A stretch of DNA of 64,000 nt, from positions 64,001 through 128,000 of the forward strand of contig CBDCWP010000030.1 in the NCBI GenBank assembly GCA_965223505.1, read 5' to 3'. The DNA comes from Planctomycetota bacterium. Lineage in GTDB: Bacteria; Planctomycetota; PLA2; JAEUHO01. The notes beneath the pieces were generated by a model. That model was not told where the DNA came from, made no database searches, and saw nothing but the letters and a program-made list of their open reading frames with translations. This document shows positions 1 through 64,000 of the stretch, in pieces. The translations under genes were made by a program, and so were the position numbers. Numbering within the stretch: position 1 is the first letter of the stretch; every line of letters begins with the position of its first letter.

Positions 1-1398
1 CTGCAATCGCCGGCGACGAACCAGGCACAGTACGTGATCATCCCGCGCGCATCGGTGCCAGGCAGCACCGTGTTCGCCGACGATCAGGGCCTGGCGTGCG
101 CGATGCTCGACTCCGAGGCGGACAACGTCGGCGGCGCCAACGCCGATCCGAACGGGGACGGCGACATGGTCGACACCGAGCTGCTCGTCCTCGACCTCTC
201 GTTCCCGGGCGGCGGCCCGCCGAACATCTTCGGCTGGGCAGGAACGCAGGCGGGACCGATGCCGCCCGCTCAGCCGCCGTCGCCCGTGGATCCGAACGCC
301 GCGTTCGCGACGAGTGCGTCGGACACGCTCGTCGCGTACTACGTAGACGAGACGGCCGTCGGGGTGGGTCTCGATCAGAACGGCGACGGCGACGCGATCG
401 ACCTCGTGCCGGCGTACTGGAACTTCGCGATCCAGAACGAGGTGCGCCTGGCACTCGCCCCCGGTGTCCCTGCCGGCTCGCTCAGCGCGCGCCTCGGTGT
501 CGGATCGCCGCAAGCGATGGTCACCGACGTGGGTCGGTTGTTCTTCACCGCGAACGAACAGGGACGCGCCGGCGTCGCGCTCGGGAGCAACAACGACGGC
601 GACGGCGGTACGGACACGCAGATCCTCTACTGGGCCGACACGACGGTGCCCGCGCAGCCGTTCCTGCCCGCCACGCCGGTCGCGCCGGGACTGCCGGGCG
701 CGGGCGGCGCGCTGACGGCGCTTGCGCTGGACGGCGGCGGTTCCGTGAGGGCGCTGACACCCGGCTGGCTGGCCGTGATCGTCAATGAGGGCGCCAACGG
801 CAACCTCGACATCAACGGCAACGGCAACGTCGGCGACATGGCGTATCTGTTGATCGATACCGCCCAATCGCCCCCGGTCGTGCACGTCCCCGCGGTGGCC
901 GGCGGCAACACCGGTCTCGCGCCGTCGGACTCGACGATTCTCGCGAGCGGCGGGAACATCCCGATCACCGGCGTCGCGAACAATCAGGGCGTCGTGCTGC
1001 GACTGACGGAAGCACAGAACGGCAACCTGGACGGAGACGGCAACGTCAACGAGATCCTGCTGGCGTTCGTCGACTTCAGCACGCCCGGCACGGCGACCGT
1101 GCTGGATGCCGGCGGCGACTACTGCACCATCCGCAACGTCGACATCGCCATCACCGCGAACGAGGCGTACACGAACTCGAACTACAACAACGACGGCGAC
1201 CAAACGGACTTCCTGCTGCGGATCCTCACGACACAAGGTGTGGTCGTCGAGCCGGGCACGCCGTGCGCGCAACGGTCGATTCCCGCCGCCGACACGGGTG
1301 CGTTCTGGGCGTATCTGCGCGACGAGGTGCTGGAAGGTGTCTCGCTCAACGGCGACAGCGACACCCTCGACCTCGTGCTGGCGATCTGGATGCCCTAG
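1..1398 (+). CDS. Repeat protein with 7 visible E...Dx(N/D)xDGDxxD-type calcium-binding-like loops (probable beta-propeller), 5' truncated
   Basis: Frame open from base 1 to TAG at 1398; repeats DPNGDGDMVD, DQNGDGDAID, NNDGDGGTD, DINGNGNVGD, NLDGDGNVNE, NYNNDGDQTD, SLNGDSDTLD. Confidence 0.75.
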   Translation: MQSPATNQAQYVIIPRASVPGSTVFADDQGLACAMLDSEADNVGGANADPNGDGDMVDTELLVLDLSFPGGGPPNIFGWAGTQAGPMPPAQPPSPVDPNAAFATSASDTLVAYYVDETAVGVGLDQNGDGDAIDLVPAYWNFAIQNEVRLALAPGVPAGSLSARLGVGSPQAMVTDVGRLFFTANEQGRAGVALGSNNDGDGGTDTQILYWADTTVPAQPFLPATPVAPGLPGAGGALTALALDGGGSVRALTPGWLAVIVNEGANGNLDINGNGNVGDMAYLLIDTAQSPPVVHVPAVAGGNTGLAPSDSTILASGGNIPITGVANNQGVVLRLTEAQNGNLDGDGNVNEILLAFVDFSTPGTATVLDAGGDYCTIRNVDIAITANEAYTNSNYNNDGDQTDFLLRILTTQGVVVEPGTPCAQRSIPAADTGAFWAYLRDEVLEGVSLNGDSDTLDLVLAIWMP

Positions 1399-2114
1399 AC
1401 GTCGGGCGCCTTGCAGGCCGGCGCGGTGTAACCCCACCACGCGATCAGCGCGAGACCGGCGCAGCCGATCCAGAAGCCCGGTTCGAACTGCGCGAAGGCG
1501 TACTCGCAGAGCGCCCCGTTGGTCGGGAACGCGCCGTGCCACTCGCGCAGAACGCTCGCCGGTAGCGTCGCCGCGTGCATGAGCGCGAGGAGCGCCTGCG
1601 CACCGATCGTCGCTTCGAAGGCGTTCAGTCGACGTTGCGCCTTCCGCCGGTAGAGCAAGACGGCTACGACCACACCGTAGGTGAGCGCGGTCTCGATGCG
1701 CCCGCCCCAACCCGGCAGGAAGCTGCGATAGTCACTGCTCAGGTAGAACGCCTCGAGAACGGCCATGCCCAGCGTGACCAGGATCAGCAACACGTTTGCG
1801 AGCCTGGGACGCCGCCGGGCGATCAAGAGTCCGATCACCCAGATGGGCAGCAGCAGGTGCGTGTAGACCGGCCGGCGCGTCCACAACGCCTCGCGCGGCG
1901 TGAAGTCGTGCGACAGATCCTGGATCGCGCTGACGATCTCGCCGGCCGGCACGCGCATGGGACCGGGCGGACCGAAGAGGATCACGCGCTCGTTCTCGAT
2001 GCGGTTGCCGTGCTCGTCGTAGGGCGCGCCTTCGCGGAACGCGTACGCCGGCAAGAACGTGTTCGCGGTGAACGCCAGAAGGCCGAGCACGAGCAGGATG
2101 CGGCGCCACGTCAT
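1395..2114 (-). CDS. Hypothetical multi-pass membrane protein
   Basis: ATG at 2114 (MTWRRILLVLGLLAF...), 11 nt after the upstream stop; several hydrophobic segments. Confidence 0.7.
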   Translation of the reverse strand: MTWRRILLVLGLLAFTANTFLPAYAFREGAPYDEHGNRIENERVILFGPPGPMRVPAGEIVSAIQDLSHDFTPREALWTRRPVYTHLLLPIWVIGLLIARRRPRLANVLLILVTLGMAVLEAFYLSSDYRSFLPGWGGRIETALTYGVVVAVLLYRRKAQRRLNAFEATIGAQALLALMHAATLPASVLREWHGAFPTNGALCEYAFAQFEPGFWIGCAGLALIAWWGYTAPACKAPDV

Positions 2115-2125
2115 GGGTGCGGGTG

Positions 2126-3667
2126 CTAGAACTCCATGAACGCGAACGCCGCGTGGATGGCGAGCACCAGGATCAGCGCCCGCAGCAGGGTGTGGTGAAT
2201 GCCCTTGACGACCTCGTTGGGATAGCGCTTCGGCGCCGTCCCGATGCGATAGGCAACCAGTGCGACGCCCAGTGCGCAACAACTGACCTTGGCGAAGAGC
2301 CATCCCACGTCCGCACCGTGCAATTGGTCCCCATACGCCTCGTGGAAGTAGCGCGCCGAGTAGCCCGGATGGGTCCCGAGGAACACGACCATCGACGTCG
2401 CGTACGAGAGCACCTGTGCCAGGGCCGTCGCAGCCCACGTCGCGACCAGGAGTCCCGTCGCGGTCGGAAGCAGCAGGTGCCGTCGCAGCGGCACCCGCAG
2501 CAGGTGCAGCGCGTCCACCTGTCGCGTCAAGCTCATGTGGCCGAGGTGAGCGGCGACCGCCGCGCCCAGCTTCGCTGCGAGCAGGACCGAGACCATCAAC
2601 GGCACACTGACGCGCGTGTAGATCAGACCGAGGGCGGCCACGATGTCCTCTTGGATCAGAGGTTCGGCGTACTGCCGCTGCGGCATGCGCTCGAAGATGA
2701 AGTACGTGCCGGTGAACGCGGCGAGCACCGCGCTGATTCCGATGAACGCGCCGACGGACGGCGCGACGTCGCGGCGCAGCGCCTTGCGGATGCGGGGCCC
2801 GTCCAGCGCATGGAACAGCCGCGCCCACGCCCAGGGCAAGAACACGAAGGCGCCGGCGTCGAGCAGGACGTCGACGGTCCCGGTCGCGAGAGCGCGCCAA
2901 CCCCGGGCACAACGCGCGACGAACGACGGCCGAACCTGCGGCGCCGCTTCGTCCCCTTCGGCGGTCGACTCGAGCGCGTGGCGAAGCGTTTCGAAGGTCT
3001 CGACGCCGGGCGGCAACACCTGGATGCGCCGCTCGGAAGGATCGATGAACAGCACGACGTCGGCCCAGTCCGCGAACGACTCGTAGTCATGCGTGATGAC
3101 GAGACTTCCGCGAGAGTGGTTCTCCTCGATGGCCTCGACGACCTGGGCGCGCGCTGCGGGATCCAGCCCCGTCGTGGGTTCGTCGTAGACGAGTACGCCG
3201 GCGCCGCGCAGCAGCGTTCGCGCGATGGCGACCCGCATCTGCTCGCCGCCGGAACACTCGGTGACGGGACGCTCGAGGTGTTGGAGCCGCAACCGCGCGG
3301 CCACGTCCTTGCGCCGCGCTTCGTTCTCGTCACCGAACATCAGGTTCTGATCGACGGTCAGGTCGTCGAACAGGCCGAGTGCGTTGAGCTGGAACACGGC
3401 GCCCATGCGTGCGTCGCGCGCCTCGGGGCCTGCGCCGAGAAGCTCGGCGCCGTCCAGCAGGATCGAGCCGGACACGTCGAGCTGCGGACTCGCAGGGCCC
3501 GCAAACCCGAGTAGCAGGCTGCAGAACAGGGACTTGCCCGAGCCGGACGTCCCCACGAGCAGCACGCGACGGCCCTCGGAGAGCTCGAAGCTCGTCGACT
3601 CGAGCAGCGTTCGACCACGCGCCTTGACCGCGAGGTCGACGACGCGCAAGAGCGTCGGGTCCGCCAT
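2126..3667 (-). CDS. ABC ATPase fused to MlaE-family permease (MlaF-MlaE-like)
   Basis: Starts MADPTLL; Walker A GTSGSGKS, signature CSGGEQMR, Walker B VLVYDEP; C-terminal PLMVSVLLAAKLGAAVAAHLGHMSLTRQVDAL matches the MlaE motif. Confidence 0.85.
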   Translation of the reverse strand: MADPTLLRVVDLAVKARGRTLLESTSFELSEGRRVLLVGTSGSGKSLFCSLLLGFAGPASPQLDVSGSILLDGAELLGAGPEARDARMGAVFQLNALGLFDDLTVDQNLMFGDENEARRKDVAARLRLQHLERPVTECSGGEQMRVAIARTLLRGAGVLVYDEPTTGLDPAARAQVVEAIEENHSRGSLVITHDYESFADWADVVLFIDPSERRIQVLPPGVETFETLRHALESTAEGDEAAPQVRPSFVARCARGWRALATGTVDVLLDAGAFVFLPWAWARLFHALDGPRIRKALRRDVAPSVGAFIGISAVLAAFTGTYFIFERMPQRQYAEPLIQEDIVAALGLIYTRVSVPLMVSVLLAAKLGAAVAAHLGHMSLTRQVDALHLLRVPLRRHLLLPTATGLLVATWAATALAQVLSYATSMVVFLGTHPGYSARYFHEAYGDQLHGADVGWLFAKVSCCALGVALVAYRIGTAPKRYPNEVVKGIHHTLLRALILVLAIHAAFAFMEF

Positions 3668-4707
3668 CAGTTCGGGTCCGCCATGGGACGTTCGATCAGG
3701 ACGAGCGCGGTCTTCTTGTCGAGCAGCGTCGCCCGCAGCATCGCGGCGAAACGGATGCGCAGTCCGCCGCTCGGTCCGCGGACGACCTCTTCGACGGCCA
3801 TGCGCAGAAGCGACTCGCCTTCGTCCTCGATCGCGTCCTGCTTGCTTGCGTAGACCGGATCGAGCAGCTCGTCCTTGGCCGCGTCGAACAGCTCGGACTT
3901 CACCCACGCGCTGACCTCGGGCACGTGGCTCTTGAGCCCCCGCGCGATGGCCCGCAGAACGCGGGCCTGGTTGACGCTCCACCACGCCGTCGCCGCCTTC
4001 GTCGCCACCGGCATCACCTGCCGCTTGATGCCGCGCTCGTCCCCGCGCACGACCTTCCAGAGCAAGCCGACACGGTCGAGCAGATCGAAGTGCCGGTCCA
4101 CGGCGCGCGCGACGGCGTCCGCGAGCTCGTTGAGCAGCGGCTCCACCTCCTGCATGACCGAAGACCCCATGGCCTTGACCAGCTTGCTCGACTCGGTGTC
4201 CTTGGTCGGATCGATGCGATCGAGGAACGCAGGGAGATTGCGCTCGACTTCGGGATAGAGCTCCTCGTCCCACAAGCGCTCGAGCCGCCGGACGAGCTCC
4301 CGCCCGACACGCTCGGCCGTCTCGGGCGGCACGGCGGTGTGAAACGCGTCCATCATCCCGCGCTTGGGCGGAACCACCCGCACCCGCCACGGCCCTGCCG
4401 GATCTTCGCCGGCGGCGAACCGAACGCGCAGGCGTCCGTCGTCCACCGCGACGACGTGCGCGACGGGCCGCGCCTCGCCGTCGGGCTCGACGAAGAAGAC
4501 GGGCGCGCCGACGTCGACGCCCTTCGTCGTGTCGACCGGCGTGAGCAGATCGTCGTCGCGCTCGGCGCTCAGCCCGCTCAGGAGCTCCGCGGTGATCCGT
4601 TCGGCAGGCCGTGCGACGGAAGGAGACGCGAGGAGCAGGACGAGGGCGAGCATCGCGCCCGCGAGGATGCCGCTGCCGAGCCAAGCCTTGAGTTGCGGGT
4701 TGTTCAC
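3667..4707 (-). CDS. Membrane-anchored protein, divergent MlaD/MCE-like
   Basis: N-terminal TM, then GVDVGAPV...PVAHVVAV resembling the MCE core, then a long helical tail; stop overlaps the start of the MlaF-E fusion. Confidence 0.55.
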   Translation of the reverse strand: MNNPQLKAWLGSGILAGAMLALVLLLASPSVARPAERITAELLSGLSAERDDDLLTPVDTTKGVDVGAPVFFVEPDGEARPVAHVVAVDDGRLRVRFAAGEDPAGPWRVRVVPPKRGMMDAFHTAVPPETAERVGRELVRRLERLWDEELYPEVERNLPAFLDRIDPTKDTESSKLVKAMGSSVMQEVEPLLNELADAVARAVDRHFDLLDRVGLLWKVVRGDERGIKRQVMPVATKAATAWWSVNQARVLRAIARGLKSHVPEVSAWVKSELFDAAKDELLDPVYASKQDAIEDEGESLLRMAVEEVVRGPSGGLRIRFAAMLRATLLDKKTALVLIERPMADPN

Positions 4708-4769
4708 GGTGACCTCGGACGGCCGGGAGGCGCGATTCTACGGGACGTCCCGGCGGCGGGTCGGCGAGA

Positions 4770-5366
4770 TCACGCGTACGGGGCGACGCCCTCGCGCAGA
4801 AGCGCCTGTAGCGCCGTTTCGTGCGTCTCGATCAGCGCGTTCGGCCGCCGGTCGAGCACGACCCGGCCGTCCAGATCCCGGACGACGAACCCCGTGACGC
4901 AGCGCCGGTCCACGTGCACGCTGAAGTCGGTCGCACCCTGGTCGAGCAGCGCCTCGTAGACGGCGAGCCGGTCGCGCTTGGCGGCGAAGACCTCCATCGG
5001 GCCGTCGACGGCGGCGGCCTCCCTCGCCCAGTGCCGCAGCGCGCCCACGTAGTCCTCGGTGTCGGGCAGGGACTGGATCGAGAGTGTGAGTCGCCGCGCG
5101 AAGCGGTCGTAGAGCTGCGTGAACGCTTCGGCACGCAGGGACGCGACCTCGCGCTCCGCCTCCAGGCGCGCGGCGTCCTTCGCCGCCTCGCCGCGCACGC
5201 GACCGAGGTTCTTTGCCGCCTCCGAGAGCTCGCGCACGTGGTCTTCCGCGTCGATCACGAGACGGCGCGCCTCGTTGACGGCCTGATCCTCGGCACGTCG
5301 GCTGCCGCGGTCGGCATCTTCGAGGATGATGTCGACGAGCGCATGGAACGCGGCGTCATGCAACAT
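4770..5366 (-). CDS. V/A-type ATP synthase subunit E-like
   Basis: N-terminal IILEDA coiled coil; C-terminal GFVVRDLDGRVVLDRR resembles the subunit E globular motif; overlaps the subunit I-like gene. Confidence 0.65.
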   Translation of the reverse strand: MLHDAAFHALVDIILEDADRGSRRAEDQAVNEARRLVIDAEDHVRELSEAAKNLGRVRGEAAKDAARLEAEREVASLRAEAFTQLYDRFARRLTLSIQSLPDTEDYVGALRHWAREAAAVDGPMEVFAAKRDRLAVYEALLDQGATDFSVHVDRRCVTGFVVRDLDGRVVLDRRPNALIETHETALQALLREGVAPYA

Positions 5367-7278
5367 GGGTTCCCCTCTCCCGGCTCGGCCCGCGGCGCAC
5401 GCGGCGCCGGAACGGCTCGAACGGCTGCGTGAGCTCGCGTCCCCCCAAAGACGTGTCGTAGGGCACGCCGATCGCCACGTGCGCCGCGTCAGCGACCACG
5501 GCGAGCACCCCCACGACGAGGGCGACCGGTACCACGAGCAGCGCGACGGCGCCGGCGTCGGCCCATGCGGCGAAGCCGTACTCGAACAACATCACCGACG
5601 CGCCCCCGACCGCCACGAGCCGCAGCACGCCGACGAGATCGAGGCAGAAGCGCGTCACGAACGCGCGCGCTCCCTCCAGAACGAACACCGCGACGGCGAC
5701 GAGCGGCACGAGGATCCACGCCCACGCGACCGCCGGTACGGCCTCGCCCACGACCGCCGCCGCGAACCCCGCAATCACCGCGTAGCGCAACGTCGTCAGC
5801 AGCGCCGCGCGCGCACGCGCGGCCCGGCCGCCGCGCACCGCGCGAAGCGCGAGCACGGCGCCGTACAGCGCGAACGCGCCCGCGAGGAGGCCGATCACCG
5901 CGAGCACGCCGGCGAACGGCTGCAAGAGAGCCGGCAACGCGCCGGCGCCGAGGTCGAGCGTGTCCACGACGCCCCACCCCTCACCAAACCACGCCGCGCC
6001 GGCATCGCCGAGCGCGCGGCCGATCAGAAGCCCCGCCGCCAACGCGGCGAGGCCGCCGGCTTGCGCCATGATCGCGGTGTGCCGGCGGGGCGAGCCGCGC
6101 CGGGCACGGACGCCGAGCAACGCGCCCGCGATCATCAGCAGCAGGCCGCCGGCCGCGTCGGCCCAAGCCAGGCCGACGGCGACGGGCGCGAAGACGGCGA
6201 GCACGCTTGCGACGCCGACGTCGCCGAAGCGCGACGGCCGCAGCCCTTCGAGCGCGGCGAACGGAACGGCGGCGACGGTGCGCGGAAGCGTCGGGGCGTC
6301 GTCGGCCTCGGCCAGCGGCCGGATCACGATGTGCTTGCCGAACACCTTCGTCATGTGCTCGGCGAGCGGTTCGCCGTCTTCGCGTCGTACGAACACGCGC
6401 GCGGCAGCGACGTGTTCCGTTGCGGCCAGCCGTCCGCGCGCCTCGCGGCGCCCTTCGGCGTCTTCGAGCGAGTCGAGCAGCTGGCGCGCGCGCGCGCCGT
6501 CTTCGCGTACGCGCAGCGTCAAGGCGGCGCGAGCGGCGCCGACCTCGTGCTGCGCGCGGCTGCGCGCTTCGAGCGCTTCCCGCAGCGCGTCTTCGATCAG
6601 CGCGCCTTGCATCGTGGCGGGGAAATCGAACGCGCGCGCGCCGACCGCTTCGGCGATCTGTTCGACGCCGTCGCTCGTGACGGTCGCGTCCGCGGCGCGC
6701 AGCACGAAGACGTGGCTCTTGTCGCCGTCCCGCCGGAGCGGGTCGAGCCGGGCGCGGCGCAGACGCCGGCCCAGTTGCCGCGCCGCGCGTGGCTCGGTGG
6801 GCAGCGCGAGCGCGCGACCGTTGACGGTCGGCTCGTCGGCGGCCTGGAGGGCCTCGACGCCGGCCAGGACGGCGTCGGCGAACTCGTACGACGCATCGGC
6901 GCGCCGCAGCGCCTCGAGCTCGACGTGGATCCGACCGGCGAGCGTGACGGCCTCGTCGCGCAAGGCGAGCAGGTCGGCCTCCCCGATGCCGCCGGGGGCC
7001 ATCGTCCAGTCGGGGCGCCGGCCGGGCGGCTCGTCGACGGCAGTCGGCGGCAGCACGCGCTCGACCGCCTGGAGTGACCGGCCGGCTTCGCTGCGAATCA
7101 GCTCGATGTCCTGCTCGTGCGCGTCGGGCCGCGGGCGTCCGATGCCCGCCTCGCCCTCGAGCCCGTGCAGCGCGTCGCCAAGATGGCAGGTGCCCAGATC
7201 CTGGAGGGCGGCGAGCCAGTCCTCGACGGACGCGCGCGGGCCGAGGATCTCGTAGTGCTGGAAGGGGGCATCGATCAT
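5356..7278 (-). CDS. V/A-type ATP synthase subunit I-like, degenerate
   Basis: MIDAPFQHYEILGP...LQDLGTCHL N-terminus; DAPTL..PF..., GLAWADAAGGL, VLRLVAVG (essential-Arg helix) and QPFEPF tail follow NtpI order. Confidence 0.75.
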   Translation of the reverse strand: MIDAPFQHYEILGPRASVEDWLAALQDLGTCHLGDALHGLEGEAGIGRPRPDAHEQDIELIRSEAGRSLQAVERVLPPTAVDEPPGRRPDWTMAPGGIGEADLLALRDEAVTLAGRIHVELEALRRADASYEFADAVLAGVEALQAADEPTVNGRALALPTEPRAARQLGRRLRRARLDPLRRDGDKSHVFVLRAADATVTSDGVEQIAEAVGARAFDFPATMQGALIEDALREALEARSRAQHEVGAARAALTLRVREDGARARQLLDSLEDAEGRREARGRLAATEHVAAARVFVRREDGEPLAEHMTKVFGKHIVIRPLAEADDAPTLPRTVAAVPFAALEGLRPSRFGDVGVASVLAVFAPVAVGLAWADAAGGLLLMIAGALLGVRARRGSPRRHTAIMAQAGGLAALAAGLLIGRALGDAGAAWFGEGWGVVDTLDLGAGALPALLQPFAGVLAVIGLLAGAFALYGAVLALRAVRGGRAARARAALLTTLRYAVIAGFAAAVVGEAVPAVAWAWILVPLVAVAVFVLEGARAFVTRFCLDLVGVLRLVAVGGASVMLFEYGFAAWADAGAVALLVVPVALVVGVLAVVADAAHVAIGVPYDTSLGGRELTQPFEPFRRRVRRGPSRERGTHVA

Positions 7279-7658
7279 TCCGCGACGACCTCCGGCGCCT
7301 CGGCGGGTGCGTCGCGCTCGCCGCACAGCAACGCCATGGCGGCGACGAGTAGCTCGTCCATGCGCGACTCCGCGTCGTCGATCCAACGTCGGACGGCGAG
7401 CCGGGCCTCGCTCACGGCGTCGACGCCGGCGGCCTCGACCTGGCGCAGAGCCTCGCGTTCGCCTTCGATGACGATGTCCCGCAGCTTCTGCTCACCCTCC
7501 TCGCGGATGCGCTTGGCCTCGGCGCGGGCCGCCGCCAGACGCGCCTGGGCGTCGCCCTGCGCCCCCTGCAGCCGCTCACGCGCCCAGGCTTCGACGGCGA
7601 GGAACGCAGGCAGGGCGGAGCGCCCCGGTGTGACGGGCGGGAGGTTGGGTCGCGTCAT
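7275..7658 (-). CDS. V/A-type ATP synthase subunit G/H-like coiled-coil protein
   Basis: 127 aa Ala/Glu/Arg helix (ARLAAARAEAKRIREE); ATGA overlap with the subunit I-like gene. Confidence 0.6.
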   Translation of the reverse strand: MTRPNLPPVTPGRSALPAFLAVEAWARERLQGAQGDAQARLAAARAEAKRIREEGEQKLRDIVIEGEREALRQVEAAGVDAVSEARLAVRRWIDDAESRMDELLVAAMALLCGERDAPAEAPEVVAE

Positions 7659-7791
7659 GGACGTGGAGCGTACCGGCGGAGCAGGACAGCGTCGGACCGT
7701 AGCGCGCGGCAGCCGACGAAGGCCCCTTGCTCACCGCGCACCCGCCACGACGGCGATCCGGCCAGGCGCCGTCGAGCGGGACGAGCCGCCG

Positions 7792-8712
7792 CTAGCCGCC
7801 GGTGGCGTTCTTCTTCAGCCAGTCGACGAGCTGCTCGCGGACGGACGCGAACTTGCCGTTGACCTTCACGTCGACAGCCTTCAGCAGCGCCTCGACCTCC
7901 TTGCGCTTGTCGGCCGTGGAGCTGTCGTCGTCCTCGACGGCGAACTCGAAGGCGTAGCCGACGTCCTCGCTGATCGACGCCATGTGCGCGTCGATGTAGG
8001 CCGTCAGGCCCTTGCCGGGCTTCTTCGCGATCTTCAGGACCTCCACGAACGCCTCGAGGGCCTTGCGCCACTCCTCGTCGTCGATCGCCGCGAGGGCGAC
8101 CTCCATGTGCGGGAGCGCTTTTTCGAACTTCTTGAAGGTCAACGCTTCGCCCAGCTCCTTCTGAAGGGCTTCGGTCGCCTTCTGAATGCTCTTCGTGACG
8201 AACTGGTCCTTCTCCTCGATGCGGTGCACCTTGCCGTCGGGCGCGATCAGCCACGAGTTCGGGCAGAGCTCGACGAAGGGCACCACCGGCAGCGTCTCGT
8301 CACGAGAGGCATCGGTCTCGACCGCGATGTTGAGGTGGTCGCGGCACGTCAGACCGGGATAGAGCGGGCAGCGCTTGTTCTCGCCGGTCTGGTTCGCGAC
8401 CTCGATCTCTTCGTGCCCGAGCTCGTTGTGCGCAATCAACACGATCACGCTCTCTTCCGCCCACTTGATGAACGACTTGTTGGTCAGCACCGACCGGTAC
8501 TGGTTCGTGCAGCGGCCTCAGAAGTCCTTGTGACGGCTGAAGAAGATCGGCACGTTGCGAACGCGCGCCTCGACCATCGCCGCTTCGTAGCTCGTCATGT
8601 AGCGCAGGTGTGCGCCCTTCGGGTGCTCCTCCGCGAACGCGCCGCCGGCGAACAGGATCGCCGCCGCGATTCCGAGCCAGCAGACCGGCCCGGTCAGTCT
8701 TCGAATCCGCAT
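7792..8712 (-). CDS. Exported thioredoxin-like selenoprotein (UGRC), 306 aa with Sec65
   Basis: GGAGG RBS, ATG at 8712, signal peptide ending AFA; ...SRHKDF-TGA(8518-8520)-GRCTNQYRSVLTNK continues in frame into ORF 7792..8490; hairpin after the TGA. Confidence 0.85.
8485..8502 (-). promoter_or_regulatory. Putative bacterial SECIS apical hairpin
   Basis: mRNA CAGUACC-GGUC-GGUGCUG, 7-bp stem (one U-G) starting 16 nt after UGA, GU in the loop. Confidence 0.7.
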
Positions 8713-8735
8713 GTGACCTCCCGAGACGCCGGCCG

Positions 8736-9668
8736 TCACTTGGCCTTCGCCTCCTTGATCCACTTCTTGATGTCGTCGACCACCGGTAGGTATCCGCGTT
8801 TGAGACGCTTGCCGACGGCGGACTTGAGCTGACCGGCGGCCTTGATCTTGGCCTCCGCGTCGCCCTCACCCTCCTTGAGCTCCTCGAACGCCTCGACGAT
8901 CGCCTCGTTCAGATCGTCGAGCCGCTCCTTGACGATCTCCTTCATGCCGTCCGGCAGCTTCTTGGTGTCCTTCTCGACGTCCGCGTAGGCGGCCAATGCG
9001 GCCTTCCAGTCCATCGTCTCGATCGCCGCGTCGCCCGCGTCGAGCGATGCCACGTACGCCTTGTACTTCTTCATCGGAAGGTGCTTGAGCTTCAGCTTCT
9101 TCAGCCCGGCCTGGGCCATCTCGATCACCTTCTTCGGCTTCGTCTTGTAGGCGTTCGAGACGGTCTCGACCTCGCCGTTGGGCATGACGAACCAGCTCGT
9201 GGGCGTGCTGACCGGCTTCTTGATTTGCGGCAGGCCGGACGCAGACGTCAGCGCCGCGATCTCGTTGGCGATCCCGCGGTGGTCCTCGCACAGGAGACCG
9301 GGGTACTTCGGGCAGCCTTCGACCTTCTCACCGTTTTCGTCTTCGATCTGCGACGGGTGTTCTTCCGTCTCGTGGGCGATGGCCACGATCATGTTCTCGT
9401 TGGCCCACTCGACGAACCCGCCGTCTTGCAGCACCGAACTGTGCTGCGCCTCGCACGGGCCTCAGTTGTCCTTGTGCCAGACGACGTAGATCACGGCGTT
9501 GCGTGCCCGGGCTTCGTACACCGCGTCCTCGTAGGACTTCGCGTAGCGAAGGTGCGTCTCTTTCTCCTCCTTGGCGAGGCCGCTGCCGAGCGAACCGAAC
9601 ACGGCCGCCGCGGCGACGCAGAACAACGCGCAGGCGAAGCGGCGATGCCATGCAAGACGGTGGCTCAT
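8736..9668 (-). CDS. Exported thioredoxin-like selenoprotein (UGPC), 310 aa with Sec69
   Basis: GGAG RBS, signal peptide; ...VWHKDN-TGA(9462-9464)-GPCEAQHSSVLQDGG continues in frame into ORF 8736..9434; paralog of the downstream gene. Confidence 0.88.
9428..9447 (-). promoter_or_regulatory. Putative bacterial SECIS apical hairpin
   Basis: mRNA GCAGCAC-AGUUCG-GUGCUGC, perfect 7-bp stem starting 15 nt after UGA, GU in the loop. Confidence 0.7.
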
Positions 9669-9813
9669 GAGCGGACTCCGGGCACGAGGATCGCCGATGG
9701 GCGGCGCGGGCGCCAGGGGGCAGCCCCCGCCGGCCCCCGGCAGATAGGACGGTTGTCGCCCGAAGGGGGTTCCATCGGCCGCGGGCGGCCCGCCGAGGCT
9801 CGGTTTCGAGCGC

Positions 9814-11127
9814 CTAGCGCAGCGGGACGTCCTTGAGCACGACTTCGAGCTCCCCGTCCGACTCGCGGTCGAACCAGGTCACCCAGATCGCCTCCGGCTT
9901 GCCGATGCCCGCGCCGTAGGCCCGGCCGGTGAGGTTCAAGGTGCCGTCGGCGCTGTGCGAGCGCCCCCCCATCACGTGCAGCCGCTGTTCACGGCCGCCT
10001 GCCCAGCGCACGAAGATCTGCGCCGTCGTTCGGGCGAGCTGCTTGGGGAGTACGGCCACCAGCTCGACGACCCAGGACCCGGTCTGGTTCTCCACCGGCT
10101 CGAAGGAGCGCAGCTCCACCGACCCTTCGGTGCCGGGCTCGACGTCCTTCCCGTCCTTGGTGCGGCAGCGCGGCAGCTTCTCGATGTCGTCGAACCGGAC
10201 GGTGTGCGCCACATGGCGGATGCGCATCGGGAACTTCACGACGAGCTTCGCGAGCTTCTCGTGAAAGACGTCCGTCGTCGGTTGGAAGGTCACATTGACC
10301 GAGCGCGAGGATTGCATCGGTGAGACGCCGTACGTGACGCGCCCTTTGGTGGTCGCTCGAAACGCGTTTCCTGCGGTGTCCTCGGCCGCGGTCACCGTCG
10401 GCGTGCTGAGCTGCGAGACCGCGACGCTGGGAACCCACCAGACGTCGAGGGTCAACGAGTAGTGCGGCTTGGCCGTGCTGGTGAGCGCGCGCGTGCTGGT
10501 GACCTCGGTGACCCGCACGAGCACGGGTCCGGCCGCCGCCTGCGGCACGACGACGGCCTCCGCATCGCGGTGGACGAGACGCGCGTGCCCGGCGCCGTCG
10601 AACGGCCCTTTCATCGAGAGGTCCGCCCGCTTCAGCAACATGCGCAGCGCTTCGAAGTAGGGCTCGTTCTCGATCTCGCCCCCGCTCTCGGGCGGCGTCC
10701 AGTCGTCGGGCATCTCGAAGCGGCCACCGAACTGACGCCCCAGGTCCTTGAGCGTCGCGTCGGAAGCGGGCAGCGTCACGCGGCCGATCGCCGCCAGGTC
10801 GCCCGGCGCGACCGGCGCGGTCTTCGTCGGCTCGCCGCCGAGCAGCAGGCGCACCGTGCGACGCACCTCCGGGTCCTCGTCGTCGGCGACGGCTTCGAGG
10901 AGGTCGCGCGCCTTCGTGCCATAGCGCTGCAGTCCGTGACGGGCCGTCTGACGCGTCGCGAACGAATCGGAGCGCAGATCCTCGATCCACTGCTTGACGT
11001 GCGTGCGCAGTGCCTCGCCCTGGAGCGCGGGCGGGATCTGCGGCTCGTCGGCCCGCGCGTCCGGTATGCGAACCGGCGCCGAGAGGGCGCACGCCAGGAG
11101 AAACAGAAGTCCGGCGCGGCGGTTCAT
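9814..11127 (-). CDS. Secreted protein with N-terminal HEAT-like repeat
   Basis: Signal peptide MNRRAGLLFLLACAL..ARA; WIEDLRSDSFATRQTA...DEDPEVRRTV HEAT pattern. Confidence 0.7.
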   Translation of the reverse strand: MNRRAGLLFLLACALSAPVRIPDARADEPQIPPALQGEALRTHVKQWIEDLRSDSFATRQTARHGLQRYGTKARDLLEAVADDEDPEVRRTVRLLLGGEPTKTAPVAPGDLAAIGRVTLPASDATLKDLGRQFGGRFEMPDDWTPPESGGEIENEPYFEALRMLLKRADLSMKGPFDGAGHARLVHRDAEAVVVPQAAAGPVLVRVTEVTSTRALTSTAKPHYSLTLDVWWVPSVAVSQLSTPTVTAAEDTAGNAFRATTKGRVTYGVSPMQSSRSVNVTFQPTTDVFHEKLAKLVVKFPMRIRHVAHTVRFDDIEKLPRCRTKDGKDVEPGTEGSVELRSFEPVENQTGSWVVELVAVLPKQLARTTAQIFVRWAGGREQRLHVMGGRSHSADGTLNLTGRAYGAGIGKPEAIWVTWFDRESDGELEVVLKDVPLR

Positions 11128-11143
11128 GGGTTCTTCGACGGTG

Positions 11144-13177
11144 CTAGACGGCGACCTGTTCCTTCTTGTGCCTCGCGATGATGTCGTTGGCCAGGTGCGA
11201 CGGCACCGGGTCGTAGTGGGCGAGCTTGAAGCCGTAGTCGCCCTCACCGGCGGTGAGGGAGCGCAGCTCCGTGCTGTAGTTCATCATCTCGGCGAGCGGC
11301 ACCTCGGCCTTGATCTGCGCCATGTCCTCTTCCTGGTTCATGCCCAGGATGCGGCCGCGGCGGCTGTTCAGGTCGCCGGAGATGTCGCCCATGAAGCGCG
11401 ACGGCACCTCGATCTCGACCTCCATGATCGGCTCGAGCAGAACCGGCCGGGCGGTCTCCACGGCGGCGCGGAACGCCGCGGCCCCCGCGAGCTTGAACGA
11501 GAACTCGTCGCTATCGACGTCGTGGAACTTGCCGAAATGCACGATGGCGCACACGTCGACGAACGGGTAGCCCGCCAGGACCCCCTTCGAGCACTGCTCG
11601 ACGACGCCCTTCTCGACCGCCGGAATGAACTGACGCGGAATCGCGCCGCCGACGACCTCGTCCTTGTACTCGAAGCCCTCGCCGCGTCCCTTGGGCTCGA
11701 CCTTGAGGTGCACCTCGGCGAACTGGCCCCGGCCGCCCGACTGCTTCTTGTGCCGGTGCATGCCCTCACCCTTCGCGGTGATCGTCTCCAGGTACGGGAT
11801 GCGCGGCTGGCGCGTGACGGTCTCGACCTTCTTGCGCGCGAGACGCTTCAGCATGATGTCGACGTGCAGCGCGCTCATGCCGCGCACGACCATCTCGCCG
11901 GTGGATTCCTCGCGCTCGGCGATGAAGGACGCGTCGCCGTCGGCGAGCTTGTGCAGCTCCGGTCCGAGCTTCGCCTCGTCGTTGCGGTTCTTCGGTTCGA
12001 TGGCCAGGGTGACCTTCGGGTACGGCGCCGGGATCGCGGCGAACGTCCAGTCGGCGCTGCCGTCGGTGATCGTGTCGCCGATCTGGACGTCCTCGACCTT
12101 CGCGACCGCGACGAGATCGCCCGCCGACGCGTTGGGGACGGCCTGCATCTCCTTGCCCTGGGTGTCGAGCAGATCGCCGATGCGCTCGGTCTTGCCCGTG
12201 CGGGTCACCACGAACTGCGTCTTGCCCGGCAGGGAGCCGCTCCAAACCCGCAGGTACGACAGCTTGCCGACGTGCGGGTCGATCTGGATCTTCCAGACCT
12301 GCGCGGAGAACGGCCCGTCGGCCTTCACGGCGACGTCGTCGCCGGCCTTGTTGGTCGCCTTGCGCATGACCTCGCCGTGGCGGTTCGTGGCGTGCGGGCA
12401 GTCCTTCGTGATGAAGTCGAGCAGCTTGCGCATGCCCACGCCCTTCTCGGCGGACACGTGCAGGACCGGGACGATGTTGCCCTGGCGCAGCGCGCGCGGG
12501 AACGCGTCGGCGAGCTCCTGCTTGGAGACCTCGCCGGTCTCGAAGTAGCGCTCGAGCAGATCGTCGTCGCACTCGACCACGCGGTCGGTGGCCTGCTGCC
12601 GGTACTCCGCGGCCTGCATCTCGAGGTCGTCGCTCAGGCCTTCGGCAAAGATGTCGTAGACCTCCGAGGCGCTCGAGCCGAACGCGTCCGGCAGGTTCAT
12701 CGGCACGGCGCGCTCGCCCATCGCCGACTGGATCGACGCGTAGAGCTCGTCCGGCACGATGTTCTCGCCCTCGATGCGCGTGATCAGCACCACGCACGCC
12801 AGGCCCTGGTCGCGCGCGTAGCGGAACAGCCGGCGCGTGGCGACGCCGACGCCGTCGTGGGCGTTGACGCAGATGATGGCCGTCTCCGAGGCCGCGAGGC
12901 CGCAGACCGCCTCGCCGACGAAGTCGAGCGCGCCGGGCGTGTCGACGATGTTGACCCGCTTGCCTTCCCACGTGAGGTGCATCGGCGTGGCGATGATCGA
13001 CTGCTGGCGTTCCTTCTCGTCCTCGTCCCAGTCCGAAACCGTGTTCTTCTCCGGCACGCTGCCCTTGCGGGAGACGGCCTTCGCGAGGTGGAGCATCGTC
13101 TCGGCGAGCGTCGTCTTCCCCGCCCCACCGGCGCCGACAAGGGTCACATTGCGTACATCGTCAGGGCTCTTGGCCAT
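11144..13177 (-). CDS. Elongation factor G paralog (EF-G2-like)
   Basis: RNVTLVGAGGAGKTT, DTPGALDF, KKQSGGRGQFA, DVDSDEFSF, LLEPIM; outside any ribosomal operon and lacking canonical AHIDAGKT. Confidence 0.92.
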   Translation of the reverse strand: MAKSPDDVRNVTLVGAGGAGKTTLAETMLHLAKAVSRKGSVPEKNTVSDWDEDEKERQQSIIATPMHLTWEGKRVNIVDTPGALDFVGEAVCGLAASETAIICVNAHDGVGVATRRLFRYARDQGLACVVLITRIEGENIVPDELYASIQSAMGERAVPMNLPDAFGSSASEVYDIFAEGLSDDLEMQAAEYRQQATDRVVECDDDLLERYFETGEVSKQELADAFPRALRQGNIVPVLHVSAEKGVGMRKLLDFITKDCPHATNRHGEVMRKATNKAGDDVAVKADGPFSAQVWKIQIDPHVGKLSYLRVWSGSLPGKTQFVVTRTGKTERIGDLLDTQGKEMQAVPNASAGDLVAVAKVEDVQIGDTITDGSADWTFAAIPAPYPKVTLAIEPKNRNDEAKLGPELHKLADGDASFIAEREESTGEMVVRGMSALHVDIMLKRLARKKVETVTRQPRIPYLETITAKGEGMHRHKKQSGGRGQFAEVHLKVEPKGRGEGFEYKDEVVGGAIPRQFIPAVEKGVVEQCSKGVLAGYPFVDVCAIVHFGKFHDVDSDEFSFKLAGAAAFRAAVETARPVLLEPIMEVEIEVPSRFMGDISGDLNSRRGRILGMNQEEDMAQIKAEVPLAEMMNYSTELRSLTAGEGDYGFKLAHYDPVPSHLANDIIARHKKEQVAV

Positions 13178-13384
13178 AGCGCTCTCCAGCCGCGAATCAG
13201 GGGTCCTGGGGATACCGGCAACGTCGGGAGCGGTCAACCTGTGACAGCCCCGGGCCCCCGATCTTCTGGGGTTTTACGCCGTCTTGCGACCTTTGCGCCC
13301 GTCGGACGGAGGCCGATGTTGGGACGCCCCCGCGGCCCCCCTACACTCGCGCCCGCGGGCGGAGGGGACGCCCGCAGGAGTGTG

Positions 13385-15388
13385 ATGGCCGCGACGAGCC
13401 CTCAGAGTCCGAACGACGCGCCGGAGGCGGACGGCGCGACGAAACGCGGCGGGTTCCGGCGCAACGTGCACGAGATCCTGCGGTTCGCCCGCCCGCACTG
13501 GAAGCCGATCGTGTTCTCGATCGTGCTGATGTCGGTCCAGTCGTTCATGAGCAGCGCGCGCATCATCCTGATGCTGCCGGTCTTCACGCGGGTGCTCGAC
13601 GTCGAGACGACCTATCAGGCCGAGGAGGCGACGGCGGACGACAAGGAGGCCGGCGAGAAGGTCAAGATGGTCAAGGACAGCAGTCCGTGGCTCTTCCAGG
13701 CCATGGACGGGCTCGTCGCGCACGTCAACGGCATGACGAAGGAGTTCGTGCCGGACAGCTGGCTCAAGACCTCGTCCACCGACCCGCCCGAGGCGCGCGA
13801 GCAGGAGCGCGACAAATTCGCGACGCTGTTCACGATCGGGCTGCTGTTCGTGATCGTCATCGGGACGATGTGCGCTGCGACGTACGGAGAGACGTACCTC
13901 GCGCAGATGGCGCAGCTGCGGATCCTCATGGACGTTCGCGAGGGCGTGACGCGGCGGATCCTGGACCAGCCGGTGTCGTTCTTCGACGCGCGCAAGCGCG
14001 GCGAGCTCGTCCAGCGCGTGCTCGGCGACGTCGTCGGCTACGGCAGCGGGCTGGCGTTGCTCTTCAACCTCGTGCGCACGGTGATCAACCTGCTCGCGCC
14101 GCTCGTCGCCCTGTTCCTCATCTCGCCCAAGCTGATGCTCTTCGCCGTGATCGCGATCCCGTTTCTGGCGCCGATGCGTCGGCTCTCGGCCCGGACGCTG
14201 AAGCGCTCGCACAAGCGGCAGCAGGAGACGACGCGCCTGGTCGAGGTCCTGCTGCAGGTGTTCTCGGGCATCCGCATCGTGAAGGCGTTCGGCGCGGAGG
14301 AGCGGCGCGCGCAGGAGTTCCGCGCGACGGACGAAGACGTCACGCGGCGCGCGCTGAAGGTGCAGCGCGCGAAGTCCACCGCGAATTCGCTCATCACGCT
14401 GCTCAACAACCTGCTCGTGATGGTGATCATCGTCGGCGCCGGCTGGGCCAGCATGGCCGGCATCTGGGATGTCGGCACCGGCACGCTCATCGTGTTCATG
14501 ATGCTGATGGCGACGATGTACCAACCCATCAAGCGCATCGTGAAGCAGTTCAACAACCTGATCGACGCGATGGCCAGCGTCGAACGCACGACCGAGTACC
14601 TGGAGATGCCGAGCGGAGCGACCGACGCGCCCGGCGCGATCGCGTATCCGGGCATGCAGGATGCGATCCGGTTCGAGAACGTCGACTTCGCGTACGTCGA
14701 GGGCGAGCCGGTGCTGCGGGACGTGTCGTTCGAGATCCCCAAGGGATCGACGGTGGCGCTGGTCGGGCCGTCGGGCGGCGGCAAGTCGACGATCTGCGAC
14801 CTGTTGCTGCGCTTCCACGAGCCGACGAACGGCCGCGTCGCCATCGACGGCAAGGACACGCGCGAGTTCAAGCGCAGCACCTACCTCGCCCGCACCGCGG
14901 TGGTGACGCAGTCGCCGTTCCTGTTCCATACGAGCATTCGCGAGAACATCCGGCAGGGCAGTGACGGCGCCACGGACGCCGACGTCGAGAACGCCGCCAA
15001 GGCGGCCCAGATCCACGACGAGATCCTCAAGATTCCGCGCGGCTACGACGAGCTGGTCGGCGACCAGGGAGTCCGGCTGTCGGGCGGCCAGCGCCAGCGC
15101 ATGACGATCGCGCGCGCGATCGTGCGCGACCCGGAGATCCTCGTCCTGGACGAGGCGACGTCGAGCCTGGACACGGCGAGCGAGAAGGCGGTGCAATCGG
15201 CGCTCGACGCGTTGCGGGAAGGACGCACGACACTGGTGGTCGCGCACCGGCTCTCGACGATCCGCAACGCGGACCGCATCATCGTGCTCGAAGACGGACG
15301 CGTCATCGATCAAGGCACGCACGAGGAGCTCATCGCCCGCGGCGGCCTCTACGCCGAGCTCGTCAAGCTGCAGGACGTCTCCGCGTGA
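13385..15388 (+). CDS. ABC exporter, TMD+NBD (MsbA-like)
   Basis: AGGAG RBS; TM domain, GPSGGGKS, LSGGQRQR, ILVLDEATS, AHRLSTI; next to LPS genes. Confidence 0.9.
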   Translation: MAATSPQSPNDAPEADGATKRGGFRRNVHEILRFARPHWKPIVFSIVLMSVQSFMSSARIILMLPVFTRVLDVETTYQAEEATADDKEAGEKVKMVKDSSPWLFQAMDGLVAHVNGMTKEFVPDSWLKTSSTDPPEAREQERDKFATLFTIGLLFVIVIGTMCAATYGETYLAQMAQLRILMDVREGVTRRILDQPVSFFDARKRGELVQRVLGDVVGYGSGLALLFNLVRTVINLLAPLVALFLISPKLMLFAVIAIPFLAPMRRLSARTLKRSHKRQQETTRLVEVLLQVFSGIRIVKAFGAEERRAQEFRATDEDVTRRALKVQRAKSTANSLITLLNNLLVMVIIVGAGWASMAGIWDVGTGTLIVFMMLMATMYQPIKRIVKQFNNLIDAMASVERTTEYLEMPSGATDAPGAIAYPGMQDAIRFENVDFAYVEGEPVLRDVSFEIPKGSTVALVGPSGGGKSTICDLLLRFHEPTNGRVAIDGKDTREFKRSTYLARTAVVTQSPFLFHTSIRENIRQGSDGATDADVENAAKAAQIHDEILKIPRGYDELVGDQGVRLSGGQRQRMTIARAIVRDPEILVLDEATSSLDTASEKAVQSALDALREGRTTLVVAHRLSTIRNADRIIVLEDGRVIDQGTHEELIARGGLYAELVKLQDVSA

Positions 15389-15481
15389 CCGCGCTGAAGC
15401 GCGGGCCGTAGCAGAGGCCGAAGGACGAAGGCAGGCCACCGGCGAGGCCCGTAAGGCGGCCTCGGCCGGGAACGGCTCCTC

Positions 15482-16273
15482 CTAGGACCGGAGTCCGCGC
15501 TCGCAGAACACGGGACGCTTCTGGCCGTAGTACGCCGCGTGCTTCTCGCGGCCGCCCGATCCGCGCACCTCGTGCCAGATGTGGAACACGTCGTTGCGGG
15601 TGTAGAGGTTGCGAACCACGCAGCGCGGCTCGTGGCGCATGGCGCGGTCGCGCATGTCGCTGTCCTCGCCCACGCCCCACGACTCGAAGCGCTCGTCGAA
15701 GCCGTTCAGGCCCTCGAGCAGCGCGCGGTCGAAGGCCATGTTGAGCCCGAGCACCTTTGGCCGGTTCTTGCGGCGCAGCCAGACGCCCCAGCGGCTCTTG
15801 CGGCGGCGCTTGCGCAGGTCGGCCATGTCGGCGGACGTGGCGAGCGTCTCGAACCGGCCGTTGTCGATGTCGTCGGCGGTCAGCGACGACGACGCCTCTT
15901 GGGAGAGCCGCACGGCGCCGCCGACGTGGAAGCTGAGCGGGGCGTGGGCGTCGAGGTGCCGCTGAACGAAGTGCGCCGGCGGGATGCAGTCGCCGTCGCT
16001 GAAGATCAGCAGGGGCTCGGTCGAGCGGCGCACGGCCTCGTTCAGGATGCGGTTCTTGCGGAAGCCCTCGTCGGCCTGCCGGACGTAGTCGACTTCCACG
16101 CCGGCCACGTCGCCGAACTTCGCGACGAACGCGTCGGTGCCGTCCGACGAACCGTCGTCGGCGATCGTCAGGGCGAAGTCGCCGGACGTCTGGCGCAGGT
16201 AGCCGCGCAGCGCCAGCCGCAGGAACGGCAGCTGGTTGTAGGCGGCGACGATGACGCGGGCCTTCGCTGTCAT
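15482..16273 (-). CDS. Glycosyltransferase family 2
   Basis: VIVAAYN, IADDGSSD, FSDGDC, NGFDERFESWGVGEDSD. Confidence 0.9.
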   Translation of the reverse strand: MTAKARVIVAAYNQLPFLRLALRGYLRQTSGDFALTIADDGSSDGTDAFVAKFGDVAGVEVDYVRQADEGFRKNRILNEAVRRSTEPLLIFSDGDCIPPAHFVQRHLDAHAPLSFHVGGAVRLSQEASSSLTADDIDNGRFETLATSADMADLRKRRRKSRWGVWLRRKNRPKVLGLNMAFDRALLEGLNGFDERFESWGVGEDSDMRDRAMRHEPRCVVRNLYTRNDVFHIWHEVRGSGGREKHAAYYGQKRPVFCERGLRS

Positions 16274-16389
16274 GGCATGAGCGTAACGCCGTTTGCTTGA
16301 TCCCCACGTCCCTTCGGCGCCGGGCGCGGGAACGCATTCCTGTGGAGCCTCGATCCGGGCGCATATCCTCGCCGGGAACGGGCGGCCCC

Positions 16390-17763
16390 ATGCTTTTCAG
16401 CTCTCACATCTTCATCTTGGCATTCCTGCCGCTCGCCTTGGGCGCGTACTACTTCCTCGCCGGTCGTCAGCGGGCGCGCCAGTGGCTGCTCGTCTTGGCG
16501 TCCCTGATGTTCTACGGGTGGTGGGACGTGCGGCTGCTGCCGTTGCTCGTGGGTTCGATCGCCGTCAACTGGCTGCTCGTGCAGGCGTTCGGGCGTAGTC
16601 GCCGGCGCGTCTTGATGACGCTCGGCGTCGTCCTCAACCTCACGCTCATCGGCATCTTCAAGTACGCCGACTTCTTCGCGGGGAGCCTGCTGCCGCTCGT
16701 CGGCCAGGAACATCGCTCCTTCGACATCATCCTTCCGCTGGGGATCAGCTTCTTCACGTTCCAGCAGATCAGCTACCTGGTCGACCTGAGCCGCGGCGAG
16801 AAGGCCGTGTACGACTTCCGGCGCTACTTGCTGTTCGTGACGTTCTTCCCGCAGCTCATCGCCGGGCCGATCGTGCGCCACGACGAGATCATCTCGCAGT
16901 TCGATCTCGATCCCCTGCGCGAGGGCCTGTGGGAGCGGCTGTCCAAGGGCGCGGTCTTCTTCGTCTTCGGGCTCGCGAAGAAGGTCTGGCTGGCGGACCA
17001 GATCGCGGCCATCGCCGATCCGCTGTACCAACGCTCGTTCCTCGGCGAGTCGCTCACGCTGGCGGAGAGCTGGCTGTGCGCGGCCGGTTTCGCGACGCAG
17101 GTCTACTTCGACTTCTCCGGCTACTCCGACATGGCCATCGGGCTCGGCCTGCTGTGCGGCTTCATGTTGCCGCTCAACTTCAACGCGCCGTTCCAGGCGA
17201 CCGACATTCGCGACTTCTGGCGCCGCTGGCACATGACGCTCTCGCGCTTCTTGCGCGACTACCTCTACTTCCCGTTGGGCGGCGCGCGTTGCAGCAAGCC
17301 GCGGCAAGCGTTCAACGTGATGGTCACGATGCTCTTGTGCGGGCTCTGGCACGGCGCCGGCTGGGGCTACGTGCTCTGGGGCGGCTGCACCGGCGTCGGG
17401 CTCATCGTTCACAGCGTGTGGCGCCGGTACGCGTCGATGCCCGCGCTGCCCGGGTGGTTCCTCACCCTGATGTTCTTCTACGTCACGATGGTTCCGTTCC
17501 GTGCGCAGAGCGGTGAGTCGGGCGTGAGCCTCCTCGCGTCGATGTTCGGCGCGCACGGGCTCGGCACGCTGGACCTCGGCGACCTGTGGCCCCTCTGGAT
17601 CGGGATGGTCGTGTCGGTCGTGGGACCGACGAGCCAGCAGCTCGTCCTGCAGCGACTGCGGCCGCGCAGGTGGATCCCGGTGGCCGTCGGCACGGCGCTC
17701 GCGCTCGTCGTCTTCTGGATCGGTGGAGCAGTTCAAAACGAGTTCGTCTATTTCCAGTTCTGA
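16390..17763 (+). CDS. MBOAT O-acyltransferase (AlgI/DltB-like)
   Basis: MLFSS start, LPLGISFFTFQQISYLVD, FPQLIAGPIVR, YFDFSGYSDMAIG, FWRRWHMTLS, GLWHGA, EFVYFQF. Confidence 0.95.
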   Translation: MLFSSHIFILAFLPLALGAYYFLAGRQRARQWLLVLASLMFYGWWDVRLLPLLVGSIAVNWLLVQAFGRSRRRVLMTLGVVLNLTLIGIFKYADFFAGSLLPLVGQEHRSFDIILPLGISFFTFQQISYLVDLSRGEKAVYDFRRYLLFVTFFPQLIAGPIVRHDEIISQFDLDPLREGLWERLSKGAVFFVFGLAKKVWLADQIAAIADPLYQRSFLGESLTLAESWLCAAGFATQVYFDFSGYSDMAIGLGLLCGFMLPLNFNAPFQATDIRDFWRRWHMTLSRFLRDYLYFPLGGARCSKPRQAFNVMVTMLLCGLWHGAGWGYVLWGGCTGVGLIVHSVWRRYASMPALPGWFLTLMFFYVTMVPFRAQSGESGVSLLASMFGAHGLGTLDLGDLWPLWIGMVVSVVGPTSQQLVLQRLRPRRWIPVAVGTALALVVFWIGGAVQNEFVYFQF

Positions 17764-18802
17764 TTCGCTCGCTTGGAAGCGGTTCTTCCGGCAAACGCTC
17801 CTTTGGACCGTCGGCGCGGGAGTCCTTCTGTACGCATGGATCGTCGTCGTCGATCCGTACGACACGCTGCACGTGTCGCCCGACCTCGACCGCGCGCCGC
17901 TGGCCATGGACGCCCGGCCCTGGTTCCACGCGCTCGCGCGCGACCCCGCCTTCGACAGTGCGGTCATCGGCACGTCGACGAGCCGCCTGCTCAAGCCCGA
18001 CGAGCTCAATCAGGTGTTCGACGCGAGATTCGCGAACCTGTCGATGAACGAAGCGACCGAACACGAGCAAAGCCGCGTGTTCGACGTCTTCGTGCGGCAC
18101 CACGACCAGATCAAGGTGGTGATCATCGGCGTCGGCCGCTACTGGTGCACCGAGGGCGATGCGCCGCCCAAGTACGCGCACTATGTGTTCCCCGAGCACA
18201 TGTACGACGACGACCCGTGGAACGACTACGCTCCGATGCTCAGCTTCAAGGCGTTGCGCGCGTCGCTCAAGCAGTTCGCCACGATCGCGCTCGGCCGGCG
18301 CCGCCGGTGGGGTCCGGACGGCTACCAGCGCTTCGTCCCTGACGGCACGGCCTACGATCTCGACAAGGCACGGGCGTACATCTACGGGGACAGCGAATTC
18401 GACCCGTCGCCGGTCGCGGATCCCGTGGTTCTCGACGACGCCGAGCGCGAAACCCTGACGTTCCCGTCGCATCCGCTCCTGGCGCGCATGCTCGCCTCGC
18501 TTCCCGAGGCGACGCTGAAGATCGTCTACTTCGTGCCGTTCCACGTCGCGGAGCAGCCGCGGCCGGGATCGCGCGCGGCAGCCGTGCTCGACGTCGCCAA
18601 ACAACGCATCGCTGACATCGCGCGCGAAACGCCCAACGCGCACTGCGTGGACTTCCTGATTCCAAGCGTCATCACGAAGACCGATACCAACTATTGGGAC
18701 CCGGTGCACTACACGGTCGAGATCGCGTCCGCGCTCGCAACGATGCTCGGGGACGCGACGAGGGGCGTCGAAAACGACGACGCGTATCGAATCCTGCGCT
18801 AG
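17723..18802 (+). CDS. MBOAT partner, SGNH-like periplasmic protein
   Basis: N-terminal TM, IGTSTS, C-terminal YWDPVHY (DxxH); overlaps the MBOAT gene. Confidence 0.75.
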   Translation: MEQFKTSSSISSSDSLAWKRFFRQTLLWTVGAGVLLYAWIVVVDPYDTLHVSPDLDRAPLAMDARPWFHALARDPAFDSAVIGTSTSRLLKPDELNQVFDARFANLSMNEATEHEQSRVFDVFVRHHDQIKVVIIGVGRYWCTEGDAPPKYAHYVFPEHMYDDDPWNDYAPMLSFKALRASLKQFATIALGRRRRWGPDGYQRFVPDGTAYDLDKARAYIYGDSEFDPSPVADPVVLDDAERETLTFPSHPLLARMLASLPEATLKIVYFVPFHVAEQPRPGSRAAAVLDVAKQRIADIARETPNAHCVDFLIPSVITKTDTNYWDPVHYTVEIASALATMLGDATRGVENDDAYRILR

Positions 18803-19794
18803 CCGGACCAGGCGCGCTCGACGGGGAGCTTGCCGACCTCTTCGAACAGCCGCTCGTAGCCGCCGGTATTCGGCAGGGGGTACGTCGCGAACACGGGCTT
18901 GCCGAAGTCCTCGGTCGGCCGGAAGCCGTCGAGCGCACGGCAGACGCCGATGCGGCGGGCGCACAGCGGCTTGCCGAGCGCCACCGCATCGAGCATCGAG
19001 AAGCCGAGCGTCTCCGACTGCGAGAAGCAGACGTAGCCGGCGCAGGCGTGATACAGCCGATAGAGCTCGTCGCGCGACGGCGCCTCGACGAGCCGGAGCC
19101 GCGGGTGTTCGACCGACGCCACGTTCGCCAGGATGTTGCGCGCGTACTTCTTCTTGCGCCGCGCGAACGTGATGGGGTCGTAGCACCAGACGAGCTGTTT
19201 GTCCGTCGCGTCGAGGAACTCGACGATGTGCTGGTGGCCCTTGATCTCCCCGTACGGCGTGAACGCGGTGAGGTACACGTCTTCGGGCGGCACGTCGCCC
19301 TCGATCGCGGGCATCGTCGGGAACGGGTCGGGCAGTGCGACCACGTGCGGCCGCGGCAACGCCTCGTCGCGCGGCGTTTCGCAATGCAGGACGTCCGTGA
19401 TCGACAGGTACTTGCGGCGGGGATCGAGATCGAGGACGACGCGCGGGCTGCCGACGCGCTCGAGCCGCGGCAGCCAGCGGCGACGGCCCAACCCCGAGGG
19501 CATGATGTAGGCGAAGTCGTAGTCCGCCGTCGCGACGGCATCGTTCCAGTCCTTGCTCTCGAGCACGCGCAGCGTCTCGGACGGTTCGACGTCGTAGGGC
19601 CCCGGCGGCATGTTGGTGTGCTCGAAGACCGCCGTGCAGGTGTAGCCCGAGTCGCGGACCCAATCCGCAAAGATCCGCGTCAACCGCTCGACGCCCCCGA
19701 CACCCCCGAGAAACGGCGCGACGAACAGGATGCGCCCGCGCTCGCCGGGCGGCAGCGGTTCAGCCTTCGATCGGGACCACGGGAGCGGCGCCAT
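18799..19794 (-). CDS. GT-B (family 4-like) glycosyltransferase
   Basis: GGVGGVER; SQSETLGFSMLDAVALGKP. Confidence 0.8.
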   Translation of the reverse strand: MAPLPWSRSKAEPLPPGERGRILFVAPFLGGVGGVERLTRIFADWVRDSGYTCTAVFEHTNMPPGPYDVEPSETLRVLESKDWNDAVATADYDFAYIMPSGLGRRRWLPRLERVGSPRVVLDLDPRRKYLSITDVLHCETPRDEALPRPHVVALPDPFPTMPAIEGDVPPEDVYLTAFTPYGEIKGHQHIVEFLDATDKQLVWCYDPITFARRKKKYARNILANVASVEHPRLRLVEAPSRDELYRLYHACAGYVCFSQSETLGFSMLDAVALGKPLCARRIGVCRALDGFRPTEDFGKPVFATYPLPNTGGYERLFEEVGKLPVERAWSG

Positions 19795-19854
19795 GGCGCG
19801 GAGTCTACCGGCGCGGTTCGTCGGATTCGGCAGTTCGCCCCTAAGATGCGCGCC

Positions 19855-20625
19855 ATGCAGTTCGAGGTCGCAGGTTCCGACGGTCGACCGGTCCGCGCCG
19901 TCGCGCATGGTCCCGACGACGCGCCCGCCGTTCTCGTCGCGCACGGCTTCAAGGGCTTCAAGGACTGGGGCATGTTTCCGTGGCTGTGCGACCGGCTGGC
20001 CGCCGCGGGACTACGGGCGATCCGGTTCGACTTCTCGCACAACGGCGTGGCGGTTTCGGACTTCGACCGGCTCGATCTGTTCGCGCTCGACACCGCGACC
20101 CGCCACCTGGAAGACCTGCGCGCGCTCGCGGGCGCGGTGAAGGGCCCGCTCGGGCTGCTGGGGCACAGCCGCGGTGGCGGTGACGTGCTCTGTTTCGCCG
20201 CCGAGGAGCCGCGCGTTCGTTGCGTGGCGACGCTGGCATCGATTGCGAGCCAGGACTTCGCGCCGCCCGACGCCGATGCGGTGCTGGCCGAGAAGGGCTA
20301 CTACCCGTTCCCGAACGCGCGCACGAAGCAGCTGATGCCGGTCGCGCTGCCCGCGTTCGAAGACGGCCGGCGGCGCAGGAACTCGATCGAAAAGGCGGCG
20401 CGCGGGCTGACGTGCCCGGCGCTGTTCATCCACGGCACGTGCGACGAGTCGGTGCCGATCTCGGCGCTCGAGCGCCTCGCGAAGTGGCGGCCGGACGCGC
20501 GGGTTCTGCGTGTGGAGGGCGCCGGGCACACGCTCGGCGCCGTGCACCCGTTCCAGGGCGCGACCGACGCGCTCGACGAGGCGGCGGACGCGCTCGACGC
20601 GTTCTTCACGGAGCACCTCGGCTAG
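19855..20625 (+). CDS. Alpha/beta hydrolase
   Basis: HGFKGFKDWG, GHSRGG, HGTCDESVP, GAGHT. Confidence 0.9.
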   Translation: MQFEVAGSDGRPVRAVAHGPDDAPAVLVAHGFKGFKDWGMFPWLCDRLAAAGLRAIRFDFSHNGVAVSDFDRLDLFALDTATRHLEDLRALAGAVKGPLGLLGHSRGGGDVLCFAAEEPRVRCVATLASIASQDFAPPDADAVLAEKGYYPFPNARTKQLMPVALPAFEDGRRRRNSIEKAARGLTCPALFIHGTCDESVPISALERLAKWRPDARVLRVEGAGHTLGAVHPFQGATDALDEAADALDAFFTEHLG

Positions 20626-20630
20626 CGGAC

Positions 20631-21443
20631 TCAGTCGGCGGCACGTTCGTCGAGGAACGCGGAGACGGCCGCCCAGTACCCGTCGTCCGGCGCATCCCAC
20701 ATGTCGTTGTGCCCCGTATCGGCGAGCTGCACCCAACGCTTCGGCTGGTGGGCCGCCTCATACAGCCGACGGCCGAACTTCATCGGGATGATGTCGTCGT
20801 CCTCACCGTGCAGGCACAGGAGCGGGCACTTCACGTCGCCGATCTTGTCGAGGTTGTCGAACCGGTCCTTGAGCAGGAGCCGCGTCGGTAGAAACGGATA
20901 GGCGGCGCCGCCGACGTCGGTCATCGATGTGTAGCCGGACTGCAGGACGAGAACGGGCGCTTCATGTCGACGGGCCATCTCGACGGCGACGCCGCAACCG
21001 AGCGACGAACCGAAAAGCACGGGTACCGGACGCCCGTTCTCTTTCAGCCACGCCATGCAAGCCTCGCCGTCCTGATACAGCCCCTCTTCGGACGGCGATC
21101 CCGTGCTGCCGCCGTAGCCGCGGTAGTCCGGCAGCATGACGCCGTAGCCCATCGAGCGGATGCGGCGCGCCCACACGAGGCGATGGCCGCGGTGTCCCGC
21201 GTTACCGTGGAACAGCAACACGTCCAGCGGTCGGGTTCCCTGCCAGTACCACGCCTCGATGGTCTCGCCGTCCGCGGTGCTCAACTGCAACGACTGTGCG
21301 CCCGACGGCGTGGCCGGCCGGCTCTCGTCCGGAAAGTAGATGAGCGAGCGCTGGATGAAGTAGACGAGAATGCAAAGCGCGAGGTACGCGCCCACGACCA
21401 TGGCCAAGACGCGCCAGACGACCGGCGGGACCGACGCCAGCAT
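20631..21443 (-). CDS. Alpha/beta hydrolase (Bem46/ABHD17-like)
   Basis: N-terminal TM, FHGNAG, DYRGYGGSTGSPSE, GSSLG, HGEDDDIIP, GHND. Confidence 0.92.
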   Translation of the reverse strand: MLASVPPVVWRVLAMVVGAYLALCILVYFIQRSLIYFPDESRPATPSGAQSLQLSTADGETIEAWYWQGTRPLDVLLFHGNAGHRGHRLVWARRIRSMGYGVMLPDYRGYGGSTGSPSEEGLYQDGEACMAWLKENGRPVPVLFGSSLGCGVAVEMARRHEAPVLVLQSGYTSMTDVGGAAYPFLPTRLLLKDRFDNLDKIGDVKCPLLCLHGEDDDIIPMKFGRRLYEAAHQPKRWVQLADTGHNDMWDAPDDGYWAAVSAFLDERAAD

Positions 21444-22585
21444 CAGGCGTCTCGATCCGCCACGTCTGTCGTTCGGAGCCTCTCGGTGATCGATCCGACC
21501 GCGTGTCGCACGTCGTAGCGTTCATCGGCGCGACGCGCGGCGGCGGCGCCGAGCTGACGTGCTTCGTCGCGCGACGCGGCGAGGCGCTTCATGCCGGCCG
21601 CGAGCGCGTCCGCGGACTCGTCGCACAGCACGCCCGTCTCGCCTTCAGCGACGATCTCGGGCAACAGACCCCGGCGTGTCGTGACGCTCGGCACCCCGAG
21701 GGCCATGCCCTCGCGCAAGGCGCGGCAGGTCGGATCGGATCCGGGCACCAGGAACACTTGCGCGTCGAGCCCCGCGAGCGTGGACGCGTACTCGGCGCCT
21801 TCCAGGTAGCCGGTGAGCGTCACCGAATCACCGAGCCCGGCCGCCTCGATCGGCGCGCGCGCGACGCTCTCGGCGTGTGTGCCACGACCGATCACGAGCA
21901 GATGGAAGTCGATGCCCTCGCTCACGAGCTTCGCGGCCGCCTCCCAGAGAAGCTCGAACCGGCGGTGCGTCTGCAGCCGCGCGACGATGCCGAACAGGAA
22001 CGCCCCGGCGGGCACCTCGAACCGCGACCGGACGTCGAACGCGCGGTCGACACGACGCTCGAGCCCCGCCACGTCGAGCGGCGGGTGAATTTGGAGCACG
22101 CGGCCCGCGTCGACGCCGGCGCGTAGCAGGCGTTGGTGCGCGTCGGCGCCCATCGCGACGACCAGCTCCGTGCCGCGCAGGGCGGCCGCCTCCCCCGCGG
22201 CGACGTCCGACGTGCCGTCACCGAACCACAGCCGCGCGACCGGCGGCCGACCGGCGGCGCGCGAGCGCAGCACGAGACGATGATCGTTGCGCAACGTCGA
22301 GACGGCGAGGTCGGGCGCCGACGCGGACAGGTAGCGCCGCATCTTCCCGGCGTCCCGGAAGTCCCGAATCGGGTGCCGGTGCTTGGCGAGGTAGGCGCCG
22401 GGGTCCTCGACGGGGAGCCCGCGCGCCTTCGCAGCGTCCGCAGCGAACGGCGACGCGCCGGCGGGCGGTCGCCCGAGGACGACACGCACGTCATGGCCGG
22501 CCGCCGCGAACGCGGCGGCCAGGTCGAGGCTGGGCTCGACCGGTCCGGTGCGTTTCCAGTTGCTGATCGTCCAGAGGATCTTCAT
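21443..22585 (-). CDS. Glycosyltransferase family 4
   Basis: GIVARL, ALREGMALGVP, GLLPEIV..GETG. Confidence 0.85.
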   Translation of the reverse strand: MKILWTISNWKRTGPVEPSLDLAAAFAAAGHDVRVVLGRPPAGASPFAADAAKARGLPVEDPGAYLAKHRHPIRDFRDAGKMRRYLSASAPDLAVSTLRNDHRLVLRSRAAGRPPVARLWFGDGTSDVAAGEAAALRGTELVVAMGADAHQRLLRAGVDAGRVLQIHPPLDVAGLERRVDRAFDVRSRFEVPAGAFLFGIVARLQTHRRFELLWEAAAKLVSEGIDFHLLVIGRGTHAESVARAPIEAAGLGDSVTLTGYLEGAEYASTLAGLDAQVFLVPGSDPTCRALREGMALGVPSVTTRRGLLPEIVAEGETGVLCDESADALAAGMKRLAASRDEARQLGAAAARRADERYDVRHAVGSITERLRTTDVADRDA

Positions 22586-24195
22586 TCGATGGGTTCGTCC
22601 ACGACGATCCGCTTCTGCGCCAGCTGCTCGGCGACGCGGCGTGCGATCTCCTTCTCACGTCGAGCGACGACCGGGTTCTTCGCATAGCGGCGGAACCAAC
22701 GCAAGCGATCCGTTCGCGTCACCACCAACGGGATCGACGCGGCGAGCTGTGCGAGGTTCTTGACTCGGCGACGCTCGTCCACGGGATCGTCGAAGAACCG
22801 GCAGCGGTCGGTGTCGATCAGATAGAAGACCCGCTTCGCGGGGTTCGCCGTGTCGACGCGCACGTTCACGCCCTTCAAGTCGCCGTGGTAGATGCCCCGC
22901 TCGTGCAGATCGCGAACCCAGTCGGCGCTCTGGGCGAGCAACGATCGCCGGGCGGCCGGCCTGCCGTCCCGAAACGTCTCGCGTGCCAGCGTGTCGAGGC
23001 GCGGAAAGGGCGAGACGTCCTGATACAGCGTGTACACACGCCCGGCCTCGCGCACGTACGCCAGCGGCCAGGGGCTGAAGATCTGGCGCATGCCCAGCCG
23101 ATGCGCGTTCTCGTACCCCTGACGGTGGCGATCGGGCGCCACCAGGTTCTTGACCCGGCCCGACCACCCCGCCGGGATGGTCTCCTTCACGACGACGTCG
23201 CCGTGGCAGGTGACGGCGCTCTTGCGACCGCGCTTGGCGACGCGGTGGTCGTTGCGCGTCATCGCGTCGTCGTGCTCCATCAAGGCGCGCGCGAGCCGCT
23301 CGGTGGACAGGCTCCGGCGGCGGAACCCCCTGCCTTCGCCGACCTCGTTCGTGAAGTCCGAGCTTTGGCGCACGCACCGCTTCGATCGGCTGCGAATGTG
23401 CGCGCTGCGCGCGGCCCGGGCCGCGACAGGCGCCCGCGCCAACAGAGCGCGGGCAAGCGGCGTGTCGCCGCCGCCGTATGCGCGCAGAACGGCCTCCCAG
23501 CCGGCGTCGCCGTCGTCGGTGGTCAAGGAGTACAACCACGGGCCGAGCGCGCGGATCCGCCGGCGCGTGGACATCGGCCTTCCGGTCGCAGCACGGTGGA
23601 GGTCGATGATGTAGAGCGCGCAGCGATCCCCGGGACCGGGACCGACGAGGATGTTGCCGGCGTGCAGGTCGCGGTGGTCGCAGCCGCGATCGTGCATCGC
23701 GCGAATGAGCCGCGCCGAACGCTCGAGCAGCGCCGCCCGCTTGGCCCGCGGCTGGTCTTCCGTCAGCGCGTCGTTGAGCTCACGCACACCGTCGAGGAAC
23801 GCGCCCACGAAAAATGAGCGCGACAGTCCGAGGCCCTTGCGCTCCTCTCCGTAGGCCCACGGTTCCGGAACCGGCAGACCGACGGCGTACATGTGCCGCG
23901 CGACGTCCCACTCCGCGCGCGCGCGACCGCGACGTACGCGCGACATGAGCTTCTCGAGCACGCCGCGCGCGTGATGCACCTTGAGCAATGCCGCTTTGCA
24001 GCCCGGCCACGCCACGCGACTGGTGACCCGATAGAGGTTCTCGCCGACGACGCGGCCCGCGCGGGCGGTCTTCTCCGGCGACGGCAACAGCTGCGTGTGG
24101 ATCGCCTTGTGGACGCGCTTGAGACCCTCGCCGCGGAAGCCCACGAGCCGGAAGGACGACACGCCCGCGGTACTGGCAGCCGCCGTCCCTTTCAA
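22582..24195 (-). CDS. Tandem two-domain LPS kinase (Kdo/WaaP family)
   Basis: Two catalytic loops: HRDLHAGN...IIDL and HGDLKGVN...LIDTD; probable TTG start overlapping the upstream TGA. Confidence 0.8.
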   Translation of the reverse strand: MKGTAAASTAGVSSFRLVGFRGEGLKRVHKAIHTQLLPSPEKTARAGRVVGENLYRVTSRVAWPGCKAALLKVHHARGVLEKLMSRVRRGRARAEWDVARHMYAVGLPVPEPWAYGEERKGLGLSRSFFVGAFLDGVRELNDALTEDQPRAKRAALLERSARLIRAMHDRGCDHRDLHAGNILVGPGPGDRCALYIIDLHRAATGRPMSTRRRIRALGPWLYSLTTDDGDAGWEAVLRAYGGGDTPLARALLARAPVAARAARSAHIRSRSKRCVRQSSDFTNEVGEGRGFRRRSLSTERLARALMEHDDAMTRNDHRVAKRGRKSAVTCHGDVVVKETIPAGWSGRVKNLVAPDRHRQGYENAHRLGMRQIFSPWPLAYVREAGRVYTLYQDVSPFPRLDTLARETFRDGRPAARRSLLAQSADWVRDLHERGIYHGDLKGVNVRVDTANPAKRVFYLIDTDRCRFFDDPVDERRRVKNLAQLAASIPLVVTRTDRLRWFRRYAKNPVVARREKEIARRVAEQLAQKRIVVDEPIE

Positions 24196-24974
24196 CCTTC
24201 TCGCTCCGAGCGCACGCGGTCCCACAGCTTTGCGTACTTGAGGAACCCCGCGTACGCATGCAAGACCGCGAGGGCGAACCCCGCGCGGCCGTCGAGGAAC
24301 CCGAGTCGAACCACGTACATGTGGAAGAAACGGAAAGGCGGCCGTAGCAACATCGCCCAGAACGTCGCGCGGCGGCCGCGCTTGTAGAGCTCCTCGGCAC
24401 CGACGTCGGTGAACCGGTTCATCTGGCGCAGGTGGTCGCTGATGGAGCGATAGGTGAAGTGCTCGAGGTTGCCTTGGCGAATGCGGCCGACGTCGCCCTT
24501 CGCCTCGACCCGGTCGTGAGGGTCGACACCGCCCCAGCGCGCCTGGGCGCGGTGGAAGAGCCGGATACGCCATTCGGGGTACCAGCCGCCGTGCTTGATC
24601 CAGCGGCCGAGATAGAAGACGCGGCGCGTGACCTCGTAGGCGACGGGTTCGCCGTCGCCGCCGCGTTCGAGCGCGGTGGACTGCACCTTCAGGATCGCCT
24701 CGCGCAGCGCGTCGTCGACCCGCTCGTCGGCGTCGAGCGACAGGATCCAGTCGTGGCTCGCGGCGTCGACCGCCCGGTTCTTCTGCGCGACCCATCCCGG
24801 CCAGTCCGTCTCGATGACTCTCGCGCCGGCCTCGCGGCAGATGTCCTGGGTGCCGTCGGTGCTGCCCGAATCGACGACGACGATCTCGTCACAGAACGCG
24901 AGACTCGCGAGACACGGACCGATGCGGTCCGCCTCGTCCTTGGCGATGATGCACGCGGAGATCGGCGCCGTCAC
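24192..24974 (-). CDS. GT2 glycosyltransferase (WaaE/KdtX-like)
   Basis: ISACIIAKDEA, VVDSGSTDGT, WILSLDADE, GWYPE, GFLDGRAG; GTGA overlap. Confidence 0.9.
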   Translation of the reverse strand: MTAPISACIIAKDEADRIGPCLASLAFCDEIVVVDSGSTDGTQDICREAGARVIETDWPGWVAQKNRAVDAASHDWILSLDADERVDDALREAILKVQSTALERGGDGEPVAYEVTRRVFYLGRWIKHGGWYPEWRIRLFHRAQARWGGVDPHDRVEAKGDVGRIRQGNLEHFTYRSISDHLRQMNRFTDVGAEELYKRGRRATFWAMLLRPPFRFFHMYVVRLGFLDGRAGFALAVLHAYAGFLKYAKLWDRVRSEREG

Positions 24975-25849
24975 TGTCGTGCCTCCGGCGCGCGCCACGG
25001 CCGCGCCTCGCCGATCAACCGCCACCAGATCGTTCGCAGCCACAGCCCCCTCCGCAGCCGGGCGCGCACGCGGTCGAGCCAGGCCGCCGCGGCCTCGCGG
25101 TTCCCCGCGTATCCCTCCAGGAAGCGCAGTGCCTCCCTGCGGCCGGTCTCCATGCCCTTCAGCCGGTGCTTTTCGATGGAGCGCCCCAAGCGCACCAGGT
25201 TGTTCAGCCTGTCTACGTCGTCGAGAGGCTGCTCGTTGGGATCGGCCTTGTCGAGGTCGATCGCGAGGACGGTGTCGTCGGGGGCGATCAAGAGGTTCTT
25301 GGGATGCAGGTCGGGATGCACCACGCCGGCGTCGTGCAGGCTGCGTACGGCGGCGCCCGCGTGCCGCAGGATGTCACGCGGGTCGCCATCGTCGCGGCCG
25401 ACGCCGTAGAGCCAGGACTCGAGGTCCACCGCCCCGTCGATCTCCCGGGTGAGCAGGAAGCCGCGCCAGCCGAGCGCGCGTCGCAGCACGACGCACCCGA
25501 CGGCTTCGAGGACCGGGACACCGACGGCCTTGAGCCGTCGGTGCATCACGAACTCGGACACGGGGCGCCAGGAGCCGCTGAAGAGCGTGCCCCGCACGTG
25601 CCGCAGCAGTCCGCCCTTGCGGTACGGACGCACCATCACGGGGCCGTGGTCGGTCTCGATGCGCGCCAGCGCGCCGCGCCCTCCCCGGCCGGAGGCGGGC
25701 AGGTCGTCGGGGCGGGCGGCGACCGCGCGGACCGCGACCTCGTAGCCCGGTAGGCAGACGAGGACCTCGGAGGCGTCGACACACAGCTCGACGCCGTCGG
25801 GGACGCCGTACCGGCGGCGTACGTCTTGGCTCGACGAGGACTCACCCAT
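24971..25849 (-). CDS. Kdo kinase-like (KdkA family)
   Basis: GGRG, RPYRKGG, HPDLHPKNLL, IDLDKA, NLVRLGRS. Confidence 0.85.
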   Translation of the reverse strand: MGESSSSQDVRRRYGVPDGVELCVDASEVLVCLPGYEVAVRAVAARPDDLPASGRGGRGALARIETDHGPVMVRPYRKGGLLRHVRGTLFSGSWRPVSEFVMHRRLKAVGVPVLEAVGCVVLRRALGWRGFLLTREIDGAVDLESWLYGVGRDDGDPRDILRHAGAAVRSLHDAGVVHPDLHPKNLLIAPDDTVLAIDLDKADPNEQPLDDVDRLNNLVRLGRSIEKHRLKGMETGRREALRFLEGYAGNREAAAAWLDRVRARLRRGLWLRTIWWRLIGEARPWRAPEARQ

Positions 25850-25919
25850 TGCAGGGGCCCATGGTGCCCCAGAGAGCGACCGGGGGCGAACCTGGAAGCC
25901 GGTGGGCCCTAACGGGCGG

Positions 25920-26480
25920 TCACCGCGGACCGGCGCGGACCAATCGATGCAGGAAGGGCACACCCGGGCTGGGCTGCACGACCAACGTGTCTCCGTCGAT
26001 CTCGGCGGTGATGGGCGGAGGCTTGGGCGCCCGCGGCGCGCCGGGGGGGAGTTCGGGCTCGTCGGGCGTTTCCATTCCCTCGATCTCGACGGTATCGGTG
26101 TGCAGGGTCAGGCGCTTGCCCTCCCGACGCCACATGCCCCGGCCCAGGATCCGACGCTGGTCTTCACTCTCGATCTGAAGCTCGAACGAGCCGTCGGCGG
26201 CCAGGTCCAGGCGAATGCCCGTGTGCTCGGCCCTACGTCCGGCCTTCTCCCGCATTTCGGCGAGCAGCGTCTCGCGTGTTTCGGGCGTCCGATCGGCGGA
26301 CTCCGATTGCGCCCACGCCTCGCCCTCGGCCAGGAGCCCCTTCAGGTAGCTCTGCCGGTCGAGCTCGTACGTACCGGCCAGCGAGAGCGGCTCCTCGTCG
26401 GCGCTGCAGCCGAGCGCTAGCAGCGCGAACGCCAGAATGATCGCGACGCCGATTCGCGAACGCAGGTCAGTCGTCTGCAC
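25920..26480 (-). CDS. Hypothetical lipoprotein
   Basis: Lipobox LALGC followed by LAGTYEL; start codon uncertain. Confidence 0.65.
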   Translation of the reverse strand: MQTTDLRSRIGVAIILAFALLALGCSADEEPLSLAGTYELDRQSYLKGLLAEGEAWAQSESADRTPETRETLLAEMREKAGRRAEHTGIRLDLAADGSFELQIESEDQRRILGRGMWRREGKRLTLHTDTVEIEGMETPDEPELPPGAPRAPKPPPITAEIDGDTLVVQPSPGVPFLHRLVRAGPR

Positions 26481-26961
26481 GGGGTGTCTCCATGATCCAA
26501 AGGCGGTCCGAACGGATCTCCACCTCGTACCCCTTCTCACGCACCTGCATGAGCACGTCCTCGCCCAGGATTCCGGACACGTCGTCTCTCAGCGGGTCGA
26601 GCACGAAGCGAGTGGTGAGGAATCGCTCGCGGACCTTTGCCGACTCGAAGTCCACGCCCGCGTGGGGCGTGATCGCGTCCAACACCTCACGTCCCGTCAC
26701 GACCCCTTCGACGACGAGGCGCGCCGCCAAGAAGCGACCCGCGAAGCCGTCGCTCGCCGCGTTGGTCGAATGTGTTGCATCGGGTTCGTCGGTGAGGTCG
26801 TGCACGAGCTCCTCCGGGCGAGCCGGAGCACGTGCATCGCCCGCATTCGCACTGTGGGAGTCCCCTCCCGGCTCGAGACTCGACGGCTGCGCTTCCATCA
26901 GCGCGACGAGCACGACGGCGGCGGCGCCGAGGAGAGTGAGTGCGATGAGCGCTGTTCGCAT
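26467..26961 (-). CDS. Hypothetical exported/anchored protein
   Basis: Hydrophobic N-terminus MRTALIALTLLGAAAVVLVAL; TAGGCT just upstream. Confidence 0.55.
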   Translation of the reverse strand: MRTALIALTLLGAAAVVLVALMEAQPSSLEPGGDSHSANAGDARAPARPEELVHDLTDEPDATHSTNAASDGFAGRFLAARLVVEGVVTGREVLDAITPHAGVDFESAKVRERFLTTRFVLDPLRDDVSGILGEDVLMQVREKGYEVEIRSDRLWIMETPRADD

Positions 26962-27055
26962 GGGGCGTACAGCCTAGACACACCGACGTGGCGGACGTTC
27001 GTCATGTCGCGGCCGACGCGGGTGTTTCTTCGTGGTCCCGTGGTTGGTAGAGTGC

Positions 27056-27086
27056 GGGTCGAGGGGGGCGTCCCCCCCTCGGACCC
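27056..27086. terminator. GC-rich hairpin downstream of the large lipoprotein gene (terminator or REP-like)
   Basis: GGGTC-GAGGGGGG-cgtc-CCCCCCTC-g-GACCC; no clear U-tract. Confidence 0.4.
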
Positions 27087-27173
27087 TGTCGCCCCACGAA
27101 GTTTCGAGGTTCCCTGGGTGCGAGTAGGTCGTCGTGCCGCGGCGACGAGGCGCCGCGGCACGTCTCTGTCGCC

Positions 27174-30100
27174 CTAGCGTCCCGCGAACAGGACGTTGAG
27201 GCGGGCCGAGATGGCCCCGTAGACGCTCTTGGTCGTCGAGCCGTCCGGCTCGACCTTGACCTTGACCATCTCGAGGCTGGTCTCGTTCCCGGCGCCGGAC
27301 TTGTACGCGTAGTACATGTCCGTTCCGTTCGGAATGAGCGCCATCGACTCGCCGGCACGCCCGTTCGAGGATTCGACTCGCCGCGCGTCGTCGTTGAAGT
27401 CGAAGGCGCCGTGCAGCGAGCCGTTCGGCGTGTTGAACGAGATGTTCGAGATCAGCTGCACGCGCTCCGCGTCGTACTTCGAGTAGTAGTAGTACGCGGA
27501 CGTCACGTAGGCGACCTTCGAGCCGTCGTCGCTGACCTCCAGGTAGTGCAGTCGTTCCTGCGTGCCCGTCGAGTCGGGCGCCCACGAGGGATCGTGGAGC
27601 GCGGCCACCGCACCGCCCAGGTCCGCGTTGAACCCGAAGACGGCCGTGCCGCCGTAGCCGTAACAGCCGAGCCCCCACGTCGCGTGCACCGGCCCACCGA
27701 AGGTGGTGCTCGTCGTGGTGTACGGCCCGGCGTACTGGTACTGCGCGCCCCAGAACACGTCGCCCGTATCCCTCGCCATCACCTGGCGTGAGCCGCCGGC
27801 ATGACCCGCCGGCGCGTACCCGTACGAGTAGTTCAGGCAGTAGCCCGGATAGGCGTAGTTGCCGATGAACCCGCGGCGCGTGGGCCAGCCCGTGAGCCTG
27901 AATCCTTGTCCATTCGTGTGGCCGTTGATGGAACCCGCACCGAGCCTGCTGATGTTCCAGCCGACGAGCTGGCAGCCCGTGTTGGCCGAGGCCGTCACCG
28001 CCGACAGGTCACAGATGTAGAGGAAGTTCCGGTTGCGGGACAAGAACCCGCCGAACGGCTGAAGCGTCCCGTAGCGATCGTTCAGTCCCGACGTCGCCGA
28101 GGGGTTGAACGCGCCCGATCCGCTCGTGTAGGTCTGGATGTTCTCCGGAGAACCGCCGTTGGCCTGCGTGCAGGTCGAGCGCACCGACGACGTCGTGCTG
28201 TCCAAGTTCGAGCAGCTGTACATGGTCCCGGTGAAGTGCAACGACTGTTGGTAGACGTAGCTGTTGGTCAGCGTGTCCGTCGCGGGCGCACCGCCCCAGA
28301 AGAGCAACCCGTCGTTGTCGGCCGTGAAGACCAGCGCGCCGAAGCGCCACCGATGCGAGCCGCCGAAGGCGCTGGCCGTGACCTCCTTTTGCGTCGTGTT
28401 CGCCAACGTCGCCCAGCGATCCGCCGCAGTGGTCGAGCAGCATACGACGTCCTGCCGGCGCTGCATCAGCGTGTGGCTGCTGCTCGTGGCAGAAGCGCTC
28501 GCGTAGAAGCTGCCGGTGTAGTTCGTGTACGTGAACGCCACGCGCAGCCCGTCGTCGGAGATCTCCAGCCCCGTCGTCGGACCCGTGAAGCGCAGCCACA
28601 TGCCGTACTCGTTCGGTCCCACGCCGAGCGAGTACCCGCGACCGCCTCCGGCCGTCGCGTGACGAAGCGTCGACGTCGCCTGCCGGACGCCGCTGCCGTC
28701 GTAGTCGACCCACAGGTAGCTGCGGTAGACCGTCGTCGACAGGCTCGACGTCGAGTTGGGACCGGCCAGGATGGCGCACGCCATCCCGTTGCGGCTCACG
28801 CGGAACGGCAAGGGTGCGAGTGCGTTCTCCCTGAAGTTGGCCCCGTCCTCCCACCAGTAGCGGTGGTAGGGCCAGCTGCCGTACGTCGTGACGCTCTCGC
28901 GGTACGGCGACAGGTACCAGTGTTGGAACACCGTCTGGATCGGCTGGTTGGGCGCCTGCCAATTCGTCGACGTCCCGTCGCTTTGCGGCAACAGATGCGC
29001 GGCCGCAGCGCCGCTGTTCACGCCGTAGCGCATGATGTAGTAGCTCGACCACGACTGTAGGTAGGTCGAGGTCTGCGTCGCCATCAGGAAGTACAGGTTC
29101 GAGTTGGTGAGCACCAGGCTGTTGGCGCACACGTACCGACCGCTGGTCGATCCCGTCGCCGCGCCGCCGGGATCGACGATCCGGTAGGTCTGCCCACCGA
29201 AGATCTTCTCGCCGGTCAGCGAGAACAGCAGGATGCGCGAGCTCCCCGACGACTCGAGCTGGTTCGTCGGCGTCTGCTTGAGCTTCATGGCCGCAATCCG
29301 GCCATCCGGGCTCACCGTCATCTGAACGGTGCGCATCAAGCCGTTTTGCTGGCCGTCGATCTTGGACTCGAAGATGCCATCGCCGAAGCCACCCTCGCCG
29401 GGCGCGTTCGACTTCTCCATCGCGAACGGCACGTAGATCGACGCGTTCGATCGAATGATGAAGACACCGAAGCGATTGTCGCTCTCGAAGTGATAGCAAC
29501 GCCCGCCGTCCGCATAGATGCCCTGGTCCTTGTCCTCGACGACACCTTGCGCGTCGGGAAGGTCCACCGCCGAGCAGGACGGCTGCCAGTTGGCGTGACG
29601 ATAGTAGTAGGGTCCATTTTGACCGTAGAGCGGATAGGACGAGTTCGGATCCGAATGCTGGAACGGGCGCGCGCCGTTCACGTTCAACCCGTTCGTGTCG
29701 TCCCACCATCCCGAGGGATTGATGGTGCAGCGCAGAAGGTCGAGGTCTGCGTCGCCTTCGGACGTACCCGACAGGAGCGCACCGAGCTCATTCGCGGCGC
29801 CGCCGACGCCCGCAGCCGCCGGCAGGGTCGTTCCGACCGTGAGATCGGTGTCATCGAGCGGCGACATGATCGGCGCGCTGGAGAGCGCCTGGAACTTGCG
29901 AATCCGCTGCTGGTTGTCGTTGGGCTCGTGTCGCTCGAAGTACGAGTAGTAGTTGTAGATGCCCGTCCAGCTCTGCTGGCTGTGCGTGACGATCACCACG
30001 TCCGGGCCGACGCTGATCGTCGCCGTCGCCGATGCGCTCTTCGACGGGATCTCGTAGTCCGTGACCTCGAAGTCGAGCGGCTTCGGACCTTGCCGCTGGA

Positions 30101-31658
30101 GCATCGACGGATCGAACGTGCGCAGTGCGCCGGTGGACGTCAGCTCGACGCCGGCGAGAGGCGTGGATCCGAAGTCGACGGTCCAGAGGAAGGAATCGGC
30201 CGTCGCCCCCGGATCAAGCACGCGCTGCGAGCTGTGCGGCGCGGGCATATATGCGTCTTGGGGGACGCCGCCGATCGCGCGCATCTGAAGGCCGGGCGCG
30301 CCGCCGTCCGGGTTGTACGGGATCCCGATCTCGAGCTCCGGCAACGAAGCGTACGGAGCGACCGCCGAGAACGCCCCTTCGTTCGTCACGATCGGGTCGA
30401 CCTGGAGCGGGTCGGCCGGTGCGACGTTGAGCGTCACGGTGCCGAAGACGTGCTGACCCGGCGAGTTGGGCACGATGGTGCTGTACGCGTGTACGTACAT
30501 GCGGAACGTCCCCGCCCGGCGCGGCACGCCGCTGAACGACGCGGACGCCTCGACCGGCGCGTCGTCCTGCAGGAAGACACCCTCGGGAGGCATCGGACCG
30601 AGCAGACCGACCGCGCCCACCGGCGGGTACACCTCCGTACTGCCCCCGGACGCGCCGCCGTCGGCGTTCAGTCGGTTCGACGCCGGTCCTGCGGCACTCA
30701 CCGTGAAGCCCGTCGCCGACGTGAACGTCGGCGGCTGGCCGGCGGTGTAGACGAAGTCCTCGTTCGACTCGTTGGGAACGTCATCTACGAGCTCGAACTT
30801 GAACGGAGGCACGCCGGATGCGATCTGAACGAGCTCCGAGTAGATCTTGCCGGCTTGTGCCGGCGCGAGCACGTTCGTGACGAATTCGAGCGGCGGCGTG
30901 GTGATCGCCCACTGCAACTTGCGGACACCGACGTTGCCGATGCTGTCGGTCGCGATGAACGTGAAACGGAACGGACGGCCTGGAAGAATCTCGGTGGGTG
31001 TCCCGACCAAGCTTGCAGATCCGGGCGCGAGGATCACACCGAGCGGAAGCTGGCCGTCGTCCGGATCGAGAGGGTCGTCCGTGAGCGTGACCTCGTACGG
31101 CGGCACGCCGCCCGCGACGATGAGGTCGATCGCGACGAACTGACCGTAGACGGTCGACGGGATCGCATGAACGTCGGCGAAGCTACCCAGCTCGTTGTGA
31201 TTCTCCGGTGCGACCAACGACGGCGTCGCTGCGACGATCGCAACCGAACCCACGCCGACGTTCCACACGAGGTCGACGAAGGCGAACTGGAATGGTAGAC
31301 ATCCTTTGTCGGTGACCTGTAGGCGGAATTCGAACGTACCTTCCTGCAGGCAGTAGCCGGTGATGTGGTGACGCGCGGGATTCCCGCCCGACGCAGGCGT
31401 CGCGTCGACGTTCAGTCCTCTCGGCAGAAAGCCGCTGACGACGTTCAGGTCGTACGGACCGCCGCAACCGCCCTGAACCGGGACCTCGAAGTCGACGAAC
31501 TCGCCGGAAACGGTCGCAGGCGCGACGACGCCCGCAATCGAGAACGATCCAGCTGCAGACATCGGGCCACTTGATCCTCCGCAGGCAGGAAGAAGCAGTG
31601 CCAGAACGAGCGCGATGCAGCCAACCGCAAGCTGCGCGGACCACGTGGACTTCGACAT
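27174..31658 (-). CDS. Large (1494 aa) lipoprotein with N-terminal putative-Ig (He_PIG-like) repeats and S/T/G/Y-rich beta region
   Basis: GGAGG RBS, lipobox LLPAC; repeated GG.PPY...LP.G...GTP...F.F...TD modules. Confidence 0.8.
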   Translation of the reverse strand: MSKSTWSAQLAVGCIALVLALLLPACGGSSGPMSAAGSFSIAGVVAPATVSGEFVDFEVPVQGGCGGPYDLNVVSGFLPRGLNVDATPASGGNPARHHITGYCLQEGTFEFRLQVTDKGCLPFQFAFVDLVWNVGVGSVAIVAATPSLVAPENHNELGSFADVHAIPSTVYGQFVAIDLIVAGGVPPYEVTLTDDPLDPDDGQLPLGVILAPGSASLVGTPTEILPGRPFRFTFIATDSIGNVGVRKLQWAITTPPLEFVTNVLAPAQAGKIYSELVQIASGVPPFKFELVDDVPNESNEDFVYTAGQPPTFTSATGFTVSAAGPASNRLNADGGASGGSTEVYPPVGAVGLLGPMPPEGVFLQDDAPVEASASFSGVPRRAGTFRMYVHAYSTIVPNSPGQHVFGTVTLNVAPADPLQVDPIVTNEGAFSAVAPYASLPELEIGIPYNPDGGAPGLQMRAIGGVPQDAYMPAPHSSQRVLDPGATADSFLWTVDFGSTPLAGVELTSTGALRTFDPSMLQRQGPKPLDFEVTDYEIPSKSASATATISVGPDVVIVTHSQQSWTGIYNYYSYFERHEPNDNQQRIRKFQALSSAPIMSPLDDTDLTVGTTLPAAAGVGGAANELGALLSGTSEGDADLDLLRCTINPSGWWDDTNGLNVNGARPFQHSDPNSSYPLYGQNGPYYYRHANWQPSCSAVDLPDAQGVVEDKDQGIYADGGRCYHFESDNRFGVFIIRSNASIYVPFAMEKSNAPGEGGFGDGIFESKIDGQQNGLMRTVQMTVSPDGRIAAMKLKQTPTNQLESSGSSRILLFSLTGEKIFGGQTYRIVDPGGAATGSTSGRYVCANSLVLTNSNLYFLMATQTSTYLQSWSSYYIMRYGVNSGAAAAHLLPQSDGTSTNWQAPNQPIQTVFQHWYLSPYRESVTTYGSWPYHRYWWEDGANFRENALAPLPFRVSRNGMACAILAGPNSTSSLSTTVYRSYLWVDYDGSGVRQATSTLRHATAGGGRGYSLGVGPNEYGMWLRFTGPTTGLEISDDGLRVAFTYTNYTGSFYASASATSSSHTLMQRRQDVVCCSTTAADRWATLANTTQKEVTASAFGGSHRWRFGALVFTADNDGLLFWGGAPATDTLTNSYVYQQSLHFTGTMYSCSNLDSTTSSVRSTCTQANGGSPENIQTYTSGSGAFNPSATSGLNDRYGTLQPFGGFLSRNRNFLYICDLSAVTASANTGCQLVGWNISRLGAGSINGHTNGQGFRLTGWPTRRGFIGNYAYPGYCLNYSYGYAPAGHAGGSRQVMARDTGDVFWGAQYQYAGPYTTTSTTFGGPVHATWGLGCYGYGGTAVFGFNADLGGAVAALHDPSWAPDSTGTQERLHYLEVSDDGSKVAYVTSAYYYYSKYDAERVQLISNISFNTPNGSLHGAFDFNDDARRVESSNGRAGESMALIPNGTDMYYAYKSGAGNETSLEMVKVKVEPDGSTTKSVYGAISARLNVLFAGR

Positions 31659-31952
31659 GGGAACCTCCGAATCACGACAGACAACCCCCGCGTCGTCGAT
31701 CGATGACGCAACGAGGGTAGGGCGCCGCATGTTGAGCTTTCGTGGATTCGGTAGCCCCGAACGGAAGCGCTCTTACCAGAGCCGAGAATCGGTGGGGATA
31801 CACACGCGAAGGGTCGACCGGTAGTCGGGTTTCCACGCAGGCAGAGTGGGAACGTACGCACTCTCGAGGGGCACGGGATTAGCGCGATTCTCATCGAACA
31901 TCGAAGCCGGCGGGGGCGTCACTGAGGTGGCCCTCGAGGCGAGGACGTGGGT

Positions 31953-32639
31953 ATGCGCACTCGCATTTTGACCGTGACTTCCAGCGCGCAGGTTGCACGC
32001 AACCTCGCGGACGAACTTCAATGGGACTACGCGGTGACATGGTGCCGGTCGCCGGATGACATCGCCGTCGATGCAGCCGTTCAGTTCGACCTCGTCGTGC
32101 TGGACATGTCGAGGAACTCCGACGCCGGACTTCGATTCGTGAAGCAGGTGCGACTCGAGGGCGACATTCCGATCCTCGCCATGTGTCCCGCGATCGAGAG
32201 CGCGCTCAAGTCGGCGGTGTTACGTGCCGGCGCGGACGGCATCCTTGCCCCGACCGTCGGAAGCGAGGAGCTTCTGGCACGAATCGAAGCTCATCTTCGC
32301 CGGCCGGTCTTTCGAAGGTCCGGACCGCTCAGCAACGGGGGAATCGTGCTCGACCTCGACGCCCGCCGTTGCGAAGTGCAAGGTGAGGAGACGGCGCTGA
32401 CGCGCATCGAATTCGATCTGCTCGCGGCAATGATCTCTCGTCGAGGCGCCACCCTCACCAGGGCGTGGTTGGCCAAGAACGTGTTACACGATCGTTCGAG
32501 GTCGGCGGAGCGCAATCTCGACACGCACGTCAGTCATCTTCGCCGCAAGCTGGGGACGGAAGGCGGCGAGATCGAGACGGTGCGTGGAACCGGCTTTCGA
32601 CTCCGAGCCGCGCCTGAGCGCGCATCGCCGGACCGCTGA
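31953..32639 (+). CDS. OmpR-family regulator with atypical receiver
   Basis: Winged helix LTRIEFDLL...RNLDTHVSHLRRKL..IETVRGTGFRL; VVLD kept, but acidic pocket and KP absent. Confidence 0.88.
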   Translation: MRTRILTVTSSAQVARNLADELQWDYAVTWCRSPDDIAVDAAVQFDLVVLDMSRNSDAGLRFVKQVRLEGDIPILAMCPAIESALKSAVLRAGADGILAPTVGSEELLARIEAHLRRPVFRRSGPLSNGGIVLDLDARRCEVQGEETALTRIEFDLLAAMISRRGATLTRAWLAKNVLHDRSRSAERNLDTHVSHLRRKLGTEGGEIETVRGTGFRLRAAPERASPDR

Positions 32640-32647
32640 TCCAGAGC

Positions 32648-35167
32648 CTAGGGCTCTCGAAGGACGATCAAGTCGTCGACGGCGATGTCGTCCGTGACGA
32701 CCTGCTTCGAGCCCGACGGCCAGACTACCTCGATGCGATCCACGGACTCCGCGTCGCCCAATCCGAAGTAGAGCGGCTTCGAGCTCTGCGACAGATACCC
32801 GGACTGCCCGTCGTAGACCTGGGTGAGGGTACGTCCGGCGAACGTCACTCTAACTACTGCGCCGAGCCCGTCGCGGTTCGACTTGGTGCCCCGAAGGGCA
32901 ACCTTGAGAAAGTGGATCTCGCGGCGATCCGACAGGTCGCTCACCAGCACGAGGGGCTCGCTGTTGCAGTCGTTGGTCACGACGTCTAGGTCCCCGTCGT
33001 CGTCGAGGTCGAAGATGACGGACGACCGGCTCCCGAGGGGAGCCCACGCGACCAGCTCCCCTTCTTTGTCCTTGCACAGAAAATGGTCACCGTCCGTCGA
33101 ACAATCGAGGTCGAACCACGGCTTGAGCAACCGGCCGCGACGGGGCTCGACGCCGAGGACGAACTCGCTGTCCAGGAATCGCTTTCCGCCGTCATTGAGC
33201 AGGACCGAATTGACGCCGTAGCGGAACATGTAGTTCATGCTGGCGGCCACAAAGACGTCCTCGTACCCGTCGGCGTTGAGGTCGCCCACGCTGATCCCCC
33301 AGGGCCAGTAGGTCTCGGCGCCGATCGCGTCCGAGACCTCTTTGTAGCGCCCCCCGCCCTTGTTCTCGAAGAACGTATTGCCCCAAACGCTCTTGCCCTC
33401 GCTGCGCAGGATCGACTCGGGCCAGACCATGTCGGACTTCAACTTCTCCTGCGCCTGCTCGGGGTCGACGCCCTGGCTCATGTCCGAGTGCATGTCCGTG
33501 ATGAAGAAGTCCAGATCTCCGTCGGTGTCGAAATCGAAGACCTTCATACACATCGCTCCCCACGACGTCTTGGGAAACACTGCCCGGCTCCTCTTCACGA
33601 AGCGTTTGCCGGCCACGTTTTCGTAGTACTCGTCGTGTCCCTGCATGCTCAGGACGTACAGGTCGACCCAGCCGTCGTCGTTCACGTCGATCGGGCTGGC
33701 CGCTCCGGTCCAGGTCTTGTCGTTCAGCCCGACGCGGTCGTTGACGAGTTCGAAGCGGTTCTCACCCAGGTTCCGATAGAGCAAGCTGACCTCGGAGCGT
33801 GCCGGTTTCAGGTGCCCACTGAACCCGTCCAACACGCCTTCGTAGTAGTAGAACGGTCCTGGAGGGAGCCCCGCCGTCGTCGAGTCGTCGATGACGCGCC
33901 GCAGCGTGTTCGTCGTGTAGACGCCCACGTTGCAGACGAAGATGTCCAGTCGACCATCTCGATCGAAGTCGAACAGGACGGCGGAGGACGAATGACCCTC
34001 GTATACGAGCCCGGCCGCCTCGGTCACGTCCTTGAACGCTCCCTCCCCGTCGTTCACGAACAAGAAGTTGCCGCCTCGCACAGTTGTGACGAACAGGTCC
34101 GGATCTCCGTCGTTGTCGAGGTCGCCGAACGATGCCGTCACCCCCACCGGATCAGTCACGGCGACGCCCGCTTCCTCGGTGATGTCCTCGAACGTGCCGT
34201 CCCCTCGATTTCGCCAGAGCTGATTGCTACCGACCTGATTCGAGAAGTAGATGTCGAGCAGGCCGTCTCCGTCGACGTCCGCGACCGCGACGCCGTTGCC
34301 GTGGTCGTAGTGAACGGCCTTGTAGCGCTTGCCGCAGTCGTCGACGACGCGATTGACGAAGCGGATGCCGCTCGACAGCCTTCGATCTCGAAAGCGAAAA
34401 TCGTGGACCACCTTCCACGAGCGGGCCGCCGCGATCTGCTTCGCGGCCCGCGCCTCGAGCCAGCTCGTATCGAAGACGTCGGGGGGAACGCCGACGGCCT
34501 TCGGAGCAGGCTCGGCCAAGACCGTCTCGGTGGCCGCGACGAGCTCCTCGACGCCGGCATCCGTCTGGCTGTCGAAGTAGCCCCGGACCAGACCCCGACG
34601 GTCGACCAGAACAAAGCGGGCGCTGTGCGCAATTGGCATACGCGTGTTGGTCGGATCCGGCTCGACCGGCAGCTTGAATGCGTGCGAGCTCAGTGCCGAG
34701 GTCTCGCCGTCATCTCCAGTCAGAAATGACCAGTGTGCGAGGTCCGCGCCGTACGTTTCAGCGTACTTCTTCAGCGCTGTGGGCGTGTCGTTGCGTGGAT
34801 CGATGCTCAGGCTGAGGAAATGGAGTTCGTCTCGGGGCCGGCGATCGGCCCAACGCGCCTGCAGTTGCGACAGTCGACCGGTCTGCACGGGGCACGTCGC
34901 AACGCATCGCGTGAAGAAGAAGTTCGCAATCCACACGCGTCCTGCGAGGACATCGCTCGCGAAGGCACGGCCGTCCTGGTCGATCAGCGTGAACGACGGC
35001 GCGCGTCCGAACACCCGCGGTCGCGAGCTTGCGGCCGGCTCGGTCCTCGAGTCGGAGTCCGAGCCCGGGCCCGGCGCAGGCGGGTCCTGCTCACCGCATC
35101 CGACAAACGCCAGGAGCGCCACCGTGAATGCGACCACGCGCGCGAGGCGGCGATTCCTGCGCGGCAC
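32648..35167 (-). CDS. Lipoprotein, SCO1/SenC domain fused to FG-GAP CRTAC1/ASPIC-UnbV domain
   Basis: Lipobox FVGC; FTRCVATCP and HSARFVLVD; many DxDxDG loops; NRDGLGA...GYLSQSS..LYFGLG. Confidence 0.9.
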   Translation of the reverse strand: MPRRNRRLARVVAFTVALLAFVGCGEQDPPAPGPGSDSDSRTEPAASSRPRVFGRAPSFTLIDQDGRAFASDVLAGRVWIANFFFTRCVATCPVQTGRLSQLQARWADRRPRDELHFLSLSIDPRNDTPTALKKYAETYGADLAHWSFLTGDDGETSALSSHAFKLPVEPDPTNTRMPIAHSARFVLVDRRGLVRGYFDSQTDAGVEELVAATETVLAEPAPKAVGVPPDVFDTSWLEARAAKQIAAARSWKVVHDFRFRDRRLSSGIRFVNRVVDDCGKRYKAVHYDHGNGVAVADVDGDGLLDIYFSNQVGSNQLWRNRGDGTFEDITEEAGVAVTDPVGVTASFGDLDNDGDPDLFVTTVRGGNFLFVNDGEGAFKDVTEAAGLVYEGHSSSAVLFDFDRDGRLDIFVCNVGVYTTNTLRRVIDDSTTAGLPPGPFYYYEGVLDGFSGHLKPARSEVSLLYRNLGENRFELVNDRVGLNDKTWTGAASPIDVNDDGWVDLYVLSMQGHDEYYENVAGKRFVKRSRAVFPKTSWGAMCMKVFDFDTDGDLDFFITDMHSDMSQGVDPEQAQEKLKSDMVWPESILRSEGKSVWGNTFFENKGGGRYKEVSDAIGAETYWPWGISVGDLNADGYEDVFVAASMNYMFRYGVNSVLLNDGGKRFLDSEFVLGVEPRRGRLLKPWFDLDCSTDGDHFLCKDKEGELVAWAPLGSRSSVIFDLDDDGDLDVVTNDCNSEPLVLVSDLSDRREIHFLKVALRGTKSNRDGLGAVVRVTFAGRTLTQVYDGQSGYLSQSSKPLYFGLGDAESVDRIEVVWPSGSKQVVTDDIAVDDLIVLREP

Positions 35168-35185
35168 CGAGCCCCCCCTTCACCC

Positions 35186-35659
35186 TTAGTGGGGCCCTAC
35201 TCGCTCCATCGATGCCCAGAACGACCGCGGGGCATCGACGACGAGCCGGCCGAGCAACAGCGGGTGCGTCCACCCACACATCTGATCGCCACGCAACTCG
35301 AGTGTCCTCGGATCGCCGGTCTCGAACTCCAACGAGAACTCGAGGTCCGGCACGGCGGCCTCCTTCAATCCGAGCCGAGGCAACGCGAGGTTGTAGATGT
35401 AGTCGCGGCTTCGAAGGTGCAGCCGCGCTCGCGTGTGTGCGGGGACGTGCACGTCGCGGCGCGAGAAGACGTCGTCGCTCGTTCCGATCCGTCCGTCGAC
35501 ACCTGGGTAGCGCACATGCCACTCGAACGCCTTGCCTGTCACCTCGATCTCGAGCAACTCGGGTCGCACGACGTCCGTAGCTGGTGCTCGGTCGGACGCA
35601 CCTGCCGTCGTGAGCAGTGGCGAGAGCAGGCAGAGAGCTAGCGTGAACGATCGAAGCAC
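35186..35659 (-). CDS. Stand-alone cytochrome c oxidase subunit II-like cupredoxin domain with degenerate CuA site
   Basis: IEVTGKAFEWHVRYPGVDG, LRSRDYIYN, DQMCGWTH; signal-like N-terminus; start uncertain. Confidence 0.75.
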   Translation of the reverse strand: MLRSFTLALCLLSPLLTTAGASDRAPATDVVRPELLEIEVTGKAFEWHVRYPGVDGRIGTSDDVFSRRDVHVPAHTRARLHLRSRDYIYNLALPRLGLKEAAVPDLEFSLEFETGDPRTLELRGDQMCGWTHPLLLGRLVVDAPRSFWASMERVGPH

Positions 35660-35990
35660 GTCAAACGCCCCATGACGTCGTCTCGAACCGATGCTATCAA
35701 CGCGTTGTGCGCGGTTCTGTGCCAACACTCGTTTCGGGACCATCGCACCGGCACCGACGTTTCCGACGCGCTGCGTGGCAACAAAGATGCCGCATCACAG
35801 TGCGGAACAAGACGCGCGTCGTGCGTTTGATGTGCGAACGATTGCTCCAGGTCGAGATCTTGGGGGAACCCAGGTCGAGTCCGCGAGCGGGCCCGCCCCC
35901 TTTGAAGGAGAAAGAAAGTGCGAGCGCGTCGATGTCCGGCCGACAGGCCTGACACCGCTCCAGAGGACGGCGGCCTACTTCCCTAGCGGC

Positions 35991-37760
35991 CTACTTCTTC
36001 TTGTCCTCGAGCTCCTTCTTGATCTCTTCAATGATCTCAGGCACGGCCGGATCGTTGCCGCCGAGGCTGATGTACTGCTCGAACCACTTGAGCGCAGTCT
36101 CCAGGTCCTCGAGCTCGTTCATGTAGATGTCGCCGATGTCCAGCATCAAGTCGACGTCCTTCTCGTTCAGACCTGAGGCCTTCTCGAGCGCCTCGACGGC
36201 GTCCTCCCACTTCTTCTGGTGAATGAACGAGAAGCCGAGACCACGCCACGCGAAGTACGACTTGTCGTCCATCTCCGTCGCGCTCACGTACCACTTGACC
36301 GCTTCCTTGTACTTCTCCTGGAAGTAGTAGTTGTCGCCGATCCAGACCACGATGTTCGGGTCATTGGGCCGCAGTTCATGCGCCCGCTTCAGGAGCTTGA
36401 GCGCCTTGTTGAAGGTGCCGAGCGCCTCGTAGTCGAAGGCGCAGTTGATCATGGCGCGAAGGTTGTCCTTCTGCCCCTTCATCTTGAGCATCTTCTCGTA
36501 CACGTCGATGGCCTCGCTGAACTTCGCTTGCGCGTCGTACGTCGCGCCGAGGTTGGCCATCGCAGTGAGATAGTCCTTTCGGATGTTGGACGCCTTCTTG
36601 AACTGAACCTGCGCCTCCGAGATCCGCCCCTGCTTGAACAAGCAGTAGCCGACCGAGTTGATGCCTTCCGCGGAGTCCGGCTTGAGCGCGACGTGCTCGC
36701 GGTACTGCTCCTCGGCCTCTTCCCACTTCTCCTGTCGCTCGAGAAGCCAGCCCAGACCGAAATACGCGCGGTGGTTCTCCTCGTCCGCCTCGATCACCTT
36801 GTCGTAGTAGGTCTTCGCCTCGGTGTAGGCCTGCTCCGTGTTCTGCTTCGCCACGAGGTCGGCCAACGCAAGCGTGATGTCCGGGTGCTCTTGGGTGATG
36901 CGATAGGCCTTCTTCATCGAGTCGATGGCCTCGTCGAGCTTGCCGTCGCGCGACAAGGCCTCGCTGCGGACCAAGAACGCCGCCAGGAACGAGGGACGCA
37001 TCGTGAGCACGGTGTCCGCCCGCAACGTCGCCTTCGCGTAGTCGCCTTCGACCAGGTCGAAGCGCGCGAGCATCAGATGCCCCTCGAAGAACTCGTTCTT
37101 GGCCTGGACCGCGGACTGAACGCGCTGGCGCGCCTCCTTGGTCTTCCCGAGCGCGTACTCGGTCTCCGCCAGCAGCAGCGTGATGTCGCGCCGCTCCGCC
37201 GGCGCAAGGCCCGCCGCGACCTGCAGCGGCTTGAGCGCCTCCTTGAGGTTGCCGAGCGCCATGTGGGCGCGCCCGACCTCGAGGTGCGCGTCGTAGTTCT
37301 TCTTGTCGGCCTTGACCATGCCCTCGAGAACGAGAAGGCGTTCGGCCGGGGGCTTCATGCGCGCGATGTGAAGTTTCAAGCAGACGAGCTTCGGCCAGTC
37401 ACTGAGGAACGACTGGAGATCCTCTGTCAACGTCTGGGGGTCGTCACCGACCTTCAGTGCCGCTTCCTGGTAGCGAACATGCGCACGGTAGTGATTGAGG
37501 TCCGCCGCGATGGCTTTCCAGTAGGCGTTCGCGGCCGCTTCCCAGCGACCTTCCTCGCGCGCCGCCTCGCCTTCGTCGTAGGCCTCCTGCGCCTGAATCG
37601 GCTTGCCCTTGTACTGTTCCCCCGCTTCCTCGGGCTTGGTCTCGTCGGCCCACGCGGCCGGTGCCATCAGAACGGCCCCGACAAGAAGCGCGGGGAGGAG
37701 GAACGACCCCAAGAGGGTCGAGACGTCACCGGCGAACGCCTTCGACATGCGGCGCGGCAT
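35991..37760 (-). CDS. Exported TPR-repeat protein
   Basis: GGAG RBS, signal ending AWA; many TPR units (AYFGLGWLL...WEEAEEQY; AWRGLG...WEDAVEAL). Confidence 0.9.
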   Translation of the reverse strand: MPRRMSKAFAGDVSTLLGSFLLPALLVGAVLMAPAAWADETKPEEAGEQYKGKPIQAQEAYDEGEAAREEGRWEAAANAYWKAIAADLNHYRAHVRYQEAALKVGDDPQTLTEDLQSFLSDWPKLVCLKLHIARMKPPAERLLVLEGMVKADKKNYDAHLEVGRAHMALGNLKEALKPLQVAAGLAPAERRDITLLLAETEYALGKTKEARQRVQSAVQAKNEFFEGHLMLARFDLVEGDYAKATLRADTVLTMRPSFLAAFLVRSEALSRDGKLDEAIDSMKKAYRITQEHPDITLALADLVAKQNTEQAYTEAKTYYDKVIEADEENHRAYFGLGWLLERQEKWEEAEEQYREHVALKPDSAEGINSVGYCLFKQGRISEAQVQFKKASNIRKDYLTAMANLGATYDAQAKFSEAIDVYEKMLKMKGQKDNLRAMINCAFDYEALGTFNKALKLLKRAHELRPNDPNIVVWIGDNYYFQEKYKEAVKWYVSATEMDDKSYFAWRGLGFSFIHQKKWEDAVEALEKASGLNEKDVDLMLDIGDIYMNELEDLETALKWFEQYISLGGNDPAVPEIIEEIKKELEDKKK

Positions 37761-37829
37761 GGCAGTCTCCACGAGTGTTACGTCGGCGCCGACCGTGGCT
37801 GTGCGGTGATCTCCGGCGAACCGTTCCGT

Positions 37830-38225
37830 TTAGCGAACGGTACCGGTCTTGCCTTCGTCGTCCGCGGCTTCGAGGCGGCGGTCGGCAAGCCACCCTTCTT
37901 GCTCCTTCGTGCGATCCGCTTCCATCAGGTTCTTGCGGCGCTCGTCGATCTGCTCCTTGCGCTCTTCTTGCTCCTGGAGCAGCTCCCATTCCTTCGCAGT
38001 CTTCCCGCTTCCGCCACGACCGCCGCGGTTGCCTCGTCCCTGACCGGTGCGGCCCATGCCGCCGCGTCCACCGCGTCCGCTGCGACCGCCGCCGCTGCGT
38101 CCTCCGCCGCTGCGTCCGCCGCCGCTGCGGCCTCCGCCGCCGCGACCTCCGCGCGCAAAGGCATCGGCACCGAGGAACCCAACGAAGGCTGCAACCAGCA
38201 GACACCAACTCAGAATGCGCTTCAT
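37830..38225 (-). CDS. Small secreted Gly/Arg-rich protein
   Basis: Signal MKRILSWCLLVAAFVGFLGADAFA; RGG/GGGRS tract; charged helical tail. Confidence 0.75.
   Translation of the reverse strand: MKRILSWCLLVAAFVGFLGADAFARGGRGGGGRSGGGRSGGGRSGGGRSGRGGRGGMGRTGQGRGNRGGRGGSGKTAKEWELLQEQEERKEQIDERRKNLMEADRTKEQEGWLADRRLEAADDEGKTGTVR
38079..38138. repeat. 4 x 15-bp tandem repeat encoding GGGRS
   Basis: gctgcgNccNccgcc x4; variation only at synonymous positions. Confidence 0.85.
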
Positions 38226-38276
38226 GGCAGTTTGCTCCGGTCAGGTCGACAGATCGACCCGCCTATCTTACGGACT

Positions 38277-38293
38277 GCGCCCCTGCGGGGCGC
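38277..38293. repeat. Short intergenic palindrome (REP-like)
   Basis: GCGCCCC-tgc-GGGGCGC. Confidence 0.35.
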
Positions 38294-38375
38294 GCCTCCG
38301 TACATGAAATTCCCACTCATCTGGTTACCCAGGAACCACGGGGGGATCGACTTTGGGCCCGAATCGGCTCCTGCA

Positions 38376-39563
38376 TCAGCCTTCCAGCAGCTCGGGATTC
38401 TTGTCGAGCGCCTCGTTGAGCTTCTGAATCGCCTTGTCGCGGCCCTTCTGCGAGCCTTTCGGCTTGAAGCCGAAGTCCTTGCCCAACAGCGCCTTGACGA
38501 TGTCCCTTCCGTCCTCACGCACGCTCTCGTGAGGTGAGTACAGCAGATCCTGGACGGCGCGCACCGCCTTCTTCGGACCGGTCATCAGCGCTTCTTTGGC
38601 GGCCACGCGAAGTTCGGGCTTCTCGTCCACATCGCCGACGAGCTTCACCAGACCACGCGTCGCCTTCGCCTTTCCGTTCTTGTGATCGTCGAGCAGCTGC
38701 TGCGTCTCTTCGTCGAAACCGCTTTCGGTGCCCGCCTCTTCGACACGCAGCTCCAGGCCCTGCTCCTTCATCCAGTCCTTCGACAAGACGCCGGTCACGA
38801 CGACGTTGTCGAAGCGCGCCTGACCCTTGATGGCGTAGAAGCCGAAGTACATCTTCTTGAGCTTCTTGCCGCGATCCTTGTCGGCCATCTCCGCGCCCGG
38901 TGTATTGAAGAAGAGCTTCTTCTTCCGCAAGCCGAAGGAGACCTCGAACGACTTGCCGAGTTGGAGCTTCTCCTTGGGCGTTCGGCGCTGGCCGTATCGG
39001 AACCCGATGAAGTCCTTCGTGGCGCCGGACTCGCGCCACTGATCACCGAACTTGATGATGCTGTCCGTGCCGCCTTTGCTGTTGTCCCACGCGTGGAAGA
39101 ACGTCTCCGTCAGCGTGAATGTGGCCCAGTCATTGCCGCCACCCGCTGGTTCGAGCCACCCACCGATGTCCTTCTCGGCGAACGGCGTCACACTCACGGT
39201 GACCGTGATCTCCTTGTCCCACTCGGCGATGTGCCGCGCGCCGGCGTTTCCGACGACCTCGAGCTTGCCGTCGAACCACTTGATGCACTGGTCTTTGCGG
39301 GCCTTGATGGGCCAGGGCACGGACTCCTGGAAGTCGGCCAGCTGCGACTTCTTGCGGAAGTCGTACTTGATCGTGACTTCCTTCGTCTTCTCGTCGATGG
39401 ACACCTGCCCCTTGAAGAACTTGTCGAGTGGCCGGCCGCCCTCGGCGTGCGCCTGCGGCAGCGGGCCCAACCCCGCGGCCGGAAGGACCAGCAAGCCCAG
39501 AACGAACACGACCCATACCGCAGTCGGGATTCGCCCGGTTCGGGCGCGGCTCTTGCGATACAC
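38376..39563 (-). CDS. Hypothetical exported protein, beta-rich N-domain and HEAT-like C-terminus
   Basis: GGAG then GTG; signal ending AHA; LLYSPHESVREDG. Confidence 0.7.
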   Translation of the reverse strand: MYRKSRARTGRIPTAVWVVFVLGLLVLPAAGLGPLPQAHAEGGRPLDKFFKGQVSIDEKTKEVTIKYDFRKKSQLADFQESVPWPIKARKDQCIKWFDGKLEVVGNAGARHIAEWDKEITVTVSVTPFAEKDIGGWLEPAGGGNDWATFTLTETFFHAWDNSKGGTDSIIKFGDQWRESGATKDFIGFRYGQRRTPKEKLQLGKSFEVSFGLRKKKLFFNTPGAEMADKDRGKKLKKMYFGFYAIKGQARFDNVVVTGVLSKDWMKEQGLELRVEEAGTESGFDEETQQLLDDHKNGKAKATRGLVKLVGDVDEKPELRVAAKEALMTGPKKAVRAVQDLLYSPHESVREDGRDIVKALLGKDFGFKPKGSQKGRDKAIQKLNEALDKNPELLEG

Positions 39564-39658
39564 CAAGGACTCCCTTCCGTGAGAGCGGCCCAACGCTCCC
39601 GCAAACAACGGGGAACACCCCGTTAGATTGACGCACGATGAGCCGTGGAGGTTCGGTG

Positions 39659-40792
39659 ATGGTACCCGGCAGGCCAAAAGGCCCGAAACCCTGGTTCCCA
39701 CTGCCGGGGCGGCCCCCGCGCTTCCTGATCGTGCGCCTATCGGCGCTGGGGGACGTTCTCCACGCGCTGCCGGTGCTCAGCGGCCTGCGGGCGCGATTCC
39801 CGAAGGCGCGCATCGACTGGGTCGTGGAGGACCGCGCGGCCGATCTCTTGCGCCACCGAGCGGACGTCGACCGCGTCGTCGTCTATCCGCGCCGGTCGAT
39901 TTCCGGGGCGCTCAAGGGGGTCCCCAACCCGATCCGATTCGGGATCGAGACCACGCGGTTCCTGAAGACGCTGCGGGCCGGTGAGTACGACGTCGCCATC
40001 GATCTGCAGGGCAACCTCAAGTCGGGCGTCATCACCCGGCTTTCCGGATCGCAGCTTCGATACGGCTTCGGCCGCGGCGCGTCGCGCGAGGCCAATCACC
40101 TGTTCACGACGCGTCGCTGGTCCCCGCCGCCTTCCCTTCGGCATCGCGTCGAGCGCAACCTGGGGCTCGTGTCGGCGCTCTTGGGCGAGTCGCTTCCCTA
40201 CGTCTTGCCTGGATTTCCGGTGCCGCCGGAGGAAACCCGCTCTGCGCGTGAGCTCGTCGCGTCACTCGGTGTGAACGGCGACGGCTACGTCGTGCTGCAC
40301 CCGGGTACGAGCGGCTTCGGCTCGTTCAAGCGCTGGCCGCCGGAGCGCTTCGGCGCGCTCGCACGCCGGCTTGCGGAGTCGGGCCTCGACGTGGTCGTCA
40401 CGCACAGTCCCGCTGAAGATGACCTCGCGGCGCAGGTGGTGGACGCCTCGGACCGGGCGGCCAAGTCGCTTCGAACGCCGAGCCTCGCCGTGCTCGCGGA
40501 GGTAACGCGCGACGCACGTGCGTTCGTCGGCGCGGACACCGGGCCGCTTCATCTGGCGGGACTGGTCGGGACGCCGCTGTTGGGACTGTTCGGACCCAAG
40601 GATCCCGCCGTCTACGGGCCCTACGGCGTACGCGCCGACGGATCGACGGGCGTGCTGTCGACGCTCACGCGGAACGACGTGGCGTGCCGGCCGTGCACCT
40701 TGCGGCGCTGCGCGGATCCGCTGTGCATGCGAACGATGGCGCCGGACGACGTGGAAGAGGCGCTACGAGCGGTGCTCTCCGCAGAAACCTAG
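39659..40792 (+). CDS. GT9 LPS heptosyltransferase (WaaC/WaaF-like)
   Basis: IVRLSALGDV, IDLQGNLKS, HPGTS..KRWP, GADTGPLHLA, LFGP. Confidence 0.93.
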   Translation: MVPGRPKGPKPWFPLPGRPPRFLIVRLSALGDVLHALPVLSGLRARFPKARIDWVVEDRAADLLRHRADVDRVVVYPRRSISGALKGVPNPIRFGIETTRFLKTLRAGEYDVAIDLQGNLKSGVITRLSGSQLRYGFGRGASREANHLFTTRRWSPPPSLRHRVERNLGLVSALLGESLPYVLPGFPVPPEETRSARELVASLGVNGDGYVVLHPGTSGFGSFKRWPPERFGALARRLAESGLDVVVTHSPAEDDLAAQVVDASDRAAKSLRTPSLAVLAEVTRDARAFVGADTGPLHLAGLVGTPLLGLFGPKDPAVYGPYGVRADGSTGVLSTLTRNDVACRPCTLRRCADPLCMRTMAPDDVEEALRAVLSAET

Positions 40793-40800
40793 CTGGTCCC

Positions 40801-41229
40801 TCACACCGGAAGCGAGCCCGGCTGAAGTTCCAGCTCGACGCCCTTCGGCCCGAGCTTGATCACGTGGGTCTCGGCGTCGCAGTTCTTCAGAATGATCCGG
40901 TCGACCTTGTTGCCGTCCACGATCGTCCCGTTGGACGAGAGGTTCGTGAGCTCGACCATGTCGGGCGCCAGGTAGGAGATGCGGACGTGCTGACGGCTGA
41001 CGGATCGAAACGCGAGGCTCTTGCGGATGCCGTCGCGTCGTTGCGGTGATCCGCCGAGGTACGCGGGCGCGCGCTTGAGCGACCAATCGCAGTGCCGGCT
41101 GCGGCCGCAGACGATCGTCTCTCCCATGCTGAGCTTGAGGTTCTCGCCGGCGCCGAGCTCCCCGATGCCCTTGAGCGACAGGAACCGCCGGCTGTCGTAA
41201 CCGTTCTCTTGGGGTTTGACTTCGATCAT
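40801..41229 (-). CDS. FHA domain protein
   Basis: GRSRHCD, SVSRQH, LSSNGT. Confidence 0.85.
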   Translation of the reverse strand: MIEVKPQENGYDSRRFLSLKGIGELGAGENLKLSMGETIVCGRSRHCDWSLKRAPAYLGGSPQRRDGIRKSLAFRSVSRQHVRISYLAPDMVELTNLSSNGTIVDGNKVDRIILKNCDAETHVIKLGPKGVELELQPGSLPV

Positions 41230-41362
41230 CACTGACTCCGTCCGACGACGCGCAACCCCGTGCGCCGCGGCTCTTCGCGTACCCACAGTCTGCCAGATTG
41301 TTGGGCGCCTGCGGCCCGATCCGGACGAACTGAACGAACCAAGTGTTGGACGCCCCTGAACC

Positions 41363-44300
41363 TCATTTCTTCTCCCCAACCTCGCTTGTCTTCTCCTTGG
41401 CTTCCTGCGCCCGCCGCCAGGCGGGATGAATGGCGCCGGTCAGCCGCAGGTCGTCGATGATCATCGGGGTCCACGTCAGGATCTGCAGCAGGCCCGTGCC
41501 CTTGCTCATCCGGAGGCCCGCACGCTGCGTGCCGGAACCGACCTTCCGCCACTCGGACCGCTGGATGGTGTACACGTTTTGGAAGGTCGGTTCCGCCACG
41601 CCCTTCGGTTCGTTGGCGACCCAGAGCTCCAGCTTGTCCACGTTGCGCACGATGCGGATGCGCCCGCGGAACGCCGGCGGCAACGCGAACAGCTCGGGCT
41701 TGAGGCTGCCGTCGAGCGGGTCGGTCTGCCTGCTCCAGCGCTCGAAGTGCCGGCCTTGGTGCTTGTCTTGCCAGTGCCACTTGTCGCCGTTCCACAACTT
41801 GCCGAACCCCGGGCCGTCGTGATAGCCGATTCCGCGGCCGCGGCCGTAGTAGTCCACCAGCGTCTTGCCGTCCTTCCCGAGCTGCTCGAGCGAGAGCGGG
41901 ATGCGCCAGGCGGGATGGAAGTTCGGGTCGGCCGAGACGATTGCGAGTTGCACGCCGTCGATGTCGAACGCGAGCACCACCGAGCCGCCGAGAAGGTTGA
42001 CCGAAAACTCCAGGGAGATCTCGTAGCCCGGATCGAACATCGACTCGATCGACAACGGACGGCCTCGCCGAAGGCCCGGCTCGCCGGCGAGCAGGTGCAG
42101 GTAGCGCTCGGTCACCGGATCGGGCGACACGACCGCGCCGGCCTCGAGCTCGAGCCGCCCGAGCACGTGCTTGAAGTTCTTCATCTGCTCGGCGTCGTCG
42201 AAATTGACCAGGATCTCGACCCGCTTCTTGCCGTCGAGTGCCGGGGGTGCGGCCTTGGGAATGAAGCCCCGCAACCACAGCGCGAGCTTGTTGTTCTCCA
42301 GCTCCGCGTTGCATTGGCGCAGCAGCTGTTCTGCGCTCTCTCGGAACTTCTCCTTCGCTTCGGTCTCGAAGGGGTCGTCCAGGAACGCCTCGAACTTCCG
42401 CTTGGCGGTGTACCAGGAGTCTTCGCCGTGCAGCGCCTTTCCGGCGCGATAGTTGTCGAACGCCAGGCTCTCACGTTCGTCCTGAAGCCCGCGCAGCCTC
42501 TGGTAGTTGCGGTCGACGTACTTCGACCAGACGCCGAGATAGTCCGCTTTGGCCATCGCCGCCTGGATCCTGCCATAGTCCCGGAGCGCCGGGCGCAGGT
42601 CCTTCGCAGCGGCGTCGACCGGCTCGACCAGCGCGACGTCGATGATCAGGAGGGACTGTTTGTCGATGGGCCGCTTCGTCGCCCAGTTGCGCAGCTGTTG
42701 GAGCGGGAAGTCGCGTTCCAGCTCGAAGGTCTGGGTGCTCTTGGATGAGCCGCGTCCCCAGGTCGCGACGACGGTCCGGTCGTCGCCGCCGACGGACTGA
42801 ACGCGAAACTTCTGGACCGTGATCACGCTGCCGTTCGGCAGCCGTCGCTTCACGTCGGACGGCTCCGCATCGACCTGCGTCTTGACGTACTCGAATGCGG
42901 CGGCGAACACCTGCTCGAGCGCGTCGGACGCGGTACTCAGCTGATCGATCAACGCGCGGCGCGGCCAGGCGTTGGGGTCGTCGCTCGCGCGCTGCACCGA
43001 ACGCTCGATGCCATCGCGGTCCCCGGCTCGCAAGGCCTCCAAGACGTCACTCAACGTCCGCTCGAAGAGCGACTCCGCCGACTGAACGGCGATCTTGTGG
43101 CGGCTGAGCAGGCCGCTGAGCCGCACCTTCGCCTCGAACGCCTCCTCGGGATACATGCCCCAGCGCTCGAGGTCGCGGATGAACTTCTCGAGCATGTCGC
43201 GGGCCTCGCTCACCGCGTGGTCGGCATGCTTCTCCTCGAGCCGATCGATGTCCTGCTTGCGATCGCTCCACTGCGCTCGGAACTGGTCGTCGACGTCCCG
43301 CTCCAGCTTGTTCGTGATGCGCGTAACGTGGCCGGTGCGCTCGTCGCGCGCGTCGAGCGTCTCCAGCTTGCGCCAGTGAACGTGCGGTCCCCACAAGGCG
43401 CGGACCACCCTGCGCAGCGCCGTCACGTCGTCGAGAAGATCGGCGCGCAGCTTTCCGGCCTGATACGCGTCGAACGCGCGCTTGACGTGATCGGGCGTGT
43501 ACGCCTCGAGGAGTCGCTCGACCTCTCGTTCGATGTCACGCGCGGCCTTGGCAAGGGCCCTGGCGGTGCGCCGGTGGGTATCGAGCTCCGCGCGGGGTTC
43601 GGGCAGCCTGGGCGTGATGAACTCGTCGTTCAAAATGCCATCATCTTTGCTGGCGAGGCTCGTCCAGATCGCGACGAACTCCGCGAGATTGGAGGCGCCC
43701 CGGCTCTCGGCGCGTCGTACGAGTCCGCGCCAGGTGATGATCGAGTTGTACCGGATCCGCTCCTCGAGCTTGGCACTCGCAGAGAGCACCGGCCCCTGGG
43801 GCCGGTGTTGGACTTGATGCTCCAGACAGCGCTTCAGTGCGGAGTTGAACTTGAACTTGCCGAGCAGGTCATTGCACTCCGCCTCGATCTTGGCAAAGAG
43901 CTGGAATTGCCGCTGTAGCCCTTCGAGCTCTTTGATGCGTTCCTCGAGCTGCTGCGTATCCGGGGCGGAGATGCCGTGCTCGCTCTTGATCTCCTGGATC
44001 CGACGAAGCGCCCGACGGGCGTCGTCAAGCTTGCGATCGATCTCGGCCGCCGAATCGTCGTTCTCCGCCTCCGCGAGCTCGGCGGCAGGCTCTTGTATGT
44101 CCTGCGCGGTCCGGTGAGCGTCCTGCTTCTCGAAGTGGTCTTGCAGCATCGCCGCTCCGAGGCCGGCAATCAGGAGCGTGACCGCCGTAATGCCCGCGAT
44201 ACGCATGCGCTTCTTGTTGCGCCGGCGCAGCAGAAACGCTTCCCAGTTCCCCTGGAACCCTTCGGGGATGATCGATCGTCCGCCGACGATCTCGTCCACG

Positions 44301-45307
44301 TCGTCGACGACCTGCGCAGGCGTTTGATACCGAAGCGTCGGGTCCTTGAGCATCATGCGCTCGACGAGATAGCCCGTCTCCGGGCTGATCCGCTGGTTGC
44401 GCGCCCGGACCGGGGTGGGCTGCTCGTACAAGACCTTCGTGAGAATCTCCGCGAGGGTCGCGCCCTTGAAGGGCGGCCGCCCGGTCAGCATCGCGTAGAG
44501 CGTGGCGCCCAGACTGTAGATGTCGCTGCGGGTGTCGGCCTTGCGTGGATCTTCCGCCTGCTCGGGCGAGATGAACTGCGGCGTTCCCACCGTCGCGCCA
44601 TGCTGCGTCAGCTCGAGATCGACGGGCCCTTTCGCGAGTCCCAGGTCCATGAGCTTGGGCTCGCCGCCGCGCTTCGACATGAGCACGTTTCCGGGCTTGA
44701 CGTCGCGGTGGACGACGCCCATGCGACGCGCGCGCTCGAGCGCGTCCGCGAGCGCGCGCGCGATGCGCAGCGCCTCGTTCTCTGAGAGCGGGCCTTCGCG
44801 GTTGATGCGGTCGCGCAGCGTCTCGCCCTCGACGTACTCCATGACGACGTACGGGAAGCCGTTGCTCTCGCCGGCATCCAGGGCACGAACGATGTTGGGG
44901 TGATCGAGGCTGGCGAGGATCGACGCCTCGCTCTTCAGACGCTCGACGTGCGTCTTCTCGGAGATCAGCTCACGACGCAAGATCTTGATCGCGACGACGC
45001 GATGCAGGTTGAGGTGAATCGCCTTGTAGACGGTTCCCATCGCGCCGCGTCCGATCTTCTCGACGAGGCGGTAGCCCGCAATCTGCGTTTGCCGGCCCTC
45101 GGGCTCGATCAGCGCGTAGACCTGCTTCGCCTGCTCCTCGGCGAGCCATCCGCGCTTCACGAGGATGACCGCGAGCCGCTCGTCGATCTTGAGGTCCTCT
45201 GTCATGCGCTTCTGCAGCATGAAGGCCTCTTCGATCTGGGCCTCCGTAACGAAGCCGCGGCTCTGCGCCTCCTGAGCAAACAGGAAGTCCTCGTTGCGCA
45301 CGGTCAT
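41363..45307 (-). CDS. Membrane Hanks-type Ser/Thr kinase with large extracytoplasmic region
   Basis: GRGAMG, VAIK, HRDVKPGN, DLG, GTPQFISPEQ, DIYSLG; TM IAGITAVTLLIAGLGAAML. Confidence 0.95.
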   Translation of the reverse strand: MTVRNEDFLFAQEAQSRGFVTEAQIEEAFMLQKRMTEDLKIDERLAVILVKRGWLAEEQAKQVYALIEPEGRQTQIAGYRLVEKIGRGAMGTVYKAIHLNLHRVVAIKILRRELISEKTHVERLKSEASILASLDHPNIVRALDAGESNGFPYVVMEYVEGETLRDRINREGPLSENEALRIARALADALERARRMGVVHRDVKPGNVLMSKRGGEPKLMDLGLAKGPVDLELTQHGATVGTPQFISPEQAEDPRKADTRSDIYSLGATLYAMLTGRPPFKGATLAEILTKVLYEQPTPVRARNQRISPETGYLVERMMLKDPTLRYQTPAQVVDDVDEIVGGRSIIPEGFQGNWEAFLLRRRNKKRMRIAGITAVTLLIAGLGAAMLQDHFEKQDAHRTAQDIQEPAAELAEAENDDSAAEIDRKLDDARRALRRIQEIKSEHGISAPDTQQLEERIKELEGLQRQFQLFAKIEAECNDLLGKFKFNSALKRCLEHQVQHRPQGPVLSASAKLEERIRYNSIITWRGLVRRAESRGASNLAEFVAIWTSLASKDDGILNDEFITPRLPEPRAELDTHRRTARALAKAARDIEREVERLLEAYTPDHVKRAFDAYQAGKLRADLLDDVTALRRVVRALWGPHVHWRKLETLDARDERTGHVTRITNKLERDVDDQFRAQWSDRKQDIDRLEEKHADHAVSEARDMLEKFIRDLERWGMYPEEAFEAKVRLSGLLSRHKIAVQSAESLFERTLSDVLEALRAGDRDGIERSVQRASDDPNAWPRRALIDQLSTASDALEQVFAAAFEYVKTQVDAEPSDVKRRLPNGSVITVQKFRVQSVGGDDRTVVATWGRGSSKSTQTFELERDFPLQQLRNWATKRPIDKQSLLIIDVALVEPVDAAAKDLRPALRDYGRIQAAMAKADYLGVWSKYVDRNYQRLRGLQDERESLAFDNYRAGKALHGEDSWYTAKRKFEAFLDDPFETEAKEKFRESAEQLLRQCNAELENNKLALWLRGFIPKAAPPALDGKKRVEILVNFDDAEQMKNFKHVLGRLELEAGAVVSPDPVTERYLHLLAGEPGLRRGRPLSIESMFDPGYEISLEFSVNLLGGSVVLAFDIDGVQLAIVSADPNFHPAWRIPLSLEQLGKDGKTLVDYYGRGRGIGYHDGPGFGKLWNGDKWHWQDKHQGRHFERWSRQTDPLDGSLKPELFALPPAFRGRIRIVRNVDKLELWVANEPKGVAEPTFQNVYTIQRSEWRKVGSGTQRAGLRMSKGTGLLQILTWTPMIIDDLRLTGAIHPAWRRAQEAKEKTSEVGEKK

Positions 45308-47067
45308 CGGTCGAACACCATCGCGTCGTCGGGGCTCGCGACGCTCTTGCGCCAGCCACGGTCATGGCGGAACTCGACGCGTGAGAAGTAGGGATAGCGG
45401 TCCAAGTACGACTTCAGATACAGCTGCGCCTGCTGGTCTTTCTTGGGATCGCCGGGCGAACCCTTGGTGAGGGTCTTCAGGCCCCAGAACTCGAGCATGA
45501 ACTCGTTCACGCGATGCGCGCAGGCGTCGATCGGGTCCTTGGCAAGCAGTCCGTACTTGCAACGGAAGCTGTTCTCGACCGCTTCGAGGCCGGCCCTCGA
45601 GATGCGGTTGCTCGTGTTCGCCTTGATCTTCGGCGCCTCCTCTTCCAGAACGCGCTCGAGCGCGATCCGGCACGGCGCGTCCTTGGCCATCCCCGTCTTG
45701 ACCGCATCTTCCAACGCCTCAACGGCTTGCTCGCGAAGCTCCTTGTCTTCGATGCGACCGAGGTGCAGCGCACGCAGGAGGCCGACGGCGGCATGAAAAC
45801 GCACGTCCCAACCGCCGCCCTCGGCGCGCGGCCTCTCCGCCGGATCCCGGAGGTACTCGCGGACGGCTTCGATGCCCTGGCGCGTCCCGTGCTGCCCGGC
45901 GTGCAGCAGGCACATGGCGAGGACGGGCGGCGCGGCGCGGCGACCGCTGTTCCCGGCGGCAACGCGGATGGCCGCGTCGAGGAACCACCGTTCCTCGCAG
46001 AAGAGCAGCATCTGCGCGGCGGCGATCGCGATCTCCGTCTTGGTGCTCGGCGTCTCGGCGATGTGCCAGAGCCTCTTCCATTCGAGGATCTTCTGGAACT
46101 TCCAGATGCAGACCCCCATCGCGAACACGGCCTCGGGCCCCTGCTTCTGATGGGAGAGATCCGCGCGGGAGAGACGCTTGAGGATCAGGTCGCTGTTCCC
46201 GGTCCACTCCGGCGGTCGATCGATCAGCATCCCGACGGACAGCGCCAGTGCGGCCGCTCGCTTCATGTCGCTGCTGTCGTCGTCGAGCGCGTCGAAGAAG
46301 GGGTCGATGTGGGGTTCGCCGAGAAAGGCCAGCGTGAGCAAGTGCGCCCACGGCGTTACGGGATCCGCGACGACCTTCGGATTCCAGCGTTCGTTGAGAC
46401 GCTGCAGGGTCACGTCGCCTCCGCGCTTGGCGAGCGCCATCAGGGCCATCGCGCGTACCTGCGCATTGTCGTCCAGCACGCGTCGCAGCAACACGCGATC
46501 CGCCTTCTGAAGGCTCCTCTGCATGGCGCCGCTTCGGTCGGGGTTCAGAATGTCCGGGACGCGACGATACCGATCGCGGTCGACCCCCTCTCGCCAGTGG
46601 AAGCAGCCGAGCGCAAGGCAACCGACGGCGCGTTGCCACGGATCCATGCTGTCGGCGTCCGCGATCTTGATGAGTGGGTTGAGGGTCTCCCACAGCTCCG
46701 GCGCGGGACCGCGGCGGTCACGCAGCGCGGCAACGGTGAGCGCACTGTTGATGATCGCCGTGTGGTTCCCACCGACCAGCTCGTCGATGAGCGCAGGAAC
46801 GCTCCACACGTGGTACTGCCAGACCAACCGCTCGCGCGCGACCGGCGTCTTGTTCTGGTCAGCGAACGAGTTGGCGATGATCGCGCGGATGATCGGGTCG
46901 TGGTGCGCGTCGGGCTCGGGGAAGAAGATCTGGGGCGGCACAGGCTCGAAGTCGCGCTCGTCTTCGGCTGAGGCGGGCAGAGCGCAGAGGAAGATGATCG
47001 CGAGCGCGGCGAGTCCGCGGCCCGCGAGGCGTCGCGTCGGGAGCTGGCGACCGGTCGAAGCCCTCAC
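45304..47067 (-). CDS. Exported HEAT-repeat protein
   Basis: Signal ending ASA; DDNAQVRAMALMALA, DSSDMKRAAALAL, WDVRFHAAVGL; ATGA overlap with the kinase. Confidence 0.75.
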   Translation of the reverse strand: MRASTGRQLPTRRLAGRGLAALAIIFLCALPASAEDERDFEPVPPQIFFPEPDAHHDPIIRAIIANSFADQNKTPVARERLVWQYHVWSVPALIDELVGGNHTAIINSALTVAALRDRRGPAPELWETLNPLIKIADADSMDPWQRAVGCLALGCFHWREGVDRDRYRRVPDILNPDRSGAMQRSLQKADRVLLRRVLDDNAQVRAMALMALAKRGGDVTLQRLNERWNPKVVADPVTPWAHLLTLAFLGEPHIDPFFDALDDDSSDMKRAAALALSVGMLIDRPPEWTGNSDLILKRLSRADLSHQKQGPEAVFAMGVCIWKFQKILEWKRLWHIAETPSTKTEIAIAAAQMLLFCEERWFLDAAIRVAAGNSGRRAAPPVLAMCLLHAGQHGTRQGIEAVREYLRDPAERPRAEGGGWDVRFHAAVGLLRALHLGRIEDKELREQAVEALEDAVKTGMAKDAPCRIALERVLEEEAPKIKANTSNRISRAGLEAVENSFRCKYGLLAKDPIDACAHRVNEFMLEFWGLKTLTKGSPGDPKKDQQAQLYLKSYLDRYPYFSRVEFRHDRGWRKSVASPDDAMVFDR

Positions 47068-47103
47068 AACACTCCAGTCTATCGGACCCGCGCACCGGCG
47101 GGT

Positions 47104-48642
47104 TCAGGGATGCTTGAGCCCGTTCTTGACGAAAGCCCGCCACTTCTCGTCGAGCTGCCGGAAGCTGACGCCGTAGGCCTCTTTCAGCGCGTCCTTCTCA
47201 TCGACGGGCACGCCCTGGGCGTCGGTCTTCTTCGTTAGGTCGATGAACTGCTTGAACTTGGCCGCGTCCCACTTGATGAGGCAGTCGACGACGCTCCAGG
47301 CCTTGACGAGCTCGACGTACCCGAATTGGTCGGTGCCCATCTTTGCGAGGCGCTTCATGGGCGGGTCGTTGCCGGCGTTGACGAGCGCGAGCAGCCCGGC
47401 TTTCCACTTGCTGCTGTTCGCCCAGATCGGCCCCTCGGTTCCGCCGCCCGATGCCGTCCCGCCCTTGCCGAGCGTGAACGACTGGGTGTACCCGTACGTC
47501 TCGAGCTCGAGGTGATAGGCATACCCCTCGCGCAGCCAGACGCTCGGGTACTTGTAGTTGATTCTGTAGCGGGTCAGCAAGATGAGCGCCACGTTGTGCA
47601 GCACGACGCTCGCAAACGTCTTGTCGGTCTCCGGGAACTGATAGGCGACGGCCGCCTTGCGGGGGTGCGTCCACCAGTAGCTGTGCTGGCGAGTCACCGA
47701 GCGGGTCCACCCGGGCACGAGGTCCTCGCAGTTCTCGGTCTCGTCGAACCACTTCGCGAAGCGCGCATACGAGGGCGCTTTCTTGAAGATCACGATCTGG
47801 ATGCGCTCGCCGATCTCCTCCGGGTAGTCGTTGCCCTGCGGCTTGAGCAATCGGCGTTGTAGTGCGTAGAACTCCTCGGCGGCCTTGGCGATGCGCTCGG
47901 TGATCTCCTTCGTCTGGTCACCGATGATGTCGAAGTGCGGCGTCCAGTGGTACTTGACCTTGAGGCGCGCGCCAGCCTTGATGTCCTGGACGTACTTCTT
48001 GCCTTCCTCGAACCCGACTTTTGTCCACTTGCCGTCGATGAGCTTCTCGCCGCGGCGCTTGTGGTACTCCTCCTCGGTGACCCAATCGTCACCGTCTTTC
48101 ATGAGGCCCTTCTCGCGGGCGTCCCGCTCCTCCGGCGTAACCCAGCCGCCCTTGTAGAAGACGAGACCCTTGGCCTTCATCTCGGCCTCGTACTTCTCCT
48201 TGAGGTACTGCTCCTTCTCCGACGGGCTCATCCACTGATCGTCGACGAGCTCGTGGCCGAGCATCTTGCGCGCGCGCTTGTCCTTGGGTTTGAGCTCGAT
48301 GATGCGTTCGAGGAACTGCGTGAGCTCATCTTCGAAGCCCTGCTTCTTCGCCCACTTGTGAAGCTCCCACATCTTCTTGGGGTCGTCCTTGGCGAGGCCG
48401 TATCGGAAGCTGAGCTGATTGCGGAGCGGGGGAACGGACGTGTTGACGAGCTTGACCTTGCTCCGCGGCAAGGTCTTGACACCGTCGAAGGTCGTCTTGA
48501 TGACCACGGTCTCTTCGTCTTGGCTGACGACCTCGCCTTCGAGGACCTCACCGTCGGTCGTGGTGACCGTGTGGGCGAGCGCGAGCGACGGAACACCCAT
48601 CACCAGGCCGAAGAGCCCTAGAATCAGGGGGCGGAAGCGCAT
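47104..48642 (-). CDS. Exported protein with gluzincin-like C-domain lacking HExxH
   Basis: Signal ALA; TVTTTDGEVLEG N-terminal module; GLV.YKGGWVT-type repeats; VVLHNVAL...WLREGYA. Confidence 0.7.
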   Translation of the reverse strand: MRFRPLILGLFGLVMGVPSLALAHTVTTTDGEVLEGEVVSQDEETVVIKTTFDGVKTLPRSKVKLVNTSVPPLRNQLSFRYGLAKDDPKKMWELHKWAKKQGFEDELTQFLERIIELKPKDKRARKMLGHELVDDQWMSPSEKEQYLKEKYEAEMKAKGLVFYKGGWVTPEERDAREKGLMKDGDDWVTEEEYHKRRGEKLIDGKWTKVGFEEGKKYVQDIKAGARLKVKYHWTPHFDIIGDQTKEITERIAKAAEEFYALQRRLLKPQGNDYPEEIGERIQIVIFKKAPSYARFAKWFDETENCEDLVPGWTRSVTRQHSYWWTHPRKAAVAYQFPETDKTFASVVLHNVALILLTRYRINYKYPSVWLREGYAYHLELETYGYTQSFTLGKGGTASGGGTEGPIWANSSKWKAGLLALVNAGNDPPMKRLAKMGTDQFGYVELVKAWSVVDCLIKWDAAKFKQFIDLTKKTDAQGVPVDEKDALKEAYGVSFRQLDEKWRAFVKNGLKHP

Positions 48643-48734
48643 CGTCGGGATTCCGGAGCCTCAAAGCTCCGAGTATATCGCCCCCGTGGCGGTCGACGTC
48701 GTTTGAGGGCCGCGTTCGCCGGTCGTGTACGGGC

Positions 48735-49043
48735 CTAGGACTCGCTGTCGTCGTCGGTGCCGGGGCACTTGCCCTTGCCCTTGCCCTTGCCCTTGCCTTT
48801 GCCCTTGCCCTTCCCCTTGCCTTTGCCCTTCCCCTTGCCTTTGCCCTTGCCCTTGCCCTTCCCCTTGCCTTTGCCCTTGCCCTTGCCACGGCGGCGGCGA
48901 CGGCCTTCATCCTCGCCTTCCTCCGCGAAGACGGTATTGGCGGCAAGTACGGTCGCCGGAACGGCTACGGCGAGCGCGGCAAAGCGCTTGAAGAGGCTGC
49001 GACGGTCGATCTCGCTCGACGTGTCCTGCGGGCAGTTGTCCAT
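48735..49043 (-). CDS. Tat-signal microprotein with R5-(GK)20 core
   Basis: AAGGAG RBS; DRRSLFK, hydrophobic core, VFA cleavage; mature EEGEDEG-RRRRR-(GK)20-CPGTDDDSES. Confidence 0.8.
   Translation of the reverse strand: MDNCPQDTSSEIDRRSLFKRFAALAVAVPATVLAANTVFAEEGEDEGRRRRRGKGKGKGKGKGKGKGKGKGKGKGKGKGKGKGKGKGKGKGKCPGTDDDSES
48768..48887. repeat. 20 x 6-bp repeat encoding (Gly-Lys)20
   Basis: 13 cttgcc, 4 tttgcc, 3 cttccc; all variants synonymous for GK on the minus strand. Confidence 0.95.
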
Positions 49044-49193
49044 TCGTGGCTCCTTTTCTCGGCGGGTGACGTTGGAAGACTAGGGCTGCCTCCCGGCGCT
49101 TCAAGTCGAAAGTACGACATGAGCGCCCTTCTCAGGCTCCTCTCATCTTCGGATAAGAAACGGCTGCGAACGCCGCTAGATTGCGCCTCGATC

Positions 49194-50480
49194 ATGCACA
49201 CCGAGACTCGACGACCGAAAGCGCCGCTCATGCAGTGGCTGGGCGAACACGGTGGACGCCTCGACGGCTGCCGGGCGGTCGCGGTGCCCGGAATGGGCAC
49301 GGGGCTGGTCGCGTCGCGCGACCTGCGCGAGGACGAGACGATCTTGTTCGTCCCCCGCGCCTGCTGGTTGACACGCAAGACGAAACAAACGCGCTTCGAG
49401 CCTCTCCTGACATGGGCGCAGGACGAGGGACTGTTCTCTCACAGCATGTCGCGTCTCGCGTTGCTCGTGTTGCTCGAACGGTACAATCCGTCCTCGTTCT
49501 TCGCGCCCTATCTGAGCGCGCTCTCGCCCCCGACACTTCCGGTCTCACTCAGCGAGAGCGAGGAGGCGGAACTGCAGGACCCGCTGCTCGGGACGTGGAT
49601 TCGAGAGCAAGGCAAGACCGTCGACGAAGAGTGGCGCCGATTGTCGAGCGCGCTTCCGCATCGGTTTCCGGATATCGTGACTCCGGGCGTCATCGACGCA
49701 TCGAGCTGGCACTGGGCATACGGGCATGTCGTCCAACGCACGTTCACCGTCGACGTGGACGACGAAGAGGTGTGGGTGTTGGTCCCGGGCATGGATCTGT
49801 GCAATCACGACTCGACTTCGCGCAACGCCTACTTCGCCGAAGAGGACGGGTGGCACCTGGAGACGACGCGTGCGCTGGGCGCGGGCGAGCCGATCACGAT
49901 CCACTACGGCAAGGAGAAGAACTCCGCCGACTTCTTCCTCTACTACGGATTCGTGCCACCCGACAACGTCAATGACCGGGTTTCCTTGCGTCTGGAACTC
50001 GACGCGACGGATCCCAACCGCGACGAGAAACGCGATGCGCTTGAGCTGCTTGGCCTCACGGACAAGTGCCGCGTCGGCGCCGACGGGGTGCTGCCGACGG
50101 CGTTCCTCAATGCGGCGCTGCTCTGGGGGCTAGCCGGCGACGAGTTCCGAGCGGAAGAGACCGACTGGCGGCAGCCGGGGTTCGAGAGCCGGACACTCGA
50201 TCGGTTGGCGGCGGTACTCGAGGAGCGGTTGGCGAGATTTCCGACAACGCTCGACGAAGACGGGGCCTTGTCGTCGTCGGCACCGGCCGAGGAATGGTCG
50301 CGGGCGCTCGTGTCATACCGCATCGCGTACAAGCGTGTGCTTCACGGCGCAGCCGACGCGATCCGGACGCGGGCGGCAGGCATTCGCGACGGCACGATCG
50401 AGTCGTGCCTACACGTGCCGGTCGATCCCGAAGCGAGCTACGGACTCGTCGATGTCACGGTGCGGGTCGGTGGTCGCTGA
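49194..50480 (+). CDS. SET-domain methyltransferase, Rubisco-LSMT/SETD3-like
   Basis: GTGLVASRDL, FFAPYLSAL, LVPGMDLCNHD, GEPITIHYG, YYGFV..N.ND, C-terminal FPTTLDED...YRIAYKRVL; start could be 49119, 49194 or 49230. Confidence 0.88.
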   Translation: MHTETRRPKAPLMQWLGEHGGRLDGCRAVAVPGMGTGLVASRDLREDETILFVPRACWLTRKTKQTRFEPLLTWAQDEGLFSHSMSRLALLVLLERYNPSSFFAPYLSALSPPTLPVSLSESEEAELQDPLLGTWIREQGKTVDEEWRRLSSALPHRFPDIVTPGVIDASSWHWAYGHVVQRTFTVDVDDEEVWVLVPGMDLCNHDSTSRNAYFAEEDGWHLETTRALGAGEPITIHYGKEKNSADFFLYYGFVPPDNVNDRVSLRLELDATDPNRDEKRDALELLGLTDKCRVGADGVLPTAFLNAALLWGLAGDEFRAEETDWRQPGFESRTLDRLAAVLEERLARFPTTLDEDGALSSSAPAEEWSRALVSYRIAYKRVLHGAADAIRTRAAGIRDGTIESCLHVPVDPEASYGLVDVTVRVGGR

Positions 50481-50482
50481 TC

Positions 50483-50575
50483 TCAGATCCTGAGAGCCCG
50501 GCACGCCGCGAAGAGCGCGAGGATCAGAAGCGTGGCAGCGGCCGCACGTAGATTGAACTGCGTGGGGTAGCTCAT
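50483..50575 (-). CDS. Possible 30-aa hydrophobic small ORF
   Basis: GGAG-N6-ATG; MSYPTQFNLRAAAATLLILALFAACRALRI. Confidence 0.4.
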   Translation of the reverse strand: MSYPTQFNLRAAAATLLILALFAACRALRI

Positions 50576-50685
50576 GGTGGTCTCCAAGGGGCCGTGCGGT
50601 CGGGCCCTACGTACGGAACTCCCGATTCGCGCCGGAATTGGACGCGCGTCCCGCCGGAAGAACCACGATGCGCTATGCTCCGCTC

Positions 50686-51303
50686 GTGACTGCACAGCGG
50701 GACGAGGATCTGGAAGCCCTGGAGGCCGCCGAGGATCGCTCGACAGCGCTGGCAACGCAGTTCGATCGGCACCGGCACCGGCTGCTGCGGATGATCGAGC
50801 TGCGCATGGACCCGGCGATGCGCCAGCGCGTAGGGGCATCGGACGTGTTGCAGGAAACATGGCTCGAGGTGTCGGGACGCATCGCTGACTGGCTTGCGGA
50901 CCCGCGCATGCCCTTCTTTGTCTGGGTCCGTTTCATCGCCGCACAGCGCCTTCAGAAGCTGCGCCGGTACCACGTCGGCGCCAAGAAACGCTCGCTCGAG
51001 CAGCAGGTGGGACTCGGCGCGTTCGCACGCGCGACGTCGGTCGCGTTGACGGACCGCCTGATCGTCTCGGGAATCAGCCCCTCCGGCGCGGCGGTCCGCG
51101 CCGAGATGCGGCTTCAGCTGGAAGATGCGTTGGAGACCATGCCCCCCACCGACCGGGAGGTGCTCGTACTACGGCACTTCGAGCAGCTCTCGAACAACGA
51201 GGTCGCGACCGAGCTCGGGATCTCGGTCAGCGCGGCGAGCCGCCGCTATGTCCGCGCCCTCGATCGTCTCCGAACCGTTCTCGATGCGGACCGCGCTCCG
51301 TGA
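50686..51303 (+). CDS. ECF sigma-70 factor, planctomycete-type
   Basis: RQRVGASDVLQET, FFVWVRFIA, RYHVGAKKRS, SPSGAA, DREVLVLRHFEQLSNNEVA; GTG 6 nt after TATGCT (alternative ATG 50668). Confidence 0.9.
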   Translation: MTAQRDEDLEALEAAEDRSTALATQFDRHRHRLLRMIELRMDPAMRQRVGASDVLQETWLEVSGRIADWLADPRMPFFVWVRFIAAQRLQKLRRYHVGAKKRSLEQQVGLGAFARATSVALTDRLIVSGISPSGAAVRAEMRLQLEDALETMPPTDREVLVLRHFEQLSNNEVATELGISVSAASRRYVRALDRLRTVLDADRAP

Positions 51304-54300
51304 CCGGCGCCGACGACTCGGTCGAGCAGATCCTGGAACGGCTCGCGGAGCAGATGCGCGGCGGCAAGCTCGTGAACCTCGATGAGATCGTCGCAGAGCA
51401 CCCGGCGTACGAGGAACAGCTTCGCCGTCTGCTGCCGGTGCTCTTCCTGCTTGAAGGCGCAGGGGCGCAAGCGACGCCGGCGGGGCCGTCACACGTCGCA
51501 CCCGAACAGATCGGCGCGTACCGCGTCGTTCGCGAAATCGGGCGCGGTGGTATGGGGCGCGTGTTCGAGTGCCGCGGCAAGAACGACGAGAGAGTCGCCA
51601 TCAAGGTCATTCACCCGCACCTCGTGACCCATGAGCGCCATCGGGAGCGGTTCCTTCGCGAGGCCGACGTAGGGCGCGGTGTCTCACATCCTTCCATCGT
51701 CTCCACACTGGGCGCCGCGACAGCGGACCTCGACGGCGTCGAGACGCCGTACATCGTTCTCGAGTACGTCCAAGGGCAGACGTTGCGCCAGCTGCTCGAC
51801 GAGGTCGGCGTCGTACCGGAACGTCTCGTGCGGTTCATCGGAGAGCGCGTCGCATCCGCCCTGGCAACGCTCCACGCCGAGGGAGTGACGCACCGTGATG
51901 TCAAGCCTGAGAACGTCGTCATCACGAGCGACGAAACCGTCAAGCTGATGGATCTCGGCGTCGCATTGCTCACGGAGCAGGCGCTTCGGCTGTCACGCAC
52001 GGGCGAGTTCGTCGGCTCGCTGCTGTACGCGGCGCCGGAGCAGATCCACGGCGGCGCACAAGGACCGGCAACCGATCTCTACGCCCTCGGTCTACTGCTC
52101 TTCGAGCTGTCCGCCGGCGAACACCCATTCCGACGCAATCCGCAGGGTGCCGTCGAAGGCGCAGTTCCGAGCTTGTCCGCGATTCGCGCGAACGTCAGTG
52201 CATTCCTCTCTGCGATCGTCCAGGAACTGCTTGCGCCCGACGCCGGTCGACGTTTCGAGAGCGCCCAATTGCTCGCCGAGGTGCTACGGGACGGCGACGA
52301 GTCCGACTGGTGGAAGTCACGCGAGGTCACGCCGCGCTGGCATCCGACATGGCGCCGGGGCGACGACGACATTCGACTGCACGGACGTGACGACGAGCTC
52401 GCGCGGCTGGACGCGTTGCTCGAGCGCGCCGAGGCCGGCGACGGCGCGGCTTTGGTCGTCGAAGGCGAGGCGGGCGTCGGCAAGAGCCGCATGGTCATGG
52501 AATGGCTCACGCGGCTCGAACGGCGATCGCATCCCCCACGCGTGACGGTCGCCGCGTGCTCGAGCGACGCCTCCGTGGGCACCGCTCCGCTCGCAACCGC
52601 GATGCGGGTGTTGGTCGGGGCCATGGACATCGAGGAGCGAGTGAATCAGCTCCTGGATACGGATGCACCCCTGGTCCAAATCCTGTCAGAAGAGCTGCGG
52701 GACGGCAGCACGTCGATGACACCCACGGCTCGCGCCACGGCCTACCAGCGGCTGTTGTCCGCCCTCGCACGAGAGCAGCCGCTCGTGTTCGTCATCGAGG
52801 ATCTGCAGTTCGGCGGCGAGGGCGTGTGGGAGTTGTTCATCGCGCTCGCCCGAACCGCTCCCGGTCAGCGCGTGTGCGTCGTCGGGACGACGCGGCCGGA
52901 CGTCTCCGAGAAGATCCGGCGTTCGGCAACGTCCACGCCGGAAACGCAGTGGATGACGCTGAGCGGACTGGACGCGGCCAGCAGCCACGCGCTGCTGCGC
53001 GAAGTACTCGGGCGCCGCGCTGCCGGCTCGACCGGAGCAGCGGACCTCATCCGAGCTGCCGACGGCAACCCGTTCTGCTTGCTCGAGTTCGGCCGCGAGC
53101 AGCGCCGGCAACGCAAGCGCGTCGACACGTCCAAAGGCGCGGCGGCGGGGATCCGTGTCCCGGACTCGTTGCGGGCTCTCGTGGAAGATCGGCTCGCCGG
53201 GATCGACAGCGAGGCCCGTGAGCTCTTGTCTGTCGCGGCTTGTTGCGGCGCGCAGTACGACCCGGAGCTCATCTGCGACGTTCTCGAGATGCCTCGACTA
53301 CGCGGTCTGCGGAGGTTCCTCTCGCTCGACCAGGAGAACGCCCTCGTCTCCGTGGACGGTGACCAGTATCGATTTCGCCATCACCTCGTACAGGAAATGC
53401 TCTACGAGGACATTCCGCCGGCGCTTCGACGTTCCTACCACACGTCGCTCGCTCGTGAGCTCGAGCGGCGCAGCACCACAGGGGACCGTCGGGTGTCTGA
53501 CCGCACCGCCCGGTCGCTGTTGCGACACTTCCTCTACGGCGACGAAATCGAAGCGGCGGTGCCCTATCTGAGGCAGGGTCTGGAGGCGCTGCAGCGAAGC
53601 GGCGACACGTCTCGCATGATCAAGCTTGCGCGTTTGATCGACGAGCAACACGAACGAGTTCCGCGATCGCTCCACGTCAGCGCACTCGCGATCCTTGCGG
53701 ACGGACTGCTTTCGTTGGACTCCGTCTCCGAAGCGCACGACGCATCTCGGCGAGCGTGGGCACTCTCCACGCACGAGGATCCAGCGGCGCGCGCCACCGT
53801 GGCCACCGGGTACGGGATCGCTCTGCGGCTGCTGGGACGGCAGAAGCAGTCGATCCAAATCGGAGAACAAGCGGTCACCCTTGCGCGCGAAGCAGACGAT
53901 GCGGGGGTATTGAGCGACGCACTGGGGCGACTGGCGCTGGTCTACATGCTGACCGGTCGCACCGAACACGCGCGCACGTCGGCTGACGAGGCGCTGCAGT
54001 CGGCACTCTCCACGACCGACTTCGCACGGCAAAGCTCGGCCGCTCGCCACCTCGGCGTGATCGAGATGGAGTTGTCGAATCTCGAACGGGGACGCGAGCT
54101 GCTCGAGTTCGCCGAACGAGTCGCTCGCGCGCACGGTCACCGCGACCGCGAGGCGGACGCGACCCATGCACTGGGGCTGGTGGCCCGTATGGAGGGACGG
54201 ATCGACGACGCCGTCGAGCTGACTCGACGCAACCGTGAGCAGGCGCGGTCTCTCGGGTTGTCGCGCATGGAAGCCGTCGCCTGGGCCAACTACGCCAATG

Positions 54301-55130
54301 CGCTGCTCGACGTCGGGCGGGCCGCCGAGGGCGAAGCCGAGGCGCGCGCTGCGCTGGCATTCGGCGCGACGCTCGACCACCCGTTCGTTGCGGTGCACGG
54401 AAACGCCGTGCTTTCGAACGCACTCGAGCGCGTAGGACGCCTGTCAGAGGCCGCGACGGCGATGGCCGGCTCACTGGAACGAGCGGAGCCCCTGAAGATC
54501 ATCCCGATGGAAACGGCTTTCCGAAGCGTCTACGCGGGGCAACTCGCATGGCTCGGACGGTGCGAAGAAGCGGAGGTCCAGCTCGAACGCACGAAGGAGC
54601 GTGCCGGCGCGGGGGCCACCCCCTTGATGCGCGCTCACATGGTCATCGCCGAGGCGAAATTGCTGGAGTCTCGACAACGGCCCGCCGAGGCGCTGGAGAT
54701 CCTGTCCGAGCGAATCGACGCCATCGGCACTCGGGAGCTCTTCTTCGAGATGCGGCTCCGGTTGTTGGCCGGGCGACTGGCTCTTGCGTGCGATGCCCCC
54801 GACGAGGCGCGCCGGCATCTCGATGACGTATTGGCAGATGCGCGCCGACTCGGACTGGAGGGCGTCACTGCCCACGCCTTGCTCCTTCGCGGAGGTCTGC
54901 CCGATGAGGAACTCCTGCCCGCGTACGTGTCACTCGAGGAGCAAGGCGAGGCGCTGCCGATCATGGAGCGGATGCTGTGCTCCTCTGTCGTGGGTCGTGC
55001 CCGCGCAGACCGAAAGTTGGTGGCGCAGGCACACTCGGACCTGGCGCTCGTGATCGAAAGGGTCGATGCATCCTCGCGTGCGGCTATGGAGGCGATGCCG
55101 TTCTATCGGGCGATTCGTGAGACGCCCTAG
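51300..55130 (+). CDS. Ser/Thr kinase-AAA ATPase-TPR protein (STAND-like)
   Basis: GRGGMG, HRDVKPEN, DLG, YAAPEQ; Walker A GEAGVGKS, Walker B VIEDLQ, GNPF, YRFRHHL; GTGA overlap with the ECF gene. Confidence 0.92.
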   Translation: MTGADDSVEQILERLAEQMRGGKLVNLDEIVAEHPAYEEQLRRLLPVLFLLEGAGAQATPAGPSHVAPEQIGAYRVVREIGRGGMGRVFECRGKNDERVAIKVIHPHLVTHERHRERFLREADVGRGVSHPSIVSTLGAATADLDGVETPYIVLEYVQGQTLRQLLDEVGVVPERLVRFIGERVASALATLHAEGVTHRDVKPENVVITSDETVKLMDLGVALLTEQALRLSRTGEFVGSLLYAAPEQIHGGAQGPATDLYALGLLLFELSAGEHPFRRNPQGAVEGAVPSLSAIRANVSAFLSAIVQELLAPDAGRRFESAQLLAEVLRDGDESDWWKSREVTPRWHPTWRRGDDDIRLHGRDDELARLDALLERAEAGDGAALVVEGEAGVGKSRMVMEWLTRLERRSHPPRVTVAACSSDASVGTAPLATAMRVLVGAMDIEERVNQLLDTDAPLVQILSEELRDGSTSMTPTARATAYQRLLSALAREQPLVFVIEDLQFGGEGVWELFIALARTAPGQRVCVVGTTRPDVSEKIRRSATSTPETQWMTLSGLDAASSHALLREVLGRRAAGSTGAADLIRAADGNPFCLLEFGREQRRQRKRVDTSKGAAAGIRVPDSLRALVEDRLAGIDSEARELLSVAACCGAQYDPELICDVLEMPRLRGLRRFLSLDQENALVSVDGDQYRFRHHLVQEMLYEDIPPALRRSYHTSLARELERRSTTGDRRVSDRTARSLLRHFLYGDEIEAAVPYLRQGLEALQRSGDTSRMIKLARLIDEQHERVPRSLHVSALAILADGLLSLDSVSEAHDASRRAWALSTHEDPAARATVATGYGIALRLLGRQKQSIQIGEQAVTLAREADDAGVLSDALGRLALVYMLTGRTEHARTSADEALQSALSTTDFARQSSAARHLGVIEMELSNLERGRELLEFAERVARAHGHRDREADATHALGLVARMEGRIDDAVELTRRNREQARSLGLSRMEAVAWANYANALLDVGRAAEGEAEARAALAFGATLDHPFVAVHGNAVLSNALERVGRLSEAATAMAGSLERAEPLKIIPMETAFRSVYAGQLAWLGRCEEAEVQLERTKERAGAGATPLMRAHMVIAEAKLLESRQRPAEALEILSERIDAIGTRELFFEMRLRLLAGRLALACDAPDEARRHLDDVLADARRLGLEGVTAHALLLRGGLPDEELLPAYVSLEEQGEALPIMERMLCSSVVGRARADRKLVAQAHSDLALVIERVDASSRAAMEAMPFYRAIRETP

Positions 55131-55254
55131 GCTCTGCTCTCGAGAGCAGAGCCCCACCCCTTTCGGCCAAATCGTAGTCGGGACGACGAATCTTCGCGTC
55201 GTTGGGAGTTCCCCCTTCATGGGCCCGGTTGGTCGGGTCCGTTGGAGACTCTCA

Positions 55255-57132
55255 ATGGCCCCTTCCAAGAACCCTGTCGGCGCCCGGACGGGCGCCATTT
55301 TCAGCATCCTCTGCTTCCTCCTCGCGGCCTGTGGCGGCGGCGGTGGAGGAGGCAACGACAACGGCAACGGCGGTGTCGCCGTTCCGCCGGGCAGCACCCC
55401 CATCAACGATCTGGAGACACCGCGGATCATCGCCGTGGCTCCCGCTCCGAATTCGGTCGATCAGGACCGTGGTACGAGCGTCGTCATCCACTTCGAGGTT
55501 CCGGTGGACATCGCCAGCTTGCAAGGCGGTGTGTTCAGCGTCTCGACGGGCGACGGACCGCTCGACGGCAACCAGCTCCTGGCGGACGGCGGAACGACGC
55601 TGGTGTTCAACCCCGAGGGCGGCATGCCGCTGAGCGCGGAGCCGCGTGTACTACTCAAGGCGGGCGTCCGTGATCTGGCAGGCAACCAGCGTCAGAACGA
55701 CTTCGAGTTCTCGTTCCGCACGCGCGAGACAGCGCCGCTTCCGCCTTCGCCGTTCGAAAATGAGAGTGATCAGACGTCGCTGCGTGACCTGCGTCTCGCG
55801 GATGACGGCACCGGCGTCGCGGTGTATGTCAAGCGCGGCGTGGTGAACAACGAGCTCATCGCACAACGCTTTGAAGGCGGCTTTCCCACCGGCCTGCCGG
55901 ACACGCTGTTCACCACGAGTGGCAGCATCGACCTCGGGCCCCAGGGTGTCGCGGTTGCCCGCGGACGGCAGGCAACGGTTGCGTGGCGGGTCACGTCCGC
56001 AGGCGACCCGAACGCATTCGCGGCGTTCCTGAATCCCGCCACGCTCACGTGGGAGACCGAGGAGCTCGAAAACGAAAGCACGCGCGGCGCGGACCTGCCG
56101 CTGGCCGCTGTGATGGCCTCGGGTCGCAGTCTGGTGATCTGGCTCGAAGAGCCTCTGACCGGGACCGACCCGATCGTTCGCAATGCGATTCGCTTCAGCC
56201 CCTCTGGTTCGATGCTCATCGACAATCACGGTGCGGTTGCCCCCGCGTCAGGGCTGTCGATGGCGATGAACGAAGACGGCAACGGCGTCATCGCATACAT
56301 CGAGGAGGTCTCCCCGACGACCTTCGACGTCAAGGTGAGCGGGATCCTCGGCGGACAGCCGCTGCTTCCCGTCGACGTCGAGACGCGCACGAACGGCTTC
56401 GAGCGCGAGACGACCTCGAGCGTCGATGCGAACGGCCGCGGTCTCGTGGCGTGGATCGAGCGCGATAGCGTCGCGACCGCGGAACGCGTTCTAGCGGTCT
56501 TCGGCGACCCAGGGCTCGGCAACTGGAGTGACGACATTGTGCTGCAGACGGCTTTGGAGATTCGCCAGCTGAAGGTGGCGGGCGCGGAGGAGACGGGAGT
56601 CGTCTTCTGGGGGGCGACGATCAGTGGCGCAAACCGCATCTTCGGCGTGCGACTCGATCCGAACAACGGCTTCGGGGACGCCGAAACGCTCTCGGGCGTG
56701 CTCTCCGACGTCGAGATCGGAACATCGGCGAGCAACGTTCGGGGCGACCTGCTTCTGGGCCTCGTGAACGCCCAGTTCCAGGTCCATGCCGTGTGTTGGC
56801 CGGTTGATGGCGCGCCTTCGGGCAACGTGCCCGTTTCGCTCGGTCCGCCCCACGAGCCGCAGGTCGCGCTCGAGCCCAGCGGCGCCGGGCTGATCGTGTA
56901 CGCGGTCCACAACCTGCAGGCTGATCCTCAGCAAGGCAGCCACGCCGTGGTCCGACGGATTCGGGCTGACGGCACGTTGGAATCAGAGCAGCGGTTGCTA
57001 CAGCCCAACATTCCGTCGGCTGTCAACCGGCTTCGCGTGGACGTCGACGGTCAGGGCCTTGGCACCGCCCTGGTCAACATGTTCACGCCGGGCGTCGGTG
57101 ATCTCGACATCTTCGGCGTTCTCTTGCAGTAG
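55255..57132 (+). CDS. Lipoprotein with Ig-like (Big_5-like) domain and beta-repeat region
   Basis: GGAG RBS, LLAAC lipobox, poly-G linker, PRIIAVAP...GVRDLAGN. Confidence 0.8.
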   Translation: MAPSKNPVGARTGAIFSILCFLLAACGGGGGGGNDNGNGGVAVPPGSTPINDLETPRIIAVAPAPNSVDQDRGTSVVIHFEVPVDIASLQGGVFSVSTGDGPLDGNQLLADGGTTLVFNPEGGMPLSAEPRVLLKAGVRDLAGNQRQNDFEFSFRTRETAPLPPSPFENESDQTSLRDLRLADDGTGVAVYVKRGVVNNELIAQRFEGGFPTGLPDTLFTTSGSIDLGPQGVAVARGRQATVAWRVTSAGDPNAFAAFLNPATLTWETEELENESTRGADLPLAAVMASGRSLVIWLEEPLTGTDPIVRNAIRFSPSGSMLIDNHGAVAPASGLSMAMNEDGNGVIAYIEEVSPTTFDVKVSGILGGQPLLPVDVETRTNGFERETTSSVDANGRGLVAWIERDSVATAERVLAVFGDPGLGNWSDDIVLQTALEIRQLKVAGAEETGVVFWGATISGANRIFGVRLDPNNGFGDAETLSGVLSDVEIGTSASNVRGDLLLGLVNAQFQVHAVCWPVDGAPSGNVPVSLGPPHEPQVALEPSGAGLIVYAVHNLQADPQQGSHAVVRRIRADGTLESEQRLLQPNIPSAVNRLRVDVDGQGLGTALVNMFTPGVGDLDIFGVLLQ

Positions 57133-57155
57133 TCGACCATCGCTGTCATCAAGAG

Positions 57156-57187
57156 AAGGGGGCGCGCCCGGGCGGGCGCGTCCCCTT
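57156..57187. terminator. Hairpin between convergent genes, probable bidirectional terminator
   Basis: AAGGGGGCGCGCCC-gggc-GGGCGCGTCCCCTT. Confidence 0.7.
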
Positions 57188-58913
57188 ACGTCGTCGTAGA
57201 GGCATCCGCTGAACGTCCGCGAAGTAGCACCCGGGCCGCTTCGGCGAACACGAGCACCTCCAGAGCGAGGAACAGCGCGCCGAAGGTGACGACCAACCAG
57301 TTCGTGGCTTGGATTTGCTTCTCGAGCCCCATCACCCCGGCAATCGTCGTCATCACGACCAGAAAGACCATCGGCAACGCGACCGGTAGCACCGGCTTCT
57401 TCGCGAACTTCAAGTACACGAAGAGCAGCAGCAGCGTGATCGCGCCGATCAGCTGGTTCGTCGTTCCGAACAGCGGCCACAAGATGAACCCGCCTGAGCC
57501 GGGTCCCTTGCCGCCCTCGGTGAAGATCGCCAGGCAACCTGCGGGAAGCACGGCAATTGCCGCGCCTATGAATCGATTGCCGATGACTCTCTGTACGCCA
57601 GGCTTGCCCGTCGACGCACCCAACTCGCCCAACACGAAACGTTGGATGCGGGCAGCAGTGTCGAGGGTCGTCGCCGCGAACGAGATGACGATGACTGCGA
57701 CCACGGTCTCAGCGAAGTCCGGCTTGTTCGACCACGCAACGAGTGGTTCGAGAAACGTCCCTGCTCCCTCTACAAAGTTTCCGATCCCCGTGGTGCCGAC
57801 GGTCTCCCACGACGCGTACTTCTCAGCCCACACGTCGGCCGACCCCAAGCCCGCGGAGACGGCGAGCACCGAGACCATCGCCAGTGTTCCCTCCCCAAGC
57901 ATGCCGCCGTAGCCGATCGTTCGCGCATCACGCATGCAGTCGAGCTGTTTCGACGTCGTACCGCTGGCCACGAGGCTGTGGAACCCGCTGATCGCGCCAC
58001 ACGCGATCGTGATGAACAACAGCGGGAATATCGGAGGCGCCGCGGGGTCGACATTCTCGTTGAACGCGGGCGCCGACACCTCGGGATTGAGGATCAAGAT
58101 GCCGACGATGAGCGCACCGAGACCCACGAAGAGTTGGTGGCTGTTGATGTAGTCCCGGGGTTGCAGGAGCACACGTACCGGGAGAATACATGCGACGAAC
58201 GAGTAGATCAGAAGGAACACGATCCACGCGACGATCGAGTCGCCCTTGTCGAGATCGGCACCGAGGATGTTGCTGAGCGTCCCCCACTCCGGGTGATCGG
58301 CGCAGACGTAGACGACGACGTACAACGCGATGACGGCATAGATCGAGGGCCACAGCAGGGTGCCCTTGCGTTTGTAGATCCACCAACCGATCAACACAGC
58401 CACCAGGATCTCGAAATTCACCGGGATCACCGACTGGGGCTTCCACCAGAACAGGAACGCGATGATGTATCCAAACGCGGCGATCACGACCCACGTCAGC
58501 AAGATGATGATCAACAAGAAATAGACCCGCGCTCGCGGCCCGAGGATCTCGCCGGCGAGATCCCCCATCGTGCGACCGCCGCGCTTCGCAGAGAGCGCCA
58601 ACGCGCCGAAATCGTGCACGGCGCCGATGAAGATCGTACCCAGCACGACCCAGATGAGCGCCGGCAGCCAGCCCCAGATCACTGCAATGGCCGGCCCGAC
58701 AATGGGTGCGGCGCCTGCGATCGAGCAGAAGTGGTGCCCGAAAAGGACGTGCTTGTTGCACGCAACGAAGTCGATGCCGTCGGGCGTCGTGTGCGCCGGC
58801 GTCGGTTCGTCGTTGTCCGTCTCGTAGACGCGCCGCTCGATCCATCGCGCGTAGAACCGAAAGGCGAGGAAGAAGAGCGCCAACGAGATGACGGCAAGGA
58901 CGGCGGCGTTCAT
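57186..58913 (-). CDS. cstA: Carbon starvation protein A family transporter
   Basis: TPAH..DGIDF, LFGHHFCSIAGAAPIVGP, LLQPRDY, FITIACGAISGFHSL, TTLDTAAR, WPLFGTTNQL. Confidence 0.95.
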   Translation of the reverse strand: MNAAVLAVISLALFFLAFRFYARWIERRVYETDNDEPTPAHTTPDGIDFVACNKHVLFGHHFCSIAGAAPIVGPAIAVIWGWLPALIWVVLGTIFIGAVHDFGALALSAKRGGRTMGDLAGEILGPRARVYFLLIIILLTWVVIAAFGYIIAFLFWWKPQSVIPVNFEILVAVLIGWWIYKRKGTLLWPSIYAVIALYVVVYVCADHPEWGTLSNILGADLDKGDSIVAWIVFLLIYSFVACILPVRVLLQPRDYINSHQLFVGLGALIVGILILNPEVSAPAFNENVDPAAPPIFPLLFITIACGAISGFHSLVASGTTSKQLDCMRDARTIGYGGMLGEGTLAMVSVLAVSAGLGSADVWAEKYASWETVGTTGIGNFVEGAGTFLEPLVAWSNKPDFAETVVAVIVISFAATTLDTAARIQRFVLGELGASTGKPGVQRVIGNRFIGAAIAVLPAGCLAIFTEGGKGPGSGGFILWPLFGTTNQLIGAITLLLLFVYLKFAKKPVLPVALPMVFLVVMTTIAGVMGLEKQIQATNWLVVTFGALFLALEVLVFAEAARVLLRGRSADASTTT

Positions 58914-58959
58914 GCGGGGAGAGGTTGCCGGAACCGATGCGAGGGCGCAAGGGGCGTTG

Positions 58960-59982
58960 TCACAACGCGTGCCAAGGTCGCGCGCGAGTTCGCAAGGGGT
59001 TCGCCGGCTCTCGTCGACTGCCTCGATACGGCGGCGCGCGCTCCCGAACGACGCCACCGCCGTTCGCGCGGGCATGTTTCAGGTCCTCCTCGTCCGTCGC
59101 TGCGCCGCGCTCGGCAGGAGCGATCGGCCACGGAATGCGCCCGGCGTCGTACAGAACGTGATGCCGCGTGCAGAGGCTTCCGATGTCGTCGACCTCCCGG
59201 CCGCCGCCATGGCGATGCGGCGTCCGGTGCGCGAACTGCAAACCGATCTTCCGATCGCAGCTCGGCACCTCGCACGCCCCACCGGAGCGATCGCGTACGG
59301 CACGCCTGACTTCCGCCGGGATGTAGCGGCTGCGCGGCATGGCACCGGTATCGCCCAGCCGGCGCGTGCCGCCCTTCTGGCGAAGCGGGTCGTTCTTCTG
59401 GAGATAGAAACCGACGACCCGTGTGAACGTCTGACCGTCGGTCAACGGCTTGCCCGCTTTCTGTGAGGCGACCTCACGTGCGCGGTCGAAGTCGTCCTTG
59501 ACGCTTGCGGTGACGAAGACCGAGACCTCTTCCACGCCCAGCTCACCCTGCGCGTGCAGCTCGAAGCGCTCCCTGATCCGCCGACGCAACACGCGTAGTG
59601 GATCCGTCGCGGCGGCGGTGAGCCAGTCGTCGCCGGCGCGTCGTAGCTCCGGATGCGCCAGCACGCGCCCGATCAATGCCGCTGCTTCGACGGAGACTTC
59701 GCCGCTTCGCACGCGAGCTTCGGCCTCCGGCGCCGCGATCAGCGTCTTACCCAGATTCGTCAACATTCGCGCTTCCGGAGTGCTGAACCCGAGCTTCCGT
59801 GCGTACTCCACGACGGATGCGCAGCCTGAGAAGACGAAGTGGGCATCGGCGTCGACCCTCGCCAGATCGCGAGCGAGCCGGATCTGCAAGTCACGCAGCG
59901 TCCTCAGTCGGCGCGCGATCCGGTCATCTGCGGTCGGATGTCGCCGCGCCCTGATGCTCCGTTTGTCGGCTGTGATGCGCAT
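58960..59982 (-). CDS. HNH endonuclease-domain protein (DUF222-like architecture)
   Basis: RYIPAEVRRAVRDR, CEVPSC, AHRTPHRHGG, LCTRHH. Confidence 0.8.
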   Translation of the reverse strand: MRITADKRSIRARRHPTADDRIARRLRTLRDLQIRLARDLARVDADAHFVFSGCASVVEYARKLGFSTPEARMLTNLGKTLIAAPEAEARVRSGEVSVEAAALIGRVLAHPELRRAGDDWLTAAATDPLRVLRRRIRERFELHAQGELGVEEVSVFVTASVKDDFDRAREVASQKAGKPLTDGQTFTRVVGFYLQKNDPLRQKGGTRRLGDTGAMPRSRYIPAEVRRAVRDRSGGACEVPSCDRKIGLQFAHRTPHRHGGGREVDDIGSLCTRHHVLYDAGRIPWPIAPAERGAATDEEDLKHARANGGGVVRERAPPYRGSRREPANPLRTRARPWHAL

Positions 59983-60048
59983 GAGAACAAAATACTAACA
60001 ACTGGCAGAGACAGCCGGTCGGAGCCAGAAAATGGAGCTCGGACGGCA

Positions 60049-61599
60049 TCATGCACCGAACAGCTTGCGCGCCTCCGCGAGACCCGGCGCCTCGAAGCCG
60101 TAGCCGCTCGCCATGACGCGGGTCAGCGCCGTCAGATGTACCCAGCGATGCGCCGCCCGGCTTCGCGCGAACTCCTCGAGCGCGGTGAGGAAGTACTTTT
60201 CGTGGTGAAGCGCGCCATCGTGCGCGATCGCGGGCTCGATGAGCACGTCGATCAACCGCTTCGGATCGCCGCCCGCTTCGCCATAGCGCTCCGCCAGAGC
60301 CGCAGCGGCAGGTTGATCGCGCCCGCGCAGGGCCTCTTCGATCGCCCCGAGCAGCTCTTCAGGCTTCACGGCCGCCGCGTCCTTGCGCGCGGACGCGTGA
60401 TGGGGCGCGTCCCCGTCCATGCCGCCCGACTGTCCCGCCGTATGCCAGGCCCCAGTGACGAGACTCGCGTTCGCGACGCCGGCGTCCGTCGCTTGACCGA
60501 TCCCACGCCACGCGTGCGCGGAGTCCGCCGCGTGCAGGCCGATCGACGCGCCGTGAACGCTGCCGATGGGCTTGCCCGTCTCGGCTCGCTTCTTCCCCGG
60601 ATCGTGCAGCAGCAGCCGCGCGGAGGCCAACGACAACGCCTCCCCCACGTCCTCGCACGAAACGCCCTCCGCGAGCAGCGCCGCGACGTGCGCTGCGGAT
60701 GCGTCGCGGTCCTTTCTGAACACGAAGTCGGCAACCGCCTCAAGCTCCTTGTCGCTGAGCGACCTGGACGCGGCTGGTTTTCCATGGAGACCGTGTTCGT
60801 CGATCAACTTCGGCAGGAGCGCACGAATGGACGGCGCCGTTCGACCGCGCCGCTGCCGCCCCCGCTCGCGATCCATGCACTGCCGCAGGGACTGACGCAG
60901 CATGACGTCCGCCCGCTCCATGCCGACGAGCGTCAACATGTCCCACGAACGGAACGTGAGCACGACCTGGTGGACGTCGATGTTGTCGCGTGTGACGGGT
61001 TGCAGGGCCAAGTACCCGGCCTTGGGTTCCCCCGACATCAGCACGGCGAGCCGGCGCTCCGCCGCGTCGACGTCGGCGCCGCGGCTGTCCTCGAGCAACG
61101 CTTCGGCAGGCGCCGCCTCGGCGGGATCGTTCTCGGACTCCAGGCGCAGCGGCTTGAGCCGCTCGTTGCTTCGTCCACCCTTTTGTTGGATGCGCGTGGC
61201 GTTGCGATGCAAGACCTTGAACACGGGTATCGCCGCGCGCGCGGCCGGAAGCCGCTTCGACATCTCGAGCGCCGGAACCATCGCGAAGAAGCAGTGGTAG
61301 CCGACGTAATCGTGACCACCGAACGTGCGCACGTTGGCGAGGGTCGCAGCCGTCACGAGTGTTTGCAGCGAGGTGCCGGCGTCGAGTTCGGCCTTCAGCA
61401 CCGGCATCAGGGCGTCGGCCTCGGTGCTCTGCATTCGGTCGACGAGCGGCTCGAGCTTCCCGAAGTGAAGCCGGTCATCGCCTTCCGCTCGCGCGTCCGC
61501 CAGCAGCCCGAGTTCGCGCACGGCGCCGACGCCGATTGCGCCTGCCAGGGCGCCGGCCCCGACTCTGCCAAGAAAGGTGCGGCGTGTGGTCTGCTCCAT
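60049..61599 (-). CDS. Tat-exported helical protein with His motifs, function unknown
   Basis: TRRTFLG Tat motif; GGHDYVGYH, DVHQVV, SVHGASIGLH, DGALHHEKY. Confidence 0.8.
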   Translation of the reverse strand: MEQTTRRTFLGRVGAGALAGAIGVGAVRELGLLADARAEGDDRLHFGKLEPLVDRMQSTEADALMPVLKAELDAGTSLQTLVTAATLANVRTFGGHDYVGYHCFFAMVPALEMSKRLPAARAAIPVFKVLHRNATRIQQKGGRSNERLKPLRLESENDPAEAAPAEALLEDSRGADVDAAERRLAVLMSGEPKAGYLALQPVTRDNIDVHQVVLTFRSWDMLTLVGMERADVMLRQSLRQCMDRERGRQRRGRTAPSIRALLPKLIDEHGLHGKPAASRSLSDKELEAVADFVFRKDRDASAAHVAALLAEGVSCEDVGEALSLASARLLLHDPGKKRAETGKPIGSVHGASIGLHAADSAHAWRGIGQATDAGVANASLVTGAWHTAGQSGGMDGDAPHHASARKDAAAVKPEELLGAIEEALRGRDQPAAAALAERYGEAGGDPKRLIDVLIEPAIAHDGALHHEKYFLTALEEFARSRAAHRWVHLTALTRVMASGYGFEAPGLAEARKLFGA

Positions 61600-61739
61600 G
61601 GCGCCCTCCGATCGGGCTCATTGTCGCAGATGCGCGAGGGCCGTAGGTAACGAGGGAGGCGCTGAGGACGAAGCGTCGAATTCGGGCCGGGCGCAGCCAG
61701 TGGACCCCGACCGCAGCGGGACGGGGCTTCAGACCGCGC

Positions 61740-63650
61740 CTAGTCGTCGGCGTACTTGTCCAGCTTGCGCTGCAGCGTGAAGCGGCTGATCCCCAGCAGG
61801 TCGGCGGCGCGCGTCTTGTTCCCGTCGGCTGTCTTCAGCGCCTTCGCGATCTCGTGCCGCTCCACGTTCTCCACGAGCTCGATCAGGTTGCGCACCGGCT
61901 CCCCGTCGTCACCGCCCAGGCCGCCACGCGCGCCGCGCTGCACCTGCTCGGAGAGTACGTCCGCCGTGATGACGTCGTCCGACAGCGCGATCATTCGCTT
62001 CACCTCGTTCTCGAGCTCACGCACGTTGCCGGGCCAGTCGTAGGTCGCGAGGATGTCGAGCACGCCTTCATCGAGCCGCTTCACCGGCTTGGCGCCGGCG
62101 TGCAGCGCCAGGAAGTGCGACGCCAACATGCCGACGTCGCCCTTGCGTTCGCGCAGCGGCGGCAGGTCGATGTTCAACACCTTCAGGCGGTAGTACAGAT
62201 CCTCGCGAAACTCGCCGGCGCGCACCAGCTTCTCGAGCTTCTTGTTGCTCGCGCTGACGATGCGCACGTCCACTTTCTTGACGCTCTTGCCGCCGACGGG
62301 CCGCACCTCGCCTTCCTGCAACGTGCGCAAGAGCTTCTTTTGCATGTCGGGACTCATGTCCGCGACCTCGTCCAGGAAGAGCGTGCCGTTGTCGGCGAGC
62401 TCGAACAGGCCCTTCTTGTCGCGATCGGCGCCGGTAAACGCGCCGCGCACGTGCCCGAACAGCTCGCTCTCGAGCAACGTGTCCGTCAGCGCCGCGCAGT
62501 TCTCCGACAGGAACGCCTTGCTGGCCCGCGCACCCTTCGAGTGAATCGCGCGGGCGATGAGCTCCTTACCCGTGCCGGACTCGCCCGTGATCAGGATCGG
62601 CTCGTCCGTCTGCACCAGCTTGTCGAGCAGCTTGAGCACGCTCTTCATCGCGGGCGAGTCGCCGATGATCTGCGGATAGACGCCCTCGGGCTGCCCGACG
62701 CTGCGCAAGCGGTCCTTCACCTCGGTCAGCTCGTGCGCCTGGGTCTCGACGCGCATCTCGAGACGCTTGTTGAGCTGCTCCAGCTCGCGCGCCTGCGCCT
62801 CGTTGTCCTCGTACAGCCGCGCGCGCTCGATCGCCGCCGCCGCGAGGTCGGCCAACGACGTCAGCGTATTGAGCTCCGCCTCGCCGAACGCGCCCTGCTG
62901 CAGCCGGTTGTCGACGTAGACCGCGCCCAGGATCTGGCCGCGCACCCGGAAGGGGAGGCACATCACCGAGCGGGCCCGGATGGCGTTGACGGACAGGGTG
63001 TCGGAGAATCGCACGTCCTCGACGGCGTTCGCGGTCACGACGGGCTCGCCGCTGTCCATCACCTTCGAGACGATCGAACCGGAGAACGCGACCTCCGGCG
63101 CCTCGACGTCCTCCTGTTCGAAGTTGCGCGCCACACGGGCGGCCGGCCGGCCGTCGCGGGCACTCAGCACCAGGAAGCCCCGCTCCGCCTGCGACACCTC
63201 GACCAGATGGTCGATGATGATCTTCAGCAGCGGGTCGAGGTGCAGCTCGCTGTTCAGCGCCTTCGCCACGCGGTGAAATCGCTCGAGGCGGTCCTGCCCG
63301 GACCCGACCTTCAGCGCCTCCATCGACGTGACCATCGTGTCGCGCGTGTCGACGGCGTCCGGCGGCGGCGCCTTCTCGTACCAGAGCCGCGCGCTGCCGA
63401 CGCGAATCTCGTCGCCGGTCTTCAGCGCGGCCCGGTCGACGAGGTGGCCGTTGAGCCGCGTGCCGTTCTGGCTGCCGAGGTCCACGACGAGGTACTGCTG
63501 GCCGTGCTGCTCGATGCGGCAGTGCACCCGCGACGCGCGCAGATCCATGACTGCGACGTCGTTCTCGGTCGATCGGCCGACCAGGATCGTGTCCTGATCG
63601 AGCTCGAAGACCGTCCGGCTGTCCTTTTCGTCCAGGATGAACCGCGGCAA
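61740..63650 (-). CDS. Sigma-54-dependent activator (FHA-GAF-AAA+-Fis HTH)
   Basis: GRS/SRVH/SQNGT; SVMCLP..VYVDNR; GESGTGKE, GAFTGA, LFLDEV, WPGNVREL; NKTRAADLLGISR. Confidence 0.95.
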   Translation of the reverse strand: MPRFILDEKDSRTVFELDQDTILVGRSTENDVAVMDLRASRVHCRIEQHGQQYLVVDLGSQNGTRLNGHLVDRAALKTGDEIRVGSARLWYEKAPPPDAVDTRDTMVTSMEALKVGSGQDRLERFHRVAKALNSELHLDPLLKIIIDHLVEVSQAERGFLVLSARDGRPAARVARNFEQEDVEAPEVAFSGSIVSKVMDSGEPVVTANAVEDVRFSDTLSVNAIRARSVMCLPFRVRGQILGAVYVDNRLQQGAFGEAELNTLTSLADLAAAAIERARLYEDNEAQARELEQLNKRLEMRVETQAHELTEVKDRLRSVGQPEGVYPQIIGDSPAMKSVLKLLDKLVQTDEPILITGESGTGKELIARAIHSKGARASKAFLSENCAALTDTLLESELFGHVRGAFTGADRDKKGLFELADNGTLFLDEVADMSPDMQKKLLRTLQEGEVRPVGGKSVKKVDVRIVSASNKKLEKLVRAGEFREDLYYRLKVLNIDLPPLRERKGDVGMLASHFLALHAGAKPVKRLDEGVLDILATYDWPGNVRELENEVKRMIALSDDVITADVLSEQVQRGARGGLGGDDGEPVRNLIELVENVERHEIAKALKTADGNKTRAADLLGISRFTLQRKLDKYADD

Positions 63651-63870
63651 GCTCTGGTGACCTCTCTATCCGTACTGTGCGGGAACTCGGAACCTCGCAC
63701 CAGCGGCTATCTTACGGCAACGCCGGCTGAGGGCCCGGCGTTGCCGGACCACCCGACGGGGACCTCCGCGGGCGATCCGCGCCTGGGGGTGAGGCTCGGT
63801 ACAGTCCCCTCAACGTCCGATCTCACCGGATGGGCGCTGCGCCTGCCCTGGAAACGGCGCGGAAACGCGA

Positions 63871-64000
63871 ATGCAGAAGACCTACACCATCGAAGAGCTG
63901 GCGGAGCTGGGCGGTGTCACGGTGCGCCAGGCCCGCGAGTGGAAGTCGAAGGGCTACCTCGGCAAGCCGGTGCTGGACGACTCGGGAAGGCGACTGTTCG
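63871..64000 (+). CDS. MerR-type HTH protein, 3' truncated
   Basis: MQKTYTIEELAELGGVTVRQAREWKSKGYLGKPVLDDSGRRLF (manual translation). Confidence 0.75.
   Translation, partial: MQKTYTIEELAELGGVTVRQAREWKSKGYLGKPVLDDSGRRLF

Follow-up and report, generated by a model that had tools for sequence, protein, structure and literature searches.

Four open reading frames on the reverse strand of the stretch of DNA that was analysed (the window, 64,000 nucleotides) raise the question of whether they are four genes or only two, each interrupted by an in-frame TGA that is read as selenocysteine (Sec). The ORF at 9462..9668(-) encodes 68 amino acids, ends in ...VVWHKDN and is terminated by a TGA at 9464-9462; past this codon the unchanged frame reads GPCEAQHSSVL... 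and leads into the ORF at 8736..9434(-). In the same way, the ORF at 8518..8763(-) ends in ...FSRHKDF at the TGA at 8520-8518, beyond which the unchanged frame reads GRCTNQYRSVL... and leads into the ORF at 7792..8490(-). A first-pass annotation had taken the four broken frames for two tandem genes with the TGA at the homologous position in both paralogues, giving UGPC and UGRC, and this reading stands: the two genes, hereafter A and B (Table 1), encode 310 and 306 amino acids, and their products align with 34% identity (E 3e-45), the two TGAs falling opposite each other, which is far beyond chance. An alternative start of B, a GTG at 8763, is possible and would give 323 amino acids. Since an ordinary TGA stop closes gene A, TGA is not reassigned genome-wide; in orthologues of A the reading frame closes at the corresponding position, by TAG or TGA.

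Table 1. Features of the A/B locus; positions refer to the window.
Feature	Position	Strand	Details
Gene A, 310 codons	8736..9668	-	ATG 9668; Sec codon 69; own stop TGA 8738-8736; active site U-G-P-C
Sec-UGA codon of gene A, residue 69	9462..9464	-	Column is TGA in 33 homologues, TGC in 4
SECIS hairpin, gene A	9428..9447	-	7-bp stem; loop AGUUCG (6 nt); UGA-to-loop 21 nt; -11.3 kcal/mol
Signal-peptide-like N-terminus of A, residues 1-32	9573..9668	-	By eye: basic start, hydrophobic stretch, ...SGLA / KEEKE
Thioredoxin-fold domain of A, about residues 40-175	9144..9551	-	H65, U69, C72; invariant P156 before beta-strand
Second cluster of A: H99, H104, C119, C127, H130	9279..9374	-	90% or more conserved in alignment
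C-terminal six-helix domain of A, residues 176-310	8739..9143	-	pLDDT 93.5
Gene B, 306-codon paralogue of A	7792..8712	-	ATG 8712; Sec codon 65; stop TAG 7794-7792; active site U-G-R-C
Sec-UGA codon of gene B	8518..8520	-	TGA/Cys column in homologue alignment
SECIS hairpin, gene B	8485..8502	-	7-bp stem; loop GGUC (4 nt); UGA-to-loop 22 nt; -9.1 kcal/mol
Upstream neighbour, 437 aa	9814..11127	-	Signal-like start; weak HEAT_2 match; tblastn matches in 23 loci (16 distinct sequences), adjoining the selenoprotein gene within short loci

The column of the TGA is conserved well beyond this locus. Homologues from the same taxonomic family have TGA in exactly the A/B column (33 sequences, 23 genomes), and four distant homologues have TGC there. 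In 36 other Planctomycetota genomes, the same column holds TGA in 43 of 43 homologues from 40 regions, which had been picked because they were listed with "1 TGA". Together, 76 TGA sequences from 59 genomes share one column, down to about 24% identity, and conservation extends to both sides of it. Moreover, full-length Cys forms exist, with CGRC, CGAC, CPPC or CGQC at the homologous site, and they nest inside Sec clades in a quick tree; the in-frame UGA of A and B is therefore aligned with Cys in homologues, the pairing that the first-pass annotation had proposed to look for. A search for related loci with a narrower alignment gave 13 loci, all from Planctomycetota MAGs, and the same search with a single protein as the query found none. 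The family is common in Planctomycetota.

Standard gene callers split these genes, as had been predicted, and the Sec forms that we found appear among public gene calls as fragments of about 230 amino acids, the few named ones being called hypothetical protein. When 1.84 billion representatives were searched with a profile, 1480 matched at E <= 0.001; of the best 149, which were examined, 72 start immediately past the Sec column, as would be expected of truncated gene calls. Taken literally, such database entries would mean that each TGA is a genuine stop, a sequencing error or a lesion in a pseudogene, and that the four ORFs stand alone or are no longer functional. We find this scarcely credible, because one TGA column recurs in all these genomes between conserved flanks and is filled by Cys in other homologues. 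As to read errors, the contigs from three sequencing runs reproduce the DNA without differences and have no variant at either TGA, the runs being from one study that is possibly the source of the assembly, so that they are not independent. Three further observations against true stops, a covarying hairpin, the Sec machinery of the genome and the predicted fold, are described below.

Each TGA is followed by a small hairpin within the coding sequence. The published model of the bacterial SECIS element asks for a loop of 3-9 nt, a stem of 4-16 bp, a G among the first two loop nucleotides, a UGA-to-loop distance of 16-37 nt and an MFE <= -7.5 kcal/mol (PMC13188914, section 5), and the hairpins of A and B both lie within these bounds. 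None of 200 shuffles folds as well as the hairpin of A, which departs from the family consensus in its variant loop AGUUCG and in one broken pair. Across homologues, 90% of the cells in the hairpin alignment are paired, against 17-50% in slid controls; both-sided changes are seen at three of the seven pairs (C-G to U-A in nine sequences, plus one G-C and one A-U), and the covariation score was reached by none of 500 shuffles. The mean MFE of the core hairpin is -8.9 kcal/mol in the 33 Sec forms and -2.05 in the four Cys forms, in which the hairpin is degraded. It overlaps the codons for Q-H/Y-R-S-V-L, a peptide that hardly varies among Sec forms and varies freely among Cys forms. A hairpin also occupies this position in other subfamilies, its stem being made of different sequences there. 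An Rfam scan of 7700-9800 gave no SECIS family and only chance-level matches, and a short DNA search with the hairpin region of A re-found orthologues only.

The genome encodes tRNA-Sec, selA and selB, and also selD, which is Sec-containing, with an in-frame TGA of its own; the whole set that the earlier reading called for is present. The Sec machinery, the TGA column with Cys elsewhere and the SECIS-type hairpin together make A and B very probably genuine selenoprotein genes. The UGA of each would be decoded as selenocysteine by SelB and tRNA-Sec, directed by the hairpin whose apical loop starts 21-22 nt after it.

The thioredoxin-like protein with a helical C-terminal domain that had been proposed was recovered by structure prediction. 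The AlphaFold model of A (pLDDT 90.2, pTM 0.83) has a strand at 59-64, U69, a helix at 70-80, and P156 followed by a strand at 157-161, that is, a beta-alpha-beta core with the motif at the start of the helix and a Pro before a late strand, as in the thioredoxin fold; splitting the genes at the TGAs would break this fold in two. Thioredoxin-fold proteins fill the structural hit lists, headed by DsbH (Z 11.8) and AGR3 (Z 11.2, rmsd 2.6 over 111 residues), while Foldseek lists DsbD-gamma, AGR2 and ERp19, every E-value being above 1e-3. A profile search of PDB sequences gave DsbH (E 6e-4) and AGR2 (E 2e-3). In Pfam, Thioredoxin_7 (PF13899) scores 26.5 bits with A and 24.1 bits with B, just under the 27-bit gathering cut-off, and Thioredoxin_2 (E 0.077) is far under its own; the full-length Cys homologues carry a precomputed PF13899 assignment. 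Sequence and model together place the family as a distant Thioredoxin_7 (DsbH/AGR/ERp18-like) relative. Searched by structure on its own, the six-helix domain matched nothing but designed or generic alpha-repeat proteins (best Z 9.1), and no specific relative emerged; a weak TPR_2 match (E 0.15) occurs in B only.

Both products are probably exported, to go by their N-termini. A signal-like N-terminal segment is present in 30 of 30 aligned homologues, as read by eye, and residues 1-31 of A are mostly below pLDDT 50 in the model.

With a probability of about 85%, then, A and B are paralogous selenoprotein genes for exported thioredoxin-fold U-G-x-C proteins, which are likely to be extracytoplasmic thiol-disulfide oxidoreductases. 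We infer the direction of the redox reaction, the substrates and the electron donor along the following lines. In the exported protein, with its Thioredoxin_7-type fold, U-G-x-C motif and following alpha-helical domain, Sec would most likely act as the attacking nucleophile; with a substrate it would form a selenenylsulfide, to be resolved by Cys72. Re-reduction of the enzyme probably goes through a membrane electron transporter of the CcdA/DsbD type, and the genome has two genes of the DsbD_TM family. The helical domain probably binds a substrate or a partner.

Genuine selenoproteins of this kind could instead be periplasmic Sec peroxidases or antioxidant enzymes, reducing peroxides or sulfoxides and not protein disulfides. 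Sec is typical of peroxide-reducing enzymes (PMC13188914, section 7), and a weak AhpC-TSA match was obtained (E 0.0086); its 16.5 bits, however, fall far short of the 26-bit cut-off, structural searches match DsbH, AGR proteins and thioredoxins best and rank peroxiredoxins low (Foldseek ranks 30 and 49), and U-x-x-C is the spacing of dithiol exchange, unlike the T-x-x-U of Sec-peroxiredoxins (PMC13188914, Table 1). We therefore regard a peroxidase as improbable.

A second conserved feature is left unexplained by a simple oxidoreductase. The cluster H-x4-H...C-x7-C-x2-H lies beside the active-site region, in the segment that leads from where strand 93-98 ends into the beginning of helix 127-138, and its five conserved His and Cys residues could point to a metal site. 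Sec, Cys72 and His65, these five residues, or both sets would then bind Cu, Zn or another metal, and A and B, still real selenoproteins, would be periplasmic metallochaperones or seleno-metalloenzymes on a thioredoxin scaffold; Sco proteins are an example of a metallochaperone-type function on such a scaffold. The C-C-H part of the cluster is in fact retained in 22 of the 26 full-length representatives without a complete CxxC, and H65, which never varies among the 30 aligned proteins (each of them with both active-site positions intact), is lacking in several representatives without CxxC. On the other side, searches of Pfam, NCBIfam, structures (Foldseek among them) and PDB profiles gave no match to a known metal-binding thioredoxin-fold family, a large subfamily with HGFYU(G/P)PC has no cluster at all, and C119 and C127 could equally form a structural disulfide; ERp18 has a disulfide in the corresponding stretch. 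A metal-centred function is accordingly the less likely one, though it is easier to entertain than a peroxidase. At about the same low level of likelihood we place a broader idea, that this is a phylum-wide, uncatalogued family of exported Planctomycetota selenoproteins in whose A/B branch the Sec site stands beside a second centre, metal or redox. The protein would then be more than another Sec-thioredoxin: a periplasmic seleno-(metallo)enzyme of a new type, equipped with a helical domain of its own for binding substrates.

The 437-amino-acid neighbour upstream appears from its tblastn matches to hold a conserved position beside the selenoprotein gene, and any functional link between them would be putative. 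The other neighbours, an EF-G paralogue, an ABC transporter and a divergent V-type ATPase-like cluster, give no functional clue to A and B.

Because annotation splits the family wherever the Sec form occurs, its recognition would repair many Planctomycetota annotations, bring one more family into the prokaryotic selenoproteome and extend what is known of the phylum's dependence on selenium. The biology at stake is the role of an exported Sec oxidoreductase in the planctomycetal periplasm and the purpose of the His/Cys cluster.

Among known systems, the closest are the members of the Thioredoxin_7 group, namely DsbH (2ju5), AGR2/AGR3 and TXNDC12/ERp18-ERp19 (1sen, 2k8v). Chlamydial DsbH, human AGR2/AGR3 and ERp18-ERp19 all act outside the cytoplasm, in the periplasm or the ER. 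Among solved structures the group gives the best sequence matches, and A and B share with it the thioredoxin fold and the local motif H-x-D-x-[C/U]-x-x-[C/S] (HHLDECPHS of AGR2 aligns to fHkdkCgrC); they differ by Sec in place of the first Cys, by the extra H/H/C/C/H cluster and by the helical domain of about 135 residues. The latter recalls YbbN/CnoX (PDB 3qdn), which also joins a thioredoxin domain to a C-terminal helical (TPR-like) domain and is the only match whose alignment takes in both domains of the model (residues 40-310), albeit weakly (Z 8.5, rmsd 10.3 over 190 residues). CnoX works in the cytoplasm and is not known to contain Sec.

The catalogued bacterial thioredoxin-fold UxxC selenoproteins comprise Sec-thioredoxin, the thiol:disulfide interchange protein PF13098, TlpA-like cd02966, DsbA-like and DsbG-like proteins, the Redoxin family, SaoT and a protein with an HUIPC motif (PMC13188914, Table 1). 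Like them, A and B have Sec replacing the attacking Cys of CxxC, a thioredoxin fold, an intragenic SECIS and Cys homologues. Most families catalogued in that table cite an NCBIfam model, and A and B match none, NCBIfam release 20.0 giving no relevant match to either at E <= 1; nor did Pfam find in them an AhpC-TSA or Redoxin domain above cut-off, as would place them in the TlpA-like/Redoxin/AhpC-TSA class. In the 119-family table of a 2026 review we found no entry that joins UxxC with Thioredoxin_7 and a helical domain (PMC13188914). The sole catalogued selenoprotein seen with a Thioredoxin_7 assignment, the Trx7/PDZ domain-containing NF041199 (pfam13899, CxxU) from the GOS metagenome (PMC13188914), has its Sec in the second position and a PDZ domain, whereas A and B are UxxC, with no match to PDZ or to NF041199. 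Split selenoprotein candidates have been listed, without sequences, for a further two Planctomycetes, among them two proteins resembling thiol-disulfide isomerases and one labelled "hypothetical" (PMC4807772, Table S9); members of the present family may be among these candidates. Our verdict is that A and B belong to a new family within a well-known class, the thioredoxin-fold UxxC selenoproteins.

The first-pass annotation had described four broken ORFs as two tandem exported thioredoxin-like selenoproteins, a finding that is real and a reading that holds: the ORFs are two read-through genes, A and B, each with a single in-frame TGA at the homologous position, followed in the same frame by the remainder of a U-G-P-C or U-G-R-C motif. 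The gene A product has 310 aa and contains ...VVWHKDN-U-GPCEAQHSSVL..., while that of gene B contains ...FSRHKDF-U-GRCTNQYRSVL... and has 306 aa when counted from the ATG at 8712, which lies 23 nt past the gene A stop and agrees with the N-termini of orthologues. The two proteins are 34% identical across 293 residues (E 3e-45) and their TGAs align together. Gene A is closed by a second TGA, where orthologues stop with TAG or TGA, and TGA is therefore decoded as selenocysteine (Sec) in context only. The region is reproduced, with no difference at either TGA, in contigs from three runs of one study, from which the assembly itself may derive.

Features of genes A and B, their surroundings and related loci (coordinates refer to the window unless a contig is named)
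Feature	Position	Strand	Remarks
Gene A 5' ORF	9668..9462	-	68 codons, ends in TGA
Gene A 3' ORF	9434..8736	-	232 codons, frame continuous with the 68-codon ORF
Gene A hairpin	9447..9428	-	GCAGCAC-AGUUCG-GUGCUGC, -11.3 kcal/mol
Gene B 5' ORF	8763..8518	-	81 codons, ends in TGA
Gene B 3' ORF	8490..7792	-	frame continuous with the 81-codon ORF
Gene B hairpin	8502..8485	-	CAGUACC-GGUC-GGUGCUG, -9.1 kcal/mol
437-aa protein	9814-11127	-	just upstream of gene A; signal-like start, weak HEAT_2 match (E 2.6e-4)
EF-G paralogue	11147-13237	-	NF009381, 777 bits; ends 17 nt ahead of the 437-aa gene start
Three ORFs downstream of gene B	4773-7658	-	faint V-type ATPase subunit matches
selA and selD, adjacent	same genome (G000), contig C8, 37088-39232		selD in-frame TGA, GAGG-U-AAKVD
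TGA of locus L052	same genome (G000), contig C5, 43516-43518	+	another candidate exported selenoprotein
Locus L030	genome G002, contig C4, 217692-218548		CGRC Cys-form homologue

Homologues were found by six-frame search in 27 of the 29 genomes of the taxonomic family to which the window belongs, and nearly all strong matches carry exactly one in-frame TGA. In the alignment, where both flanks of the TGA are conserved, it occupies one common column (U-G/N/K/S-x-C) in 33 sequences from 23 genomes, at identities to A down to about 24%; the same column holds TGC in four distant homologues (CGRC, CGPC, CGQC), which is the Cys/TGA pairing that had been proposed as a check. When 301 genomes sampled from the phylum were searched with the profile, 86 gave a match at E <= 1e-10. 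Moreover, all 43 homologues in 40 regions of 36 genomes outside that taxonomic family have TGA in the same column, these regions having been chosen non-randomly from search rows showing one TGA, with rows showing no stop left out.

Searched against 1.84 billion representative proteins, the profile gave 1480 matches at E <= 0.001, of which 322 remain at a threshold of 1e-10 and 51 at one of 1e-30. Among the best 149 of these 1480, classified by their active-site columns, 72 begin directly past the Sec column, as is characteristic of gene calls that resume after a TGA; 34 have CxxC and are full-length, 12 retain the second Cys alone, 14 have neither Cys and 17 are fragments of other kinds. As predicted, gene callers split the Sec forms: those found in the public protein collection are fragments of about 230 aa with no Pfam domain, mostly unnamed or, in a few cases, named 'hypothetical protein'. 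Cys-form entries are assigned PF13899 and named 'hypothetical protein' or 'Thioredoxin-like'. Close Cys forms of full length read HKDE-CGRC, QKDE-CGRC, LKDN-CGAC and HKDG-CGRC. In a quick tree the A type and the B type each group in a clade of their own (aLRT 91 and 93), which makes the duplication an old one; of the close Cys forms, three nest within the B clade and one within the A clade, an arrangement which indicates that Sec/Cys exchange happened repeatedly. The Cys-form homologue of locus L030 is spread across two reading frames, perhaps as a frameshifted gene or a pseudogene, and retains five of the seven hairpin pairs. Distant CGQC members of the family (P0127, P0134, P0147, P0153) stand at the C-terminus of proteins of 466-553 aa, whose N-terminal part, by eye, resembles a formylglycine-generating-enzyme/sulfatase-modifying domain.

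A hairpin follows the TGA in both genes, and in neither case did any of 200 shuffles fold as well as the native sequence. The bacterial SECIS model given in PMC13188914 has an apical loop of 3-9 nt, a stem of 4-16 bp, a G within the first two loop positions, a UGA-to-loop distance of 16-37 nt and an MFE <= -7.5 kcal/mol; both hairpins satisfy all these constraints, with UGA-to-loop distances of 21 (A) and 22 nt (B). RNAalifold predicts the same helix on the 33 Sec sequences, in which 90% of the cells of the 7-bp helix are paired, compared with just 17-50% in slid controls. Both-sided changes are found in three pairs (C-G to U-A in nine sequences, one G-C, one A-U), and the covariation score was reached by none of 500 shuffles, a count that is not a probability because the sequences are related by kinship. 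One compensatory pair links a His-to-Tyr codon change with a synonymous Val codon change, a coupling that would be hard to explain by selection on the protein. The 18-nt core has a mean MFE of -8.9 kcal/mol across the Sec forms (n = 33) versus -2.05 across the Cys forms (n = 4), and lies at or below -7.5 kcal/mol in 25/33 and 0/4, respectively. The hairpin falls in the codons of Q-H/Y-R-S-V-L, a peptide that hardly varies among Sec forms and differs among Cys forms (RAVL, SAVL, RSLL, ASVF); the family clearly illustrates the constraint of a SECIS on its encoded peptide. Other subfamilies have a hairpin at equal distance with quite different stem sequences, and an Rfam scan of the hairpin region gave no match.

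All four components of the Sec machinery that the first-pass annotation had asked for are present in the assembly (5.15 Mb, 67% G+C, 44 contigs): tRNA-Sec with anticodon tca, selA (437 bits), selB, by its winged-helix domain (56.6 bits), and selD (338 bits), which adjoins selA and is interrupted by one TGA, as in Sec-containing SelD genes. The hairpin after the selD TGA differs in sequence from those of A and B and has a larger loop. We consider A and B to be genuine selenoprotein genes, with a probability of about 95%.

Concerning the fold, Pfam gives Thioredoxin_7 alone, slightly below its cut-off (26.5 bits for A and 24.1 for B versus 27), and an NCBIfam search of both proteins returned nothing relevant. 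An AlphaFold2 model of A built from 30 homologues is confident (pLDDT 90.2, pTM 0.83). It comprises a low-confidence N-terminus containing a hydrophobic helix, a thioredoxin fold at about residues 40-175, where U69 opens helix 70-80 and the invariant P156 precedes strand 157-161, and helices from residue 178 through the C-terminus, in agreement with the helical domain first proposed. Modelled by itself, this domain has six helices (pLDDT 93.5) and finds matches solely among alpha-repeat proteins of designed or generic type, the best Z of 9.1 being under the meaningful level for helical folds. Foldseek returned thioredoxin-fold proteins exclusively, every one at E > 1e-3, including 3f9u (an exported cytochrome-c-biogenesis-related domain), DsbH, AGR2, DsbD-gamma and ERp19; a search independent of Foldseek gave DsbH (Z 11.8, rmsd 8.4 over 138) and AGR3 (Z 11.2, rmsd 2.6 over 111). 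Among PDB sequences the top matches of the profile are DsbH (E 6e-4) and AGR2 (E 2e-3), with TXNDC12/ERp19 at 0.06, and HHLDECPHS of AGR2 is aligned with fHkdkCgrC of the family. The N-termini of the 30 aligned homologues have one or two basic residues, a hydrophobic stretch and an Ala-rich end, which we read by eye as a Sec-type signal peptide.

We favour, with some reserve, a role of A and B as exported thiol-disulfide oxidoreductases. SelB, tRNA-Sec and the intragenic hairpin would place Sec at codon 69 in A and at codon 65 in B, and the products would be exported; Sec would attack a disulfide in a substrate, or some other oxidised species of sulfur or selenium, Cys72 would resolve the selenenylsulfide thus formed, and a DsbD/CcdA-type transporter would return the enzyme to its reduced state, while the helical domain would hold a substrate or partner. 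The genome has two DsbD_TM-family genes, whose proteins could carry electrons to the periplasm. That A and B are instead peroxidases seems highly improbable.

Beyond H65, U69, C72 and P156, the branch with A and B also conserves H99, H104, C119, Y122, G124, C127 and H130, which extend in the model from the end of strand 93-98 through the start of helix 127-138. C-x7-C-x2-H is retained in 22 of 26 full-length representatives without a complete CxxC, so the role of this part of the cluster is independent of the Sec site; a structural disulfide is one possibility for it, and a metal site another. A metal-centred function of A and B is the alternative to which this cluster is relevant, and we regard it as unlikely; a large subfamily, HGFYU(G/P)PCWGMH, is without the cluster.

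One related genus has the two types side by side in each of its six genomes; in other genomes they lie apart, or the B type occurs alone. The 437-aa neighbour has tblastn matches of 29-43% identity in 23 loci, amounting to 16 distinct sequences, and adjoins the selenoprotein gene in these short loci; the EF-G paralogue is kept upstream in several related loci. The faint matches of the three ORFs at 4773-7658 are to a G/H-like subunit (E 1.4e-3), to subunit I (E 5e-5; 21.9 bits versus a cut-off of 777) and to an E-like subunit (E 0.016). These ORFs are syntenic in relatives and could together be a V/A-type ATPase cluster that has diverged very strongly. The neighbourhood is a syntenic block and is not taken as a sign of shared function. 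Elsewhere in the genome, the L052 product has a signal-like start followed by ...SQDGGW-U-PAAEVL..., a long C-terminus made up of helices, and weak matches to Thioredox_DsbH and TPR, with a GGUC-loop hairpin past the TGA; in another genome of the taxonomic family, one homologue likewise carries a single TGA within the matching region.

In the 2026 review PMC13188914, 119 families of prokaryotic selenoproteins are tabulated, most of them with an NCBIfam model cited, and no model of a catalogued family matches A or B. One Thioredoxin_7 selenoprotein is catalogued there and in the 2022 review PMC9312934, and it differs from A and B in having CxxU and a PDZ domain. A full-text literature search on Planctomycetota selenoproteins, and on selenocysteine with Thioredoxin_7, DsbH or PF13899, found nothing on the family; for two other Planctomycetes, split candidates are given without sequences in Supplementary Table S9 of PMC4807772, and an overlap with these entries is possible. 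A and B represent a family that is new, although its kind, the thioredoxin-fold UxxC selenoproteins, is very familiar and the commonest predicted class; the family is common among the Planctomycetota genomes sampled, and carries a conserved His/Cys cluster and a helical domain of its own.

Follow-up and report, generated by a model that had tools for sequence, protein, structure and literature searches.

Among the described systems closest to the one reported here are the SET-domain methyltransferases SETD3, LSMT and SETD6, of which SETD3 is a histidine methyltransferase, and the diatom silaffins, which are secreted lysine-rich peptides that carry methylated or alkylated lysines and act as polycations. 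For bacterial SET-domain enzymes, the endogenous substrates are mostly unknown. In the accessible parts of two reports, the bacterial enzymes are treated mainly as effectors directed against host chromatin (PMC3980110, PMC2904774).

Here we describe a locus in a 64,000-nucleotide stretch of DNA from a Planctomycetota bacterium (hereafter the window), in which a SET-domain gene stands head to head with a gene for a 20-lysine repeat peptide (Table 1). Such a pair offers a direct and simple assay of the role of a SET enzyme in a free-living bacterium. None of the papers found describes a leader-repeat peptide/SET module.

Table 1 Features of the SET/peptide locus (positions in the window)
Feature	Position	Strand	Basis or remark
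Precursor gene, 102 aa + stop	48735..49043	-	Leader + polycationic core; orthologues in 4 further genomes
C-terminal tail CPGTDDDSES + stop	48735..48767	-	Acidic tails also in G003 (PESDDA) and G001 (DGDD)
(GK)20 core, residues 53-92, 20 hexanucleotide units	48768..48887	-	Sequence reading
Acidic EEGEDEG, then RRRRR, residues 41-52	48888..48923	-	Sequence reading
Leader, predicted Tat signal, residues 1-40	48924..49043	-	Polar n-region, DRRSLFK, h-region RFAALAVAVPATVLAANTVFA, predicted cleavage VFA|E
Divergent intergenic region	49044..49193	.	Presumed site of both promoters
Shine-Dalgarno-like AAGGAG, 6 nt 5' of the peptide ATG	49050..49055	-	Direct sequence reading
SET + Rubis-subs-bind methyltransferase, 428 aa from ATG 49194	49194..50480	+	Pfam, PDB profile, Foldseek

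A SET enzyme with a predicted lysine-type pocket

Three starts can be considered for the SET gene, namely that of the longest open reading frame (49119..50480), the ATG at 49194 and a public gene call near 49230. Because the homologues align only from residue 26-35, the ATG at 49194 is the likely start. The ATGs of the two genes then lie 150 bp apart (75 bp when measured from the longest ORF), in agreement with the original observation that the SET gene starts divergently within about 150 bp of the peptide gene.

Pfam detected both a SET domain (PF00856; 30.6 bits, cut-off 22.4) and a Rubis-subs-bind domain (PF09273; 37.4 bits, cut-off 21.6) in the encoded protein. Profile searches of the PDB matched SETD3 (1e-43), LSMT (3e-32) and SETD6 (2.6e-17), the best match being the N255F/W273A variant of SETD3 that was solved with a Lys73 peptide. 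The structure model of the enzyme (pLDDT 86.4) was aligned by Foldseek with these three proteins over both lobes (TM 0.63-0.74; 415-437 columns; identity 20-24%). Residues N204, H205 and Y238, which align with N277-H278 and Y312 of SETD3, are invariant in 17 of 17 SET sequences, as is F184, which aligns with SETD3 Asn255; the further pocket equivalents are M200 for Trp273, I236 for Ile310 and Y238 for Tyr312. According to the available portion of one report, SETD6 and LSMT, which are lysine methyltransferases, have Phe and Ala in place of Asn255 and Trp273 of SETD3, and the lysine activity of SETD3 increases when Asn255 is removed (PMC6684798). The predicted pocket of the window enzyme is in the lysine-type state, with Phe at the SETD3-255 position; the Met at the SETD3-273 position matches neither known state (Trp in SETD3, Ala in LSMT and SETD6). 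Asp187, which is also invariant and lies inside a VDxEDEEVW hairpin, appears to align with the SETD3 segment that, in the accessible part of its description, makes contact with the substrate on the upstream side of the target residue (PMC6400499).

Every one of the 17 SET proteins is acidic, with net charges from -12 to -38 (-21 for that of the window); acidic isoelectric points are common in cytoplasmic proteins. A complex prediction for residues 41-102 of the peptide with SAM and the SET alignment returned a score of 0.01, which weighs neither for nor against binding.

The small open reading frame is under coding selection

The sequence bears out the original description of a 102-aa ORF with a ribosome-binding site, a twin-arginine leader and a mature part composed of an acidic stretch, five arginines, (GK)20, a cysteine and an acidic tail. 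The leader motif runs from D13 through R14-R15-S-L-F to K19, the predicted cut (VFA|EE) falls after A40, and RRRRR occupies residues 48-52. The precursor contains no His, and its sole Pfam match was the low-complexity family TrAA12, below the cut-off. In the orthologues, two of the five peptide ORFs are truncated by contig ends (G017 holds the leader only and G022 lacks the C-terminus), and the mature peptides contain 16-28 Lys each, in G-K/R repeats that also include 2-9 Arg and are interrupted by acidic or PGSG spacers. The mature part begins acidic in two of the four orthologue rows reaching that point (window and G001), and the single Cys is not conserved. The five arginines are not supported as a conserved processing site, as the orthologues have RGRGRG, GRGKG or KGRGKRRGK in their place.

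Repeat DNA alone is no evidence for a gene. A (GK)n-type tract in L026, another Planctomycetota genome, is an open frame without start codon or leader, and in the window's own genome, further long simple repeats have several open frames. Within the tract of the window, one opposite-strand frame is stop-free and the remaining four other frames contain one stop each. Its units comprise 13 GGCAAG, 4 GGCAAA and 3 GGGAAG, and the 7 variant units are, as originally noted, all synonymous in the GK frame. The conclusion drawn from this, protein-level selection, is a weak argument when taken alone: the GGCAAA-GGCAAG-GGGAAG triplet is present three times within the tract, so that the variants represent fewer than 7 independent events.

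The leader provides a firmer test. Over all pairs of the five orthologues, 63 codon differences in its 17-aa core are synonymous and 22 change the residue; between G001 and G022, the core protein is identical (17/17) while 10 codons differ. These data indicate strong purifying selection on the leader, which fixes the reading frame. Moreover, the Arg residues inside the orthologue repeats are encoded by CGN codons, at least two steps from AAG.

Three of the five precursor ORFs were searched for in a collection of 15 billion proteins; all three were absent, and gene callers had skipped them. The DNA contigs of sequencing run X1 end at both sides of the repeat (48741 and 48905), and no RNA contig matched the stretch, a result that bears neither way on transcription. 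Since such repeat-rich small ORFs escape gene callers and break assemblies, the family may be under-counted.

The leader resembles a twin-arginine signal

The five genomic orthologues share the leader motif DRRxL[LF][KR]RFAALA, of which D13, R14, R15, L17, R20, F21, A22, A23, L24 and A25 are invariant (5/5). D-R-R-x-L-[LF]-[KR] is present in all five, with Asp at motif position 1, where Tat signals have Ser/Thr; the leaders of P0018 and P0019 read DRRSLLK and DRRGLLT. A moderately hydrophobic h-region precedes an AxA-type cleavage site, which was read by eye as VFA|E, AEA|R, AAA|E and AEA|K in the four sequences reaching that point. When seven leaders were searched, no Pfam Tat-signal profile matched at E <= 10, and no NCBIfam Tat model matched leaders at E <= 0.01, under HMMER filters that drop weak short matches; the Tat assignment thus rests on the motif. 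TatC (PF00902; 223.9 bits) is encoded in the window's own genome, at G000:C4. Taken together, the motif suggests that the precursor is exported through Tat.

The leader core is 82-100% identical among the orthologues, whereas the SET enzymes are 43-54% identical. In a control confined to G000 and G001 (G003 and G017 were left out, and the G022 row was non-orthologous), the signal of a Tat-signal aldo/keto reductase was identical at 18 of 30 positions and its mature part at 62%, which is not striking.

The two genes form a rare conserved module

The SET clade occurs in 5 of the 40 genomes analysed for the class, corresponding to 5 of the 29 genomes of the family and to 4 of 16 genera, and a leader-only profile (A4) matched the same five genomes with E values of 1e-24 to 5e-16 (next best 3e-3, long unrelated ORFs). 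In all five accessible loci of the clade, a divergent ORF with a leader and G-K/R repeats adjoins the SET gene at an intergenic distance of 92-330 bp. Failure of the two genes to co-occur elsewhere had been named beforehand as the result that would speak against the original prediction; both genes were found together in these five genomes, neither was found in the other 35, and in no case was one found alone. The SET gene and the peptide gene are a conserved module. All five module genomes belong to one family and are therefore not independent.

BLASTP comparison of the window ORFs at 38001-60000 with the four other loci revealed no common genes besides SET, its shadow frames and generic kinase-domain matches (E <= 1e-8). 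The 22 flanking ORFs belong to unrelated Pfam families, with no mobile-element genes beside the pair. A scan of the intergenic region found no sigma-70-like promoter and no terminator. In G022 and G017 (same genus), palindromes with TCGAC-type arms are found upstream of the SET gene, and G003 has a different one there; no palindrome motif is common to all five loci.

Wider searches were also carried out. A full-peptide query (A1) matched 98 of 401 genomes across the phylum, and the matches outside the five module genomes were rejected as relatives because they are low-complexity G-K/G-R sequences, including plain microsatellites and Sec-signal GK-rich proteins with no SET in the 1.5-kb flanks. 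G088 encodes a distant SET homologue, but this 709-aa ORF carries a long N-terminal extension, has no peptide gene beside it and was likewise not counted as a module member. When 8000 candidates from 5.8 billion proteins were scored, 15 close SET relatives were obtained at E <= 1.6e-89, the window's own sequence included. Two scans of metagenome contigs with SET alignments found no relative, and a genome-contig scan, whose patterns would miss the P0003/P0005/P0006 subtype, returned only the four already known genomes and four spurious 31-residue Bacillota matches. A protein-database search with the leader gave four candidates, none of which scored. In the protein atlas, the neighbour clusters were unnamed (0.91-0.93, low recognition). 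The module is rare and was found in a few uncultured Planctomycetota.

A proposed route of cytoplasmic methylation and Tat export

We consider it somewhat probable that the repeat lysines are methylated in the cytoplasm by the SET enzyme and that Tat then exports the polycationic peptide post-translationally, and the two-gene unit is most likely an enzyme together with its own dedicated substrate, the peptide being the presumed methyl acceptor. Because the SET protein has no signal peptide and requires SAM, it would act in the cytoplasm, where newly synthesised (G-K/R)n precursor would be methylated on many of its lysines. Its twin-arginine leader would then route the small, hydrophilic and unstructured peptide through Tat; transport by Tat is strictly post-translational, which would leave time for modification, and work by Richter et al. 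in 2007 reportedly described Tat transport of small unstructured hydrophilic proteins (as cited in PMC13186574). Signal peptidase would cleave the AxA-type site and release a methylated polycation, with acidic spacers beside or within it, into the periplasm or further outward. If HBHA of mycobacteria is a guide, methylation would leave the positive charge intact and shield a trypsin-sensitive Lys polymer from proteases; methyl-lysines are said to confer resistance to proteolysis, a result ascribed to Pethe et al. in 2002. The role of the exported product would be to bind polyanions, that is, sulfated glycans, nucleic acid, polyphosphate or silica.

A leader-guided, RiPP-like route is a more specific and more doubtful proposal. 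Here, the SET enzyme would iteratively methylate, and possibly trimethylate, every lysine of (Gly-Lys)n, so that a protease-resistant and permanently charged polycation exits via Tat. A remoter variant is that the peptide is a scaffold made to be sacrificed, with free methyl-lysines released as it is degraded.

Arg takes the place of Lys at 2-9 repeat positions of the orthologues, so that what is selected may be charge rather than sites for methylation. This free substitution fits another, unlikely explanation, according to which the genes are linked without the peptide being a methyl acceptor: the exported polycation itself would be active (for example, antimicrobial or matrix-binding), and the SET enzyme would methylate a cellular protein to protect the producer or tune peptide production. 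Such an arrangement is equally consistent with the co-occurrence data, and the acidic spacers beside the cationic blocks resemble the neutralising acidic pro-pieces that cationic peptide precursors carry. However, no third conserved gene for a target, transporter or immunity protein accompanies the pair, and the peptide encoded next door is the simplest candidate when a lysine-rich partner is sought for a SET pocket of the lysine type.

The association is genomic only and comes from five loci of one family, as would also be expected if the two genes were biochemically unrelated, shared only a divergent control region and stayed together because they are co-regulated or move jointly on a small mobile segment. 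We regard this as distinctly improbable, since the pair persists in 5 of 5 loci despite scrambled flanks, neither gene stands alone in any of the 40 genomes, and the pair has no mobile-element genes beside it.

The opposite charges of the two products, -21 for the SET enzyme versus roughly +21 for the 56 residues from G47 to the end of the peptide (about +16 for the whole mature part), raise the question of joint export, in which the acidic, signal-less enzyme would bind the polycation, cross Tat as a folded complex and do its work beyond the cytoplasm, with a eukaryotic partner as a conceivable target. Tat can indeed export folded complexes with a signal on one subunit. Secreted bacterial SET effectors exist as well, according to the accessible parts of their reports (PMC3980110, PMC2904774). 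Nevertheless, this is very unlikely, because the periplasm lacks SAM, Tat reaches only the periplasm with no further secretion genes linked to the pair, and there is no sign of a host-associated lifestyle.

That the small ORF is no gene but a hexanucleotide microsatellite open by chance has almost no probability left: the tract is nearly stop-free in other frames, non-coding (GK)n-like and other simple repeats do occur and gene callers skipped 3 of 3 ORFs, but the excess of synonymous over replacing differences in the leader (63 versus 22), the conserved start, RBS, Tat-like motif and AxA site, and the Lys/Arg exchanges via CGN codons refute this reading in practice.

Discussion

If the leader-guided, RiPP-like route proves right, the module would hold the first bacterial SET enzyme whose dedicated substrate is encoded with it and the first SET enzyme acting in peptide tailoring, and prokaryotes would have a counterpart to the silaffins of diatoms. 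A polycation that is encoded at a defined length and enzymatically methylated could serve as a material or a polyanion binder. The module also bears on two questions about Tat: whether it gives cytoplasmic enzymes time to modify unstructured cargo, and whether it is used for a dense polycation because Sec would handle such a substrate poorly.

The module enzyme shares with SETD3, LSMT and SETD6 both Pfam domains, the two-lobe fold, the NH motif and the catalytic Tyr, and its pocket Phe is that of LSMT and SETD6. In contrast to these enzymes, whose substrates are folded proteins encoded elsewhere, the module clade is bacterial and small, and its presumed substrate is a co-encoded repeat peptide. 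Silaffins differ in being eukaryotic, in using the secretory pathway and in carrying polyamine and phosphate modifications; the module peptide has no homology to them and no evident silica biology.

To our knowledge, the mycobacterial surface protein HBHA lacks a Tat signal, its gene does not adjoin a SET gene, and the rickettsial methyltransferases PKMT1 and PKMT2 are not SET proteins. The HBHA repeats are rich in Lys/Ala/Pro and end a folded protein, Pfam indicates no sequence relation to the module peptide, and the resemblance is functional only. As far as the accessible part of the source goes, HBHA/LBP is likewise a bacterial surface protein with a Lys-rich repeat region, carries 20-26 methyl groups and binds sulfated glycans, and rickettsial OmpB is, as cited there, a bacterial outer protein with many lysines methylated by dedicated enzymes (PMC8467707); the substrate there is a large autotransporter instead of a repeat peptide. 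Going by the available portions of two papers, the (GK)n linker of DNMT1 and alternating-Lys Z-DNA-binding peptides also have Gly and Lys in alternation and dock on acidic pockets or on nucleic acid (PMC5828336, PMC1635270), although these are eukaryotic or synthetic, short, intracellular and of unrelated origin.

RiPP pairs of precursor and tailoring enzyme offer a further comparison. The module leader doubles as a predicted export signal, and the module has no RRE, protease or ABC exporter, unlike RiPP pairs; a SET enzyme as a RiPP tailoring enzyme was not described among the literature matches listed. What the two have in common is a small precursor that joins a conserved leader to a repetitive core, an adjacent and co-inherited candidate modifying enzyme (5 of 5 loci), and a leader that is more conserved than the enzyme.

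The peptide gene and its reading frame

The open reading frame (ORF) described in the original prediction was confirmed on the minus strand of the window, with its leader, R5 run, (GK)20 core, acidic tail and ribosome-binding site (AAGGAG, 6 nt 5' of the ATG). Translated from the window (G+C 67%, no N), its product reads MDNCPQDTSSEI-DRRSLFK-RFAALAVAVPATVLAANTVFA/EEGEDEG-RRRRR-(GK)20-CPGTDDDSES, where the slash marks the predicted cleavage site. The 20 repeat units consist of GGCAAG (13), GGCAAA (4) and GGGAAG (3), and all variants are synonymous in the GK frame. The seven variants had been taken as a sign of protein-level selection; their synonymy stands, but the argument alone is weak, since the block GGCAAA-GGCAAG-GGGAAG is present three times and the seven variant units are therefore not seven independent events. 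One opposite-strand frame of the tract is without a stop codon, and each of the other four frames has a single stop.

Features of the window locus and of a distant SET homologue
Feature	Position	Strand	Basis or remark
HEAT-repeat protein, 587 aa	45304..47067	-	Beyond the 512-aa protein
512-aa protein, N-terminal signal-like stretch	47104..48642	-	Downstream of the peptide gene, same strand
Peptide ORF	48735..49043	-	Read from the window sequence
SET + Rubis-subs-bind ORF	49119..50480	+	Both domains above Pfam cut-offs
ECF-type sigma factor (Sigma70_r4_2, Sigma70_ECF)	50638..51303	+	Pfam
Ser/Thr kinase-AAA_16-TPR protein, 1276 aa	51300..55130	+	4-nt overlap with the ECF-type sigma factor
SET/Rubis-subs-bind homologue of genome G088	L059 1435..3564 (G088:C1)		C-terminal part of a 709-aa ORF

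Simple repeats also turn up outside any coding context, and repeat DNA alone is therefore no proof of a gene. In another Planctomycetota genome, about 45 GK units (L026 1363..1854; G224:C60) lie in an open frame with neither start codon nor leader; no SET gene was found within 1.5 kb, and the tract is probably a plain hexanucleotide microsatellite. Elsewhere in the window's own genome (G000), a long simple-sequence repeat whose frames read RV, TR, GS or PE (L002 ~1370..1700; G000:C39 ~153,140-153,470) adjoins a 465-aa gene and looks non-coding.

At the level of sequence, the reading frame of the peptide is proven by comparison with orthologous ORFs in four further genomes (G001, G003, G017 and G022). 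Residues D13, R14, R15, L17, R20, F21, A22, A23, L24 and A25 of the leader are invariant, and across all pairs the 17-residue core DRRxL[LF][KR]RFAALA[VL]AVP shows 63 synonymous versus 22 residue-changing codon differences; between G001 and G022, 17/17 core residues are identical while 10 codons differ. That the small ORF is not a gene at all is contradicted by this comparison and is scarcely credible. Arg in place of Lys in the orthologous repeat cores is encoded by CGN codons, at least two steps from AAG, which argues that the alternation of Gly and a basic residue is kept at the protein level. Judged by their translations, the mature parts vary in layout and are alike in kind: in G003, PEDEPEAD, PGSG or PGPG separates the five GK blocks; in G001, an acidic spacer leading into G-K/R blocks occurs twice; and G022 has GK blocks together with an acidic spacer and the run RRKRRRK. 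The R5 run is not conserved, and its proposed role as a conserved processing site is not supported; the single Cys of the window peptide is not conserved either.

The SET neighbour and its substrate pocket

Homologues of the SET protein align only from residue 26-35 of the longest ORF onward, which favours ATG 49194 as its likely start, 150 bp from the peptide start and in agreement with the divergent gene predicted within about 150 bp. A profile of 15 members of its clade (the close relatives of the window enzyme) matched SETD3 (1e-43), Rubisco LSMT (3e-32) and SETD6 (2.6e-17) in the PDB, and an AlphaFold2 model (mean pLDDT 86.4, pTM 0.85) aligned with these structures over both lobes (TM 0.63-0.74, identity 20-24%). 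SETD3 is a histidine methyltransferase, so the target specificity of the window enzyme matters. The passages of PMC6684798 on the SETD3 pocket give Asn255, Trp273, Ile310 and Tyr312 as the residues that line it; SETD6 and LSMT have Phe in place of Asn255 and Ala in place of Trp273, and LSMT also has Ile at the position of Ile310. According to these passages, SETD3 deprived of the Asn side chain is less active on histidine and more active on lysine. HMMER alignments place F184, M200, I236 and Y238 of the window enzyme, respectively, at SETD3 positions 255, 273, 310 and 312; F184, I236 and Y238, as well as N204 and H205, are invariant in 17/17 SET sequences, and M200 is nearly so. By alignment, this is a lysine-type pocket, unusual in its Met. 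Among PDB chains, the highest score went to the SETD3 variant N255F/W273A, whose crystal structure includes a Lys73 peptide.

Between F184 and M200, the enzyme has a hairpin with the conserved acidic run VDxEDEEVW, in which D187 and E192 are invariant; this hairpin lines up with the part of SETD3 that holds the actin-contacting proline. In the section of PMC6400499 on this contact, whose residue numbering differs by one from that in the PMC6684798 passages, the proline touches actin upstream of the target residue; the acidic hairpin may meet lysines beside the target Lys. The SET enzymes are acidic in 17/17 cases, with net charges of -12 to -38 (computed for the SET proteins only), and the window peptide has 20 Lys in its repeat and no His. 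That the peptide is the active product while the enzyme methylates something else appears unlikely.

In G022 (L016, CTCGACA-ATTC-TGTCGAG) and G017 (L017, TCGACGA-TT-TCGTCGA), which belong to one genus, a palindrome is found 60-100 bp ahead of the SET start, and an intergenic one, CGACATGA-N9-TCATGTCG, is present in G003; by eye, the window has only GTCG-N6-CGAC with 4-bp arms at 49100..49125. Such palindromes upstream of SET may be an operator. Window position 49083, 111 nt before ATG 49194, is the exact start of a contig from run X3; its loose end of 23 nt has no match in the window and looks like a library oligonucleotide.

Co-occurrence of the two genes

The G000 genome (5.15 Mb, 44 contigs, 92% complete) belongs to a class with 40 genomes in the collection. 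Members of the SET clade were found in 5/40 genomes of the class, 5/29 of the family, 4/16 genera of the family and 2/6 genomes of genus g5. A profile built from the leader only (A4) gave five matches within the class (E 1e-24 to 5e-16), and all five fell in the genomes that carry a SET-clade member; the next-best match had E 3e-3, and the remaining weak ones lay inside long unrelated ORFs. Thus, the two genes occur together in five of the 40 genomes and are both missing from the other 35, and no genome has one alone, the five being relatives of one another and many of the genomes compared being incomplete (55-96%). A check of SET neighbourhoods, on which the predicted pairing was to stand or fall, revealed a divergent leader peptide adjacent to SET in 5/5 loci, at spacings of 92, 140, 150, ~294 and ~330 bp, with the G017 contig ending within the leader and that of G022 within the repeats.

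The surroundings of the pair are not shared among the loci. When window ORFs of at least 70 aa (38001-60000) were compared by BLASTP with the four other loci, a search whose threshold the short low-complexity peptide itself does not reach, the SET gene and its shadow frames matched, and the sole further similarity was of a generic kinase domain (29-33% identity). Pfam placed 22 flanking ORFs of three loci in unrelated families. Neither the sigma factor and kinase pair (flank BLASTP, Pfam) nor the 512-aa and HEAT-repeat proteins (flank BLASTP) were conserved beside the module in other genomes; the 512-aa protein matched no Pfam family, and its weak NCBIfam match, Lepto_7_Nterm, was below cut-off. 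A link through co-regulation or joint transfer only is distinctly unlikely.

Predicted export signal

The leader is a predicted Tat signal, on the basis of the motif D-R-R-x-L-[LF]-[KR] with invariant RR, a long polar n-region, a mildly hydrophobic h-region and AxA-type sites (VFA/E, AEA/R, AAA/E, AEA/K); TatC is encoded in the G000 genome. Curated Tat-signal profiles from Pfam and NCBIfam, which are short models, did not match the leaders. The Tat route would suit the cargo: a SAM-dependent cytoplasmic enzyme could act before export only, and Tat is post-translational. Dense positive charge directly behind a signal peptide makes a poor Sec substrate, and Tat is reportedly able to carry small, unstructured, hydrophilic proteins. 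No N-terminal hydrophobic stretch was seen by eye in five aligned SET proteins, and the enzyme should therefore be cytoplasmic; that it hitchhikes out of the cell on the peptide is quite improbable.

Spread and apparent rarity of the family

Across 401 evenly sampled Planctomycetota genomes, the SET profile picked out the five pair genomes and a homologue in G088 (4.5e-31). This homologue, distant, with a long N-terminal extension (~300 aa, acetyltransferase-like by eye) and no peptide neighbour, is not part of the two-gene module. A pattern scan of 185,579 species, one genome each, returned four known loci only, its patterns being such as would miss one clade subtype, and no SET relatives were found in the scanned JGI metagenome contigs. 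Among the 8000 candidates with most shared words that were scored from 5.8 billion clustered proteins, there were at least 15 close clade members, including the window's own (E at or below 1.6e-89, identity 45-54%), followed by two weaker hits at 1.8e-12 and 6e-8. An exhaustive leader-profile HMM search of 1.84 billion representatives added two peptides, P0018 and P0019 (contigs of 1281 and 568 bp), each with a DRRxLL(K/T)RFAALA leader and then G-K/R repeats. A 15-billion-protein collection does not contain the exact peptide of the window, of G003 or of G001, and Logan contigs of the run holding the G000 organism break off on either side of the repeat; gene callers therefore overlook such ORFs and repeats break assemblies, and the apparent rarity of the family is technical in part.

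Proteins with GK-rich stretches were also seen at three other Planctomycetota loci, L024, L029 and L031 (G267, G304 and G381), with no SET neighbour found in the 1.5-kb flanks. L024 and L029 begin with Sec-type signals; the core of L024 is GEGKG with Cys, PPGW motifs accompany a GKGKDKGK region in L029, and the 372-aa protein of L031 has a GKGQGKG tail.

Proposed function of the pair and known systems

We lean, by a little, towards reading the pair as an enzyme/substrate module. The SET enzyme would methylate the lysines of the newly made precursor, the leader would direct it through Tat, and signal peptidase would free a polycation that is methylated and carries acidic spacers or tails; its candidate ligands are sulfated glycans, nucleic acid, polyphosphate or a mineral. 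By analogy with mycobacterial HBHA, in which methyl-lysines are said to make for resistance to proteolysis, methylation could shield this extremely trypsin-sensitive polymer with its charge retained. The leader core is more conserved (82-100% identity) than the enzyme (43-54%), which invites the idea that the SET enzyme may also recognise the leader, as in RiPP systems. A control with a Tat-signal aldo/keto reductase gave no clear contrast (signal 18/30 identical, mature part 62%), resting on one pair, G000 versus G001, with two rows filtered out and the G022 row non-orthologous.

HBHA is the closest functional precedent in bacteria for methylated Lys-rich repeats, its heparin-binding repeats bearing 20-26 methyl groups according to the relevant part of PMC8467707. 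In the open-access literature searched, no paper was found that pairs a Lys-repeat or Tat-signal peptide with a bacterial SET enzyme. The enzyme class and the multiple methylation of Lys-rich secreted proteins are known already; what is new is the combination, in which a SET enzyme is co-inherited with a peptide that joins a Tat-type leader to a pure G-K/R repeat core.
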